From Auanema rhodensis (lineage: Eukaryota; Animalia; Nematoda), in assembly GCA_964057225.1 (NCBI GenBank), contig OZ059895.1, positions 6,200,001 to 6,264,000 on the forward strand: a stretch of DNA of 64,000 nucleotides, read 5' to 3'. Positions 1 to 64,000 of this stretch are shown piece by piece. The notes beneath the pieces are model-generated. The model was given only the letters and a program-made list of their open reading frames with translations. It was not told where the DNA came from and ran no database searches. Numbering within the stretch: position 1 is the first letter of the stretch; every line of letters begins with the position of its first letter. A program made the position numbers and the translations under genes.

Positions 1-1166
1 GAAAGTAATTTTCAAAACTTTTTCCAATTTGTCTCTATTGCCGAGTTTACCGAGAAGTTCTGTATTTATAATATAAATGCACCAGGGCAAGAAGTTGATG
101 CGCAGGCTATCTCGGAAAGGTTTGTCTTAACGTTATTTCAATAGTTCAATATTTTTTCAGCTTCATTTACCCTTCTATGGATGGTCTAGCAAAGATTGTT
201 GAATCTGTTGTTGATCATTACAAGTAAGTTACATTGAAACATTTAATTTCCTTATCTTCAATTTGTAGCCTCAGCACTTTTATCGCTTTTGGTGTAGGGT
301 TGGGAGCTAATGTTTTACTCAGATACACGGTATATCATTAATGTTTTTATGTCCTGAACACGTTTAGTTTTACAGCTAGTTAATCAAAACAGAGTAAACG
401 CTCTTATACTTGTCAATTGCACAATTGCTCAAGCAGGATGGATTGAGTGGGGTTATCAAAAGGTTTTTTATTTAAAAAGAACAGAATACTCATCTCCTTT
501 ATAATAGGTTAATCTTCACAACTTACGTACTCATGGTATGACTAACTTCACCGTCGATTACCTCATGTGGCATCACTTTGGTCGTCGCCTTGACGAATGC
601 AGCACAGATATTGTTCGTCAATACAAAGTGTATTTCCAGCATTTGCCAAATCCAGTCAATCTTGCTGCTCTAATTGAATGCTATTTGAAGTATGTTCAAT
701 TTGATGTGTAATTTTTGTAATGTTGTTCCTTTTAGTCGTTCCTCAATCATGATGTCTCGTGATGGAAATGCCGGACCTCAATTAAAGGTTCCCGTTCTAC
801 AAATTGTTGGTGCCGGAAGCGCTTTTGTAAATGATACTGTATCAGTAAATACTGCATTGGATCCTTCAAGATCCGATTGGATTAAGGTTCTTGAAAACAA
901 AGTGCAAATACAACTTCAGGTTTATAATTCCAGATTTCGGACTCATGTGGGTTAGTTCTCGATGACAGACCAGAAGCTGTGACTGAAAGTATGATGCTGT
1001 TCTTGCAAGGGTTGGGATATTGTAAGTCTATCTAATAAATTTCCGTTGAGAAATTGATTAATTGATTTCAGTCCCTACCATGAATGTTGTTAAGTTGATG
1101 AAGAAAATTCATGAAACTCAATCAGGATCTTATGCCGCCGTTTCTGAAAGCCTTAACGAGTGCTAA
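1..1166 (+). CDS. NDRG/Ndr-family alpha/beta-hydrolase-fold protein, 3' part (multi-exon, 5' end outside window)
   Basis: Spliced translation gives NFQNFFQF...INAPGQE...FIAFGVGLGANVLLRY...AGWIEWGYQK...LKVPVLQIVGAGSAFV...SDSCGLVLDDRPEAVTESMMLFLQGLGY, typical NDRG motifs; TAA at 1164-1166; short GT-AG introns. Confidence 0.9.
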
Positions 1167-1679
1167 TTTAATAATGTTTTTATAATTTTTGTAACATTCG
1201 TCTTTGAACTGTTCGATTAAGCAGCTTTAGAAAATTTTTCCAAATTTTCACGAAATGTTGATTATTTTCATTATCTCCTTAAGGATGCATTCCTTCATGC
1301 ACTTTTGTTGCTATCTGCTTAGCATTTTTCTCCTTCGATCTTATTTTTGGATTTATTTTTTCTTATTGTTCTATAGACTTTGAGCTCAGTGTTTTATATT
1401 TTACTAGTCATTTAAATTGTCCAAGCTTCACCTCCTCTAATTGTTTAACAATTACAAATCTACCATACAATCGATTGAACTTCATAAATTTTTTAAATTT
1501 TTTCATCGAGATCTGTACGGGTTTGGCAATCCTTGGAGCAACTACTTCTCTTCTTGTCGGAACACGGAATCTTCATTCTATTGTTTACTTCGTTATAGGA
1601 ACTGTGAGCTGACAAATTTTATAGAATACGGGAAAGCTAGTTGAACGGACAGAATTGGGAGCTGTAAGCTACTCCCAAT

Positions 1680-4600
1680 ATGCAAACCATAGACAATTTG
1701 AATGAATTTTGGTCTGATCCAGTAGTCAATTGGTTCGATTACTTTGTTAATCGATCAAAGTTTAATGAATTGCTCGAAGATACGAAGAAAAATAAAGGTT
1801 TTCATTGAAAATACACCATAAGGTAAATGCAATATTTAAAGATACAATCATATCTTTGGCTTTGCAATTTTGCGAACAAGCAAGTGTAACTGAGAAGGAA
1901 TATGATGTTATGGCTCAGAAATCTTTCCCAGCTGAAGATCTTCAGTTTATTCAGCGGAAATCCATCTGTCTATGGCTATGTTCCCTGTCCTGTTTAGCTT
2001 CCTTAAATTGGGACATTGAGTTATTGATAGACAAGCAGTATGTCTTCAGTTTGCCATGCTTTCCTTATCTTTGTTATTAAGAGATGTTTTGGCGGTTAGA
2101 CCACTCATGGACTATATCGAACGATTATGGTTGAATCGTGAAATCGTCACGGATCCGATATTTGGGGAATGGCTTCATGCACGTTGGATATTTAGTTTAG
2201 ATCGTAGGTTCCGAGTATTGTCTCCACCAGCTAAACAAATTGTTAATAATCCGTATGTCTAAATTAGAAAAAAAAAGAAAAGTTATTCGTTTAGATTACA
2301 AGTACAAGATCTCAATTTGCAAAGACAAGAGGGTATTCGTAAACTTGTTCAAGAAGCCCGAGATTTGCGGATGATTCGGGTATGATTTCCCAAATAAATG
2401 CATAAATAAGTTAGTTTGATTATAGGCTCTCGATTTCCTTGAGAAACTTATCAGTGACCCAAAGCAGATTTATGTACCTGGAACTATGTGTTTCCTTCAA
2501 CCGTTTCTTGAGGTTTTTATTAAATAGAGTAAACATTCTTTTATCGTATTGTTGTAGGAGTCTGGATTCTCACTGAGTGTAGGAATTTTGGGAACAAATG
2601 TTCTATTCGATTCTCCTCCAAAACCAAAACTTACCTATGAATGCACACTTCTGGATCCAAAAGAAGTTATAAATAAGGTAAGGACGAGTTATAGTATATT
2701 GCTATATTGAAAATTTTAATTTAATTTAGACACGATACGATTTGGCTTGCTATTACTTCTCCGAAGGTAGATTAGACCGATGTTTAGCAAATATGCTGAA
2801 TGTATGTGTGCAAAATATTCTATTATTGCACTATTCTAATCTATTTTAGACAAAAATTAATATTGGGGAACATCCCTTAGTTACTGTATCATATGAAGAT
2901 CTTGTAGGATATTATATAGCTCTTCACATTACTCCGTCTTTTCCTATTAAGGAGTTTCCTAAATTAATGGTTGTTGATCAAAATGTATTTAAGCAATATG
3001 ATTCTTTTCTTCTAATTTACGAAACTTTAGTTATTGAAAAATGAAACATCAGTTTATCGAAGACGGTCTGTATATCGCGGACGAAGTGAGAACATTGCCA
3101 CCGGACAACTACAGGCAAGCTTGTCATCTTGAAAGAAAAAATTTAAAATGCATTCGTTTTAAAAAGAGTTATTTCAGACTTCTATCCGAGCTGATAACTT
3201 GGTACGAGATGTTTTAGAGGGTAAGAATAGTTTAAATCGAATACATCTTAAAGAAAAAGCCATCCTTGAAAAGTTTGTGAAGGTAATATCACATTCTTTG
3301 TTCAATTTAAACAATTATTTCTGGATTACATTTTCAGACATTAGCTCAATCTTTGCCTAGAATAAACCGATTAAATAGTTTGTATCTACAAGGAACTTTA
3401 CGATTTTTATCGTTTTCCATACCCGGACTTAGAGAAGAATTAATTCGAAACAACTTTCCTGAAGAATACCTTTGTGGTGCTCATCAACCTATTGTTGAGA
3501 AAACTTTTGCAGCTCCTGGTATTTCCATTATAAAAGGTGAGTCATCAAGCTGCTTCGAATAATATTGAATGGAGAGGATTTCTGTTTTTTTTTATTTTTT
3601 TTATTTTCAAATCTTAAAAGTTGAGCTGGAGACTAGTCTGAATTGTGTTTTCTTAGCGATCGCACTCAGGAATTGCCAGTCGGGAGTGTCTCAGAACCCC
3701 GCAGGGTAACCTTTTTCTGGCACACTCCCTCATTCCTTCGAATGAGGTCCTTCTCGAACCGAAATGACTTTATCTCAGACCTTCCCGGGGATACAAGGCT
3801 ACATGAGCCTGTGAGTGAACCCCAACGCTGTCTTCCAGCCAACTCGTGTGTTGATTGACTAGGCCTGTCTATATAGCCACTGTGTCATTTGCGCCGTATG
3901 CGATACGAGTTTGAATTGTACATCAACTGATCAATACAGTCTAAATAGATTTTGAAAGAGAGAGATTGTTGCCTTATAGAGACAATATTCATGCGTTTGA
4001 AACAGAAATAGATAATTTTTTGGTCTTTAATATATTTTCACGTTGAAAACAAGAGTCAAACAGCGTTCATCCTAAGAACATCATCATAACGCACAAACAA
4101 CGCAAATTACTTTGTTTTCTGCTCTTTCGAGAGTTAAAAGGAATCGAATATGAATTCAATTAACACATTTATTTAAGTTTTACTTGCTTCTGATGTTCCA
4201 TTATGGAAAATCATCGCATCTTTCGATGTCGGTGAGTTAAAGGAAACTGTGAACAGCATGAAACACTTCTCTCTTCCGAGACTAGTGAGTTAGTATCTTA
4301 ATAAATTCTCTTAACTATAAGTTCTAGCTTAAATATCCGGAGTTGTTAGGAGAATATGTACTTGTCGGTAGACCAATCAACGACTTTCATGCTTTATTGC
4401 TTGGTAAAATGAACCAATTAGCTCAAATAGGTGTAAGTTGTTTCTATGAAAGGTGGAATTATTTAAACGTGATGTTCCTATTTAGAATCACCAAGATTGG
4501 CAGCAGTTTTGTAATAATATCGTAACTGAATTAGGTCAGCTAGGTAATCAAAATAGAATGCGATTTGTATTAGAAGTATGTGTCTAATTTTTATATAATA

Positions 4601-6186
4601 CTATAATCACTTTTCTAGGCTTTGAACGTTCAATCGGCTATCCTTAATAAGAAGTTAAATGTTAGCTTTGAATCTTCGGGTACTCAGCTCATACAAACGC
4701 ATTTGAAAGCAACTAAAGGATGCTTTGTTAATCCTCAAGCTGTCAACATTCCACATTCTCATGAATTCTGTAGTCAAGTTAGGCATTCAAATCAATTCTC
4801 TCTAATAATTATAATTATTTAAGGTATTAGCTCTGTGTTTAAACGCCAAAGAATGGGAGTTTGTAATAAACAGGCTTGAGTAAGTTTGTTTCGATTTTTT
4901 AATTTTAAAGTTTTCCTAAATTGTTAGTTTACCTATTTGATTTTAGCCTTAACGTACCAATCATGACAATTGTCAAACTCATAGCTGCTTTTGGACAGCA
5001 TGGAAATAACCCTGGAATGAAAAAGCTGGCAGATGCTTGGACTTCTCAGCTCAGTCCTCTCTTCGAGAATTCAAGGCATGTGTGATCAGAGTAATTTTTT
5101 TATTTCTATAACTTATAGAAAAAGACATAATGATGGAGCTGGTCAAAGAGAAAACTTTAAAATGCGAATTGAGATCATCAAATTCTTAAAACTTGTCAAG
5201 GCAAGATTCCTTTAAAGAATTTCATATATAAGAGCATTCAGGAACCAAATCTTCTACCATTCTTAATATCATTTTTCGCTTTCATGTTCAATAGAGTATT
5301 AGTAGCTGAACGAAAACCGCAACTTAGGATATTTGTTCAACAATCTGATCTTTTTGGAACAGAAACCGAGTATTTTTATACTAATCAGCATCTAAACAAT
5401 CAAACTATATTTAGATTACCGAATGCTTCTATTGATGCTATTGAAGAATGTTTACAAATTGTTCTTCAAAATGGATTTGAAGTAAATCCTGTAAATGCAT
5501 TCTGGCTAAGAACTGCAGCTGATTACAAATACGGTAAACTTTATTAGAAAAATACTAAACCAAAGAAGTGTTCAGCTAGAGGTGAACTAGAGGAATCAGC
5601 AACTTTATACATGGAAACTTTATTAGCTTGTAAATCATCATTGATCGTTCCTTTCCCAGAAAATGTTATTGATGATTCGGTAATTGTATAATCTTTTTCT
5701 CATTTTGTCCATTTTGTCTCAAGGTATGGCTTCGGCTTCGTACATGCTTTACCCGATCTTCGTGCCACATGTTGGCATTACTGATCTGTCAACTTCTTCG
5801 AACTAAGAAAGAAGAAGAATATATGAAAATGACTGAGGTTGATTGTTTGTTTTTTTGTTTTTTTTTCAAATACATAAGTTAAGATTCTAAATGCTCAAGC
5901 TTGTATGGATGCTGGTGAAGAATGTTATTCCATGGTATTCGATCATACTATGGCTGAATATCTAAGTCAATCCTTAGATCAGAATAAGCAAGCAAACAAT
6001 TTAGATCGATTAGTTAGTTGATGGACATTTGTTATTTTAATGACTTATTATTTTCAGTTATCTTGGTGTTCTCGGCCATCTCTAAATCCTAACAATCGCA
6101 TGGAAATTTTTACTCGGGAACAGTGTCGAAGAGCTGAACGCATGATTCGGGTAATGGCAGCCCAGATATTTGCTGTTCATCTTTAA
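1680..6186 (+). CDS. ints-8: Integrator complex subunit 8 (many short exons)
   Basis: N-terminus WFDYFV...LALQFCEQAS and C-terminus LNPNNRMEIF...RRAERMIRVMAAQIF resemble INTS8 (WFEFLL...QFLEQAS; LNASN...RRKKKFLQAMAKLYF); internal VKEPNLLPFLISFF and WLRTAADYKY; frame stays open across ~40-60 nt introns; TAA 6184-6186. Confidence 0.82.
3616..3619 (-). terminator. Pol III oligo-T terminator of the RNase P RNA
   Basis: TTTT on the - strand immediately after the 3' strand of P1. Confidence 0.65.
3620..3845 (-). ncRNA. rpr-1: Nuclear RNase P RNA (~226 nt), antisense inside INTS8 intron 3537-4177
   Basis: Minus strand: P1 AGUUGGCUGGAAGAC pairs with GUCUCCAGCUCAACU; CR-I GGGAAGGUCUGAG (3786-3774); CR-V ACACAAUUCAGACUA forming the P4 pseudoknot; P3 GGGG..CCCC; P9 CCUCAUUC-GAAG-GAAUGAGG; P10/11 GGGAGUG..CACUCCC enclosing AGAAA and UGAGA; CR-IV GGCAAUUCCU. 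Confidence 0.93.
3868..3910 (-). promoter_or_regulatory. External Pol III (type 3) promoter of the RNase P RNA: TATA box plus GC-richer PSE-like element
   Basis: CTATATAG at 3868-3875 lies ~25-30 nt upstream of the RNA 5' end, preceded on the - strand by CTCGTATCGCATACGGCGCAAATGACAC at the position where a PSE is expected. Confidence 0.6.
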
Positions 6187-6465
6187 TCATACATTGGCGG
6201 AATAGTTTTGATATCTCTTCTCTTTCTCTCCTTCTCTCTTTCTCTCTTTGTTTCTTTCTCTATCACTGTTTTTCACGAAATCTCTGTTTCGTCTATATTC
6301 TCTATCTTCGCTTTCTACTTTGTTATTCCGGGAATTGGGTTGACAATGCTTCCTTATATTTGTCGGTTATCTCATGTCCTTGTACGGTTCATCATGTAGT
6401 CAAAACTTTGAAGGTATTATATGATCACTGCCTGACTATTTTTTATTAAATTTATAATTAAGAAT

Positions 6466-7465
6466 TTACAATTTAACATATTCTGGTTCACCATAATAGA
6501 CTATTTCTCTTCCATCATTTAATTTCCATAATTTATGCTGCTGATTTGGTTCACACGGTTCTTGATGAAGAACTAAATATCGTCGTTGTTGGCCTTCAAG
6601 AAAATAAGGGATATTGGTGCTTAGAATGTTATTAGAACTTACGAGTTTCTATGTTCTTTTTGATGCTACATTGGGCTACTTGTTCTTGTTCTTTTGATGA
6701 TCCATATATGTAAGCTCCTAGACCACCATTACGAAGATAGAGAGAATCATGCTTACGTTTATTCTCAATCTCTTTGGGTGTTACTTGATCTTTCATAACT
6801 TCTTGAGAATTTTCATTATTATAGATGAAAGCCCCAAGATTTCCACGGTTTATGTAACGACTGTGATGAGCACTTTTTGGGTAATAAGCTCGAAAGCCTC
6901 TGAACCGTCGACCATCAGGAAGTATGATGACAGCTCGAAGAAGACGATCATCAGGCTCATGTTGTCCTCTTCCTATACGCACTGGCCCCAATTGAATACC
7001 CGATAGTTGTGGTAAATGAAGTAGATCTTATTGGATTTTAAACAATATTAATGAGAGTTTGTAATTATTCTTACCATGAAGCATTGTCGTTGCATAATTG
7101 TCATCTTCGAGATCTTTAGAAGACGAATGTCGGTTAGCGTGCAAAACAGTACCATTTGGGAATGTGATAAGCCCACGAACGAAGTTAGACTTCTGTAATA
7201 AGGTGTATAAGGAAACAGTAATATTTGACTACTGGAATAATCAGAAGCTACTGAAGATTGTTTCTAATCAAACCTTATCAGATGATCGTGCTAATCGAAA
7301 ATTATGAAGGAAATCATTTGTAATAATTCGTTCTCTAAGCGAGTTATTAAAAATCAAGTAAATCAGAGAATATATGTACCTAACACCGAAATCGAGATCC
7401 GAAAACAGGTAAACAGCTTTAATCAGAAAAGAAGCTAACAACAAAACTCTAAACAAGCTGCTCAT
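6466..7465 (-). CDS. Uncharacterised secreted protein (5 exons)
   Basis: CAG|ATG start at 7465; MSSLFRVLLLASFLIKAVYLFS is signal-peptide-like; phase-consistent splicing gives ...FGVR/ERIITNDF..SSDK/KSNFVRGLITFPNG..MLH/DLLHLPQ..RAVIILPDG..ET/RQQRRYLVLHQEPC..EPEYVKL*; includes ORF 6632-6991. Confidence 0.7.
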
Positions 7466-7819
7466 CTGCCAAATATCGAAAAGACGAAAGCTTGATGTGA
7501 TAACAAAGATTGTGTACACATCTTATCATATTGCCATTTCTTCTATACATTGTCCAATATGTCAAATATACAAATATTACATCACTGGCTCAACAAATTT
7601 TTTTTCAGATTTTTGAAATAAAAAGAATGTAACTCTTCATTTAAAAATACAAATATATATAGGATAGATTTTATTTTAAAAAAATTAGTTTTTTTCTTTT
7701 ATTCGCTAGGTTAATGTTTATAAAATTTGAAATTTCATATATGGTTGCTATAATCCTTCAAGCAAACTAATCATCTGGTACTGTTCATTAAGTAAATGAC
7801 TTTTAAGAAACAATGGCAG

Positions 7820-7960
7820 GTAGTTTGCCTTTGGAAGAGAGACTGGAGGTAACATCACATCTTAGAGCTCCGACGAGGTCGAAAAGGAAATACCACAGGT
7901 TATTCAGGCTGTACCTAAGGTGGAGATGAGCATTTTTGGAACATTACCCATGGTGCTAGC
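7820..7960. promoter_or_regulatory. GC-richer island with clustered CCNNNGG palindromes (candidate AP-2 enhancer)
   Basis: GCCTTTGGA 7827, ACCACAGGT 7892, ACCTAAGGT 7913, ACCCATGGT 7946, set in very AT-rich flanks. Confidence 0.5.
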
Positions 7961-8489
7961 TAAGTTAGTAGGCTATAATGAAGACTTCGTAAAATAGCTA
8001 ATAATAAAATATATAATAATGAATATTAAATATTGAACAATAATGATTTCAATAACTTTTAAACTTTTTTTAACCGAACTTTTTTTGAAAAAACCGAAAG
8101 TGAAACATAGAATGAAATTTGGAAAAACAAGAGCTTGAGGGCTAACAGAGACTACACTGAATATATTTATATAGAAACAATAAATATGAATTTATTTTTA
8201 TTGATACTATTAAATTGAAGTTTCAAATTATATATAAAATTCTTTAACTAAGAAAAGTATATTTGTAGTTTACTATCTTAATATGAACTGATTTTGTTGA
8301 AATTATTGTTCTTGGAACTATTTATATTGAAATTGATATATTTGAGAATGTTTGTATTCAATGAAAATTATTGAAATTATTATAATATACAAGAATTATG
8401 CTGAAATAATGAGCTTTATTAACTTTTTTTATTATAAGTTCACATTTATTATTGAGTTTTTATTATGAATACCTAGTGTTCACAATTTC

Positions 8490-8610
8490 CAGATGCCGCC
8501 GGAGATTGGGCATGGGAGGGGTCATATAGCTCCAGAAGGAAACTTTGGCAACACCTGAGGTTAATTAAGGCCCGCCCCTTCTCCGGTAGTGAAGATATAT
8601 AAGGGCTAAA
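8490..8610 (+). promoter_or_regulatory. Core promoter of the AP-2 gene (GC box, CCNNNGG sites, TATA box)
   Basis: GCCGCCGGA 8495, ACCTGAGGT 8553, GGCCCGCCCC 8569-8578, TATATAAGGG from 8596; acceptor TTTTTCAG directly before ATG 8819. Confidence 0.6.
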
Positions 8611-8818
8611 CCTGGATCAGATTCATCACATCCTTTTATAAATAAGGTAATTACAATTACATTACTTATAAGAACGATTCTTCAAAACATTTTGAAAATT
8701 CTAGTTTTATTTGCAATTTTATAGTTTACTCATTCATAATAATCTCATCTTTTTTTGCTCATTTTGTTTCAATTGTCATTTTCTTATTTTTTATTGGTCT
8801 TATAAGGATTTTTTTCAG

Positions 8819-10205
8819 ATGTCGTTTGCTAACACTCCAGTTTCCAGCCAAGAGCAAAAGCCTGGCTGTATGGAATATCCCATTACTCCTGGCCCTTATG
8901 AAATGGTACGGATCACTGTTATCCAATTGATTTATTAATGAATATCTTAAGATTCATACAATGCTAAATATAATTCTTTATCTAATTTACCTTTTTTTTC
9001 CAGAGCCATCAAATGCACTCACAGCCCAACCAACTGCAAACTCCACAGTTGAGTAACTTCTACACTCAGCAACTTCCAATGCTTTTTGATCCAAGTGCTT
9101 TGAACTACACAGAAAACATGATGGCAATGGTAAATTATTTTTTTCTATATTTGTGATATAATAACTTATGGTTTTCAGAGTTATTGGGCACAACAGCATC
9201 ACCAGTTTATGACTCCAACTTCATCTGCTCCACTTCCTTCTCCCACATCAACTGATTCAGGAATTAGCTCTAATAATTCTCCAGATTCTCCAACAGAACA
9301 ACACGGCAGTGAATCTTTTGGAAAGATGTGTAAGTCATTATTCAATATAGGATATATGTAGATTCATTTTCATTATTTCAGCTAAGTCAGACGACATGGT
9401 TGATGACGAAAAAGTGTTCTGCACTGTTCAAGGTAGATTGAACCTTGTTGGAAACCTTCGCACATATAGAGTAACCAAGCCAGAAATCCTCAGACGTGTA
9501 AACCCACCTGAGTGCATGAACAGCAGTACTCTTGCTGCTTACCTCAGAAAGTAAACTATTCTATCTCAAACCATCCTAATTTATATTATTTCAGAGCTAA
9601 GACCAAGAGTGGAGGTGTTGAATTAAGACAACAGTTGGAAAAGGAGGGTATTCGTCTGCCAACCAACAGAAGACGTGCTGCTCCACATACTGTTTATTCC
9701 GCTATGACAGAAGAAGAAGCCCATCAAGCTGGACTTGATTTGGATATGCTCCTTCGCAGTTTCTTCCCTGTTGAAGAGATCAGCCAGTATATGGCCAGTC
9801 GTGCTATGTCTCCACAAGAGCGCGAGGAACGCAAAAGAGATCTTCTCGGAGTGCTGTAAGTTGTTAAAAGTCAATCCTTTTGTTAATTGCCCTCTTTATA
9901 GTCGATTTGCCGAAGAGATGTCTCATTTGTTCGAAACAGTACAAGTTCCTATTATGGGAAAGTCAGTACAAAACCGTTTCTACAGCGAACAAATGCAACA
10001 AAAGATGGAACATTTATCAGCCGTTTCTCATGGATTTGGTCTCTACAGTACAAAGAGTTTTAAGTTTGTTGATAAGGTTGTCGCTGCCAGGACTCTTCAA
10101 CTTTTGGAACAGCCTCAACTTGGCACTCCTCAAGTTACCCAACCTCAGATGCCTCATATGGCGCAATACATGCAATCCATGCAATCTCATAACATGACAA
10201 ATTAA
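8819..10205 (+). CDS. AP-2 (TFAP2/aptf-family) transcription factor, divergent
   Basis: VFCTVQGRLNLVGNLRTYRVTKPEILRRVNPPECMNSSTLAAYLRKAKTKSGGVELRQQLEKEGIRLPTNRRRAA aligns with the AP-2 DNA-binding domain ([48 protein letters not shown]); C-terminal HLSAVSHGFG corresponds to HFSLITHGFG. Confidence 0.92.
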
Positions 10206-10869
10206 TTTTTATACTTATAAAGTAGTCGATGGTAGCCTTTAAAAGGCAACTTAACCAATCCTGTGCAAATCTAATCACTATGTCAGTCAGGCGCTGTAAA
10301 TTTTATATGCTTATTAATAAGTTATGACTTTATCTTTCGAAGAACAGGTAGTTCAAGATTGTAATTTGCGCGTTTAATTAATTCAAATAAGTAAGCAAAT
10401 TCTTAATATTAACATGTAAATAAGTCATCGTATATTATAAATACGTCATATTTTGTGTCTTACTCTTGTCAATGTTGTGTTGTTTTCCAATGCTTAATAA
10501 ATATTGAAAATATAATATTTTTACTTGTTACAATGTGTTTTTCGTTCGCGTTTATTTCCAACTATTTCATACCGGCTACGAACTGATTTTAAAAACTGCT
10601 TCGCTGTTCAATTTAATTTCTTTCAAAATATTTGCTTCAAATTTTGTTTACTTTTAAAAATAGTTATATTTGCTGTTTTATTTGTTCCGATAATTTTCTA
10701 AATGAGAAATAATGACTTTTGTTAAGAGTTAGCGGTAAACTGAAGAGATTGTAATAAAACTGCTCTATTGCTATTAAGCTGCCCTACTTTAAAGGCGTGA
10801 CGTAGAAGAGATACGTGACTTCAAAGTTTTGGACTGTTGGGCTTCTTGTATGTAGATTAACTTATCAAA

Positions 10870-13454
10870 ATGTCTTGGCTCACGAAGATCAGTGATATGG
10901 CCGGAAAAGCAGAGGAGATGTTGAACAAAATCGATAAAACTACGGGTGAGTCATATTTTAACGGTATTTATAAGCCTTGTTATTGTAGGCACAGTAATTC
11001 AACAACAACGGGTAGATTCTTCAACTCCTAAGTTTGGTCGAAGTAGTTCTTTTGTCCAAGTAGATGAAAGTGTAAGTCTGATTTTAATAATCGTTGTTAT
11101 ATCAGTATTCTTAAGGCAGATGTACATACCGAAGAAATTGGCCGTAGTGGGCCATCTTTACCTTCGAGAGCACACTCGGAATTTGCTGGTGAGAAAAAAT
11201 ACCGGAAAAAACTTCTCAATGAAGGGTAAATCTTATTTTATTTCTCTTTTTATTAATACGATATTTAGCTTCGCACCTAGTACGTCAGTTATGATTGAGT
11301 CAGAAAATTTTGAAGAGTCTCTAATTAATATGTTAAATGAAGATAATAATTCCAAAGTGAACGTCAGTGCAAACGTAAATATGAAAATAATTAGTCTAAC
11401 TTTAGGAAGATGGTGGCCGAAGCCGTAGATCTAGTGGAAGGAGTGTTGTTTCAATACAAACAACTCAAAGCGGTTAGTTATTATTTCTCCATTTAATTGA
11501 ATTCCCTCTTTTTACCTGAAATGTCATATTCTTTTTATTTTTCATATATTATACATATATGATTTTCTATTATTTTACCTTTTTCAATTTACTTCATATG
11601 TGTTCTATATATGTTAAGCTTTTTAGTGTCATATGACCTGTTTGTTGCCAATACATGCCATGTGCTTTTTTGATTCACCCAAGCGGGCTTCATAATTTTA
11701 AAGCATACATAGATATTTACAGAAGTGAACGATGCGGCTATGTCAAAACTATGGGCTAAAGATTCCCAGATTACATCTTTGAGAACTAAAATTTCGGTAT
11801 CAGTTTAATTTTATTAGCTTATTTTTTTATTATCTATAATTTCGAAATATAGTTTTTTTTCAAAAATGTAATTTTATTAAAATTAGTTGAAAAGGAATAA
11901 TATATATATATATATATATAAATACATATAATACTTTTTAAAGGACATCGAACGAAAGCTGGAAAAAGCCCAGAAAGATTATTACGACATGAAAGGAGAA
12001 CGCGATATGCTTCAAAACAGAGTTACATCTGAAAATTCTTTTGAAAATATAGAAGAATTAAAACTAGCCAGGTTTCTAAGTTAAGCTTAATGTAAACGAA
12101 GCATTGTTTTATAGAAAAAAGGTTCAAGAACAGAAAGATATCTTGCAAGAAGAATGTAATCAAACTAGACGTAGAATAAATTTATTAGAGGAAGAAGTTA
12201 GAGCCTTAAGTGATCAGGTATAATATTTCTATGAGGCGCAAAGCTAATTGAATCTCTTGTATAGTTACGGCTAGCAAAATTCAACTTGAATGAAAATAAG
12301 AAGGAGTTCGATGAGTACAAGGAAAAGGCTCAAAAAATTTTACAATCGAAAGAAAAGTTAGTTGAGTCTTTGAAAGGGGAGGTATGTTTTCTTTTATTTC
12401 TTTTTAATTTTAAGCAAATTGTTCAGAATGCTACAAGTACGGGCGAGCGACCTGCTCACCTGCTACAAGCTGAATTGGAGGAAATGAGAGTTGAAAGGTA
12501 TTACTTTAGCTTAAAGCATTACCTTCAAAATTTATTTCAGAGATTTATCCAGAGCTGATTTAGAAGCAGCCCAATTACAGCTTTATAATTTACGGTCTGA
12601 TATGGAGGAAATCGAGAATCAGCTACGAGAAGAAAAATATCAAGTATTTCAAAGTTTTTTTTTCAATTTTTACGTATATTTATCAGCAAAGTGAATTGCG
12701 TCGTCAACATCTGGAGGAAAGACATTCATGGCAATCTTCTCTCAGTCTACTAAATGAAAAAATTGATTGTTCCAAGTGAGACCCGTTTACCTTTTTCATA
12801 GTTTTTCTATTCATTGTTTTCTTAAGAATTGAAAATGATTTTGCTAAACAAGAAATGAAGCGGCAGAATGATGAGTTTTCTCATCGTCTTGAACAAAAAG
12901 AATCAGAAATTCGTAGGCTGATTGAACAGAATAGATCGAAGTAATTTTATCATATTATTATCATCATTTTCTTTAATTTTCCTTTCTTCAGTAAACGTGG
13001 TGAAAGCAGCTTTCCTCCTGTGGATAGTAGCATACGAGAAAAATTATTACAAAAACAAACGGAGCTTGAAGAAGCTCAACGTAACAACCAAATTCTGAAT
13101 TTACGTCTTGAACGTCTTCAGGTATGTAGTATTTTTGCATTGTGAGACTGTCTGTTTCTAAATTTAAAGGGTTCCGTAAAAGAAGTAGCAATATCAATCG
13201 AACCGGCTCCAGCTGCTTTTCCTGTTCAAAACCCTACTGCTCGCAATGCCATTGGTCTTGTGGATACTTTAACCTTCAAATTCATCTCTGTACTTAGAAG
13301 CTACCCTGCATCACGTCTTTTCGTTTTCATGTACCTTCTTTTATTCCATCTATGGGTCTTTTTCATAATTCTCACTTATACCCCTGAATCGCACGACATT
13401 GATCCAACTATTTCATCGAGAGGTGTTCTTCATTCTTCTGGCTCATTTCCTTGA
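10870..13454 (+). CDS. golg-5: Golgin-84 / golgin subfamily A member 5
   Basis: [23 protein letters not shown]-terminus, long coiled coil ([24 protein letters not shown]), and C-terminal anchor [32 protein letters not shown]. Confidence 0.92.
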
Positions 13455-13880
13455 AATGCATGATTTGGATTCCAATTTTAGCGCATCTTACCATTAATTA
13501 TATTATATGTTCATATATATCTATATATACATATATTAGCATGGTTAGCATATTGTTCTTCCTAAAGTTGGTTACACGGGATTTTCTGTTTTTTGATCCC
13601 GGTTGACTATCCGAAAATTAGGTCGTAATATGCCGAACCTTGGATACTGATATTACCTGATACATTACTAAATAGGGTTATGATACTCGGCTGTGATAGA
13701 ATAATTTAGTAACTTTTTGCATGTTAACATATAGAGATTCACAAGTATTGGAGAAATTGTATTCATTTGGTGTATATAAATGGTCTTATATTGATGTCGT
13801 TTATCTGTAATCGTTTTTGTTCGAAAAACTTCTTTTTTTTTCAATTTGTTTTTCATTTATGTTTCTTTTAAGTTTTAGTC

Positions 13881-15097
13881 ATGGCGTCAGCTGTACCTCC
13901 CAGTTTGAAAAGTATTGGAGGTTACGTAAAAATCGCCAATGATAGTGCTAACCGTGATCCTGTTATTTATTATTGGTGTAAGCATGATGCTTCTTACTCC
14001 TTTCTTTAAATATCATTACATTTAGGTCTCTACTATGCTGCAAAACAAGCTATGAAAATAGATCGAACATCTGAAGATGCTTTACGGTTCATTACTGGAG
14101 TGCTTTCCACTTTAGAAACTGTAAAAACACAATGCCATGAGGTTGAAGCTATTACTAATGAAGTACGACTATTATTCTTACTTGTTTAAATGCTTACAAA
14201 TTCATTAGGTTGTTGCCCAAGCTCATCTTGAAAACTATGCACTAAAGCTTTTTGGTTATGCTGATGCTCGAGAGAAAAATGGTCAAGCTGATAAAACTAC
14301 TTTTCATGCTTTCTACAATGCTGGATTAGTGATGGATACACTTTCTCTATTTGGAGAGGTTAGTGATTTTCCCTTCTTCTTTTTTTGATGAATTTTTGAT
14401 TAAAGTTGGATGAAAATGTTGCATCAATGAAGAAATACGCCAAGTATACCTCTGCTCAAATTGGGAAATGTTTGAGAGATGGAACTCCATATGTATCAGC
14501 TACACCACAAGGTATTTTGAATTTTTGCTATTGTATTGTGAATATGGTAAATGTAGAACCAAAGGAATCACCTACATCTTTGGACGGTCAAAACCCAGCT
14601 TATGGTGGTAATCAAAATCCATTTGGCGGGAACAGTAGCGCTGATTATGGATATTCAGCTGGAACTCAATCTGATATTCACAGTCTACCTAGTGTTCCTT
14701 TTCATGGTATTTCGAAGTTTATCTATGTGAAATTTAACATGTTTCTTGTTTTAGGTAATGAGTCGCATATTCCTCCATCAAATCCGATTGTTCCCAGCTA
14801 TGGCTTTTCTTCCCAACTAGACTCATACCCTGGAGGTCATGAAGTAGCTCAACCACCCGCTCCTATGTTACCAGTAGAACCAGAGGCTGCTCCAGTTGCA
14901 GGTATATTACCTTTTCCAAGAAATAACTTTTATTTTTTGAACTTCTAGCTCCTCGAGCCGCATCTGGACGTGTGCCATCTTCACAGGATTTCATGGATGC
15001 TCGTAAATTCGCCAAATACGCCATCAGTGCTTTAGACTACGAAGATACGAAAGCTGCCATTGATAATCTACGAAAGGCTTTGGCTTCCTTAGAATAA
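13881..15097 (+). CDS. VTA1: VTA1/LIP5, Vps4 cofactor of the ESCRT pathway
   Basis: MIT-like N-terminus RDPVIYYWCLYYAAKQAMK..VAQAHLENYALKLFGYAD, Pro-rich linker, VSL domain ARKFAKYAISALDYEDTKAAIDNLRKAL; TAA 15095-15097. Confidence 0.93.
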
Positions 15098-15338
15098 GAA
15101 GTTGGGCCAAATTGATGTGATTCCAGAAAGTTAAGCTGCGTGTATTTTAATTTGAAGATATATAACTTTGTATAGTATCCTTAACTTATTTTCATATTGT
15201 AACTATTTTACTTTTGAAGTAACATATTCTTCCTAACTTTCTTAATTCATTGCAAGTGGTTATTGGTTGCCAATAGTTATCAACGATCTAGTTATTAATA
15301 GTCATCAAAAATGATTTTTTACTCTATAATTTTAGAGA

Positions 15339-18300
15339 ATGGAAAATGGTGAAAAGAAGAAAAAAGGAATTAGATTGTCAGTTTTCGAAAAGTCGTAAAT
15401 GGGATTAAAATGAATATGTATTGTAGGGTTTCTCGAAAATCTACCAAAAAGATGCTAGGAAGATGGAAAAGACTCGAGAGTGTTGAAAAACCTGAAAACG
15501 AAATGGGAAAAAAGGTTTTTCTATAATTCATTTTCCTTTCTTATTCTTTATTTCTAGTCAGTAAGACTTTTGATGGGTAGAAGCTTGGCTGAAGTAGTGG
15601 AAATTGATCCTTCATTGGACGGCATACCTCTACCTGCTTTCTTTCGTTATTCCTTAGATTATATGGAAAAACAAGGTAAAATTTATTTTTTTTGTTAACG
15701 CTATTGATTGGAAGTTTTCAGGCTTGAACGTTGAAGGAATTTATAGAATTTCGAGTCCAAAATCCAGATTAGATGAATTAGAAAACAATGTCAACGAGGG
15801 AAAAGAGCTATCATTCAGAGATGCACACGAAGCTGCTGGATTAATCAAAAGGTAATAAATAAAAAATAATTTTAATGCTCTAACATATATATCTTAGATT
15901 TTTGCGGCAATTGCCTGAACAATTAGTTCCCTCTCAAGTAGAAAAAATAGCTGAAGGCTGTACTTGTGACTGGAAAGATGTATGTACTTGTGGGACAACG
16001 CAAGTTATAAAGCAAATCATTGATCAATTGGAAAAGCCTCAATATTATATATTGGCATATACATTTCTTCATGCTCAAAATGTTGTCAAACATGTAAGTT
16101 TCTTTTTGTTAAATATTTCATTTTAATTATACATTCTACTTGAGCGGTTGTTTGACCTAGACAAACGATTTCAAAAACAAAAACAGTTTATTTAGGAGAA
16201 AGAAAACAAAATGGGAATTCCTGCTCTTGGTTTGCTTCTTCAAACAGTATTGGAAATGAGTCGGAAATTGATATGCATCTTCATTCAAAATGCATCAAGC
16301 TTATTGACAGGAAAAAATGACAAAGTATGTACTAACATATGACTATATAAACTTAGATTATATATTTAGGCGTGCTATCTATTCCAGGATTTGCACATTG
16401 TAACGTGAGTTTTTTTAATTTTATATATAATAATCATGATCAAGTTAAAAGTTGAGCAAACAAAAATTGGGACATAAATATTGCAAGGAGCACCAATAGT
16501 GAGCAAAGTGTATCTATTAGTTCTAACTATCATTGGTTATTACTTTGGGTTGTTATCGAGTTCAATTTCTTCCATACCATCCTCAATTGACGCTTTTTTC
16601 TGTTTAGCTTCCTGTTGTTTTGCATTTGAGACCCCTATCCGATGATTCTTCTATAACCGATTCATCATTCGCACATATTCTCCAAAACTAATTTACTAAC
16701 CTTCATGAATAGTCCCACAGCTACAATTGAGATGAGACTAACTAGAGCGATAATGCCAATGGTTACGGGTACAACCAGACTGGATTCTAAAATGGTGGAA
16801 ATAAAGAGGTCAAGCATGAAAATGAGAGTCACCGTTCTCTACAATTTTTCCATTTTTGGGGTTATCGAATTGATTAATATCATAAACTTCTCTTCTAGGT
16901 TCCTCTTTGAAGAGTGTAACATTATCTTTAACTCCAACGAAAAAGGCTGGCTGAAAGATTAACCGTTGTACCACCTTTTAAAATGTAACTTACAATAGTG
17001 AATGGTGTTGTACTTTCTTCGATTTCTGGCCCTGGGGTAGTAGTTGGTGGTATAGTAGTGGTGTCAGTTTTCTCATCATAAGGCTAAATATAATATATTG
17101 CTTTGGAAGAAATGTGTTGATAATATGCCTGAAGAGTAGCTGCGTCAACTCCAAGAAGAGGGAAATCTTTCAAAGAATATGGCCTGTCACATTTAGTAGC
17201 GTTTATACTAGGAATAACGAAAATCTGTCCATTCTTAGGAGAATCCCGAACGCGATCCTCTAAAGCGAAGAGGACTAAAAAAACGATGATTTATAACCAA
17301 AAAACGTTCCACAATTAAACTCACAATCTGTCATTTCCGAATCACAAAGGAATGGATTGTTAGATATGATGAACTCCTCTAATTTTGGAAGATCTTTGAG
17401 AACCTTAAGATTATTTTAATTTTCTTTGAATCTTGTTGAAAAATTACTTCTGCTGGTAATGTTTTAATTGCATTCTTGTCCAAGTTCAGCTTTAGCAGGC
17501 TATCTTTTTGTTTTTCAAAAGCATGTGGAGGCAATTTTTCAATTTGGCAGTTTGATAGATCAAGGGTCTGAATGTTAAGTATTGTTTTGGGAACTTTGAT
17601 CGCTGTTCACCTTAAGTTTGGTATATTCTTCGAATGTATTCTCCTTAACCTCAAATGGTGCGCATTCAGCCAAAGATAGGGATTCCAAATTCTTCAACCC
17701 TGTGGATGTCAACTAAAACGATATTGTTCAAACATTTTTAATATTTTTATCACCTCAATCATTGGATTGTGTTTTAAGCTTAGAATTGTTAAATTCTCGG
17801 CTAAAGGTTTGAGAGACTCCATTGACATGGAGCTGATTTCATTCCATCCCAAATCCAATTCTTTTAAACTAGTCAGTCCAACCCAAACATCCTTCTCAAT
17901 ATTTCTATAAAAACGTTTTTTTATGGCTAAAATTGCTGATGGTTAGAAATTACCTTATGTAGTTACCAGCCAAGCTAAGACGTTCAAGTTGAGAGAGGCC
18001 ATCGAAAGCATAATCAGATATGTTCTCAATAAGATTTACTCTCAGGTCCAACTGTAACAGGTTGAATGAGTACTTTTCTTTTTCATTTCATTTGTTCCCA
18101 GTCTATTGTCATCATTTCAGATATTATTAAATTGTTGTTGTTATTTTCTATAAGACTAGAAGGATTTCGTCTATTCACATAGTTGAATGACAAATCGGAC
18201 AAGAGAGTAGGCCGAGACGGTTCACCAACAAAGGAAGGGAAAATGAGGTAGAACGAGGTTTTCGTGGCTAGTTACGTGCTTCTAACGAACCTGCTTCAAA

Positions 18301-21300
18301 CTCTTAAGAGGAGCGAAAACTCCAGCATCTAATGTTGGAATGCTGCATCCGCTTAATTTCAACAATTCCAAGTTTTGGAGGCTGTCAAAGATTTCAGAAG
18401 GTGGCTCGAAAACTCCATCAGCTCGAGATAGATCCAAACTCTAAATGAGAAACATTTACAGAATTATATCTTCATTTCTAATACCTTCAAATTTTTCATC
18501 GATTTCAACTCATTCAATATGGTATCGTTGATGTAATTACGTTCTCCGAAAACCAATGTTTCCAGGTTTTCAAGATTCTTGAAAGCGCCCTCTTCAACAT
18601 TGTTGATTAGGTTAGCGGACAGATCCAAATACGTCAGCTGAAATGACAACGTTGTTTGACAAAACCATCGCATATTCGGTGATCTTTGGAGACGACGACA
18701 TTCGAGGCGAGAAGAGAACAAGATTCTGTGAAATTTTGGCGAAAATCAGTCTCTTGATATATAAGATAGGATGAATGGGACTATGGTTGATACTAGAAAT
18801 ATCGTTCACGTTCTATTGATCACCCCTCCCACACCCACAATACTCATGCCCTTTCTTGATTATGGAAATCGCAGTGTGTGTCTCTGTGGCCCTGTTTGTC
18901 ATCGGTCATAATTTCATACGGAATCGTTTCCGAATATTAACCTAACTTACTTTCTTCTTATCGGTGAAGGCAGATGCAGGAACAAACTCTATTCTGTTTC
19001 CAGAAAGATCAATGGATTCTAATTCGTTTAATCCATTAAGGGCATCAGGAATTTCCTGAAAATAAAAAATATTTTTACTATGAATGAAATGCTTAATATC
19101 TATATCGGGTTATCCTCCCCTAATTGAGCGTAGATCGTCATGGTTAAAGTATCAGACGTTGACAAGGATGACCGTCATTGACATCACATGTCCGGTCGGT
19201 CAGGTCATCCGTCATGTACCAATCAGCCCATAATCATATCAGAGTACTTACATGTAAACTGCATCCATGAATGGTAAAGTTTTTGAGAGATTTCTCTAAT
19301 CCTGCCAAGTTTGACTTCTCAACTTTCAAGGGCTCTGGTGTTCCGCATTCTCGAACTTCCAGATTTGTTAGTCCCGGAGCTGCAGAAGCTATATCAGGCA
19401 GCCCTGTGCTAGGAAAGTCCATATGTTGAATGCTGATCTGGAATAACGAAATGGAATAGCAGTAGTCTGTAATGAGTCATCTAGCATCTAATCCACATAC
19501 GGATTTGTGTCTATGGATGAAAAGAACTTTTATGACGCAGTCAGACGATAGTGTCTGCATGCCAAATCGCCAAAAGACTGGATTCAGATGACGTGATTAC
19601 ATGGGAAGAGTATAGTTGTTTGAACGAAAGCTGACCTTGTCGATTTCCATGCTAGCGTTTTTGACAGCATCTGCAGCTCTCATAAGCTGTTCTTCGTTGG
19701 AGCCATATAAACAGGAAATTGAAACTTTATCATTCTCTTGAACCTGAGAAAGTATAAAATCATTACACAAAATCTTTAATGAAAGAACTCACTGCGCAGA
19801 AACATAGAAGCAAATTTTTCAAAGATTCCTCATTAATCGAGTCATCATTTTCTAAAACATCGACATCCGGACAGCCAGGCACTATTTTGGCTTTAGGAAC
19901 AGATGTGGTTAATTCGGCTTCATCGGCACGCACAGTACTAATTGACAGTAAAATACAACACGTGAACAGTAGGGTTCGCCCCATCATTCTGTTCAATCTA
20001 GAGGAAAAATTCAATAATAACGTCTCTGCACTGCAATATTCTATCGTTATCGAGAGCCTGAAAAACGATTGGCCCATTCTTATGACGAAAATCGCAAAAA
20101 TTGCCAAGAAAAAAAACGAATAATGCGTGATAAATCGAGAGAGAGAGAGAGAAATATGTAAAAATAATGAGAATTCTACAAATAAAAAGTAGAACATGAG
20201 AATACAGTGAAGTTTATAAGAGCTTTTGAACTCAGATATAACAGATCCAGGATCAAAATCTACAAACATTCACGCGTGTGCGCGTATTCATGCACGAAAC
20301 AAAGACCGTGAATACAAGAAATGTAAAAGGGATCGATTGAAGACCCGAAGGGATGTGTTGAAATGGAGGCGTAGCCTTCTCTTTCCATCTCGTCTTCGTC
20401 GTGGTTGTCGTCAGATGTTCGTCGTTAGGTGATGGACGCTAGCCGCCAGGTCAGCTCTTGATGCATGAGAGTCTAAGGAGGCGGGAGAATATGGGGGACT
20501 GCTGCTGGGCGGTGAACGTCGGCCTGACATCAACTATCCGAAGTAAAAGGATCATGATAGTCTTCTGGGTTTGGTATGTTGCTTTTGTACGAGAACAATG
20601 ATGAAAGAGAAAAGACGAGATAACACTTACATTAGATGACGTATCATCAACGGATTGCATCTCTCGTCAACGAAGGATGTGCACTACTATATAAATATAA
20701 AATTGTTTTCAAAACGAATCAAAAGAAACTTGAAGTCGTGTTGAATGTTTCTTTGGCAAGTACATCAGGTGAGAATAACAACGAGTACGACAACAGCTAT
20801 GTCTCATTTAGTCAAATGATCCTGACGTTGCATCTTGTCATGGCCAACATGTCATATAAATAACCCGAAATACAGATTGGAGATTTTGTAATCTCCCGAG
20901 TTTGTTGCCTTATTGTTAGTTGAATTAACGTTTAATGTGTTTGATCGCAACACGCCATAAAGAGAATACATAGTTAAGAATTATCTGTTGACGATGAAGT
21001 TAAGAGAAGAAATGAGTTGTGATGTGTTTGAAACAGGAGAAAAGAGAAAAGTGAACGAAGAAAACTGGGGAGAGTTGAAATGAAAAGTTATTAAGAATTG
21101 GAAGGGGCAAGAGAGAAAACGCATTCAACCGTTCATCTTATCATTTGTATTCTAAATAACTTGATAATTATGTGAAGCGCAGATATGCTAATGAGGTGGT
21201 TTGTTATTAAAGAAGTGGATAAAAAGTTTATATCAAAATTTCTTATAAAAATTACTGAAAGAATTTTTAAGATTTAAAAAAATAGTACTAATATCTTTCC

Positions 21301-22595
21301 AGATATGTTCCACCCAAAACTTGTCAGGAAGTGGAGAAATGGCAATGTGAAGATAAACCATTGATTGAAGATGAGCTTAACAAGCAGAACAATTTACTTA
21401 ATCACTTACACAATAAGGTTTACAAATATCTTTAATATATTCAGAAAACCGTTAAATATCTGTGTATGGACAAAGAGCAAAGAATTCGTTTACACTTCGT
21501 CCTTCAATGTCTTCGATGATTTCAAATTTCGGTTTTATTCGTTTCAGATGGCTGATGGGTTTACCTCAGATATTATCATACATAAGACGCTAGGGTGACC
21601 TTTAACGATGATTTAGTTGAGGCAAAATGAAATAAAATGGCGTAGTCTGTTGCCATTTCGATTATAACTATTCGAAGTCACGCGGCTAACTTGAGCCATA
21701 ATTAGTTCTAGATCCTCTTCGAAATTTTATGTAAAGGAGCTCTCACTTTTGATTCTAGAAGAATCAAAAATGAACGAAAGTTAATAGTGGACGAATTGTT
21801 TCTTTTCAATTGAGAGTGAATCCTTTTCTCACGTTAGGTACAAAATAGTGAAGAAAGTAAGGTAAAATGAGAGAGTGACTGAGGGTAACGTATAGTATGG
21901 AGCGAGGGGGGAGGTAACTCAGGAAGAACAGGATCCAAGAAGTATCTAGTTGTCGCCATATGTTCAGTCCTTTTCTGTACATTCAAAGAACTACAAATTG
22001 ACTTATATTTTAATGCATTTCCGGATTTCAGTTCTCTGCAATGTGTGATAATACAAGCGAAGAAATGGCCTCATTGGAAGAGATGCTCTGGGGCGTTCAG
22101 ACATCCATCACAGCTTTAAAACGACGTCTGAAGGTAAATTAGAAAAACATAAAGAATTTGAAACAAAAAAATGATTTTAAGTCTGTTGCTGAGCCAATTC
22201 CATCATCTCAATGTCGACCCCATGAAAACAAACCGTTCTTGGAAATGTATGAAGAAAAACAACTGGTGGCAGTGCAGAGTATGCTCAGGTTAATTTCTTA
22301 TTCTCATTGTTCTTATAATTCTAGTAAAATATTCAGAAAAGATATAATTGATGAAAGAAAATTAATAGCTTTCATGCTATGGAATTTGAGAAATTCCGTT
22401 GATAGTACGCCTCCTTCTCCCCGTTCAGAATCTGATCAACAGTTAGAAGAGCATCTGAAAGAGGAATGTCGAAAAGAAGAATCTATCCGACTTGATTTAG
22501 TAGAAGATATATGTCGCTTGAAAATAGAATGTGCTTCACTGAGAGCCAAGAATGAGATGCTTTCTCATGGTCACACAGTTAGTACCCGTTTTTAG
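15339..22595 (+). CDS. rlbp-1: RalA-binding protein 1 (RalBP1/RLIP76): RhoGAP plus Ral-binding domain; ~4.9 kb intron at about 16405-21302
   Basis: RhoGAP motifs LPAFFRYSLDYMEKQGLNVEGIYRIS, AAGLIKRFLRQLPE, ENKMG; after the large intron IEDELNKQNNLLNHLHNK and EEMLWGVQTSITALKRRLK match the RalBP1 Ral-binding helices. Confidence 0.88.
16530..19987 (-). CDS. Type I transmembrane extracellular leucine-rich-repeat protein (PAN-1/LRON-9-like), nested antisense in a RalBP1 intron
   Basis: Signal peptide MMGRTLLFTCCILLSISTVRA; Cys-rich cap PGCP..LLLCFC..ISCLYGS; multiple LRRs (LTYLDLSANLI, LDLRVNLI, LERLSLAGNYI, LKELDLGWNEI); LRR-CT NNPFLCD; Thr-rich stalk; TM VPVTIGIIALVSLISIVAVGLFM. The last acceptor and stop are uncertain (~16530-16600). 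Confidence 0.87.
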
Positions 22596-22947
22596 TAATC
22601 CTTAGGAACTCTTTAATTTTGTTTGTTTGTATAAGTTTCACAAAACATATCAGCATTTTACGTATCGATCTTAGTCAATATCCGCTTAATATGGTCTTTC
22701 TCGTCATATATATGTCTTCTATGCGTAATAACTTTTAATTTATTTTCTTATATCTAGTCTATCCCGGAGGGTTTTTCCTGTTTTAATGTAAAATCTTGTG
22801 CTCTTATATTATTTGTGATTAATAATCGTAATTATTAAAAAATATATTTTGTTCCATCTTTCCTTTTTTTTCTTTTGTTTATAAGTTAAATGGCTTTTAA
22901 TATATTTTCATGGTATATAGGAATCATTTTAATTATAATTTTTAGAA

Positions 22948-23876
22948 ATGTCTCTCTTTAATAGATCAAAGAAAAAGATCCAATCTCGTCAAAAAATTGT
23001 CGATGAGGATACTGAAGAGCAAAGTAAGTCTAAGATTTCCTGTATTCCTGCTGGGTGTGTGTCATCATCATAATTTCTTTTAGATGTTACTACAATTGAA
23101 GACATTAAAGAGCTTCAAAAATCTCGACAGAAGAAGAAAGGTTTAACTGAAATCGAATGTGCTGTAGGAAAAGAAAAAGTGATTTCATCTATTTCTTAAT
23201 GTTTTTAGACTAACAATAAAAAAATTTAGGCCGCTGCTTTGGTTGAAGGTATTCAGATAGCTGGAGGATCTATGGCCATGACAGATAAGCAGAAAGCTCG
23301 TCTGGAAGCTGCCGATATTGAGGCTGGGATCAGGTAAGTGTATCATATATTTTCCTTATTTCATTTTGTTTTAAGAGAGCAATTTGAAAAAGAAACTTTA
23401 TTACGTGATGAACATGAGGAACTTCGCAAATTCATTGAAAGCGGTTTATCAAAAGCTAAAGGAGAAGTAAATACAAAAACTCAAGATAGTGTCAATTCCA
23501 ATTCAGTATGCAATTTCGCAATACCTTCTTAGACAAGCTTTCAATTTAGAGTAGTGATGTTCTTGTTAGAGCCGCAAATAAGCTGAAATCTTATCGAAGT
23601 GAAACAGCAACAGAGTTGCTATCAGAACATATGTTGGCAGGTATTCCTGAAGTCGATCTGGGAATTAAGTAAGTTTTCTATATTTTGTTAATTTATCTTT
23701 TTATTCTTTATAGTGCTCGAATTACAAATATCCTGGAAACAGAGAAAAAGAAGAAGGAATTAATTGAATATTCACTTACTGGCAAACGGCCAGAACAGGT
23801 TTAAATAAATAAAAAATAAATCTTTATAAACTTATCATTTAAGGATCCACCTTTGAAAAAAGCTCGCAAGTATTAA
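22948..23876 (+). CDS. C9orf78: C9orf78/Tls1 (HCA59-family) splicing factor homolog
   Basis: IEDIKELQKSRQKKKGL, FEKETLLRDEHEELRKFIESGL and MLAGIPEVDLGINARITNILETEK match the family motifs; TAA 23874-23876. Confidence 0.88.
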
Positions 23877-24424
23877 GTCTCACGTTTATTATTATGTTTG
23901 TAAATAAACATTGAATACCAGTATATTTTTTTTGGATTAATTAAGAGATAACATCCTTATGCCAAAATAGATAAAAGGGATGCAAAATGGATAACAACTT
24001 TCTATTGTATCAATAAAGAAGATAACCTCGGAGGTTGAGAATCAACGATTATTAAAGATATAGTAGTTGAACAACATATTGATTGATCAGTTGTTGAATA
24101 ATTTTCTACCGGCGATGCAATAAACTGTCGAAAAGGACTAGAATAAGAGAGAAAGACCGATAGGAGTAGACAACAACCTGAGGCAAGACTGTGTAGAAGA
24201 AAGAGAATATTCAAGATAGAGAGACCTGACCATGTATAAACATAGGAATAGACTACGGCGATAGTAGAAAGGCTGTGCGCTCTTTCTCTGCGCCTCCGTC
24301 ACAGTGTTGCTGTCGCTTTTCGCAGTCAAACATTTGGCCTTCTTTCAGGCATCTGTAGATCATCAACTTCAGTGACATCTCCTAGCTTTATTATTTGGAA
24401 TTCTGATAAGCAGTTCAAGTAAAT

Positions 24425-25496
24425 ATGGTTATTTATAATTTATAATAATATTCAAAATATTTTATAATTTTAGACAGAGTTTTTCTCACCTCAACAGATT
24501 GATGGTAAGCTTTTGATATATTATAATATTTTTACTATTAATATTGAATTCTTATAAAAAAATCTTACTTTTCATATGAAGTTTAATTCATTTCAAAATG
24601 ATTAAATAATAAATTTTTCTTTTTTCAATATTTTAATACAGCTTTATCGACTTAAATGACTAATATTTTCACGAACACATACAGTTAAAATCAAAAATCA
24701 ATTATCTTGTGTTCTCATATTTTAGTTTTAAACTATTTCAACTATATTGTATTCTAGAAAATACATCATAGAAAATATTTTCAAACATGTTTTTCCTAAA
24801 AGTATGCCTACTGTTTGTTTGGTTTTCTAAATTAGATGTCTATATTGAATGAGTCTTTCTTCTAAATTCTAGCTTTTCTCTCTATGAATGTAGTGACGAA
24901 AAGCTAAGAAGCTCGATGGTGTCACAAAATTCCTATTTTTAAAATTGAAAATCGTTTTAGAAATTCGAGAATGTTTTAATGTATACTGCCAAGACGGTAT
25001 AATTCGATCAGCACCCCAATTAAGATGTATTCTTCGTAGTTTGGGATATTCACCAACAGCATCAAAAACAGTTGATTACTTTAACAGCAAAAGTATAATT
25101 CTTATTAATTTAATTTATATTTTATATAAATAAGTTATAGGAAAGTTAATTGAATTCGATTCATTCTTAGAAATAGTAAAGCTTGAAGAAGGAAATACAG
25201 ATGCTCTTACAGAAGTTATTAAAGCTTTGAAAGGTTTAGACAGGTTTGTAATACGATATACAAACTCAATTTATGCACAATATTTCAAGAAGAGGAGCAA
25301 GAACTATAACTTCAGAAGAACTAAGATGTATACTATCCTCAATCGGTGAAAAAATGAATCGACAAGAAATTGACTTTGTGCTTCAACAGGTACAGCTTTA
25401 AGCTTTAATATGAAATCTAAACTTTATATTTTAAAGGTTGCTGTGAATGGAATAGTTCCTCATCAAAAGCTTATTCAATATATTTCTAAGCCTTAA
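24425..25496 (+). CDS. Calmodulin-like EF-hand protein (CALML4-like, degenerate EF hands)
   Basis: First exon codes only ATG; M/TEFFSPQQID/EIRECFNVY..LRCILRSLGYSPT..IEFDSFLEIV..ITSEELRCILSSIGEKMNRQEIDFVLQQ; TAA 25494-25496. Confidence 0.8.
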
Positions 25497-26187
25497 TTCT
25501 TATTACAATTATTAAAATCATTAAGCTATATAATGCAATATAATGCTAATTGTATACATTTTATAAATCAATAAACTATAACTAAATATTTCCTTTTACA
25601 AAATAAATTAAGATGATGGACACCTAAACGAAATACGATGATTTGATATTAAATCTAAATTAAATGATTATAGCTAATTGTGTGAATGTGTGTGCAGAAT
25701 CTTCAGCACAGAGGTGCTAGGGATAATCTTTTGTTTTGAAAGAAAATCATTTTTTTTGGAAATGACTGTACAGGTAATCCTTGTCAGTCGAAAATCCTCA
25801 ATGAATGATATACATATTCATGAATTTTATTTCAGATTTCTATTCTGTGTTATTTAATTAGTCAAAAGAAAACTTTTAAAGTTATTTTACAGTACCTGAA
25901 TATATAACAGTCGTTTACGTGAATGCTTTGCTTGCGCGGTAAATATACCATAAATATCCATTTTGAATATGGATGGCGCGTTGATTGGTTGCATAATTTG
26001 TAGCTTTAATATTTTTCTTTTTATTATAGAATAAAATTATACCGCATAGTTTGTCAATTTCCTGTTTATTATTTTGTGATAATAATGTATAAATAAGGTT
26101 TATTCAATATTACGATTATAAGTTAGTTTCGTAATATTGTACGCTTCATGTATATTTTTGAGTTTTTTTTTCAGTAATTGTAGACTG

Positions 26188-27016
26188 ATGCCCCGTAATG
26201 GAAACAAATCTAATGTATATCAGTTAATATTACAAGATTTGAAGAAGAGAGATCATGAAAGCTTGTCTGCACGTCTGAAAAATATTGAAAAGAGTGATTG
26301 GCCAGTAGAGCTACTGATACCTTTCATATTGCAAAGCATTTTACGCCGTCGTGATTGGGATTTGGAATCAGTTCGTTATATCGTTAAATCTTTCCAGTTA
26401 GTTTTATATAATAATAATAATTCTTTATTGATCTTATATAGTCTATTTTCTCAACTTCGTTGTTTGTCGTTAGTAGACCGTTGTTTTTGTTTGGAGATTT
26501 ATCGTTTAGCAATATTTGTGGTAAGGATTTATTATATCTCATTTCTCGATATATGTATTTATATTAAAATTTATTAAATTCATTACTATTCTAGGAAGCT
26601 GTTACTTTGATTTCTAATTTTTCATCCCCAAGTGAGGATGATCGCTTACGGCTTTCTGATGACGTAATGCGACTACTTCGTTTGTTACTGGTGAGATTTT
26701 TTTTCTTCTTTTGTTACATAATAAGCATCATATATATTTCAAAATAACCAACAGAAGTTTCGATTATGAGAAAGTGCATTAATGAATTTTGCAGGATAAA
26801 AGAAATACTGAGAAACGCTATGTCCGTCAATTAACTTATTTGGAAGCTGTATGTGAACGACGAGAAAGATTAAAAAAATTCAATGCTAAGTGAGTGCTTT
26901 GATCTCATGATTAACTATTCATTTTTGCTAGATCAAGCCGTTATCTAAGAAACTTAATAACAAAACTCAAAGGCAAAGCAATACCATTAATCCGTCGTTT
27001 CATAAAAGATATGTAA
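26188..27016 (+). CDS. Uncharacterised small basic helical protein (~5 exons)
   Basis: Phase-consistent model MPRNGNKSNVYQLILQDLKK..DWPVELLIPFILQSILRRRDWD../LFSQLRCLSLVDRCFC../EAVTLISNF../DKRNTEKRYVRQL../SSRYLRNLI..FIKDM*; acceptor just upstream of the ATG. Confidence 0.65.
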
Positions 27017-27864
27017 ATACTATGTAAGTTTTTTATACGTATTAATTTTTCATATTATATTTTTATATTGAAATACAATTCATATTAAATTTTATAAAAT
27101 TTATTATGTTTATGTTAATCACCAAAATTCGATATGTAAACAACAGGCTCGATGAAAATAAGAGCTAAGAGCGAAAGATCTGCTGGGGCTTCTTCGTTTG
27201 ATGACGGTCTGTTGAAATGCAGACAATAGGGTGACAAGAGACAACCGAATCTATGCCTATACTGAGATGAGAAGGAGCATTTTGATGAGAAATAGATATT
27301 CGCAAGCAGATTAATAGAAGGGTGAGATCTCTTTCTGAGACTTCTTGGCTTTGGACCTAGGATTTAATTCTAATAGCTCTGCTTGAACTACAAATCTGTT
27401 GTAAGTTAATAGTTCATAGATATTAAAAATTTAAGAGAATATGTCTTAAGAACTGAAAAAAGTGTCGGAGGTAAGCGATATGTAACCTAGTCCTCCTACC
27501 TCCTGTAGACTATGTTAACAACAAAGAGATGACATCTATGCGATCACAAGAGTTGACAGGCAAAAGGTGATTACCAGAGATTTTCAAAATGTAGATGAAG
27601 TTGATTACAAGTTTAATTACAATCAAAACGAGTTTTCCCGTATTGCAAGAGGGTCCGATAAATATGAGGAGAGGTAAGTGGAATTTCATAGGAACATTTA
27701 ATGCATACAAAAATCTATGTGGAATATAAAACGATTAATCATTAGAAATGAATAACCAAAACATATTGATAAAAAAACTGACGGGTCTTATAAAATAAAC
27801 AAAAATGCAAAAACAATTGATTTCAATTTAATACATAAATATCAAATATTATTAATTGATGGAT

Positions 27865-30714
27865 CTACCATCCATGAAGAAAAAAATCTGTAAAAACTGT
27901 ATCCGAAAAAATGTTTGTCTCCTTCAAATATTGTATAAAAGAGACAACCTGAGAAGAAAGTCTCTGAAAAACAGAACATATGCTTTTCTACTTTTATTTT
28001 AGAAACTTACAGTCACAGAAGTAATAAGCATGAGGAGATGAGCAAAGCGAGCCGTTGCTCCTTCAGGAGGAAGACGGCCTTGCACATGTGCGAAAAGTGC
28101 TCGTTGTACAGCTTCTCGTCCGCCTGTAATTCAAGCAACGTTAATATATTCAAACTTGTATTTGAACTTACTCTTCAAAAGTTCAATGCTATCTTGACTT
28201 AGGCCGGGTGCATTAGGATCAAGAACCATAATAGCTTTAACGGCCGCTAGTTCTGAGGAAGTTATACGCAGCCGGCGGAGTTGATTTACTAACTGATCGA
28301 GGAAATTGCGACGAAGAGAGCTGAAATTTCAGAAATTAAATTGTTTTTTCTATTTACTATTTCTATTCACCTTATTTTATCTTCCATGATAACACGAGAT
28401 TTATCATCGCCTTCTTCAGGGGAGAAAAAGGCTTGACTGCCAGAAATAATATGACCAGACGGCAAGAAGATATCATCAGAATCTGTGTGTTGTGCAGATT
28501 GAAATCCAACCTCCAATATCATAAAAGGACACAAATATTGTCTGATAATAGCCATCTGAAAATTAAAAAGCTTTAATTGAAAAAAAGGAGAAAGCAATTG
28601 TACCTTATCTGATACATTCACATCAGCTAAAGGCCTTAAGGTGGTTACATAATCTAGCTTTAGCACACATAACCTCAGAACATCATCTTTTAATTTGCTA
28701 AGAGAGGCTGGACCCATTTTACCATCGAAAGAAACCTATAAATATGATATAATATACAATATAAATAGCATAATAATACAAATTATAAATAAATTTGAAC
28801 ATGAAAGTGGCGTTTCATTTTTATTTCAAATAAAGCATTAATCGGTTGTATCTAATGAATTTTTATATTTTATATTTATATTAAACTTACAGTTGTGCGG
28901 GAATAGACTGTTGAAGGCTTTTGTACAGCAGTTTCCATATTTTGATACGGCGTACTAATTTCAGCCTTAAAATATTTAAATGGTAATATTTCATATAATA
29001 TATAATAGTTTATTCACCTTCATATCTTTACAGATAGTTTCAATTTCCAATAAAGTATTCATGATAGTTTGATCAATAGGTGATATGGATATATCACCAG
29101 CACCAACATTGCTAATTGGTGTTGATTCCTATAATGGATACTAATGAATTATGAAATTTCAATTAATCATTTATCAATAGAGCAACAACTCACTCTGCCA
29201 TCAGAATGCCTATCGCTGATTGTGGGATAATTGCGGTTCGTTGAGTATTGCGACTTTCTTGGATTTCGCTGTCTTCCAGTTTTATCACGATCTGGTTGAA
29301 TAGCTGAAACGATTTTGATTGCATCAGATCAAAATATAAATTTTTATCATCATGACTATGATGTCATGATCTTATTGCAAAATGAAGAAAGATATAAATA
29401 AATACATACCAGCTGGATCCATTCCAACGTAAAGGCATTTCTCGAAACGGCAAGCTCTACAGCAATTTCTATCATCTGAAAAGAAAAAAACCGTACAATG
29501 TGATTGGATCAAAAAGAAAAATAAATGGACTTACTTTGATCAATCACACAATTTCTCTCATGACGACAAACATAATTTTTTCCTCCTTGAACAGATCGCC
29601 GGAAGAATCCTTTGCATCCGAAACAAGCCATGACACCATAGTGACGACCATTGGCAGAGCATCCGCATACCCAACTGAAAAGATATTTCTTTGATAAAAA
29701 TGAACGAATTACTTAAATATAAAGATATAGTAAAGAAATATGTAATAAGCTAATCAAGTTTGTTTGGTTAAAAAGCCCAAGTATGACCGTTAGTTCATAT
29801 TTTTAATATTAATTATAATTATAAATTATTTTATAGTTTAAACTTAATTATAATAAGGAAAATATAGTTTTGAATAACGGTTTCAAATATAATTGCGTAT
29901 TCTTAAGTCCCCAGTCCATTGTCCTCTTAGCTTTATCTTCCTGTGATGTTCTTTCTCAACCCTTTGCTTGTCTTATTATCTGAGCCAAATAAGTTCATTA
30001 AGAGAGATTGAATTTTCTTGCTTCACGCTCAAGGCCGACTTTGGCTCTCTTAATCCGTCAGGATATCCGATACAGCACCGGTTCTTACTAAATCCGTCTG
30101 TCTACACACTTATTCTGTCTCCACGACAATATATTTGTTGTCTTTTTAATAGAATAATAGACAAACGACATCAAGACAATCCCTCTTTCCTATCCCCAAA
30201 TGACCAGGTGTATGTATTCCGAGAGTTCAAAAGATCAATCCTATTCAATCTTTCTCACCCTTTTATTACAAATAGGGTCAAACTACATAATATTATAAGA
30301 ATCTAATAGCATAAAGAGCATCAACATATATTTGAATATGCTTCATATTACAATTCAAAGTACTTTCTTCTTTTCTTTTTCTTTTTTTTTATTGAAAATA
30401 CTTTATTATAAAGCTATGATGAGAGTAGTGAAGCATTATTAACTAATGTTTTTACATAATCTTATATAGAAAGTATAAGATAATCTATATGAAATAGTTT
30501 AAATGAAACAAGAGAAAGTTCAAAATCATATCGTGTTCTTTGAAAATTATCTCGTTGTCTTCAGATTACTGTTATAATCACAGTAAATATGTGATATCAT
30601 GATTCTATATCCAATTTTGCTTTCCTTTTACATTTATCTTTTAGCTAGATTTCTCATGAGAGCTCGTTTTGATACATTAAAAATCATAAACACATTCGAT
30701 ATGACTGTCTACAT

Positions 30715-30763
<49 letters not shown>

Positions 30764-32888
30764 GGTCTTCATGTTCAGAGAACATTTTGATTTTCAATGC
30801 TATTATTCTGCCAGAGAATCTAGAGAAATCTGACATGAAAAGACAATAATCGTATATACTATACTATACAAACTGTATAATATGAATAAGAGATCAAAGA
30901 TGGTTTTCAATGTATATTAAACGATTTTCATTAGATTCGTGTAAGATGAGGCCATTAAAACACTAATGATCAGTTGTATTTTGAACTGAATTTGGATAGT
31001 TATATATCTGTTTTGTTGCTGACTGAGGATAAAGATGAATCTTATCGTGGTAATAACCCGATTTTGTTATTTGAATCCATTTCAACCAGCATGATCATGT
31101 CTATTTACACATTGCTTATGAAGATCATTATGATCATGATCAAAACTACAATCATCATTTCGAGGACAAGCATTAGCTTCATATCTTTGTTGATCATCAT
31201 CAGACCACATGATGATTACAGTCATCTGAATAAATCCACTGTAACATCTATTTGATTCAGTCATGTTTCATCTGTATCCACATGATTATGTACATCATTA
31301 GGCTGACATTGTACTAAGACAAGACATTTACAAGACTAAAAGACCATGCATGATAAGTCGACTTTTCCAGAATAATCGACGACTGTCCTAGCTCTTCTGA
31401 TCTATTTAGATACTTCCTCATTCCGTAGCATGTTTCTCATACGACCAGAAACTGTTTATAATCTTTGTATGTTTCATGAACATGACCAACTCTATAGTCT
31501 GAATGATCTCAGATCAATGATCACAATACAGACTTTCGTTCCTATGCTGTTTCTTCTGTTTTCCCTTATATTTCTTCAACATCTTGTCTTCTTCGTCATC
31601 CGCTGCATTATCTCTGGGCTTTAACTTCTTTTCTTTTACCACCCCTTCGCTCTCTTTTCCTTTGCGCTTTTCTTCCAACAATTGAAGGCTTTTGTCATCG
31701 TTGCAGACCAAAATCCAATGAAACAAAGACACAAAGATAGTGATTTTTATCTGCTTTTCGTTCTTTTATGATATTTGGTGACAAGAATACACATGAACAT
31801 AATTAGCTATCAAGGATAACTCTATTAACCGGTGATATGGAGCTGTACGAACAACAATGTGACGAAATACCCTTAAATAATCCTGATAACAGATGTGCAC
31901 ACCAAGAGCAAAAGCAAAAACACCAAGATACAGAGTTCTACATCAAAACGATATTGTTATCATCATATGAGGCACATGCTCAACTATGTTATAATCTACA
32001 CATGTCCCCCCCCCCCTCAATCGCTTTGCTCATGATCTCTTTTATACAATATTTTCTGTATCTCTGTCTCTCTCTCTTTCTCTCCATTCTCGAATATTAC
32101 CGCAGAGAAATTCCAGAAACCATTTCCGTTTGTACTGTTGTTTCTATTGACAAATGATCTTTCGCAAAGATCAGACTACAATATTTAACATAGAATACAG
32201 AAAACTTTGATTGAGCTCCACATCATCCCTATCTCTTTCTCTTTTTTTCTCTTTCTCTCTCTCTCTCTCTCTCACTCATTGGATTTTCTCGTTTTCTTGT
32301 GAAAATATTTTTTCAAAGAACTAGTTGCGCAAAATAGAAACATGAAGAATAAAACATTGATGTTCTGAACAACTTCAAGTCCAACTTCTAAAGTTTGTCT
32401 TTTGTTCCAATACATTATTCATCACATCATGATCATAAATGATTTTTTTGATTCTAAATTCTTAGTAACTAAGCCATGTAATTCGAAGAAGATGAGCTTA
32501 TAGCTTTCTTCTTATTAGAAAAGCACTTGAAACGTGCAAATTTGAAACAAAAAATGTTAAAACAATCTGTTATAAAACCAAAAACCGAAATACAGAATTA
32601 TAGAAAACCTAATGGAGTGACATTATATTAACAAATTCATCTCAATATTTCAGGTTTATGACTAAAAATAGAAAAAACTTGAAGGAAATCATGAAATTGA
32701 CAATGTCGTACAGTGCTCAAACATATCGCTTGTCGCTTGTATAGAATAAGTGACATCATATTCGAAACTACTAGAATTTGAAGTTTACCGATAGATTTGT
32801 TCTCATCCTTGTCTACGCAATCATTTTCAACTTAAAAAAGAACGAGAGGGAGGTATAGAGAGAAAGAGAGAGAAAGAGAAAGAGAGAG

Positions 32889-32927
<39 letters not shown>

Positions 32928-35879
32928 CAAAGTAAGCATTGGACCTCAATGAACGTTTGTGGTTTAAGCTGCAAAGGGCAAACCTAGAAAATATACTTTG
33001 ACCTCTTATACTATGATGTTCAACTGACGAACTGTTTCATTTGCTTTTTGAAGCCTTAAAAAACGAACCAGCCGTTATCTTACAAATTCGTTTTTATGTG
33101 GCTTCTGATGGATTGGGTCGATTAATACAGAAGGTGGTATCAAAATTCGCTGTTATCATATCTTTTTCGTCTATTTATGGAAGCGAGAGACAATTCTGAA
33201 GTTTCTTTTATAAATTTTCAGATCAATTTTTGCAGAAAATTGGCAAGAGCATTACTTATAGATCTTTAAATTCATATAAGTCTTTTCAAGAGAGCAGAAA
33301 AAAAAAAGAAAAAAACTATCCGTGTATGATGTCATCTGAAGTTTTTTCTGTCATTTTCTTTCTTCTTCATCTTCACGTCTTTCACTTTTTTTTCAAGTAT
33401 CTTCTTCTTCTTCTCATCGCTTATTCAAAATCTGATTCGTTCGTTCGAGTATTTCAGATGCGAAAAGATTCATCGTCATCGCTGTCTGGCTTCTTTTCAA
33501 ACATTTTCATTTATTTGGAACAAAAAATTCATTCGACATCATGACATGAATAACGCGGAAGAAGCTATAAATCGACTTCCGATAAATCAGGCTGGACATT
33601 AGATAATGACGTGGGTGGCTATATGAAGTTCGTCCACCCCCACTGTCATGTCTTCTTCGCTCTTCTTATCTTACTCTCAATGCCTGTTCGCCTTTTTTTC
33701 TGTTTCCTTGTTCTGAGACGAGGACGACAACACCGACTATGGGTGACGAAAACGAGGAGAGAAGGTTCCGTGTCGTTGGTGTGAAAGCGGTTCCATAAAT
33801 CTCTTCGGGCAATTCTTTATGAATATAGATAGTATCGGTCTCCCGAGAATATCATACCAACAGCTGTTCTAAGGCTCATATTCCAAGCTTAATAGATTAA
33901 ACTTTATTAATCCAAGAGGTAGCGAAAAACAAAATGCAATAACATAGCAAGTGATATGAAGCTTCAAATGTAAATGAAGCACTGCTACTGCTCACTCTCT
34001 CTCTCTCTCTTTTCCCCAAATACATACCCAGACAGTTGCAAATTCAGTTAATGATTCACACAAAGTACTTTCGTTCAATAACCTTATTCTAGCTCTTTCC
34101 GGTTTCTTCATACCCTCCATTTTTGGAGCACAAAGAGTATTATAAGAAGAAATAAGAGCAAGAAACAAATTTCATCAGATCGCAGATTAAGAGCTGGTTT
34201 AGACGAGGAATTGTCCTTTCTACTTTTCAAATGGCACGTATACTCCTTTCGGCCAATTATGCTACGGGCTGTCACGTCATATGGCCTTCCTATTCAGAAT
34301 CTAATGATCTGATTCTGCTTTACGTTCATGCAGAAGAAGTATATGAGAAGAAGATGAAAAAAAGGTAAATTCGGTAGTGATCATTGTATTTCATTCATCA
34401 TCAACATCGTATTCTAAAAGCAAAGATATTGTTCGATCATTCGGCTTCGTTAACGAAGACAGGAGAAGTCTTTAAGCAATTCGCTTACATGTTCAATATA
34501 TAGAAAAAAGATATTTTTATCTTTCTCTCAGATATAATATCATATTTGAACTAGAGAATGACGTCAAGAAGACGAAGAACATTTCTCATACAGTGCTTCT
34601 ATAATGACCGATACTGATGCTTGCCTCCACCAGTCGCACGTAGGCACATCATCACCAAAACCGCCATCACACTACCATCACCTATTTCATCTCTCTTCTA
34701 ATACTTTTTTTCCCTTCAATCTCTCGTTTCTTCTACTATTATCAAAACTGATCGTTTTATTGGATTCTTGGTCAAGTCATTTGTCATTTCCATAGTTCAA
34801 GAAACATCTACAAACTACAAATTTCTTATCATGATCAGCATCCCTTATACCTCTCTCTCTCTCTCTCTCTCTGAATGTTGTGATTCTTCTGAACAACAAA
34901 AAAATAATTTCTCATACTACAAATGCCTTTACTATCAGTGTATTATAAAAACTTTTAACTAAATCATTCACGTCCGACCGATACAACTACCACCATCATC
35001 CTCACAAAATCGGAGTCATGATCATGCATCTGGTTTCTATCTTTACGCATCCGATTTGACCGAAAACGACAGATCATCACGATCGTATGACATGGTAGCT
35101 ATGCAGTCATATGTTCTTCATTTCACTTTCTCTATGAGTCCATAACTCTCTACAAGTTTTCATCTCTCTCTCTTTCTCTCTCTATCTCTGATTCGCCGTC
35201 TTCGTTCTTCCTCTTCATATATGATCATACTTTTTGATCATTTACTATACTACATATAATATCTATTTTCTATCTATTTTATTCAGAAAAAACATTAATA
35301 GTTATGATGTTTGATTCTTGAAAAAAACATATTTCTCGTTTTAATTTACGTGAATAGACCATCATCCGTCACGAATTCGCCTGCCTCATCCAGCGCACTA
35401 TCCCAAAAATCCGTAATTTTGTATTTTATTACCCCATAATATATAATTTATAATTAGTTAGTTAGTTATATAAAGCAAATAAAGAATTAGTGAAGTCTGT
35501 CAAGATTTAATTAATTTCATTTTCTTATGATTAAACTATAAACTAAAACTGATCTTTGAAATAGACAACAGTATAAACACTTTACACTATGCTACCAATA
35601 AAGGGAAAAAGAAAGATATAGATGAAGCTGAGAATATAATTTCTCTTTTGAGTTCAAAAAAAAAAGAAAAAAAAAGGAAATGTAAACGATTAGATTAAGC
35701 AGCAGATGATGAAAGATATACAGTTTGATCTTTAAGATGTTTAAACTCAAAAACTGTATGTATATCAACATTTGCCTTCAACAGTAGTCTGTTCTTCTAT
35801 TCAAATTCTATTCTTCCTAATCTCCCTCTACATATGAACCTCTGTTACTGCTTGTAAGCATAAGAAGCATAATGATTAT

Positions 35880-35910
<31 letters not shown>

Positions 35911-38506
35911 ACTAACTATATGCAGAAAATAGATATTTTTGCTGTCATCTGATATATAAAAAATGAAAAAAAAAACTTTTTTTTTCTTCATGTTATATCA
36001 ACAGACTAATGAACACATGTGATGCAATGGTCATGATAACAGAGACCGAAAGAGATCATCATTGATATTTCTAGTCCAAAAAATAATATTTCAAAGACCA
36101 AAATGGGCAAGACAGATTTATCGAATTAGCTAGATTTCCAATCATTTTCTTTCCCTTTGTTGCTTATCAGTTTTCGTGCTTTGATCTCAATTGAACTTCA
36201 GGCCAGGATAGGCGTAAGACTGCAGAAGAAATCAGCAGACGGTCCAGATAAGCGTGCAAAGAGAGACAAAAGATGAGAAAAAGAGGGTGAATTTGGTAAA
36301 GTAAGAGAGAGAGAGAGAGAGATAGAAAGAAGGTTTTTGCTCTAAAGGTGAGTTATCAAAGAAAGAAATAAAATTTTTTGGCTTCGTTTTTGCATCATCT
36401 TAGATTCAATGGCAAATAAAGAGAATGAACAGCTGAAAAACCTATTTGAGATTCTCCCACGTTTTCAGTCAAGTTTCAGTGTTCTTATCCATCATCATCA
36501 CATTTAGTATCTATTTCCGTTTAGTTCGTTTTGTCTTTATGTGACCCAGGAATAACCAGAAAAAGACTGCAGATTTTTGTTAATTCTTCACGTGAATCTC
36601 ACGTTCTGTTCTTTTGACGTATGTTGGCCAGGTTTCATTTGCGACTTTGCGGACTTGAAGAGCGGTTGTTTTTTCTCTGCTTCTCTATTCCTCTTTGTCT
36701 CATTTTCCCTCTATAGAATTTATTTTGAAATGCTTTAATGATATTACGAAATAGAAGGAAAAAGGTAAATCATCTCTCCGAATATGATGGCATTAGAAAA
36801 TAAGGGGAAAATCGGCAAATATGGTATGGAAGAGAGAGCGATAAACGCACTGATCTCTTTATTATTTTTTTTTTATTTCAAAGCGAACGCAGCTACAGTT
36901 CATATAATCAAGTGCAAACATCATCACACATTGAACCCTCTTTCTCTTTCTCTCTTTATATATGGAAAGGGGGAAGGGGGGGGGGGAGTTGCAATGATAC
37001 ATTACACACAGATTTGTAGACAAAGCTTGTCTAGCAGGTGCAAGTAGTGAGAATAGAATAAATCCGTCCGAATGAGAATAAATTCTAGACAAGAATAACG
37101 ATAGAAATAGATAAAAAGAGAGGTAAAGAGAAAGATGAAAGATAGACATCATGTAGATAAGTAGAGACAGATAGCAGCGCCATTTTCATCTGCTTTATGA
37201 TCGACAAAGCTTTTCTAAGGACAGGACACGAAAAAAAAAATGCAGGAAAGCTAAAAAAAAGAAAAGAAAAAGGTTAAATAGAGAAAAAACATCGACGATA
37301 ATCAAAATAATCAAAGATATAACATCTTAGAATCTCTTTATGTCTTTCCTCCCTCTGTATCTATCTTTATGTAATTTCTATACAGAGCTTAAAGAGCATG
37401 AACATAGAAAGCGAAGACATTTCTTGGTAGCATAAAGCGATCAAAGGTCAAAATTTTTGCTATTCCGGACATTTTTTTAGAAAGAAATCAAACGACAGCC
37501 TTCTTACTTGATGTAAGTTGCATATATAAGCTTGATATTTCATCCATGTTAAATTAATAGAAGAAATGCTGTGGACTCAAAAAAGCAAATACACGAAATT
37601 TCAAGTGGAATTTGTTCTCCTTAGGCCATTAAGAGCAGAACGGTCATCATCATCTTTGTAGATGAGGACAAGGACGACCTCGTCGCCGCTTTATAAATCC
37701 CTGGGCTTTATGTGCAACCAAAGTTCAAATGTACTTGCAAGATATATGAATAGACAAAGATAAATATGAAACATAATAGAAAACAAAGAAGGAAAGTGAA
37801 CTCACCACTTGTCGATGTCGCAGGCTCCGTTGCTATTGGAACTGCTGGCTTCTTCCGTCGTCGTTGCGGGCGTTGGTGCGGCGGCTCCTCCACTGACGGC
37901 AGCCGCTTTCATGATCAGTGCTAGATTCGCGGGCCAAGCTGTGCCGGCCGCAGCAGCAACAGTCTTATTCAGCTGATCCATATCAATCGTCGTAACGGAT
38001 TGTGAATGGGTCAGATGATGATTCGGATGGTTCAACTGATGCTGATGCGGCGATGACGACGTTAGAAGCTCCGTTGGCGTCGTGATGGTGGTGGCGGCGG
38101 CGGCGGCGGCAGCAGCGGCAGCAGCACCGGCAGCGGTGTTGGTTAGATGATGATGGTGATGATGCCGAAAATGATGATGGCCGGCAGTCGGCAGAAAAGC
38201 TGGGGGTGCGACGGCGGACGACGTGGTGCTCGGCGTCTGAAGAAGAACGTGATGATGAAATGGAGAGGGTGACGGCGATGGCGGCGTAGGCGAAGTAGAT
38301 GCCGAGGAGGCCGATGAGGTAGCTCCAGACGACGCAGCGGCAGACAGTATGGAAGACGGCGTCGTTGCGGGAGCTGGAGTTATTGACGTAACCGACTGAT
38401 GTGGTACCGTCGGTAGGACTGAAGTCAGAACGGACGTGTTTTCGGAGTTACAGCAAGATCTCTCTTGCTCGAACAGAAGAGAAGCAGGAAGAATTCTGAA
38501 AGCCAT
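27865..38506 (-). CDS. Nuclear hormone receptor, HNF4-derived nematode type (C4 zinc fingers plus LBD), with a 233-aa low-complexity N-terminal exon
   Basis: Exon 38506-37806 ends ..DIDK-TG|gtgag and exon 29674-29534 starts tttcag|T-TGG, giving [69 protein letters not shown]; LBD exons 29130-27865 (ELAAVKAIMVLDPNAPGLS, ARFAHLLMLI); TAG 27865-27867. Confidence 0.9.
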
Positions 38507-39657
38507 ATGATCTGAGTTTCTGATGGACGAACAAACCGAACAGTGTTATCTAAGTTGTTACCTACACAAGGCTTGAAAACAAAGTTTGATAGATAACTTT
38601 CGGTTGAGCTTCCCTACAGTTAAACTTTGTCAAAATAGTAGAAGATTTGAGCTGAGTAAGGTGTGTGAGAAGACGACACCTGATCTTCTACAGCTACAAC
38701 GTAGACAATTGGCAGTATTTCAGCTTCAGGATTGCAGATATTCTGAAGATGATGACGATGATGACGACGACAAGCAAATGAAGAGAAAAAGGTTAAAAAG
38801 AAAGCTTTTTTTGGAAAAGAAAATATCCTTCTCGATATCTCTACTTCGCTATCTGCTTCTTGTCTTACGTACGTACGTCTGATGTCGTTTTGAGGATGAT
38901 CAGTTGAAGACTGGCTGGCTGGCTGGCGGGCTGACTGGCTAGCTAGCAGTGTTGTATGTGTATGTATGTTGGGGAGAGCCTCTCTCTATAAATGATCAAA
39001 GATTAAAATGATTGAATGTCCAATAAATTGCCCCCCCCCCCTCTAAGGCTGGCAAGAACATATATATATATATATAGTTATATATAATATACATAAAATA
39101 TATATAAAGAAAGAAAAAGAAAATAAATAAAAATAATAAATAAACGAAAAAATAAAAGATTCATATAGTTAAATGAAGATTAGTTATATATATAATTTGA
39201 ATAGTAATATACATATATAGATAGAAATGATGATAATCATTGTAAACAACAACAACAACAACAACAATAGCAACGTTGTCTCTACTGACCAACACATCAA
39301 TGGTTACTATATATATATATAAGATTATAATAATAAATATATATAAAAATGATTTTATTTATCAAATAGAGAATAACAAGATGAAAGATGATTACATGAG
39401 AAACTCATCATTATCATCATCAGCTTGCTGGTACAGCTTGTTCCTGCTGATGATGATCCTCTTCTTCAATAGATCAGCATGATAAGCGTATATACCAATA
39501 ACATTCACATTGATGATGAGAGAAGTTTAAGTTTTGAAAACAGAGAGAGAGAGAGAGACAAGGCAGGAAGAGCACAAAGTATAAAGATGGTAATTAAAGA
39601 TATGATAGAAGATGAAAAGAAACATGATGAATTAGTACAGGGATGATAGAAAGAGAA

Positions 39658-39711
<54 letters not shown>

Positions 39712-40624
39712 GAAGAAAGAGAAAAAGAGAGAGAATATGTATTAACGGAGGGTAGAAAAATCAGAAAACGGAGGTAATAGATTAAAAACTGAAACAAAAA
39801 AAACGATCACATTTAAAAATTGTAAAATCAGATGTTTAACATTGAAATATGAATATAACTTTGGTTACAACCCACATTCAAAAACATTTTTAAAGAAAAC
39901 GATGAGAACAAACTGATTGACACACACCGACACTAACGGTAATGATAGAAGCATGCTGACAAGATAGAAATGAGATTGAAATAAAAATATTAGAGGTAAT
40001 ATATAGATTAAAGAGATAGAAAAGAATATATATGACTCTATTGCTGTTATAAAGAGAAATAGAGAGAGAGAGAGAGAGAAAGAGAGGTAGTAGTAGTAGT
40101 AGTAGGAGAGAGAGAGAATAGGAATAAGACATAGAAATTGAATAAGATTTCGAATAATAAGGTTAAAGCTAAGGTAAAATCTGAAAAAAAACATGAGAAT
40201 GATGATATAGTAGTTGAACTTAATCGAAGATCTTTGTTTGCTAGTCTATGTTCCTGTGATGGGAAACCACAGCCCATTTCCCTCTCGGTACTCTCTGCAT
40301 AGACTATATGTCTGAGAGCGCTCTCACACAACCATAACATCATCAACTCATTCTCGCTCGTCTTATGTGTATGTATGTCTATGTAGGTGTGTGTATGAGT
40401 GAATATGAGTGAATAACTGACTGACTGACTGACTGACTTACTGAATATATATATTATATGTATATAATATGTCTAAATATATAAATGATGTGTCTATATA
40501 TTCACTATCTATCTATCTATTGCTTGTCTGTCTCATACACTTGTTGTAGTAGTGGTAGTAGACAGCATCATCATCATGATCATCAGTAGTAGTAGTAGTA
40601 GTAGTCGCTTGTCGCTAGAGGTAG

Positions 40625-40693
<69 letters not shown>

Positions 40694-41800
40694 TGCAGAA
40701 ACAGTAGGCGTTGACCTCCAGACCAATTCAAATGAACAACTTTAAAACTCACACGGTTAGGACATAAAAGAAAATAATTGTCATCATCATCTTCAGACAC
40801 TAAATAGCAGAACTAACTGTCTGGACATTTTGTACCTCTATAAGCTCCGCCCCCCTCCCCCCTTTTCAACACCAACCCTTCTCTCCTCCCCCACTCTTCA
40901 TTCTTTCTCTCTCTCTCTCTTTCTCTTTCATTTTGTATCGTTCTTCTATGTTATCGTTCCGTGTCTCAGCTAATCACCCTATTCACGTGGTTCACGTTAA
41001 AATTTCGCCTGATGATATTACGACGAGGTAGATCCCAAGCAAGACGTATAGCAACAAGAGATAGAATGATGAATTTGCTACAGGAAATCATGCGATAACT
41101 CCGCCCTTTAAGCGTTGTCCGTAACATACGTCTAAGGAGGAGGAATTTACGAGAGAAATGAAAAGTCATGATGATGATGATGATAAAGAGAAAAGATAAT
41201 ATCGACATATGGTAACAACCGTTCTACGCGTTTTTTCTGTTGAAAATGAGCGTTTTCTCTTTCTCCTATTTGACGTATATTTCACGTAAAAATTGATAAA
41301 TTCTAATCAATATTATCATTATACTTAATATTTTATAATAGTTAAAATCAATAAAAATGATCTTAAAAGTCTATCTATCTTGTTATTCCTCTTTTCACTC
41401 AAAAAAATAATATAATTAAAATATTTTATATAATAATTAATTTTATATTTCTCACTCTCTTTTGTACTCTAATTTCTATTACGTGCATTTCATGAGTTAA
41501 AGCTGGAAGGTACCTTCAATCGTTATAACAATTACTCATCTTTAATTAAGATAATCTAATAATATATAGTTATATAGTTAATAACACATACAATTATCTT
41601 TGTTGAATCTGGAAGCTGTAAAATCTCAGATATTGACTAATGAGATCAGTTTAAATCTCATCTATCACTATGATATCTTGCGTGCACAAAAAAATACGAA
41701 AAAAGCAATCAGACATAACAAGGACAAGAGAGAGTACGATGAAAATGAAACAGAATATAACATTAGAAATGATAGAGGGAACGAGAGAGGGAACAGGTAA

Positions 41801-41842
<42 letters not shown>

Positions 41843-42490
41843 CGAGGGACAGACCGAGAAAAAGAAGGAATGGGGTTGACCTTTTCCTTCCTCCTTGCAG
41901 ACGAGAGGTCTGACTGACCGATCGACCAAACGGACCGGGCAACGGGTCGAAGTCCAATGGAGTCAAACGGACGCCCATCTTCTTACTCTCAGTCGTCTCT
42001 GCATCATGTTGTCTAGACGACTCAGGTTGCAAATATATAAGATCGAATGATCAACATCAGCCGAAAGAGGGCAAATGAAGATGAAGAAACTTTGAGAGAG
42101 TAGAAGAGAAAGAGGAAAAGAGAGATATGTCGTTATAGAGAGGACAGAGAGATAGAAAGAGCAAAGGGATCAAAGGGTCAGAGGTCTAGTATATGTTGAT
42201 TATATTTATACGAAATCTTTATGAGATGAAGCAGAAAATAACAATATATTTCAAATTAAAGAGAGGCAAAAGAACTAAAGAGATAGAAGAGATATGTCGA
42301 ATGAAAAGCTCATAAGGTTAAAAGGGGGAAGAGGTAAATTCGAAGAGAAAGAAGAGATACATAGATGTACATGTATAGAGAGAGAGAGAGAGAAGAGAGA
42401 AAACGGAGGAAGGACTAGGCTAGAGGATATACATATAAGGATAAGAGAGAAGATTACATATGTTTTAACCTTTTCCACATATAACACTTT

Positions 42491-42569
<79 letters not shown>

Positions 42570-45500
42570 CTATAATCTATATGATCAAATTTCAGACATT
42601 TATCTGTCTGGAAGTGAAATGGTGAACTAAAATTGTAATAATTCTACTAAATGTGAGCAAAAGAAACATATTCTATTCACATAAATTTTAAGAAAATATA
42701 GTTGATTTTTAATTTTTGGCTCAGGCTTAGGCAAGAGAAGACCATGCTGACGATAAGATTGAAGATATTATAGCGATGATGACATCAACACGAAGTTTGT
42801 GCTTTGCCAAATGACCAATATTCGCCAAGCATCTGAATCATGCTTGATAAAACAAGGCGTAGGAGTGCTGGTAGAGAAAAAAAATAGAAAAATAGAAATA
42901 TATATATATATAAAGAGAGAGAGAGAAAGAGAGAGACAGTGATATGTGATTGAAAAGCTGAGTACTAAAATCAAAACTTCTTTAAATCCACTTGAAACTA
43001 TCAATTTTCAGTAAAAAATTCTTGTTACACTCCAAAATTGGCTGATGCAAAAGCTGGTTAAGAATTGAACTCAATAGTAAGCAAAAAGAAAAAATAGAGA
43101 GATAGAAGAGGGGGGGGGATGTGGAAGAGTAAAAGAGGGAAGTTGAGGCTGCTTGCTCTAATCTGACCAAGGATTAATAGATTCGGGTTGGGTTTTATCC
43201 AGATTTTAAGTTTGCTTATATGAACAATTTTTTTTTTGTAAAAAAAATAATTATATATACTATATAAGAATGTAATATATGTATTTTGAATGTGAAAGAG
43301 AGAGGGAGAGAGAGAGATAGAGAGAGAGAGACTTAGTAAGAGAAATTAGATGAAGTTGTTATAGTAGAGGAGAAGCCGTGGATGGTCGAATGTAACGATG
43401 ACTTTCGGTTTTTCCTCGCACTCTAGAGTCAATAAATGCAGCTAATATTATGAAACAGCTGAGTAACAACATATAAAATATGAGAGAGAAAAAAAAATAT
43501 TTTTTTTGGAAGCGAAATAATCAGATAAGGTAAACCTAGGAAGTACAGCATGTTAACAGCTTGAGAGAGAGAGAGAATATGAAAAGAGAGTGAGGGAAAT
43601 GACAAATTATGAGATGATGCAATGATCTCAGAATGATACAAACTTATTGGATTTAATCATATTAAATAATAATATGAAGACAAATATATGTATAGTTAGC
43701 TAATATACTTTTAAAGAAAAGGGATGAAAAATCAAAGTTTCAGAAAAAAAAATCTTCCGAGTACTTGACGGAGTAGAAGTACATCTGCACTATGTGACCA
43801 TTCATCGACGCTTGGTTGGTCATGTTGTCTCCTCAAGAATTCACAAAATACAACACAAAATGAGAGAGACAGGGAGAAGAAGAGAAGAAGAGAAAGAGAG
43901 AGAGAGGGGGATGAGGGAAAATTAGATGGAAGGATGAGTGAAAGAAGGCAAAAGAGAGAGAAGAGTTTAAGAGAAAAGAAAAAACTATAAAAAGAGAGGA
44001 ATGAGGAGAAGGAATCAACGAAACAAAGTATGAGATGAAGAGTATGATAGACGACAACCGAAATAAGAGAGTGAGAGAGCAAGCGCTTAAGAGAATGAGG
44101 GAGAGAAAGAGGAGGGTACAGAAAAGGTTGAGGGTATAATGGGGAAAACTTATCTATTAAGAATCAGGATAAGAGAGAAAAGATGAAGAGCGAAGAACGT
44201 AGAACATGAGGAAAGAGAGAGAGGAGCTGGTTCGCTCGTACATCACACAGATCGAAAACCATTTTTACTTATTGTAGTAGTAGATGTGTTGAAATAGAAT
44301 AGGAAATCATTAGAGAAATATTAAGGAAATTAAAGTTTATAAAGAAAATAATAAATTTAACATTTTGAATTCAAATTCAAGTCTGTTCAATGAATTTTGA
44401 AAAAAAAAATTAAATTGTTTCCTCGACTTTTTCGTCACTTCAGCTTTATCCTTGTCTCTCATGAATCATATGCTGTTATTTTTAGAATGTTTTGCATATG
44501 AATAGAATCTAACAGGGTGTTGAGAGAGATAGAGTGAGAGAAAAGTAAAACGGCAAGCGAGGGAGAGAAGGAGGTAGATCAGAGATTGCAAAGAAGAGAG
44601 AATGCAGAAAAGACACGTAGGTGTAGCCAGTCTGAGATGAAGACATCTGGAGCTTTGTAACGTCTTTATCTTGTTGCTCGTTGAAGTCTGAACATTCTCT
44701 TGTCGTTGTGCTCTCGATCTTCTTAGCAACTTGCTGCAGAAAGTATTGTTGAGATATCAAGAGTAAAGAGAAGACAATAATGAAAAAAAAAAGGAAAAGC
44801 CTGATGCTGTTGATCCCATTGGTATCGCATTCTCATCTTTTCAGCCTAATGTTGTTCATTTGTTGAACGCTTTTCTATTTTTTTCATTAAAAGACTACAA
44901 CTTTTGTTAATTTTTAAAAGAAAAAAAGGAACAAAAAGATTAAAGATCGTTAGACGATTGTTTATCAAAACCTGTTCGCCTTTAAAAATTATCAGAATCA
45001 GACAATAAGAGTGAACCCATGTTTAGTTTTCCTTATAATTCAAAGATAGTTTTACAGTTAGATTTTCAAAGGTTATAACATGAGAAGAAAGACTAGAAAG
45101 ACCAAAAATCTAGATTAACCGCAAAGATTCTGGCATGCTTTAGCTCATGCTCTCTCGTTCTCTCTATTTCTCTCTCTTGTATTCATGCTAAAATAACTTT
45201 TAAAAAATGATTTAATGGACAAGAAGTAAGAAGAGCATTTTCATCAAACATTCTAGTATTCAACTGCAATTAGATAAAGCTGACCGCAGAGCATGCTAGC
45301 AGGTGACTAAATAAGTTCAGAGTTGCAGGATGGTGGGAGGGTGCAAATCGTCGGAAAAACCTCGAACATGACATTTTCATCTAAAAAAGCATTGACTGAC
45401 ATGCAGAAGGTTTTGTAAAGAATTGCACTATGACAGTTAAGGTTGAAGTCAAGTTTCCATGTTCAAGTTGAAAAGAAAAAAAGGGGGGGGGGGAGGGGGA

Positions 45501-45855
45501 TAAGGACATTGAAGTGATGAAGATAGAAGATGATGATGAAGGCTAGATGAGGGAAAGACAGATTGCGAGCTTTTCTTTTGAGGAAAAACCAACGAGGCAA
45601 CACAGTTTGAAAATTGTTTTTTTTCCACAAGAATACAATGAAGCATAGATATAGTTAGCTGTTTAACAGGTTTATGCCGGAAATATTACAGCATTTCAAA
45701 CTTGTATCTGCTCTCAATCAGCTTTTAAACTGATTACAATTCAATGTCTGATAATAATAAAATATGATTAACTTTAAAAGATTGAAGATGACGCTTTAAA
45801 GAATAATCAGAAATGTTTAGAAAATAGATTTTAAAAGATATTGAAATAGAAAACA

Positions 45856-45922
<67 letters not shown>

Positions 45923-48900
45923 GAGAGAGAGAGAGGGAGACTGAAAGAAAGGTAGAGAGAAAGGGTAGATAGTCATCAAGGAAATAAAAAAAAACAAATT
46001 AAATTTTGAAACTTTTGTGAGTTAATTCGGATCTTCTTTACATTACCTCCTTTTCCTGTTATTAAGGTATAGCATATGATCATCAATTTTTAAAAACTGT
46101 AAGCTACTTTAAGTGAAGGAGGGAAGGAGGGAAGAAGGGAGGGAGGGGAGTTATGTAAAGAAGAGCCGGTAATTCATATTCACAAACTTCACAAAGTTCT
46201 TTCAATAGCTAAAAACATGGCTGTATACAAGACTTATAAGCTGAAAGACACGTGTTCATCTTATATGAAAGAGAACAAGATTGTCCAGAAGATACGTTCG
46301 TGACAATTTCGAAATTAATTTTGAACTGCTTGTCGCTTTGAACCATATCATACGAGTTATAATTAACAATCTGTATAAGATGAATGAAACAATCAGACAA
46401 AGAGAGAGAGAGAGAGGGGAGAGAGAGAAAAAGAGATAAAAAATCGGAAATAATGAAATAGTATATAAAATAAAGAGAATATGAAAGATACAAAGAACAT
46501 AAAGAGATGATTGGACATAAGATCATTAGGTTCAATCTATTGAGGTGGTCCAAACTGTGAGTAATCATCACACAATACCAGTATGATAACAGTTTTACCA
46601 TCTCTCTCTCTCCATCTCTCTCTCTCCATCTCTCTCTCTCTCTCTCACTCTCTCTCTCTCTCTCTCTCTTTCTCTCTGTATTCATTACGATATCGTATAA
46701 TATTTCTGAAAATTGACTAGTTATAACTATAGATTATCTTCAATCAACTGAAGTAAAATGAAATTTATGAGATAAGACAGGAAGTTAATTTCAACAGTGA
46801 AGCTAATGAATAAGCTTGTTAAAACTTCAATCATATCGTTATTCTCATGATCGTCAGCAGCAACAGCTTGCAGTAGATGATTCCAAAGAATGAAAAAAAG
46901 TTTCAGAAAATAAAAATTAGGAAAGAGATGTCAAGTTATAAGCATGACGGATGATAGTTATATCAAAGATACAAGGTACAAAGATACAAAATACATTGAA
47001 AGATTGAAATATCATGTGAATGCTGACGTCAAAGTAGAACATACAAATTTTCTTTTTAATGTTCTTTTATTTTCAATCTTTTCTTGGTGCCATGTCTAGA
47101 TATGAGTTGGCCGACATCAATCCTTATCAGACAACGCTTATAATTTCTTTTTTTCTCTAAATCTCAAATGAATAAATAGTATTTCAATGATTATTTCTTA
47201 CTTTTCATGAGCTACTTCTCATGATATATCACATAAAAGGAAAGAAAGAGAGAGAAAGAGAGAGAGGGAGAGTTTACCTGTAGATGAGAAAGAACCTATG
47301 AACTCAAACTATACTAGTAAGAATCAGAGAATCAGATATAAGCATCAAAGATTAACTTGATCAACTTGCTGGATAGAGACGTAGATAATGAGAGAGTATG
47401 GGATACTAGCACAGAATGTAATAAAAACCAAGACTTTGAAGAGAAATGGCAAAAAAGCTGGAGAATTGAAAACGATTTATTAAGAGAGAAAATGAAGAAA
47501 AAAGAGAGAGGGAGAGAGGGAAAGAGAAAGAAAGAGAGAAATGATATGTATAAGAGTCACTACCAAAAGATCACCTCATTCCTTTCTCTCAGTTTTTTTC
47601 CAGAAAATGAAGAAAGAGGAGAGAAATAGCCTCCGGGTATTGCTCTTCCGGGATGTGAGACACCTCATCGAGTCTCTCTCTCACCCCCCGTCTGCCTTTC
47701 TTTGCCTCTTTACTCTTTACATTCTTCCATCTATACTTGTCTCTCGCACATTGGCTGACTTTTGATTCTCCCCATTTCTCTCATTTTCTCTCAAAGCTGC
47801 ATAGGCAATGCCGAAGCTTCAGCCTAGCCGACATGCCCTTGCTATGTACTTTGATCTCTCGTGCTCTTTCTTCTTTCCAGTTGCGGTCAAAAGCCAAGTT
47901 TGGTCAAAGACGAGCTTGAAAGCATGCTAAATGACACTTCTTGGAGCACTTGTTGACATAGCTTAACCTTCAAAGCGAAAAACTAAGAAAACGATTAGAG
48001 ATTAAAGAAAATAAGAAAGTTTTCCCATCCTCTCGTCAAAGCTCAAAGAAACAATAGATTTTTGAGGTTTTTTTTTTCAAAAATATCAAAATAAAACAAA
48101 GTTTTCAAATGTTAACATAAAAAAGAAAATTTTAACGAGTATTTGAAGCAAAATCAAAGATTCAAATTCGAAATTTCAAAGATTATAACCAATTATTCAT
48201 ATTTTGGCAAGAAAAAATGAGAAAAAGCGTTGTCGATGTATAACTGACCTCGTGACTACATGTCAGCCACTTATAAAACATATACTAACTATACGTATTA
48301 TATATATATATTTCTTTGACTTTTGATATCTGAAAAATATAAAATAAAATTTAAAAATTTAAGAAAAGAAAATTGAAAATGGTGAGAAAAACAAATAAAT
48401 AGTTTAAATTCTTCAAAATGTAGCTTTAAGTTGAACAAGTTGGAAACAAAAAAAAAGACAAAATAGACGATTATCGTAAAGCATATTCATCAGAATGAAC
48501 TAACTTCAAAGGAAAAGAGAATCATTAACACGATGGGATCATATCCTATTGGCAACAACATGCCTATCACCACTGCAACATCACATCCAGTCTTTCTAGA
48601 TCAGAGCAGAGCATCGTTGCAGGAAGTTCGTTGGTCAGGCTCTCAAGCACCACAACCAACAAGCTCATTGCGGATATCCAAAGAACAATGCCAACTGCTG
48701 TCTTACGGAATTAGCCATTTAACCTTTCATATACACATTTCGTTGTTCAAACATGCACAAGTTCATATGCTGAAAGCAGCCCAGATCATCATCACTCTGT
48801 GCCAACATCCATATATGTGATGATCTACATGATAGACAGTATAACAAGCAACTTGATGTATATTGGCCAATCAGACAGCCCCCACAAAAATGGTTTTGAA

Positions 48901-51500
48901 CAGATATAATTCAAATCCAACTCTTCATACTTCTCTCAAATAACATGAAATCCAATTTAGATTTTATAGATCAAACGACATGAGTAGTAGCCTTCACTGT
49001 TGACGATGAACATAAATGAGCAACCTTTTCTCTCTCTCTCTCTTTCTCTCTCTCTCCCTCTCTCTTTTCCTTTATCTAACTATCTATTGCTCTCTCTTCT
49101 CCTATCGTACCTCTTTCTTTCTTATTATCGATGATGATTAGTACTGTATTTGTGTATGTATATATGTGATGTTGTATGTCATTAGTCATCCAACAAGCCA
49201 TTTTACAGGTGATGATTGACTTTTTTCTCTGCAATGCTCTCAACCTCTTTGACACGCCTATTAGCTTTTTGCTCTTTCATCATATATTTTCTATCTCACT
49301 CCTTTGTATCAATCTCTTGTCTATTTGTCTCTCTCTCAGCCTAACTCTCTCTAGGCTCTCTAACAATTTCTCTCTATTTCTCTCTCTTTCTCTCTCCAGG
49401 TTATTTGTATGATCTTTGAACATTGTACTTGTTTTCTCTCATTTCACCTCGTTTCATCATGTCTAAAACAGTCTCCCTCATTTCTCTTTTCTGCTCTATC
49501 TGTAAACTCAATGACATTCAATAATCCCAAAAACCCGAATGCAACATTGAACTGTTCAAATTCTTAAACGTCATACATAGGTTTTTATTATTTTTTTTTA
49601 AAAACTAATATATATAAATATAAAATTCATTATACTTAACTATTTTCTCGTTATTCATTTAATCTTAAAATTATTATTTCGCTCATATCATCAAGTTAAA
49701 ACGAAATTTTCTATCAAAAAGAAAATAAAAAAAAAAGAAAGGACTTTGATGAAATATTAAATAAAGATGGATGATTATATTATTAGAAAACTATAAAAAG
49801 AATGAAAAAATTCATGAAATATCTAATAAATATATAAATGAATAAGCGGCATATCATTGGTGACTGCGTAATAGAATGTAGACGAAAGAATGAGAGAGAG
49901 AGAGAAAGAGAAAGAGAAAGAGGGAGAGAGAGAGGGGTGGGAAGAGGGAGGGAGGGGGGCATTAGCTGTCCAATCTTTGCACCGGAAATAACTGAATAGC
50001 AAAAGTGATAAGGCTGTGAGAACAAGATACAGCTTGCACCATTGAATAGCAAAAAAAGAAAGAGAAAAAGAGCAACAATAGATTAAGATGGCTAATGATA
50101 AATAATAAGAGAATTAAAGAAAAAAAGAAAAAACACAACCGATCTTTATGGATGCAACTGGAAAATGATAAAAGATTGTCTTTGAAGGCGTTAATGACGT
50201 GCAAAACAGAAGCCTGTATGTATTACGATGTGAACTATAAAGACACAGTAATATTCTAATTAATATGTTTATAACTATATATATATATATATATATAGTT
50301 ATAGATACAACTAATTATAAGATCAATGGGTTTAAATAATAAAAAATCTATAAAGGTTATATATAATAATAATAATATTAAATAAATGAATAAATAAGAA
50401 AATGTGAATAATGAGAAAAAGGAAGAGATTATATGAACAGAATATTCGATATAAACGTCATCATATGCATTCATTACTTCAGTATACGCCTAAGGAATAG
50501 ATGATAAGGAGCGTCAAAAATTAGAAAAATTCTAAAAACGACTGATAATAGCTTTAAGCATGAGATGAGAGAAAATAGCACATCTTTGAAATGTAGTGAT
50601 AATTCAGAGAATGAAAAGGTTTAAGAGGAAGGGCGGCAGTAGAAAAGAGCAAAAGAAGAAGGGAGACAGTAGTATAGATAAGTATGAAATAAGGTCCAAA
50701 CAAAACATTAAAAGAGTCCTTCCATCACATAATATCATTTCATGTGTCTAATATGATGTAAAGCAACACAAACGGTTTAGAGTAGTAGATAGGGAAGTTG
50801 GAGATAATAATTGAAAGAGATATTAGGAGAGAGAGAGAGAGAGACAGAACAACGAATAACAATTTCATCACCTTTTCTCGAATAGTGTCCTTATGTGGTC
50901 ACTCAGCTTGCAAGTTCTGATTGATGAACTTTCAGTCAATGATGTTCGCCTTAAGGAGTTGATGGAGTTGAGAATTGATGAAAGGGGGTATGCAGCTGAT
51001 TGACAAACACCAGATGAAACTAAAAGAGAGAGAGAGAGAGAGATAGGTAGAGAAGAAGCTTGAATATCATATACTTTGAACTATGAATCTCATATGATTG
51101 AACTTTAGCAGCAGAAAGTGCAAACTGAAACACAAGAATGCAAATGAAGAAACATGGCCTAAGATGATGATGAAAGGAAATCCAGATGATGGGTATTTTC
51201 ATTTATAATTTTATCTCTCTATATCGTATAGCTAGCTAGTAGCACTAACAAACAGATTATTCTATACATTTGTACTTTGAATTTTCATTCGTCTACACGA
51301 TTCAAATAATACCAGAATACTAATCAAATGTTTCTCCTGAACATTTTTTTTCTTTGATTGGCAATCAGCCAAAAAAAGCATTTTGTCCGACAATCTGAAG
51401 GCCCAATTTGCTTAGAAGGTGTAAGGGATAATGAGAACATAGTAACAGATATACAAAAAAAGAGAGAACAAGAGAATCATAGATAGATAGATAGATAGAG

Positions 51501-51564
<64 letters not shown>

Positions 51565-51755
51565 AGGGAAAGAGAATATGTAACATAAACCAAAACAGAG
51601 ATAAATATGTGCTACAGTAACGATGGCCGTGAACAAAGAACGTATTCAGTAATTCAAAGTACGAGGTTTGGAAAAATGACAGCAAATAGTCATATTAGGC
51701 ACGAAATGGTAGGAGAGAAAGAAGTAAGGAGAAGCAGAGAGAGGGAAAAGGAAGG

Positions 51756-51788
<33 letters not shown>

Positions 51789-52860
51789 GTTAAAGAACCG
51801 AAAAGAGGGTAGAAAACTAACTGAATGAGTGATATGATAAGATTGAAAAACAACAAGATGTATCTTTAAAAACTTTTCAAAATGAATTATAAAAGGAAAT
51901 TCGGAAGAGTTTGAGAGGAAGAAGGACAACTAGCTTCTGAAATTGACCAACAATTGCTTTTTGTCAACATTGAAGAATCTAAATGTAGACAGTGGTGTCT
52001 GAAAGACAGTATCCACATATATGAGAACTACCGTATTCCTTCTAACATTAATATTTTCTAAAATAATTTTCTTATTTCTTTCATTCATTCAGAGTAAAAT
52101 GAAATGAAATGTCAGCATTAACGGAACAAGCATGATATCAAATGCACGGAAAAGAATAGTTTATCAGTGATATATGCACATTCTATATGCATGTATAGGT
52201 ATAATGATAATAATGAAAAGTTTCGTACACAATTAGTTTCAAAAGATATGAAAAGAGTTTTCATTATGAATAAGATTTCTTCTCTATAAACTTTTTACTC
52301 TATCTCTCTCTCCCTTCAGCTCTCTCTCTCTCTCTATCTCTTACATCAATACTCTTTGATAACTGTTTTGTTCAAATTTTCAAAACAGAACAAACTACAA
52401 TTTAGTAATGAATATCAATGTAGCTTGAATACGAAGATCAGTTACAGTGTTATCAATAGGTTAAATTGTACTTATCAAATACAAAGAAGAGGGAAAGGAA
52501 AGAATAGAGAGAAATAGAGAGGAATTGAGAGGGACAGAGAGAGAGAGAGATAGAGTAAGAGAGAGAGAGATAGAGAGAGAGAGAGATGAAGGGAGAAAGC
52601 GTATGCATATGTGAAAGAGTTGTGAAGAAAGGTATAATGAAGCTTGTCAAAGAACAAAACTCAATGAACTTTGAAACAAACATTAAATACAGTATACTAA
52701 ATAAAATTACAGTATAACAGACAGAAATATATGGTGAACAGTTCAAAATCACTAGGAAAAGCTTATATAAAGTTATTAAAATAGAAAAAAAAATTATTAC
52801 TATCTTTCTCTCTCTCTATCCCTCTCTCTCTTTCTATATCCCTCTCTCTCTTTCTCTCTA

Positions 52861-52911
<51 letters not shown>

Positions 52912-53562
52912 ACGAAACCAATATAATCAACGATCATGATTACTCATGCCAAAATGTATTTGAAATATCTATTTGTGTATGTTCTAACAGCATTGCATAG
53001 TGATCGGATAATGATGTTGTAAGAAAAACAAATTATAAATAGAAAAATAAATTAAAACATTAATATTATAATTTATATATAATATATAATTATATATTTG
53101 TGTTTAATAATTAGATGTATGTTCAACATTTCTATGAACAAATTTCTATAATATCTATGTATATAGTTAACCTATAGTTAACCTATTTAATAATTTATGA
53201 ATCATAAATTAAAAAACAAAATACAAAGTCTATTTAACGAAGATTTTCATAAGAAAAACGATTAATTATGATTAAGTTGGATGATAACAATTTTCTAGAG
53301 TAGATAAAGATGTTAAGAGAATATAGAAAAGTAAAATTCTAAGAATAAAGGATTGATTATCAAAGAACAGTCTTGTAGCTTGATATATCATTAGGAAGAA
53401 GAGGTAAAATGAGAGAGAGAGAGAGAGAGAGATATTACGAGTATGTGTGATTTTATTTGCTTGTTATCATGCTCTAATAGGAGATTCATGGATACAGGAA
53501 GCTGACTGTACTCTAGAACTTGCAAGCAGAGTAAGATACTTGTTTGAAAAGAAAATTAAAGA

Positions 53563-53599
<37 letters not shown>

Positions 53600-53951
53600 A
53601 AGATAAGGAAACAGCTTAGGTAAGATGTAAGTACGGAAAATAACTGATAAGAGATCACAAGCTGAAATATCAATGAAAACTTCATTGAAAATCATGTGAG
53701 TTCAATAAAATCATTAGAAATAATAATTTGAAGAGATATATTCAATTAGAAGAATAAATAAAATAATTAGCAAAACGAGATGGCGGAGCTAGAAATAGCT
53801 GAAATTGTAAAAACTTTCTCTTCTTCATGAATTCAGGTGTCAAATCTTATTCATGATTTATGATTGAAAAAAGTGGTACAATGAGTGAAGATAGAGATAG
53901 AGAGAGAGAGAGAGAGGGGGGGGGGGAAAGAGAGAGAGAGAAAGGGGGGAG

Positions 53952-53991
<40 letters not shown>

Positions 53992-54448
53992 AATATAGAG
54001 AGAGAAAGAGACTTAAAGCAGAAAAAATAAGAGGAAATCAAAGAGAGAAGAGAGCACACAAATTAACAAATTGCTTTTCTGAGGAAGAATCAAGGTTCAA
54101 TATGAAATTGAACTGTATAAGTGAATATGAATCATTCTCATCATGAATCTGTTCTTTGCTTTCAATTTTTTTCTTCAAAAAAAAAAATGGAAATTCTTCT
54201 TCCTCAACGTTTACCAATTTCTTTTTTGTCTGAAATCTCTTGAAATCTACAGCAGCAATACTAATAATCTCAAGTAAGATATGATGATTTGTTGTTATAA
54301 GATTAATAAGAATATATTAATAAATTTATTAAATATTCTTTATAAGTATAAGTTAAAAGAGAAAAAGAAGTGAGAGGGAAATTTCTACACAAAACATATA
54401 AGGAAAGCTTAAAATGAAAAGCTTGTATAGAAGAGAGAAAAAGTTTAA

Positions 54449-54497
<49 letters not shown>

Positions 54498-54507
54498 GAG
54501 AGAGAGT

Positions 54508-54546
<39 letters not shown>

Positions 54547-56624
54547 GCTTTACGATGATACGCCCAGATCCACAAAACATTTTATTTTTTCTTGAATTTA
54601 GAGATGAAACATTGAAGAAAAAATGAAAGAAGCTTCTTTAAACTTAGACCTCTTGTTCTTTTTTCACAATCAAAACTATTTTTTCATATATGACCCACAT
54701 GTCATCAAAAACTATCAAAAGATGAACTTTCTAAAGGATAAATTGAAATAAATGAACTCTCTTTGTACATAAATATCATTGACATCTTCTAGAAAAATAG
54801 AAACGTCGTGCGATTTTCCGATGATAATCATAATGGTGTCGGAAATTTATTCATTCTGATGTCATTCTGATGTCATTCTGATGTCATTCAGTTAGATCAA
54901 GATATTGTTGTGTGTGAAGTCATTTAAGGTTCGTCTATTCTTTAATTCTAAATGTAACCTATATAACCTATTCGTTTGATATATATATTGCAACTATAGT
55001 ACTGTCGTCTAGAATATAATGACAATGACGATCTTAGCGACAAGATTATTGATAACAATCGTCTAGAGGATGTACTAACCAATAACTTTAATTCACGTTT
55101 ATTAAAGCTTTAAAACAAGCTAATATTCTAAAATTCATCTTAATTGCCTATAATGAATAATGAATTTGACAAACATACAGAGACAAGATCATTCATTTAA
55201 ATCTTAAGATGTATCAAATTCAAATATATGCTTATCCATGTCTAAAATCCATAAGATAACCATAGATGTAGACATCTTTTTCAACCAATTTTCTTGTATC
55301 TTGGTCTAATGATCATTGAAACAATGTGTAGTTATCGCTCATAAGAAGGCAATAAACACTTTGAATATCGTTCGATTCGTCCTGTGTTTACATACTAAGA
55401 TCTGCAGATTTGCAGGTTCACATCGCGCAAACAGTCTAGTATAGGCATAGCTGTTCGTCGATGACTAAGACAGACGAAGAGAAAAAGTTCATAAAACACA
55501 ATTCAGACAATGAATGACATTGTACAGATTTTGAAGATCTTATGTACTCCAAGATATTAAAAAAAGTCAGACGATTTACTATCTGATTTGATATCAACGA
55601 TGAAAGAATTTCGAAAAAACGCCACGCACATAGGTGGTTGGTTGTGTATAAAGTGCAAAAATAAAAAAATATAGATTAAGAATAAGGTTATATACATGAA
55701 AGAAAGAAAGAAAGAAAGAAAGATTTTTTCTTCAACTAGAAGACAACATCAAATCTAATAGTTTGCTCTTTGAGATGATCAGTGGAAAAGCAAGAACTAA
55801 CAAACGATAAGCATGCTTGATCATCTCATCAATATGATGATGTCATTCACGAAATTTATAAAATCAAGAGTCAGTTATCCAATAAGCAAATGAAACGGCG
55901 ACAAATGGATTTGACTGAGATGCTAGACGTGCGGCCTCTGGAGTTCATTCATGTTAATTTGTCTTTTAGTCCTTAGTCACCAAATGAATTTATAATAATT
56001 ATATCAAATATATAATCATATATAATAAATAAAATTATATATAATCAATACAATTATTAATATGATATAGTAATATTTTATTTGCCAGTTTTATCATTAG
56101 ATGCTAAATGACTTGCTTGAAAGCGATGTGCTCCAACTGATCTCAGTCATAATCATACCAAACTACTGAAGTTGCTGTTACAACATTTACACAAATCAAA
56201 AGATCTCATTCTAATAACGTTAATATATATGTTATTTTATCCTTTTTTTGGAATAATTAATACTTTCTTCTTAAGCATTTTTTGCAGAAAAATGCATTTA
56301 AACCCTGCTTCAAGTCAGGAAAGTGAAGAAAAAAAGTTTTTTTTTTGGTGTTAATGTCATATCTTTTCTAAAATTGACATGTAGATGAATACAAAGAACG
56401 GTTCGTGCTTAGTGAAAGGGAATAAACTGTCTCTGGACGGAGACATAGAGAAAGAGAGGAGGAGAACGAGATGTTGAAGCGATTAGTTTCAGGTATTTAC
56501 TTCCTTTTTTCCGTCGAACATCATCTTCTTTTGCAGATTGGAGATCAAACATCACTCTCACCATACTTTCATATACAATACATCATGGATATAAACATTT
56601 AAAGAGGGCAACATGAGAATATAA

Positions 56625-56683
<59 letters not shown>

Positions 56684-59600
56684 CATGTGTAATATATCCA
56701 CTTCCTTTTTTTTTCCTTTATAATTTCTTTTTAGTGATTTTCATTGACTATTGACTAGACTATATAAGAATAGAAATGATCTAAACTTCGTAAAAATTTC
56801 TTTAAAATAAAAGATTAAATTTGAATTAGAGTATAGATGAGTGATATTAAGAGAATAAGAATCGAAAAATGAATTAATGATCGAATTTAGAATGATTGCC
56901 GTAGATGGAGGAAATAAAAGTTCTAAAAATAAACTTTTTCGACACTCTTATCCAATGTATTTGGAAAGTCATTTACAAGTCCACAAAACTGACGATGATG
57001 TCATTTGTGATGACATAGGTTTTAACGACATGGTCTCAACGTTTCTACTAGACCATCCTGTAACTACACCTCGAGACTGCATCTCATCTGCTACAACTTT
57101 ATGAGCTTTTTTTCGTAAAACTGCACTATGTTACGTGACTAGTGCTGAAAGACGATATGTTAACAAGAAACAATATGTCTTCGTTTTTCATTGAGTTTTA
57201 CCTTTTAGTTTGCTTATAAAGAACAATCAGTTTCTTACTTTCATATATATTGAACTGAATTCAAAGAATATTAGAACAAACTCTTGTTGTCTGAGTGATT
57301 CACAAGAACCGTACATGTCCGCAATAGTTAACGTACAATTCTTGTCGTGCTATTCGCAGCGGCAGACTTCTCTGAGGAGGCTTCCCCTTAGAGCTTCACA
57401 ACGTCATAGTTTATCGAATTGGGGGGTGGGAGAGGGGATTGTTGATCAGCTATGCTAGTAAACCAATCAACTTGCTGGTCAATCGTGTAATCTAAAGATC
57501 TTTGATTCAAGAACTCCGAAAGATGAGCAGGACTCTCGTATACAATCTCTTTTTCTTGGTTTCTCTTACTGCCATACAGTTTCTCTTCATAATTGCTGCT
57601 ACGCTCCTTATAATCTTAGTCATTTTCTCGCTTTCATTCTCTGTTCCTCCTGCTTCTCTCATTGCAGTGCGTTGTTAGACCTATACACCGAGATAGATAC
57701 ACAACAGGCTCTAAAGGTTTAGCGACAATACAAGAAGAAACAAATCAGAAGTTCTTCAGAATATGTCTAGTCTTTGTCTGTCTGCTTTGCTCTGCTCCTT
57801 TGTGAGACATCTCTATCATCATTAAAAATCAGCTATTTAACATTAGTGCAAAGTGGGAGGCTTATTATTTTGCGAAACCACATGAAGAATAGCGGAAATG
57901 CTTATAGCATACAGACAGAAGGAGGAAGATTTATTCTGAGCAAGCAGAATAAGAAAAAGAGAAAGAAGGAGAGAGGGAAAGACCGAAATATGGATCTAGA
58001 TCCCGTAATTAGCGCAATGTTGCAAGAGAGAACGCAAGCAACATCATCAGATTTCACAAACAACAACTGAATGACCCTGCAAAAGCGTCTGAAAATAGGC
58101 ATTCTGAATGAGCAGTCCGAGAAATCTTGCAATTCGTGGAAATACTTAATAATGAGGCATTTCGTGTTTTGCTCCAACAGCAGAAGCAGCAGCCGCTTTA
58201 CGGAAGCTGTGTATTCTCAGAATAACTATGATGGCTATACGGACAACAACCGCGAGAAGATAAAGGGATTTGCACGGACACAGTGAATTCTTAGATTCAG
58301 AAGACATCCATTGGGCTTCGGATAATGAAGGAAGATCAAACAACATGTATAGACTCATACGAAAAATCTTGGATACTAATGATGAATAAAGTGTGTATCT
58401 TCTTAATAATCTCGACTGATATGATGATTTTCGATGAGCATACACTGAAAAGACAAATTATCAATGACGACCACTTGGATGTTCAGTGGATAGACAATCT
58501 CTCTCTCTCTTCCCCTCTCACTCTCCCTCTCTCTGGTTTTCCTTGCATCTCTATCTCTCTTTATCTCTCTATCTCTACATGTCTGTCTGTATCCTTTCTT
58601 TCCTCTCGTTTGTAATCTTCTGATCTTCCCCAGTTTCGATAAAACTGTTGATTCGCTCGTATGAAAGAATGATGTTAAAATCAACAGAAACAAGACCAGA
58701 AAATGGTCAGAAAGTTCAAAAAAAGTTCAGAAAAAAATTTTTTTTTTTTGCAAGAGAGGATATTTCAACTAGATGTTAACATATTGATCATGTTCAAAGA
58801 AAAGAAAAAAAAGGAGAGAGTTGAGAGCAAAAAAAGAAGTCGGGAGCTGGAGCTCTCATCATGTGCAACCGGCTCGCACTAAGTAATCGCAAAAAAATGA
58901 AAAAAAATAGCAGCTACCTGTATAGTTCACGTCAAAACCACTCCAGTAGCGTATAAGTTTGATGTTAAGTTAGCGGGTCAAAAGTTAAAACTCAATTGAG
59001 CAAGATAAAAATGAATAAAATTCCAATGTAATTGAAAAGATAACACGTGGAAAGGGTAACAACCAAACTAAATACAAATTGTTGGACACGGATTGAATAG
59101 ATAAAGTTGAGTAGATTTGAAGTCAAAAATACAAAAGACAGAGAAGCACGTAATGATGAATTTGATGTTTTGAGCAACAAACTATGGTAATGTAGAATCT
59201 ATTACTTTTCAACATTTTGAATAAAATAAAGGAAAAGTTAGAAAGAAATAGAATTAGTTATATATATATATATATATATATCTAATATATATATTATACT
59301 AATGATAACGACAATTATAATGTTAAAGACAATTAGACCAAAAAGATAGCAGGAACAATGAATTCGAAAAGATTTTTCGGATATTGTATAAAGACTACCA
59401 TGTGAATTCGTTATCTAACGGACAGTAGTGTGATATATATATATATATGTTTAAACTAAGTATAATGATCTAGAATCATATAAATTTAATGTTTAAAATA
59501 ATTTTAATAAAAACATAAAAGTATGATGTAAATTCTATGCAAATTTTCAATTTTCTTTTCACATTCCTTCGTTTTCCTTCAAGTTGTTAATTTGATTCAT

Positions 59601-61499
59601 GACATTGTGCGTTCATCAAGATTATCTCACTGTTCCCGTAAATTTTAATTTTGTTATTCCATTAAATATATTTTGAAAATATTTCAGAAGATAAAGAATA
59701 AAAACAGCCCTGAACTTAGATATGATTGATAATGTTAAGAAAAACCGTCAGAGAGACAAAATCAAGAGTTCCTCGCCAAAAAAACGCTGGTGTAGTCCGG
59801 AAACTAATAATAGATAGAGAAAGAGAAAGAGAAATGTTTAAGAAGCTGTAGGAGAACTATAAGAGGTACATGGAAGAGGAGGTAAAACCACAACAGAGAT
59901 CTGAAGAGAAAAGGGCATCACAGAAAGCTTAAGACAGCCGACCAGACAGGCAAAATCTTCATCGGTACAAAGGAGTTGAAACAGACAGATAGAGAAAGAG
60001 AGAAGGAATGAGACCTCGGTTCTGGAAATAAACCGAGAAGGTGAGAGATTAAACATGTTGCAGGAGAGAATAGAGAAAGAATGGAATGTTCTTTGAACCT
60101 CAGTCGCTCAACCAACCGACACATTGCGCGACGTCGGCCCGTTCCTCGTCATCACTACCATCCAACATTCATCTATTGGCCTAGTCGAGGCGAAGACGGA
60201 AGAAAACATATCAAGGAGGAGAGGGACAGGGTTGAAAGAAAAAGGGGGGAGAGAGAAAGATCAGCGAGATCAACCTGCTCGCCTCCCCTTGTCTACTCGC
60301 TGCAGCCTGGTTTCCATATAATGATTACGGGTTAGATGTGTTGTTGTGTGGTCTTTCGCTCTTTCGCTCTTTCGCTCTCCGTCCGTCTATCTAATAGACT
60401 GGCCAGAGAGATGAAATAGAGAGATGAAAGAGAAAGAGAGAGAAAAGGAAAGAGAAAGAAAAAGAAAGAGGGAGAGAGAAAGGGAGAATGTTAGAATATA
60501 AGAACATAACGATAAAAAGAAAAAGAAGAGGCAGAAGGGAGAGCATATATATATATATATATACCTGGTATGATTCAATGAACAGTGTTTCAACAACCCT
60601 CTAATTTCTAATGAACAGCAGAGTGATCTCTGTTAACCTTCTTTCTGTTTCTCTTATCCCTTCTCACCCTTACTCTTTTTCGTTCTCTATTCCTGTCTAG
60701 GGAAATAGCATAATTGTCAGTTGAAAAGTTCAATTTAGAAGAATTTTAGAGAATAAACGATGTTGATGATAATTGAAATAAAAGAAAGAATCACGGAAAA
60801 AACTAAAACAGAATGATAATACTGTGATTTTCAAAGAGAACAACTGATTTCTAAATATAGCAAATGAGAGAAAATACGAGAAATCATGAGACAAGTGAAT
60901 AAAGAAGAGAATTATTAGTAGTTAGCTACATCACTAAACTTATGTACAAATATAATGAAAGGTAATTTCAATTATGAATTGTTCAATAATACGGTGACAA
61001 CAATAAGTTGAAATATTATTATTACAAGAGAGTAAAAAAGAGAGAGAGATCGAGATATAGATAGGAAAAGAAAGAAAACATTTATATAATTAATAATTCT
61101 CATGAATTAATGTAATGCTATATTAGGAAATTGTTCCCATATATTATCATTATTCACATAATCTTAATTTAGATTGTTACAGCTTCTTTTATAAACTTTT
61201 AATATTTAATCTAAAACTGTAAAAAATACATGAACGATTTACATAATAAATTTTTTTTTTGCGTAAATAAATCAAAATCTTAAACCAAAATGATGTCGTC
61301 ATGAATGGTCAATAAGCAGAGAATAACATATGACTTGAGGCTTTTATGGATGGCTATTTCAGTCTATGAAGATATATATATATAATTGATCCTGACAAGA
61401 TTATGATAGAAGGGAACAAAAGGTTCGAAATATCGCATAAAAAGCAAGAAATTAGCCAAACAATGTGACTTCAATTTAGATCGCACAAATTTATATATC

Positions 61500-61506
<7 letters not shown>
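30719..61506. repeat. Microsatellite-dense domain: many (GA/TC)n tracts plus (TA)n, (CAT)n, (TAG)n, (ACTG)n and (GATA)n
   Basis: Examples: (GA)n 30721-30759, 32881-32922, 39667-39706, 45858-45939, 51510-51556, 54450-54545, 56628-56681; (TC)n 40625-40692, 52808-52907; (TA)n 42495-42567, 35883-35910. Confidence 0.95.
54851..54889. repeat. 11-bp tandem repeat (TCATTCTGATG), about 3.5 copies
   Basis: tcattctgatg tcattctgatg tcattctgatg tcattc read directly from the sequence. Confidence 0.9.
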
Positions 61507-61530
<24 letters not shown>

Positions 61531-62834
61531 TGTCTTATTTGGAAGAAATACTAGAAAATATATGAAATACAATAATTGCACTGTATTACAACATAACACA
61601 AATGAAAAGCATGAAATAACATAATTGTTTAATGAAAATATCAAGTTGTCGTCATGAGCATTATTGAAAAATGATATATCTATCTCGTTTTAACTTCAGA
61701 AACTGAAGATGAATTTCAAGAAATAAAGATAAAAGACAAAAAGGAAAAAAAGGACTTTTGAGAAATCGGGAAAAATAGAAAGATATGAGAGCGAATGAGG
61801 GAGTAAGAAGGCAATTCGATAGAAGTTACCAGACAAAAATGAAACAACAATCATTGCTTTGGTCTTTCGATCTTGCTAAACAGAAAGGTCAGTAATACTA
61901 CACTACATTTGCAAACTTGAAATCAAAATAAAACGATAACACGTGAAGAAGATAACCCATCTTCTAAAAATTTGTGTACTCAATATGACATGACAATTTA
62001 TTCAGAAACTCTTATATTAGACTTGGTTTGTATGTAGTTGGCACTCATCAAGCTCTTGTATAAAGACTGAAGCAGTGTGTTCAACCTATATTCAGGTCAC
62101 ACTACATACTACCTAGCTGCTCAATACAATTTGAGTAGAAACTATGGAACATAGCTGGAAAACAAACACGCAGGCATATTACATAACATGCTTTCCATAT
62201 TGTTAATGAAATCTCAGAAAAGATAAACATTTTTCTGATTCATAAGAATGACTACAGTGCTAGTATCATTAAGTTCCATAACTTACTTAATTAGCTTTCG
62301 ATGATATGATACAGAGCAAATTGGAACCAATTATCACAATACTTTTTTTCTTCTAGCAGACATAATAGACTTTTCAAATGAATTTTTAGAAATAATAGAA
62401 AAAAGATACAAGTGATATTAATAGCTATAGACACACAATGCAACACATAGATTTTGAAACCGCAGTATCAAGAACATATTTAAATCATATTGAAAAAAAC
62501 AAATATAGTTAATATTATACACAATTTTTAAATGAAAAAATATAGACAGAAAATACGATATCAATATCTTAAAATAATTTTATATTGTATGTAAGATCGT
62601 TGTTGACAGGCTCTATTAAAAATATATAATAGCACTTATATATCACATGTGCATCATATAGAAGTATAACTTACTCTAAGAACAGAAATAAAATATAGTG
62701 ATTTTCTTATAATCCATACAAATACATCAAAGACCAATATAATTTTATTTTTATCCATACAAAACTTATTTATTTATCATTCATGGATAATTATATCTGT
62801 CTGTTCGTACTGTAGACTGTAGCAAAGGCTTGAG

Positions 62835-62876
62835 ACGCGCCCTTTGGCGAAACAATCTGGCGCGAAAAATCAAATT
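62835..62876 (+). promoter_or_regulatory. E2F/CDE-CHR-like (DREAM) promoter elements
   Basis: ACGCGCCC, TTTGGCGAAA and GGCGCGAAAAATCAAA (reverse complement TTTTCGCGCC) within ~40 bp, ~200 bp upstream of ATG 63071. Confidence 0.6.
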
Positions 62877-63070
62877 TCATATGTTGCGGCAATTACGCTT
62901 ATTAGGTTATTATCATCATCTTAACACTATCAATTACTAATTTTTCACTTTTAATGCATCGAATTATTGAAAACGTGTAATAAGAGCATAGCCAACTGTC
63001 TTGCTCATTGCAAATTATATTTTAATTGTGTTTTGAAGTCGTCTAAAGTTAAAATTTTAAAAGGGTTAAC

Positions 63071-64000
63071 ATGTCTTCGCCTGAAAGAATCATGGAAAAT
63101 AATGAAAATATAAGTAATGTTTCAACTGTGGACTCAAAAACTCCTCAACCCACCAGACAGGTAACACAATAGTTAATTTATTTTCTAATTTGCTTTTTTT
63201 AGGGAAAGAGAGTTCCTACTGAGAGTCCCTATTCCTGGGCCACTCCATCACATAGGAAACCATTGAAACAAGTATATCTTATTCTTTTGATATTTATACG
63301 TATATTTCTTAGTCCCGGCAGCCAACTTTTGTCGATGATATTAACTTGGAACAAACGTTTCTCGAGCAAGATACTATCATGATGTTTCCCAAGAGCGGTT
63401 TGCTAAATCTTAAAATTTTTCTTTGTAAATTTTGCTTGTTCTAGACTCTATTAGTTTTTGTGAAAATACTCCATCTAGGGAAGGAAACGAAAATATTAAA
63501 GTTTTTTTGAATCCGTTTCATCGTTAACTTTTTTTTATTCATAGATTTTTGGTGATATGTCTCCTACACATTTTCCTGATCAAGAAATTGAGGCGAATGA
63601 TTCATCGAAAAAGTATATATTTTTCGAAATAAAAGTATTTTTATTGTTGTTCAGAGATTCTTTGGATCAAATCTTTGACTCAGCTAGTAACCAAGGCGAT
63701 ATTGTGGACGCTACGGTCGATCCTGTAGATGTTGCTGGACCAACAAACTCTTTATCGGATGTAGCTAATGAAAACTGTCTGGAAAACTCTACTGTTCCTG
63801 ACACCAACGAGGATGAAGGTATACGCAAAAATATTTTTGATTTTCGTTCAAAGGTCAAGATTATATTACAGACACTGAAAAAGTAACTGATGATGATAAT
63901 GTTCTTGCCTCCGATTTAGCTTCGTTGCAAGAATTGGGATTGTTTGCGGATATGCCTGTCCAGGAATCGAAGGACTTTGCCGCTGAAATGGCATCAGCAG
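63071..64000 (+). CDS. Uncharacterised protein, acidic Ser/Thr/Pro-rich N-terminus (runs off window end)
   Basis: Phase-consistent short exons MSSPERIMENN..KTPQPTRQ/GKRVPTESPYSWATPSHRKPLKQ/SRQPTFVDDINLEQTFLEQD..; typical 40-50 nt introns resume here; includes part of ORF 63557-63886. Confidence 0.7.

What the first reader, a model, noticed from the sequence alone, without database searches (positions are those of the whole stretch)
3537..4177. Self-contained RNase P RNA gene antisense in the only long intron of Integrator subunit 8
Seen: the other INTS8 introns are ~40-60 nt but this one is 641 nt, and it holds a complete RNase P RNA on the opposite strand with its own TATA, PSE-like element and T4 terminator. 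Known: insect and crustacean RNase P RNAs are often sense-intronic and Pol II-derived, while most other animals use stand-alone Pol III genes; Integrator terminates Pol II at snRNA genes. Inference: a highly active Pol III unit lying head-on inside INTS8 could act as a roadblock or cause interference, coupling INTS8 dosage to Pol III activity. A protein-only annotation would miss it.
Basis: partly seen in the sequence, partly recalled or inferred. Interest (0 to 1): 0.78.

Follow-up and report, generated by a model that had tools for sequence, protein, structure and literature searches.

The report
RNase P RNA gene inside INTS8 intron
This nematode's gene for the catalytic RNA of RNase P, with its own promoter, sits backwards in the one long intron of the Integrator subunit 8 gene; four parasitic strongylid worms keep it in the same intron facing forwards, so the nesting is old and real, but nothing here shows that it regulates the host gene.

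Summary
Rfam RF00009 (nuclear RNase P RNA) matches window 3621-3842 on the minus strand at 124.5 bits (threshold 28) over the full model.

- **Host gene:** the plus-strand gene is INTS8 (Pfam TPR_INTS8 on three collinear exons; collinear with strongylid INTS8). The RNA lies in intron 3537-4177 (641 nt). The other 21 introns are about 37-67 nt.
- **Pol III signals:** TACGGCGC at about -53, TATATAG at -30, and TTTT right after the 3' end.
- **New here:** Haemonchus, Ancylostoma, Parelaphostrongylus and Angiostrongylus carry RNase P RNA in the same INTS8 intron (same codon, same phase) but on the sense strand. The TACGGCGC box, its spacing to a TATA-like box and the T4 are conserved.
- **Other relatives:** in Gnathostoma the RNA lies 1.2 kb downstream of INTS8. 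Mesorhabditis (both contigs) and one unnamed species have none there.

I read it as an autonomous Pol III gene in an inherited nest, inverted in this lineage. The roadblock and dosage-coupling idea is untested, and the variable orientation and the losses weigh against it.

Where C. elegans rpr-1 lies relative to ints-8 stays unresolved.

It is a known kind of gene in a known kind of arrangement, with a modestly interesting conserved host intron.

The parts
1680..6186 (+). INTS8 (Integrator subunit 8) host gene, ATG to stop, 23 exons in my manual model
   Evidence: Pfam TPR_INTS8 on exons 5173-5544, 5548-5688 and 5878-6018. tblastn of Haemonchus and Ancylostoma INTS8 (P0015, P0016) is collinear from 1680 to 6180. 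Splice sites were read.
3338..3536 (+). INTS8 exon upstream of the long intron; ends in phase 1 just after a conserved K
   Evidence: Aligns to P0015 residues 412-446.
3537..4177 (+). INTS8 intron 11, 641 nt, GTGAGT...TTTAAG, the only long intron of the gene
   Evidence: Same codon position and phase as the RNase P-bearing intron of four strongylids.
3621..3842 (-). RNase P RNA body as matched by Rfam. The likely transcript is about 3845 to about 3617, because P1 can extend by 3 pairs.
   Evidence: RF00009 at 124.5 bits over the full model. Fold z-score -3.6. 22 of 60 consensus pairs show compensatory changes across 5 species.
3616..3619 (-). TTTT run immediately after the RNA 3' end (Pol III terminator-like)
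   Evidence: A T4 lies 1-6 nt after the 3' end in all four strongylid orthologues.
3869..3875 (-). TATATAG box, first T about 30 nt upstream of the likely +1 (G at 3845)
   Evidence: A TATA-like box stands in the same alignment columns in the strongylids.
3891..3898 (-). TACGGCGC, PSE-like box at about -53 to -46
   Evidence: The only occurrence in the 64-kb window, against 0.12 expected. Invariant and at the same distance from the RNA start in the five species.
4178..4284 (+). INTS8 exon downstream of the long intron
   Evidence: Aligns from P0015/P0016 residue 463. Reading frame checked.
538..955 (+). 3' exons of an Ndr-family gene just upstream of INTS8 (context: conserved Ndr-INTS8 synteny)
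   Evidence: Pfam PF03096. The same gene order is seen in Mesorhabditis, Parelaphostrongylus, Haemonchus and Ancylostoma.

Best explanation
The stretch holds the organism's nuclear RNase P RNA gene, the catalytic RNA that trims tRNA 5' leaders.

**How it is made (inferred).** It is an autonomous RNA polymerase III gene with an external, U6-like promoter. A SNAPc-type proximal element (TACGGCGC, about -53) and a TATA box (-30) set the start near 3845 on the minus strand. A T4 run ends the transcript near 3617, giving a compact RNA of roughly 226-230 nt.

**Where it sits (shown).** The unit is nested antisense in intron 11 of INTS8, which is long only because it houses the gene.

**How it got there (shown, then inferred).** Four strongylids keep RNase P RNA in the orthologous intron with the same promoter architecture but on the sense strand, so the nesting is inherited. 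I infer that the unit was inverted within the intron in this lineage or in the strongylid one. An inversion inside the intron harms neither gene, because the RNA gene does not depend on host transcription.

**Why it persists (inferred).** Rearrangement breakpoints inside a host gene are selected against. I do not think it persists because the two genes regulate each other.

**Status of the steps.** Shown: identity of the RNA, host gene, intron orthology, orientation, and conservation of the boxes. Inferred: Pol III and SNAPc usage, transcript ends, expression, and neutrality of the nesting.
For: - **RNA identity and constraint:** RF00009 at 124.5 bits over the full model, with CR-I, CR-II/III, CR-IV and CR-V intact. 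Compensatory changes occur in P1, P3 and other helices across five species.
- **Promoter:** TACGGCGC is unique in the window. It is invariant at fixed spacing to a TATA-like box and to the RNA start in the window and four strongylids.
- **Terminator:** a T4 follows directly after the 3' end in all five.
- **Same intron, opposite strand:** RF00009 hits lie on the sense strand inside INTS8 of Ancylostoma duodenale, Parelaphostrongylus tenuis, Haemonchus contortus and Angiostrongylus cantonensis, between residues 462 and 463 in each. Identical phase and codon were read in the window and in Haemonchus, Ancylostoma and Parelaphostrongylus, and the same exon end in Angiostrongylus.
- **Literature:** nematode Pol III snRNA-type loci carry a SNAPc motif plus a TATA box (PMC6436959). 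C. elegans intronic ncRNA loci that have an upstream motif are expressed independently of their host (PMC2527325). The C. elegans rpr-1 upstream region alone drives guide RNAs (PMC3814388). A centipede RNase P RNA gene with Pol III signals also lies antisense in an intron (PMC4287351).
Against:
- Pol III and SNAPc binding is inferred from sequence alone. No other SNAPc-dependent gene lies in the window for comparing the box.
- The same host intron is retained in species whose RNase P RNAs are only 69-75% identical, and the RNA lies next to INTS8 even in Gnathostoma. That is more linkage than I would expect in fast-rearranging nematode genomes, so selection on the arrangement is not excluded.
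- A second RNase P RNA copy elsewhere in the genome cannot be ruled out from one window.
Confidence: 0.75

Rival explanations
1. The highly active antisense Pol III unit acts as a head-on roadblock or source of interference for Pol II transcribing INTS8, so INTS8 output is tuned by Pol III/SNAPc activity.
For: The geometry is right: an antisense Pol III-type unit sits in a host intron. A tested precedent exists in the antisense Pol III-occupied MIR in the first intron of mouse Polr3e, which lowers Polr3e expression by transcriptional interference (PMC5358760). The RNase P RNA-INTS8 association is old.
Against: Orientation is not conserved, since it is sense in four strongylids. The RNA gene is absent from INTS8 in both Mesorhabditis contigs and in one unnamed species. 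C. elegans intronic ncRNA loci with their own motifs show expression uncorrelated with their hosts (PMC2527325). No occupancy or expression data exist for this locus.
Confidence: 0.12
2. The intronic copy is a decaying or silent duplicate, and the working RNase P RNA gene lies elsewhere in the genome.
For: Only one 64-kb window was examined, and expression was not verified.
Against: The score is higher than for any strongylid orthologue. All conserved regions and the P4 pairing are intact. Helices change by compensatory pairs. Promoter boxes and the T4 are kept at exact spacing. The scan's own index lists only RNase MRP candidates elsewhere in this genome, not another RNase P RNA (unchecked notes).
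Confidence: 0.04
3. As in insects and crustaceans, the RNA is cut out of a Pol II transcript. Here that would have to be an antisense transcript through the intron rather than a Pol III product.
For: Insect and crustacean RNase P RNAs are intron-derived Pol II products (PMC4287351).
Against: The RNA is antisense to the host, so INTS8 pre-mRNA cannot supply it. It has the PSE, TATA and T4 that the insect and crustacean genes lack. No minus-strand protein gene spans the intron.
Confidence: 0.02

Closest known systems
Nuclear RNase P RNA genes of animals with external (type 3, U6-like) Pol III promoters, e.g. human H1 RNA and C. elegans rpr-1
   Same: Rfam RF00009 architecture, an upstream PSE-like box plus a TATA box at about -30, and a short T-run terminator. 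The C. elegans rpr-1 upstream region is autonomous enough to drive guide RNAs (PMC3814388).
   Different: It is very compact: 222 nt matched, with a short P12 and no helix at model positions about 252-270. It is nested in a protein-gene intron rather than intergenic.
RNase P RNA gene of the centipede Strigamia maritima (Manivannan et al. 2015, PMC4287351)
   Same: [quoted passage not shown]
   Different: It is in a different phylum, and the text I read does not name the centipede's host gene. Here the host intron is shared with other species, where the orientation is sense.
Insect and crustacean intron-embedded RNase P RNA (Drosophila ATPsynC intron)
   Same: The RNase P RNA is located in an intron of a broadly expressed Pol II gene. 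The strongylid relatives even share the sense orientation.
   Different: The insect and crustacean genes lack PSE, TATA and terminator and depend on the host promoter. The window copy is antisense and, like its strongylid orthologues, keeps all three signals.
Antisense Pol III-transcribed MIR in the first intron of mammalian Polr3e (Yeganeh et al. 2017, PMC5358760)
   Same: A Pol III unit nested antisense in an intron of a gene of the transcription machinery.
   Different: According to the paper's abstract, the MIR and its antisense placement are conserved in mammals. Here orientation varies and the unit is missing in some relatives. The nested unit is an essential RNA gene rather than a repeat, and no interference has been measured.
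C. elegans intronic small ncRNA loci with their own upstream motifs (UM1/UM3; Li et al. 2008, PMC2527325)
   Same: Independent small-RNA genes inside introns, with a PSE-type motif with or without a TATA-like box, and termination at TTTT.
   Different: Those are mostly snRNA-like, snoRNA or stem-bulge RNA loci. Whether the TACGGCGC box equals the C. elegans PSE sub-motif was not tested here.

Membership tests
Nuclear RNase P RNA (Rfam RF00009) | Covariance-model score above the curated gathering score over the full model | tested here: met
   124.5 bits against 28, model positions 1-301, not truncated. It is the best member of clan CL00002, so it is preferred over RNase MRP.
Nuclear RNase P RNA (Rfam RF00009) | Conserved regions CR-I and CR-V forming P4, plus CR-II/III and CR-IV | tested here: met
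   The alignment shows the CR-I and CR-V blocks close to the consensus, CR-II and CR-III motifs in the P10-12 region, and CR-IV. The P4 columns are paired in all five species.
Nuclear RNase P RNA (Rfam RF00009) | Helices maintained by compensatory changes among orthologues | tested here: met
   22 of 60 consensus pairs have double changes that keep the pair, across the window, three strongylids and Gnathostoma.
Nuclear RNase P RNA (Rfam RF00009) | Expressed RNA that associates with RNase P proteins and is needed for pre-tRNA cleavage | not testable with these tools
Pol III type 3 (external promoter, SNAPc-dependent) gene | Proximal sequence element at about -50 to -65 | tested here: inconclusive
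   TACGGCGC at -53 to -46 is unique in the window and invariant in position in five species. That it is the SNAPc site is inferred, because no other snRNA-type gene of this genome was available for comparison.
Pol III type 3 (external promoter, SNAPc-dependent) gene | TATA box about 25-30 nt upstream of +1 | tested here: met
   TATATAG at 3875-3869, 30 nt before the G at 3845.
Pol III type 3 (external promoter, SNAPc-dependent) gene | Run of at least 4 T at the 3' end | tested here: met
   TTTT at 3619-3616, one base after the Rfam 3' end. The same holds in four strongylids.
Pol III type 3 (external promoter, SNAPc-dependent) gene | Occupancy by Pol III, TBP and SNAPc | not testable with these tools
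   No ChIP data are reachable.
Insect/crustacean-type host-dependent intronic RNase P RNA | Sense orientation in the host intron and absence of Pol III signals | tested here: not met
   The copy is antisense, and PSE-like box, TATA and T4 are all present.
Polr3e-MIR-type regulatory interference | Antisense Pol III unit in a host intron | tested here: met
Polr3e-MIR-type regulatory interference | Arrangement, including orientation, conserved among relatives | tested here: not met
   The intron is conserved, but orientation is sense in four strongylids. The unit is absent in Mesorhabditis and one unnamed species.
Polr3e-MIR-type regulatory interference | Pol II accumulation at the unit and a change in host mRNA when the unit is removed | not testable with these tools
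   This needs NET-seq or ChIP and genome editing.
INTS8 (host gene) | Pfam TPR_INTS8 domain and collinear similarity to INTS8 proteins | tested here: met
   PF25756 on three exons in profile order, the best at 61 bits against 27. P0015 and P0016 (956 aa, TPR_INTS8_3 plus TPR_INTS8) align collinearly over 1680-6180.

The most novel reading that the evidence does not exclude
The RNase P RNA-INTS8 association is kept by selection across rhabditid nematodes: the same intron in the window species and four strongylids, and adjacency in the spirurid Gnathostoma. The reason would be that a SNAPc/Pol III-bound unit inside or next to INTS8 modulates output of this Integrator subunit, or Integrator acts at the PSE-bearing unit. 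Either would link the machinery that serves PSE-type promoters to Pol III activity. The natural sense, antisense and absent variants would then differ measurably in INTS8 transcription.
Probability: 0.1. Interest if true: 0.7.

Novelty: new member of a known kind. Interest (0 to 1): 0.38.

Why it matters
The RNA gene itself is routine: any Rfam scan finds it, and independent small-RNA genes nested in introns are common in nematodes.

What is worth keeping is the comparative result.
- One specific INTS8 intron has hosted the RNase P RNA gene since before this species and the strongylids split.
- Both orientations occur, and the promoter is conserved.
- The unit has been lost from the nest in other lineages.

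This gives a natural series (sense, antisense, adjacent, absent) for two tests. One is whether a strong Pol III unit affects a host Pol II gene. The other concerns the switch to host-dependent expression in insects and crustaceans: the strongylid state is a promoter-bearing RNase P RNA gene lying sense in a Pol II intron, which is the kind of intermediate such a switch would need.

It also matters for annotation. The 641-nt intron is not a mis-assembly or a missed exon.

Tried and rejected
- **Reads:** There is therefore no read evidence for the minus-strand RNA or for splicing.
- **Automatic gene model:** a naive splice-chaining script produced a wrong model that even read an 'exon' through the RNA gene. 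I rejected it in favour of manual, homology-guided exon placement.
- **Promoter scan:** the sigma-70 and intrinsic-terminator scan is irrelevant for a eukaryote.
- **Protein searches:** a phmmer search with one 97-aa exon gave only 10 weak hits. Three word searches reached strongylids only, never Caenorhabditis, Pristionchus, filariae or clade IV.
- **Metagenome scans:** two DNA-pattern scans gave no hit and then one chance hit without an RNase P RNA.
- **Literature:** searches for the genomic position of C. elegans rpr-1 relative to ints-8 (Y48G10A.4) found nothing. No paper in the library links RNase P RNA and INTS8.
- **Other signals in the intron:** a weak SNORD58-like match at 4062-4092 (19.8 bits against 42) is taken as chance. 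Short AT-rich inverted repeats flanking the unit are too weak to claim as traces of the inversion.
- All searches used single exons by reference.

Full report
**Observation.** A scan of the whole window against Rfam gives one hit at gathering score. It is RF00009, nuclear RNase P RNA, at 3621-3842 on the minus strand: 124.5 bits against a threshold of 28, E 2.5e-35, covering model positions 1-301 without truncation. A more permissive scan of 3400-4300 reproduces it and adds only a sub-threshold snoRNA-like match that I take as chance. The alignment shows CR-I and CR-V (the P4 strands) close to the consensus, the CR-II/III motifs and CR-IV. P12 is short, and the helix at model positions about 252-270 is missing. 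The RNA is therefore compact, at 222 nt matched. P1 can extend by three more pairs, to about 3845 and 3617. The stretch folds better than all 200 shuffles, with z = -3.6.

**Host gene and intron.**
- Three collinear plus-strand exons hit Pfam TPR_INTS8 in profile order: 253-339, 339-375 and 408-451. The best scores 61 bits against a cut-off of 27.
- Full-length strongylid INTS8 proteins (956 aa) align collinearly from 1680 to 6180.
- Reading the splice sites with the frames and that homology, I place 22 introns. Twenty-one are 37-67 nt. The remaining one, 3537-4177, is 641 nt.
- Two introns (3115-3177 and 5201-5241), and possibly a third, need GC-AG boundaries.
- An automatic chaining script gave a wrong model and was discarded.
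- The gene upstream (538-955) is an Ndr-family gene.

**Anatomy of the RNA gene on the minus strand.**
- TACGGCGC lies at 3898-3891. It is the only copy in 64 kb, against 0.12 expected.
- TATATAG lies at 3875-3869, 30 nt before the G at 3845.
- TTTT lies at 3619-3616, one base after the Rfam 3' end.
- This is the layout of an external-promoter (U6-type) Pol III gene. Nematode Pol III snRNA-type loci are reported to combine a SNAPc motif with a TATA box (PMC6436959).

**Relatives.** A phmmer search with one exon, followed by word searches, returned INTS8 proteins of named nematodes. I fetched their loci and scanned them with Rfam.
- RNase P RNA lies inside INTS8, on the same strand as INTS8, in four strongylids:

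| Species | Locus and position | Bits |
|---|---|---|
| Ancylostoma duodenale | L006 14285-14505 | 122.9 |
| Parelaphostrongylus tenuis | L004 18276-18520 | 117.7 |
| Haemonchus contortus | L005 15652-15895 | 107.6 |
| Angiostrongylus cantonensis | L010 15084-15327 | 108.2 |

- In all four the RNA sits between the exons that end at residue 462 and start at residue 463 of the Haemonchus protein.
- In the window, the exon ending at 3536 aligns up to that point and the exon starting at 4178 aligns from residue 463.
- The intron interrupts the codon right after a conserved lysine, in phase 1, in the window and in Haemonchus, Ancylostoma and Parelaphostrongylus. In Angiostrongylus the upstream exon ends after the same lysine. 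It is the same intron, with the RNA gene flipped.
- An ungapped alignment of the upstream regions shows TACGGCGC invariant, and a TATA-like box and the RNA start in the same columns in all five species. All have a T4 within 1-6 nt of the 3' end. The sense-oriented strongylid copies are therefore also self-contained Pol III-type genes, not host-dependent ones.
- The window RNA is 69-75% identical to the strongylid RNAs. Across five species, 22 of 60 consensus pairs carry compensatory changes.

**Other relatives.**
- In Gnathostoma spinigerum (L003) an RNase P RNA of 304 nt scores 98.5 bits and lies 1.2 kb downstream of the INTS8 stop on the same strand. It has no obvious TATA box or T4.
- Both Mesorhabditis spiculigera contigs carry compact INTS8 genes after an Ndr gene and have no RNase P RNA within the loci. 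The orthologous intron there is under about 100 nt.
- An unnamed low-GC species (L007-L009) also lacks it.
- The Cooperia contig starts just after the relevant intron and is uninformative.

**Interpretation.** The best-supported reading is an autonomous Pol III RNase P RNA gene in an inherited nest.
- The unit was inverted within the intron in this lineage or in the strongylid one. That is harmless if the RNA gene has its own promoter.
- The intron is long only because it holds the gene.
- Nested genes tend to stay put because breakpoints inside a host gene are costly. That alone can explain the conservation.
- Published work agrees with independence. C. elegans intronic ncRNA loci that have an upstream motif are expressed independently of the host (PMC2527325). 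The rpr-1 upstream region alone drives guide RNAs (PMC3814388).

The head-on roadblock has a real precedent in the antisense MIR in Polr3e (PMC5358760). The geometry fits here, but orientation is not conserved, the unit can leave INTS8, and nothing was measured. I give it about 0.12.

**Comparison with known cases.**
- The RNA is a member of RF00009 by every sequence test I could run.
- The arrangement has a direct precedent in the centipede Strigamia, where a Pol III-type RNase P RNA gene lies antisense in an intron (PMC4287351).
- It is not the insect and crustacean type, which is sense and lacks Pol III signals.
- I found no paper linking RNase P RNA and INTS8. The shared host intron may therefore be unreported, but the library is incomplete and genome browsers may show it.

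**Limits.**
Those places were not sent to any search tool afterwards.
- SNAPc and Pol III use is inferred from sequence.
- The position of C. elegans rpr-1 relative to ints-8 (Y48G10A.4) could not be established with the tools and papers at hand.
- Taxon sampling is limited to what the protein searches reached.

**Verdict.** The identity and self-contained nature of the gene are supported and strengthened by comparison. The regulatory coupling remains speculative and is weakened by the comparative data. It is a new member of a known kind, with a modestly interesting conserved nesting. Interest 0.38.

Noticed in passing
window 3115-3177 and 5201-5241 (possibly also 5074-5118): Homology-guided exon placement requires GC-AG introns in INTS8. 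No GT is available in 5201-5241, and only a GC donor at 3115 keeps the frame that matches strongylid INTS8. Two or three GC donors in one gene is unusually many.
   Followed up: partly
window 538-955 (+); L002, L004, L005, L006, L012: An Ndr-family gene lies directly upstream of INTS8 on the same strand in the window, Mesorhabditis and three strongylids. This is conserved microsynteny around the host gene.
   Followed up: partly
L003 4234-4537 (+), Gnathostoma spinigerum: This 304-nt RNase P RNA lies 1.2 kb downstream of the INTS8 stop on the same strand. It has no TATA box at -30 and only TTT after its 3' end. How it is transcribed is unclear. A TACGGCGC box sits about 140 nt further downstream on the opposite strand, inside an inverted repeat.
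   Followed up: no
L004 13022-13095 (-), Parelaphostrongylus tenuis: A tRNA gene (37 bits) lies antisense in another intron of the same INTS8 gene, so a second Pol III unit is nested in the host.
   Followed up: no
L010 26847-27125 and 30420-30698; L001 9925-10054 and 15872-16000: INTS8 exons appear twice, which points to a local duplication or an assembly artefact. In Angiostrongylus it is the exon for residues 618-682. In Cooperia a second copy of the last exon lies 6 kb downstream.
   Followed up: no
window 3578-3587 / 4000-4009 and 3592-3611 / 3996-4015: Short AT-rich inverted repeats (10 nt perfect; 20 nt at 75%) bracket the RNA gene unit. They could be a trace of the inversion, but they are weak enough to be chance.
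   Followed up: no
window 3578-3610 (+): A long T-rich tract lies on the INTS8 sense strand just downstream of the RNA gene's terminator side. It reads as an A-rich tract on the RNA gene's strand. Its function is unknown.
   Followed up: no
window 4062-4092 (-): A sub-threshold SNORD58-like match (19.8 bits against 42, E 0.26) lies upstream of the RNase P RNA promoter within the same intron. It is probably chance.
   Followed up: no

What the first reader, a model, noticed from the sequence alone, without database searches (positions are those of the whole stretch)
7827..8561. ACCNNNGGT palindrome cluster upstream of a divergent AP-2 gene: possible rewired autoregulatory loop
Seen: four exact ACC-N3-GGT sites (7892, 7913, 7946, 8553), three within ~65 bp, plus GCCTTTGGA (7827) and GCCGCCGGA (8495), all confined to the two GC-richer islands upstream of the gene. 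A rough base-composition estimate expects well under one such site in this span. Known: AP-2 dimers bind GCCNNNGGC. Seen: this protein differs in the conserved DNA-binding region (GRLNLVG for GRLSLLS; AYLRKAKTKSGG for GVLRRAKSKNGG). Inference: protein and sites may have co-evolved to an ACCNNNGGT specificity and form a feedback switch.
Basis: partly seen in the sequence, partly recalled or inferred. Interest (0 to 1): 0.72.

Follow-up and report, generated by a model that had tools for sequence, protein, structure and literature searches.

The report
Conserved odd AP-2-type sites upstream of AP-2 gene
Upstream of a fast-evolving nematode AP-2 regulator gene lie ACC-N3-GGT sites, three of which a distant sister species keeps in place while the letters between the halves change, so they are real protein docking sites, possibly for the gene's own altered product.

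Summary
Four of the window's five ACC-N3-GGT sites lie in the 1.35-kb region upstream of a six-exon AP-2 gene. The fifth is in a coding exon, and there is no canonical GCC-N3-GGC in 64 kb.

In the syntenic locus of Auanema sp. JU1783, silent sites are saturated (35% identical). Three sites persist there at matching positions:
- Half-sites are 18/18 identical; spacers are 3/9.
- Sites 1 and 3 are exactly 54 bp apart in both species.
- Site 4 keeps its exact distance to a CCGCCC box and a TATATAAGG box.

Of 256 GC-rich dyad types, only this one recurs in both species. None of 1,500 shuffles matched it.

The DNA-binding exons are 96-98% identical between the species. They keep the main base-reading residue K257 but have a remodelled Loop1 (S222G, S223N, K226T), the loop that reads the outer base pair, where the sites differ from GCC-N3-GGC. 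Human TFAP2A/B bind aCC-N3-GGt only weakly.

The sites are almost certainly functional. Autoregulation by an AP-2 with changed specificity is the leading reading but untested (about 0.4). An identical first-reader note on this stretch exists; it adds nothing independent.

The parts
7892..7900 (.). Site 1, ACCACAGGT, with the conserved left flank GGAAAT (7886-7891)
   Evidence: It matches ACCTGGGGT at L001 8965 with the same GGAAAT flank. Both half-sites are identical and the spacer is 0/3 identical.
7913..7921 (.). Site 2, ACCTAAGGT, found in the window species only
   Evidence: The aligned JU1783 sequence is GCCCCTGAG, which is not a dyad.
7946..7954 (.). Site 3, ACCCATGGT, with the conserved left flank GAACAT
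   Evidence: It matches ACCAACGGT at L001 9019. It is exactly 54 bp from site 1 in both species with no indel between them.
8553..8561 (.). Site 4, ACCTGAGGT, the promoter-proximal dyad
   Evidence: It matches ACCTTAGGT at L001 9744. The offsets to the CCGCCC and TATATAAGG boxes are identical in the two species.
7827..7835 (.).
   Evidence: Present, but the right half is not conserved in L001. Probably irrelevant.
8495..8503 (.).
   Evidence: Present and not conserved in L001.
7840..7851 (.). Conserved 12-nt block AGACTGGAGGTA in island 1. It looks like a splice donor or another factor's site.
   Evidence: Identical at L001 8915-8926. The upstream ATG frames differ between the species, so it is not a conserved coding exon (read).
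8562..8604 (+). Core promoter module: TAATTAA (8562-8568), CCGCCC (8572-8577), TATATAAGG (8596-8604)
   Evidence: CCGCCC and TATATAAGG are conserved at identical offsets from site 4 in L001. The TAATTAA core is kept but shifted by 1 nt (GGTAATTAAT). Their roles as GC box, TATA box and homeodomain site are inferred from consensus knowledge.
8819..10205 (+). AP-2 family gene with six exons: 8819-8905, 9004-9129, 9179-9329, 9382-9550, 9595-9855, 9902-10205
   Evidence: AG/GT boundaries and an open frame. Pfam TF_AP-2 hits exons 4, 5 and 6. Exons 4 and 5 match TFAP2A/B structures 8j0k and 8j0q. The orthologue is P0001, 367 aa.
7380..7465 (-). Approximate first coding exon (signal-peptide-like) of the gene that diverges from the AP-2 gene; start codon at 7465-7463
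   Evidence: The orthologue is a 260-aa gene with no Pfam hit at L001 7602-8562 on the minus strand. Pfam was also blank on the window exons.

Best explanation
The ACC-N3-GGT dyads at 7892, 7946 and 8553 are functional binding sites for a dimeric transcription factor with AP-2 geometry: two CC/GG-reading units held 3 bp apart.

The leading candidate is the product of the adjacent gene. It is a fast-evolving nematode AP-2 paralogue. Its Loop2 lysine (K257), which reads the CC/GG core, is intact. Its Loop1, which reads the outer base pair, is remodelled (S222G, S223N, T224L, S225R, K226T).

Binding would occur at the promoter-proximal dyad, 43 bp upstream of the TATA box beside a GC box, and at two upstream dyads exactly 54 bp apart (about five helical turns). 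This would let the protein feed back on its own transcription, as human AP-2 alpha does on its own promoter.

Shown here: the sites exist, are non-random and are conserved with spacer turnover; the DNA-binding domain is divergent yet constrained. Inferred: who binds, the altered outer-base preference, and the sign of the feedback.
For: - Clustering.
- Orthologous locus: L001 in Auanema sp. JU1783 has the same gene order (INTS8, a 260-aa minus-strand gene, AP-2, Golgin_A5, Vta1, RhoGAP).
- Neutral divergence: four-fold sites in the AP-2 coding sequence are only 42/119 identical, so neutral DNA is saturated.
- Site conservation: three sites are kept in place with half-sites 18/18 identical and spacers 3/9 (Fisher p about 3e-4, my arithmetic). 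The 54-bp spacing and the site-to-TATA spacing are exact.
- Look-elsewhere correction: this is the only one of 256 dyad types recurring in both species, with 0 of 1,500 shuffles as extreme. The chance of three or more sites in the JU1783 intergenic region alone is 4e-4.
- Protein family: Pfam TF_AP-2 and PDB matches to TFAP2A/B.
- Structural logic (PMC10450164): K257, S222 and S247 read the bases, with S222 on the outer pair. The CC/GG positions tolerate no change; the outer position is the most tolerant. S222A costs 16-fold and K226A 35-fold in affinity. A 3-bp spacer is imposed by the Loop1-Loop2 ruler.
- Rarity of the change: S222 is Ser in 95 of 109 family DNA-binding domains. Gly occurs only in rhabditid paralogues.
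- Constraint on the domain: the DNA-binding exons are 96-98% identical between the two species.
- Precedent: human AP-2 alpha is reported to be positively autoregulated (PMC2929203).
Against:
- K257, which hydrogen-bonds the outer G in TFAP2A, is retained, and human TFAP2A/B show only weak binding to aCC-CGA-GGt.
- The left flanks (GGAAAT, GAACAT) are conserved but the right flanks are not. That is odd for a pure homodimer site and hints at a composite element or another factor.
- Island 1 is 427-489 bp from the diverging neighbour gene's ATG but 865-927 bp from the AP-2 ATG, so it may serve the neighbour.
- Relatives with the S222G change in Pristionchus and Mesorhabditis have no ACC-N3-GGT cluster upstream.
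- Only two species could be compared.
Confidence: 0.4

Rival explanations
1. The dyads are conserved binding sites for a dimeric factor unrelated to AP-2. They could also be composite sites that include the conserved GGAAAT or GAACAT flanks. Their position beside an AP-2 gene would then be coincidence.
For: The left flanks are conserved asymmetrically. Human AP-2 binds this exact palindrome only weakly. Other conserved blocks in the same region (AGACTGGAGGTA, GTTCACA-type blocks, TAATTAA) show that several factors act here.
Against: I know of no other metazoan family with an xCC-N3-GGx dyad (own knowledge). All seven sites in the two species have exactly N3. RFX X-boxes use N2 with GTT flanks, nuclear-receptor half-sites need GGTCA, T-box and Grainyhead dyads use N2 or N0, and none of these fits the flanks (inspection).
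Confidence: 0.3
2. The sites are low-affinity sites for canonical AP-2 paralogues, or for a heterodimer. This would be cross-regulation within the family without any change of specificity.
For: The inner CCTNAGG of sites 2 and 4 matches the preferred AP-2 core (own knowledge). The outer base is the most tolerant position. C. elegans has four AP-2 genes and heterodimers have been proposed (PMC4866721).
Against: Replacing both outer bases with A/T reduces TFAP2A/B to weak binding. Selection kept A/T at all six outer positions of the three conserved sites over saturating divergence, which is unexpected if G/C would bind better. I could not confirm canonical paralogues in Auanema.
Confidence: 0.15
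3. The island 1 dyads (7892, 7946) regulate the diverging secreted-protein gene (ATG at 7465, minus strand) rather than the AP-2 gene. This is compatible with any binder.
For: Island 1 is nearer that gene in both species, about 430-490 bp against 870-980 bp.
Against: The same dyad sits in the AP-2 core promoter at a fixed distance from its TATA box, which links the motif to the AP-2 gene. Enhancers in compact nematode intergenic regions can act on either neighbour (general knowledge).
Confidence: 0.2
4. Chance clustering in GC-richer promoter DNA, with no function.
For: Taking the window alone and any dyad type, a three-site cluster appears in 6-7% of shuffled windows.
Against: The cluster is replicated at orthologous positions in a species with saturated neutral sites. 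None of 1,500 shuffles matched it after correcting for 256 dyad types. Spacing is exactly conserved.
Confidence: 0.03

Closest known systems
Human TFAP2A/TFAP2B bound to GCC-N3-GGC (PDB 8j0k, 8j0l, 8j0r, 8j0q; PMC10450164)
   Same: The Pfam domain is the same. The window's exons 4 and 5 align over Loop1, helix 2 and Loop2, and K257, S247, R254 and A256 are kept. The sites share the CC/GG cores and the obligatory 3-bp spacer.
   Different: The outer base pair is A:T instead of G:C on both halves, a palindrome the human proteins bind only weakly. Loop1 is remodelled (S222G, S223N, T224L, S225R, K226T), and S258T and N260S differ in Loop2.
Positive autoregulation of the human AP-2 alpha promoter (cited in PMC2929203)
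   Same: AP-2-type sites lie upstream of an AP-2 gene.
   Different: Here the loop is only inferred, the organism is a nematode and the half-site is non-canonical. This promoter has a TATA box and a GC box, which the human promoter is said to lack.
C. elegans APTF-2 acting on a conserved glp-1 promoter motif (PMC8602670)
   Same: A nematode AP-2 acts through a short promoter motif found by conservation between species.
   Different: That motif is GCC-type, is bound in EMSA and lies in a target gene. Here there is an ACC-type dyad in triplicate upstream of the AP-2 gene itself, with no binding data.
Rhabditid divergent AP-2 paralogues (Pristionchus P0004, P0066 and P0107 domain 1; Mesorhabditis belari P0093)
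   Same: They share the rare Gly at position 222, and Pristionchus P0004 and P0107 also share the (V)G..RTY Loop1 signature. All are long-branch sequences outside the canonical AP-2 clade.
   Different: The Pristionchus proteins carry two AP-2 domains in tandem. There is no synteny and no ACC-N3-GGT cluster upstream of these genes. Orthology with the Auanema gene is unresolved.

Membership tests
AP-2 (TFAP2) transcription factor family, protein | Pfam TF_AP-2 (PF03299) domain above the gathering score | tested here: met
   Exon 4 scores 51.4 bits, exon 5 64.9 bits and exon 6 26.3 bits against a cut-off of 23.4. They cover profile positions 1-44, 46-129 and 137-183.
AP-2 (TFAP2) transcription factor family, protein | Sequence similarity to the solved DBD-HSH domains of TFAP2A/B | tested here: met
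   8j0k and 8j0q match with E-values from 3.7e-11 to 4.2e-10 for exons 4 and 5.
AP-2 (TFAP2) transcription factor family, protein | Loop2 and helix-2 DNA-contact residues K257, R254, A256 and S247 | tested here: met
   All four are retained in the window protein and in P0001. Residue roles come from PMC10450164.
AP-2 (TFAP2) transcription factor family, protein | Loop1 contact residues S222 and K226 | tested here: not met
   S222 is Gly and K226 is Thr. Ser occupies position 222 in 95 of 109, and Lys position 226 in 100 of 109, representative DNA-binding domains.
Canonical AP-2 binding site, GCC-N3-GGC | CC and GG at positions 2-3 and 7-8, separated by 3 bp | tested here: met
   True of all four window sites and all three JU1783 sites.
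Canonical AP-2 binding site, GCC-N3-GGC | G and C at the outer positions | tested here: not met
   A and T at every site. No GCCNNNGGC occurs in the 64-kb window or the 21-kb L001 locus.
Canonical AP-2 binding site, GCC-N3-GGC | Bound by an AP-2 dimer | not testable with these tools
   Needs EMSA, PBM, SELEX or ChIP. The human proteins bind aCC-CGA-GGt weakly.
Transcription-factor autoregulatory loop | Candidate sites in the factor's own promoter or upstream region, under selection | tested here: met
   Site 4 lies 43 bp upstream of the conserved TATATAAGG box. Three sites are conserved at saturating divergence.
Transcription-factor autoregulatory loop | The factor binds these sites and changes its own transcription | not testable with these tools

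The most novel reading that the evidence does not exclude
A rhabditid AP-2 lineage has switched its outer-base preference from G:C to A:T by remodelling Loop1 (S222G, S223N, K226T) while keeping the K257 core reader. It sits in a conserved self-feedback loop through three ACC-N3-GGT dyads. This would be a natural change of specificity, with matching cis-sites, in a family whose motif is reported to be conserved across Bilateria.
Probability: 0.27. Interest if true: 0.75.

Novelty: new variant of a known kind. Interest (0 to 1): 0.58.

Why it matters
AP-2 factors are cited as a family whose DNA motif has stayed the same across about 600 million years (statement quoted in PMC4805538). They are clinically important in humans, where Loop1 and Loop2 mutations cause branchio-oculo-facial and Char syndromes.

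This locus offers a natural variant in which the loop that reads the outer base pair has been rebuilt. Beside it lie conserved sites that differ from the consensus at exactly that base pair. That gives a compact, directly testable case of a protein and its DNA sites changing together.

It also gives a two-residue-scale hypothesis for how AP-2 reads the outer base. Even if another factor turns out to bind, the three dyads with fixed spacing are a well-defined regulatory module in a little-studied nematode genus.

Tried and rejected
1. Structured RNA or small RNA gene in island 1. Rfam found nothing there at the gathering score or at E up to 10. Folding gave z-scores of -0.28 and +0.36. Rejected.
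2. The two islands as duplicates of each other or as copies of a repeat. There is no significant local alignment and no other copy in the window. Rejected.
3. Island 1 as a conserved alternative coding exon (ATG 7813 to a GTAACA donor). The JU1783 frame has a stop and a different phase. Rejected as coding. A non-coding first exon is not excluded.
4. RNA evidence. Four runs, only guessed to be RNA, hold 0.35-0.38 of the sampled words of 7000-10400. Local scripts that counted motifs did read the whole window file.
5. More orthologues.
   - The word search with the exon 5 piece found nothing.
   - The word search with P0001 found only itself.
   - The word search with a seven-sequence nematode alignment found only ascarid proteins.
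   - The representative search gave one orthologue, P0001.
6. Motif transfer to relatives with the S222G change. There is no ACC-N3-GGT cluster upstream in Pristionchus or Mesorhabditis.
7. RFX X-box, nuclear receptor, T-box, Grainyhead, COE, Runx and Myb readings of the sites. The spacing or the flanks do not fit across all seven sites (inspection only).
8. Pfam on the diverging neighbour gene was blank.
9. Joined exons. The joined exons were translated once in a local script to check the frame. No joined sequence went to any search or fold tool.

Full report
**What the locus is.** The window is AT-rich nematode DNA with short introns. Other notes of this scan name the genome Auanema rhodense (unchecked). 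The closest database protein comes from Auanema sp. JU1783, which supports the genus.

A six-exon gene on the + strand (8819-8905, 9004-9129, 9179-9329, 9382-9550, 9595-9855, 9902-10205) has AG/GT boundaries and an open frame. I searched it exon by exon. Exons 4, 5 and 6 hit Pfam TF_AP-2 over profile positions 1-44, 46-129 and 137-183. Exons 4 and 5 match the solved TFAP2A and TFAP2B DBD-HSH domains 8j0k and 8j0q.

The upstream neighbour is a gene on the minus strand with a signal-peptide-like first exon (ATG at 7465) and no Pfam hit. So 7466-8818 is a 1.35-kb region shared by two genes that point away from each other.

**The observation.** ACCNNNGGT occurs five times in 64 kb. Four copies are at 7892, 7913, 7946 and 8553. 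The fifth, at 38406, lies inside a long coding ORF. There is no GCCNNNGGC in the window.

Local composition predicts 0.027 sites in island 1 and 0.035 in island 2. One of 200,000 shuffles of island 1 gave three sites. Island 1 also has the densest CCNNNGG cores in the window.

Taken alone the cluster is less striking. If any of 224 GC-rich dyads is allowed, 6-7% of block-shuffled windows show three in 70 bp. The window by itself therefore could not settle the matter.

**What island 1 is not.** It is not a known or structured RNA. It is not a repeat or a copy of island 2.

**The sister species.** A search of protein representatives with the exon 5 piece found P0001 (367 aa, 98% identical over exon 5). 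Its locus L001 in assembly GCA_943334845.2 (Auanema sp. JU1783) has the same gene order: Ndr, INTS8, a 260-aa minus-strand gene, AP-2, Golgin_A5, Vta1, RhoGAP.

The two species are far apart. Four-fold degenerate sites in the AP-2 coding sequence are only 42/119 (35%) identical, which is saturation. The intergenic regions align only in short blocks.

JU1783 nevertheless has ACCNNNGGT at 8965, 9019 and 9744. That is three of the four copies in its 21 kb, all in the orthologous intergenic region. They correspond one to one with window sites 1, 3 and 4:
- GGAAAT-ACC-aca-GGT matches GGAAAT-ACC-tgg-GGT.
- GAACATt-ACC-cat-GGT matches GAACATa-ACC-aac-GGT.
- CACC-tga-GGT followed by CCGCCC and TATATAAGG matches CACC-tta-GGT followed by the same two boxes.

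The half-sites are 18/18 identical and the spacers 3/9 (Fisher p about 3e-4, my arithmetic). Sites 1 and 3 are exactly 54 bp apart in both species with no indel between them. Site 4 keeps identical offsets to the CCGCCC and TATATAAGG boxes.

Corrected for multiple testing, ACC-N3-GGT is the only one of 256 GC-rich dyads (spacers 0-7) found at least twice in both intergenic regions. No block shuffle of 1,500 reached three.

Kept half-sites, free spacers and fixed spacing are the signature of sites for a dimeric DNA-binding protein under selection.

**Who binds.** The dyad has the AP-2 architecture. In the TFAP2A-DNA structures, K257 in Loop2 reads the GCC/GGC bases. S222 in Loop1 and S247 contact the outer G:C pair. 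The Loop1-Loop2 distance enforces the 3-bp spacer (PMC10450164).

The second and third positions (CC/GG) tolerate essentially no change, whereas the outer base is the most tolerant. Even so, aCC-CGA-GGt, the palindrome type found here, gave only weak binding for TFAP2A and TFAP2B, against 19 and 18 nM for the consensus.

The Auanema protein keeps K257, S247, R254 and A256. Its Loop1 reads GRLNLVGNLRTYRVT where the human protein has GRLSLLSSTSKYKVT, that is S222G, S223N, T224L, S225R and K226T. S222A and K226A cost human TFAP2A 16-fold and 35-fold in affinity.

Among 109 representative AP-2 DNA-binding domains, position 222 is Ser in 95. Gly occurs only in rhabditid paralogues: Auanema, domain 1 of the Pristionchus proteins, and Mesorhabditis. 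In a tree the Auanema protein is a long branch outside the well-supported canonical clade.

The domain is not decaying. Exons 4 and 5 are 96-98% identical in protein between the two species despite saturated silent sites.

So the protein differs from canonical AP-2 at the element that reads the base pair where the sites differ from the consensus. K257, which also hydrogen-bonds the outer G in TFAP2A, is unchanged. Whether Asn223 or Arg225 reads an A:T pair is my speculation.

**Points against.**
- The left flanks of sites 1 and 3 are conserved and the right flanks are not, which suggests composite elements.
- Island 1 is nearer the neighbouring gene than the AP-2 gene in both species.
- Relatives with the S222G change show no ACC-N3-GGT cluster upstream.
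- Only two species were available, because all further homology searches gave nothing closer.
- No read evidence could be obtained. I worked beside those places afterwards and sent none of their letters to search tools.
- The four runs that hold about 0.35-0.38 of the sampled words of 7000-10400 are only guessed to be RNA.

**Comparison with what is known.** Positive autoregulation of the human AP-2 alpha promoter is in the literature (cited in PMC2929203). A nematode AP-2 (APTF-2) binding a conserved GCC-type promoter motif is also known (PMC8602670). The AP-2 motif is described as conserved across Bilateria (PMC4805538).

The new elements would be the non-canonical outer base, its match to a Loop1 change, and the triple-site arrangement with fixed spacing. 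I class the finding as a new variant of a known kind.

**Verdict.**
- The sites are functional cis-elements: about 0.9.
- An AP-2 family protein binds them: about 0.5.
- The full reading (own product, altered specificity, feedback): about 0.3-0.4.

Noticed in passing
window 3621-3842 (-): Nuclear RNase P RNA gene (Rfam RF00009, 124.5 bits). It lies in the region syntenic to the INTS8 gene of L001, as another first-reader note says.
   Followed up: partly
P0004, P0066, P0107 (Pristionchus fissidentatus, P. entomophagus, P. pacificus): These AP-2 proteins of 585-679 aa carry two complete AP-2 DBD-HSH units in tandem, which may form a dimer within one chain. Domain 1 has the same rare Gly222; P0004 and P0107 also share the Auanema VG..RTY Loop1 (P0066 has VGAQIKY). 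Domain 1 also has GK in place of AK in Loop2.
   Followed up: partly
L002 9756 and 9798 (Mesorhabditis belari): Two CCC-N3-GGG dyads 42 bp apart lie 203-245 bp upstream of the divergent AP-2 gene P0093, out of three such dyads in 23 kb. They can also be read as COE/UNC-3-like CCC-N2-GGG motifs. One has a CATTAAACC flank that recalls Auanema site 3.
   Followed up: partly
window 8562-8568; L001 about 9753-9760: A conserved TAATTAA homeodomain-type core directly abuts the right half of site 4. In C. elegans the LIM homeodomain factor LIM-6 controls aptf-1 expression (PMC4805538). Orthology to aptf-1 is not established.
   Followed up: no
window 8434-8444 and 8477-8493; L001 9633-9643 and 9676-9692: Two conserved blocks share a GTTCA(C/T)A core (AGTTCA-like, nuclear-receptor-type half-site) just upstream of island 2. 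The reverse complement of the GAACAT flank of site 3 resembles them.
   Followed up: no
window 7840-7851; L001 8915-8926: A perfectly conserved 12-mer AGACTGGAGGTA that looks like a 5' splice site. It could mark a non-coding alternative first exon or another factor's site.
   Followed up: partly
window 8790-8818; L001 9975-10001: The conserved block TATTGGTCTTATA..GATTTTTTT(C/T)AG lies immediately before the ATG. It is probably the 3' splice or trans-splice acceptor region. A 5' UTR intron donor is visible in the window (about 8646) but not clearly in JU1783.
   Followed up: no
window 6632-7465 (-); L001 7602-8562 (-): The diverging neighbour encodes a protein of about 260 aa with a signal-peptide-like start, repeated G(N/G)LGA(F/Y)IY motifs and no Pfam hit.
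   Followed up: partly
   Followed up: no
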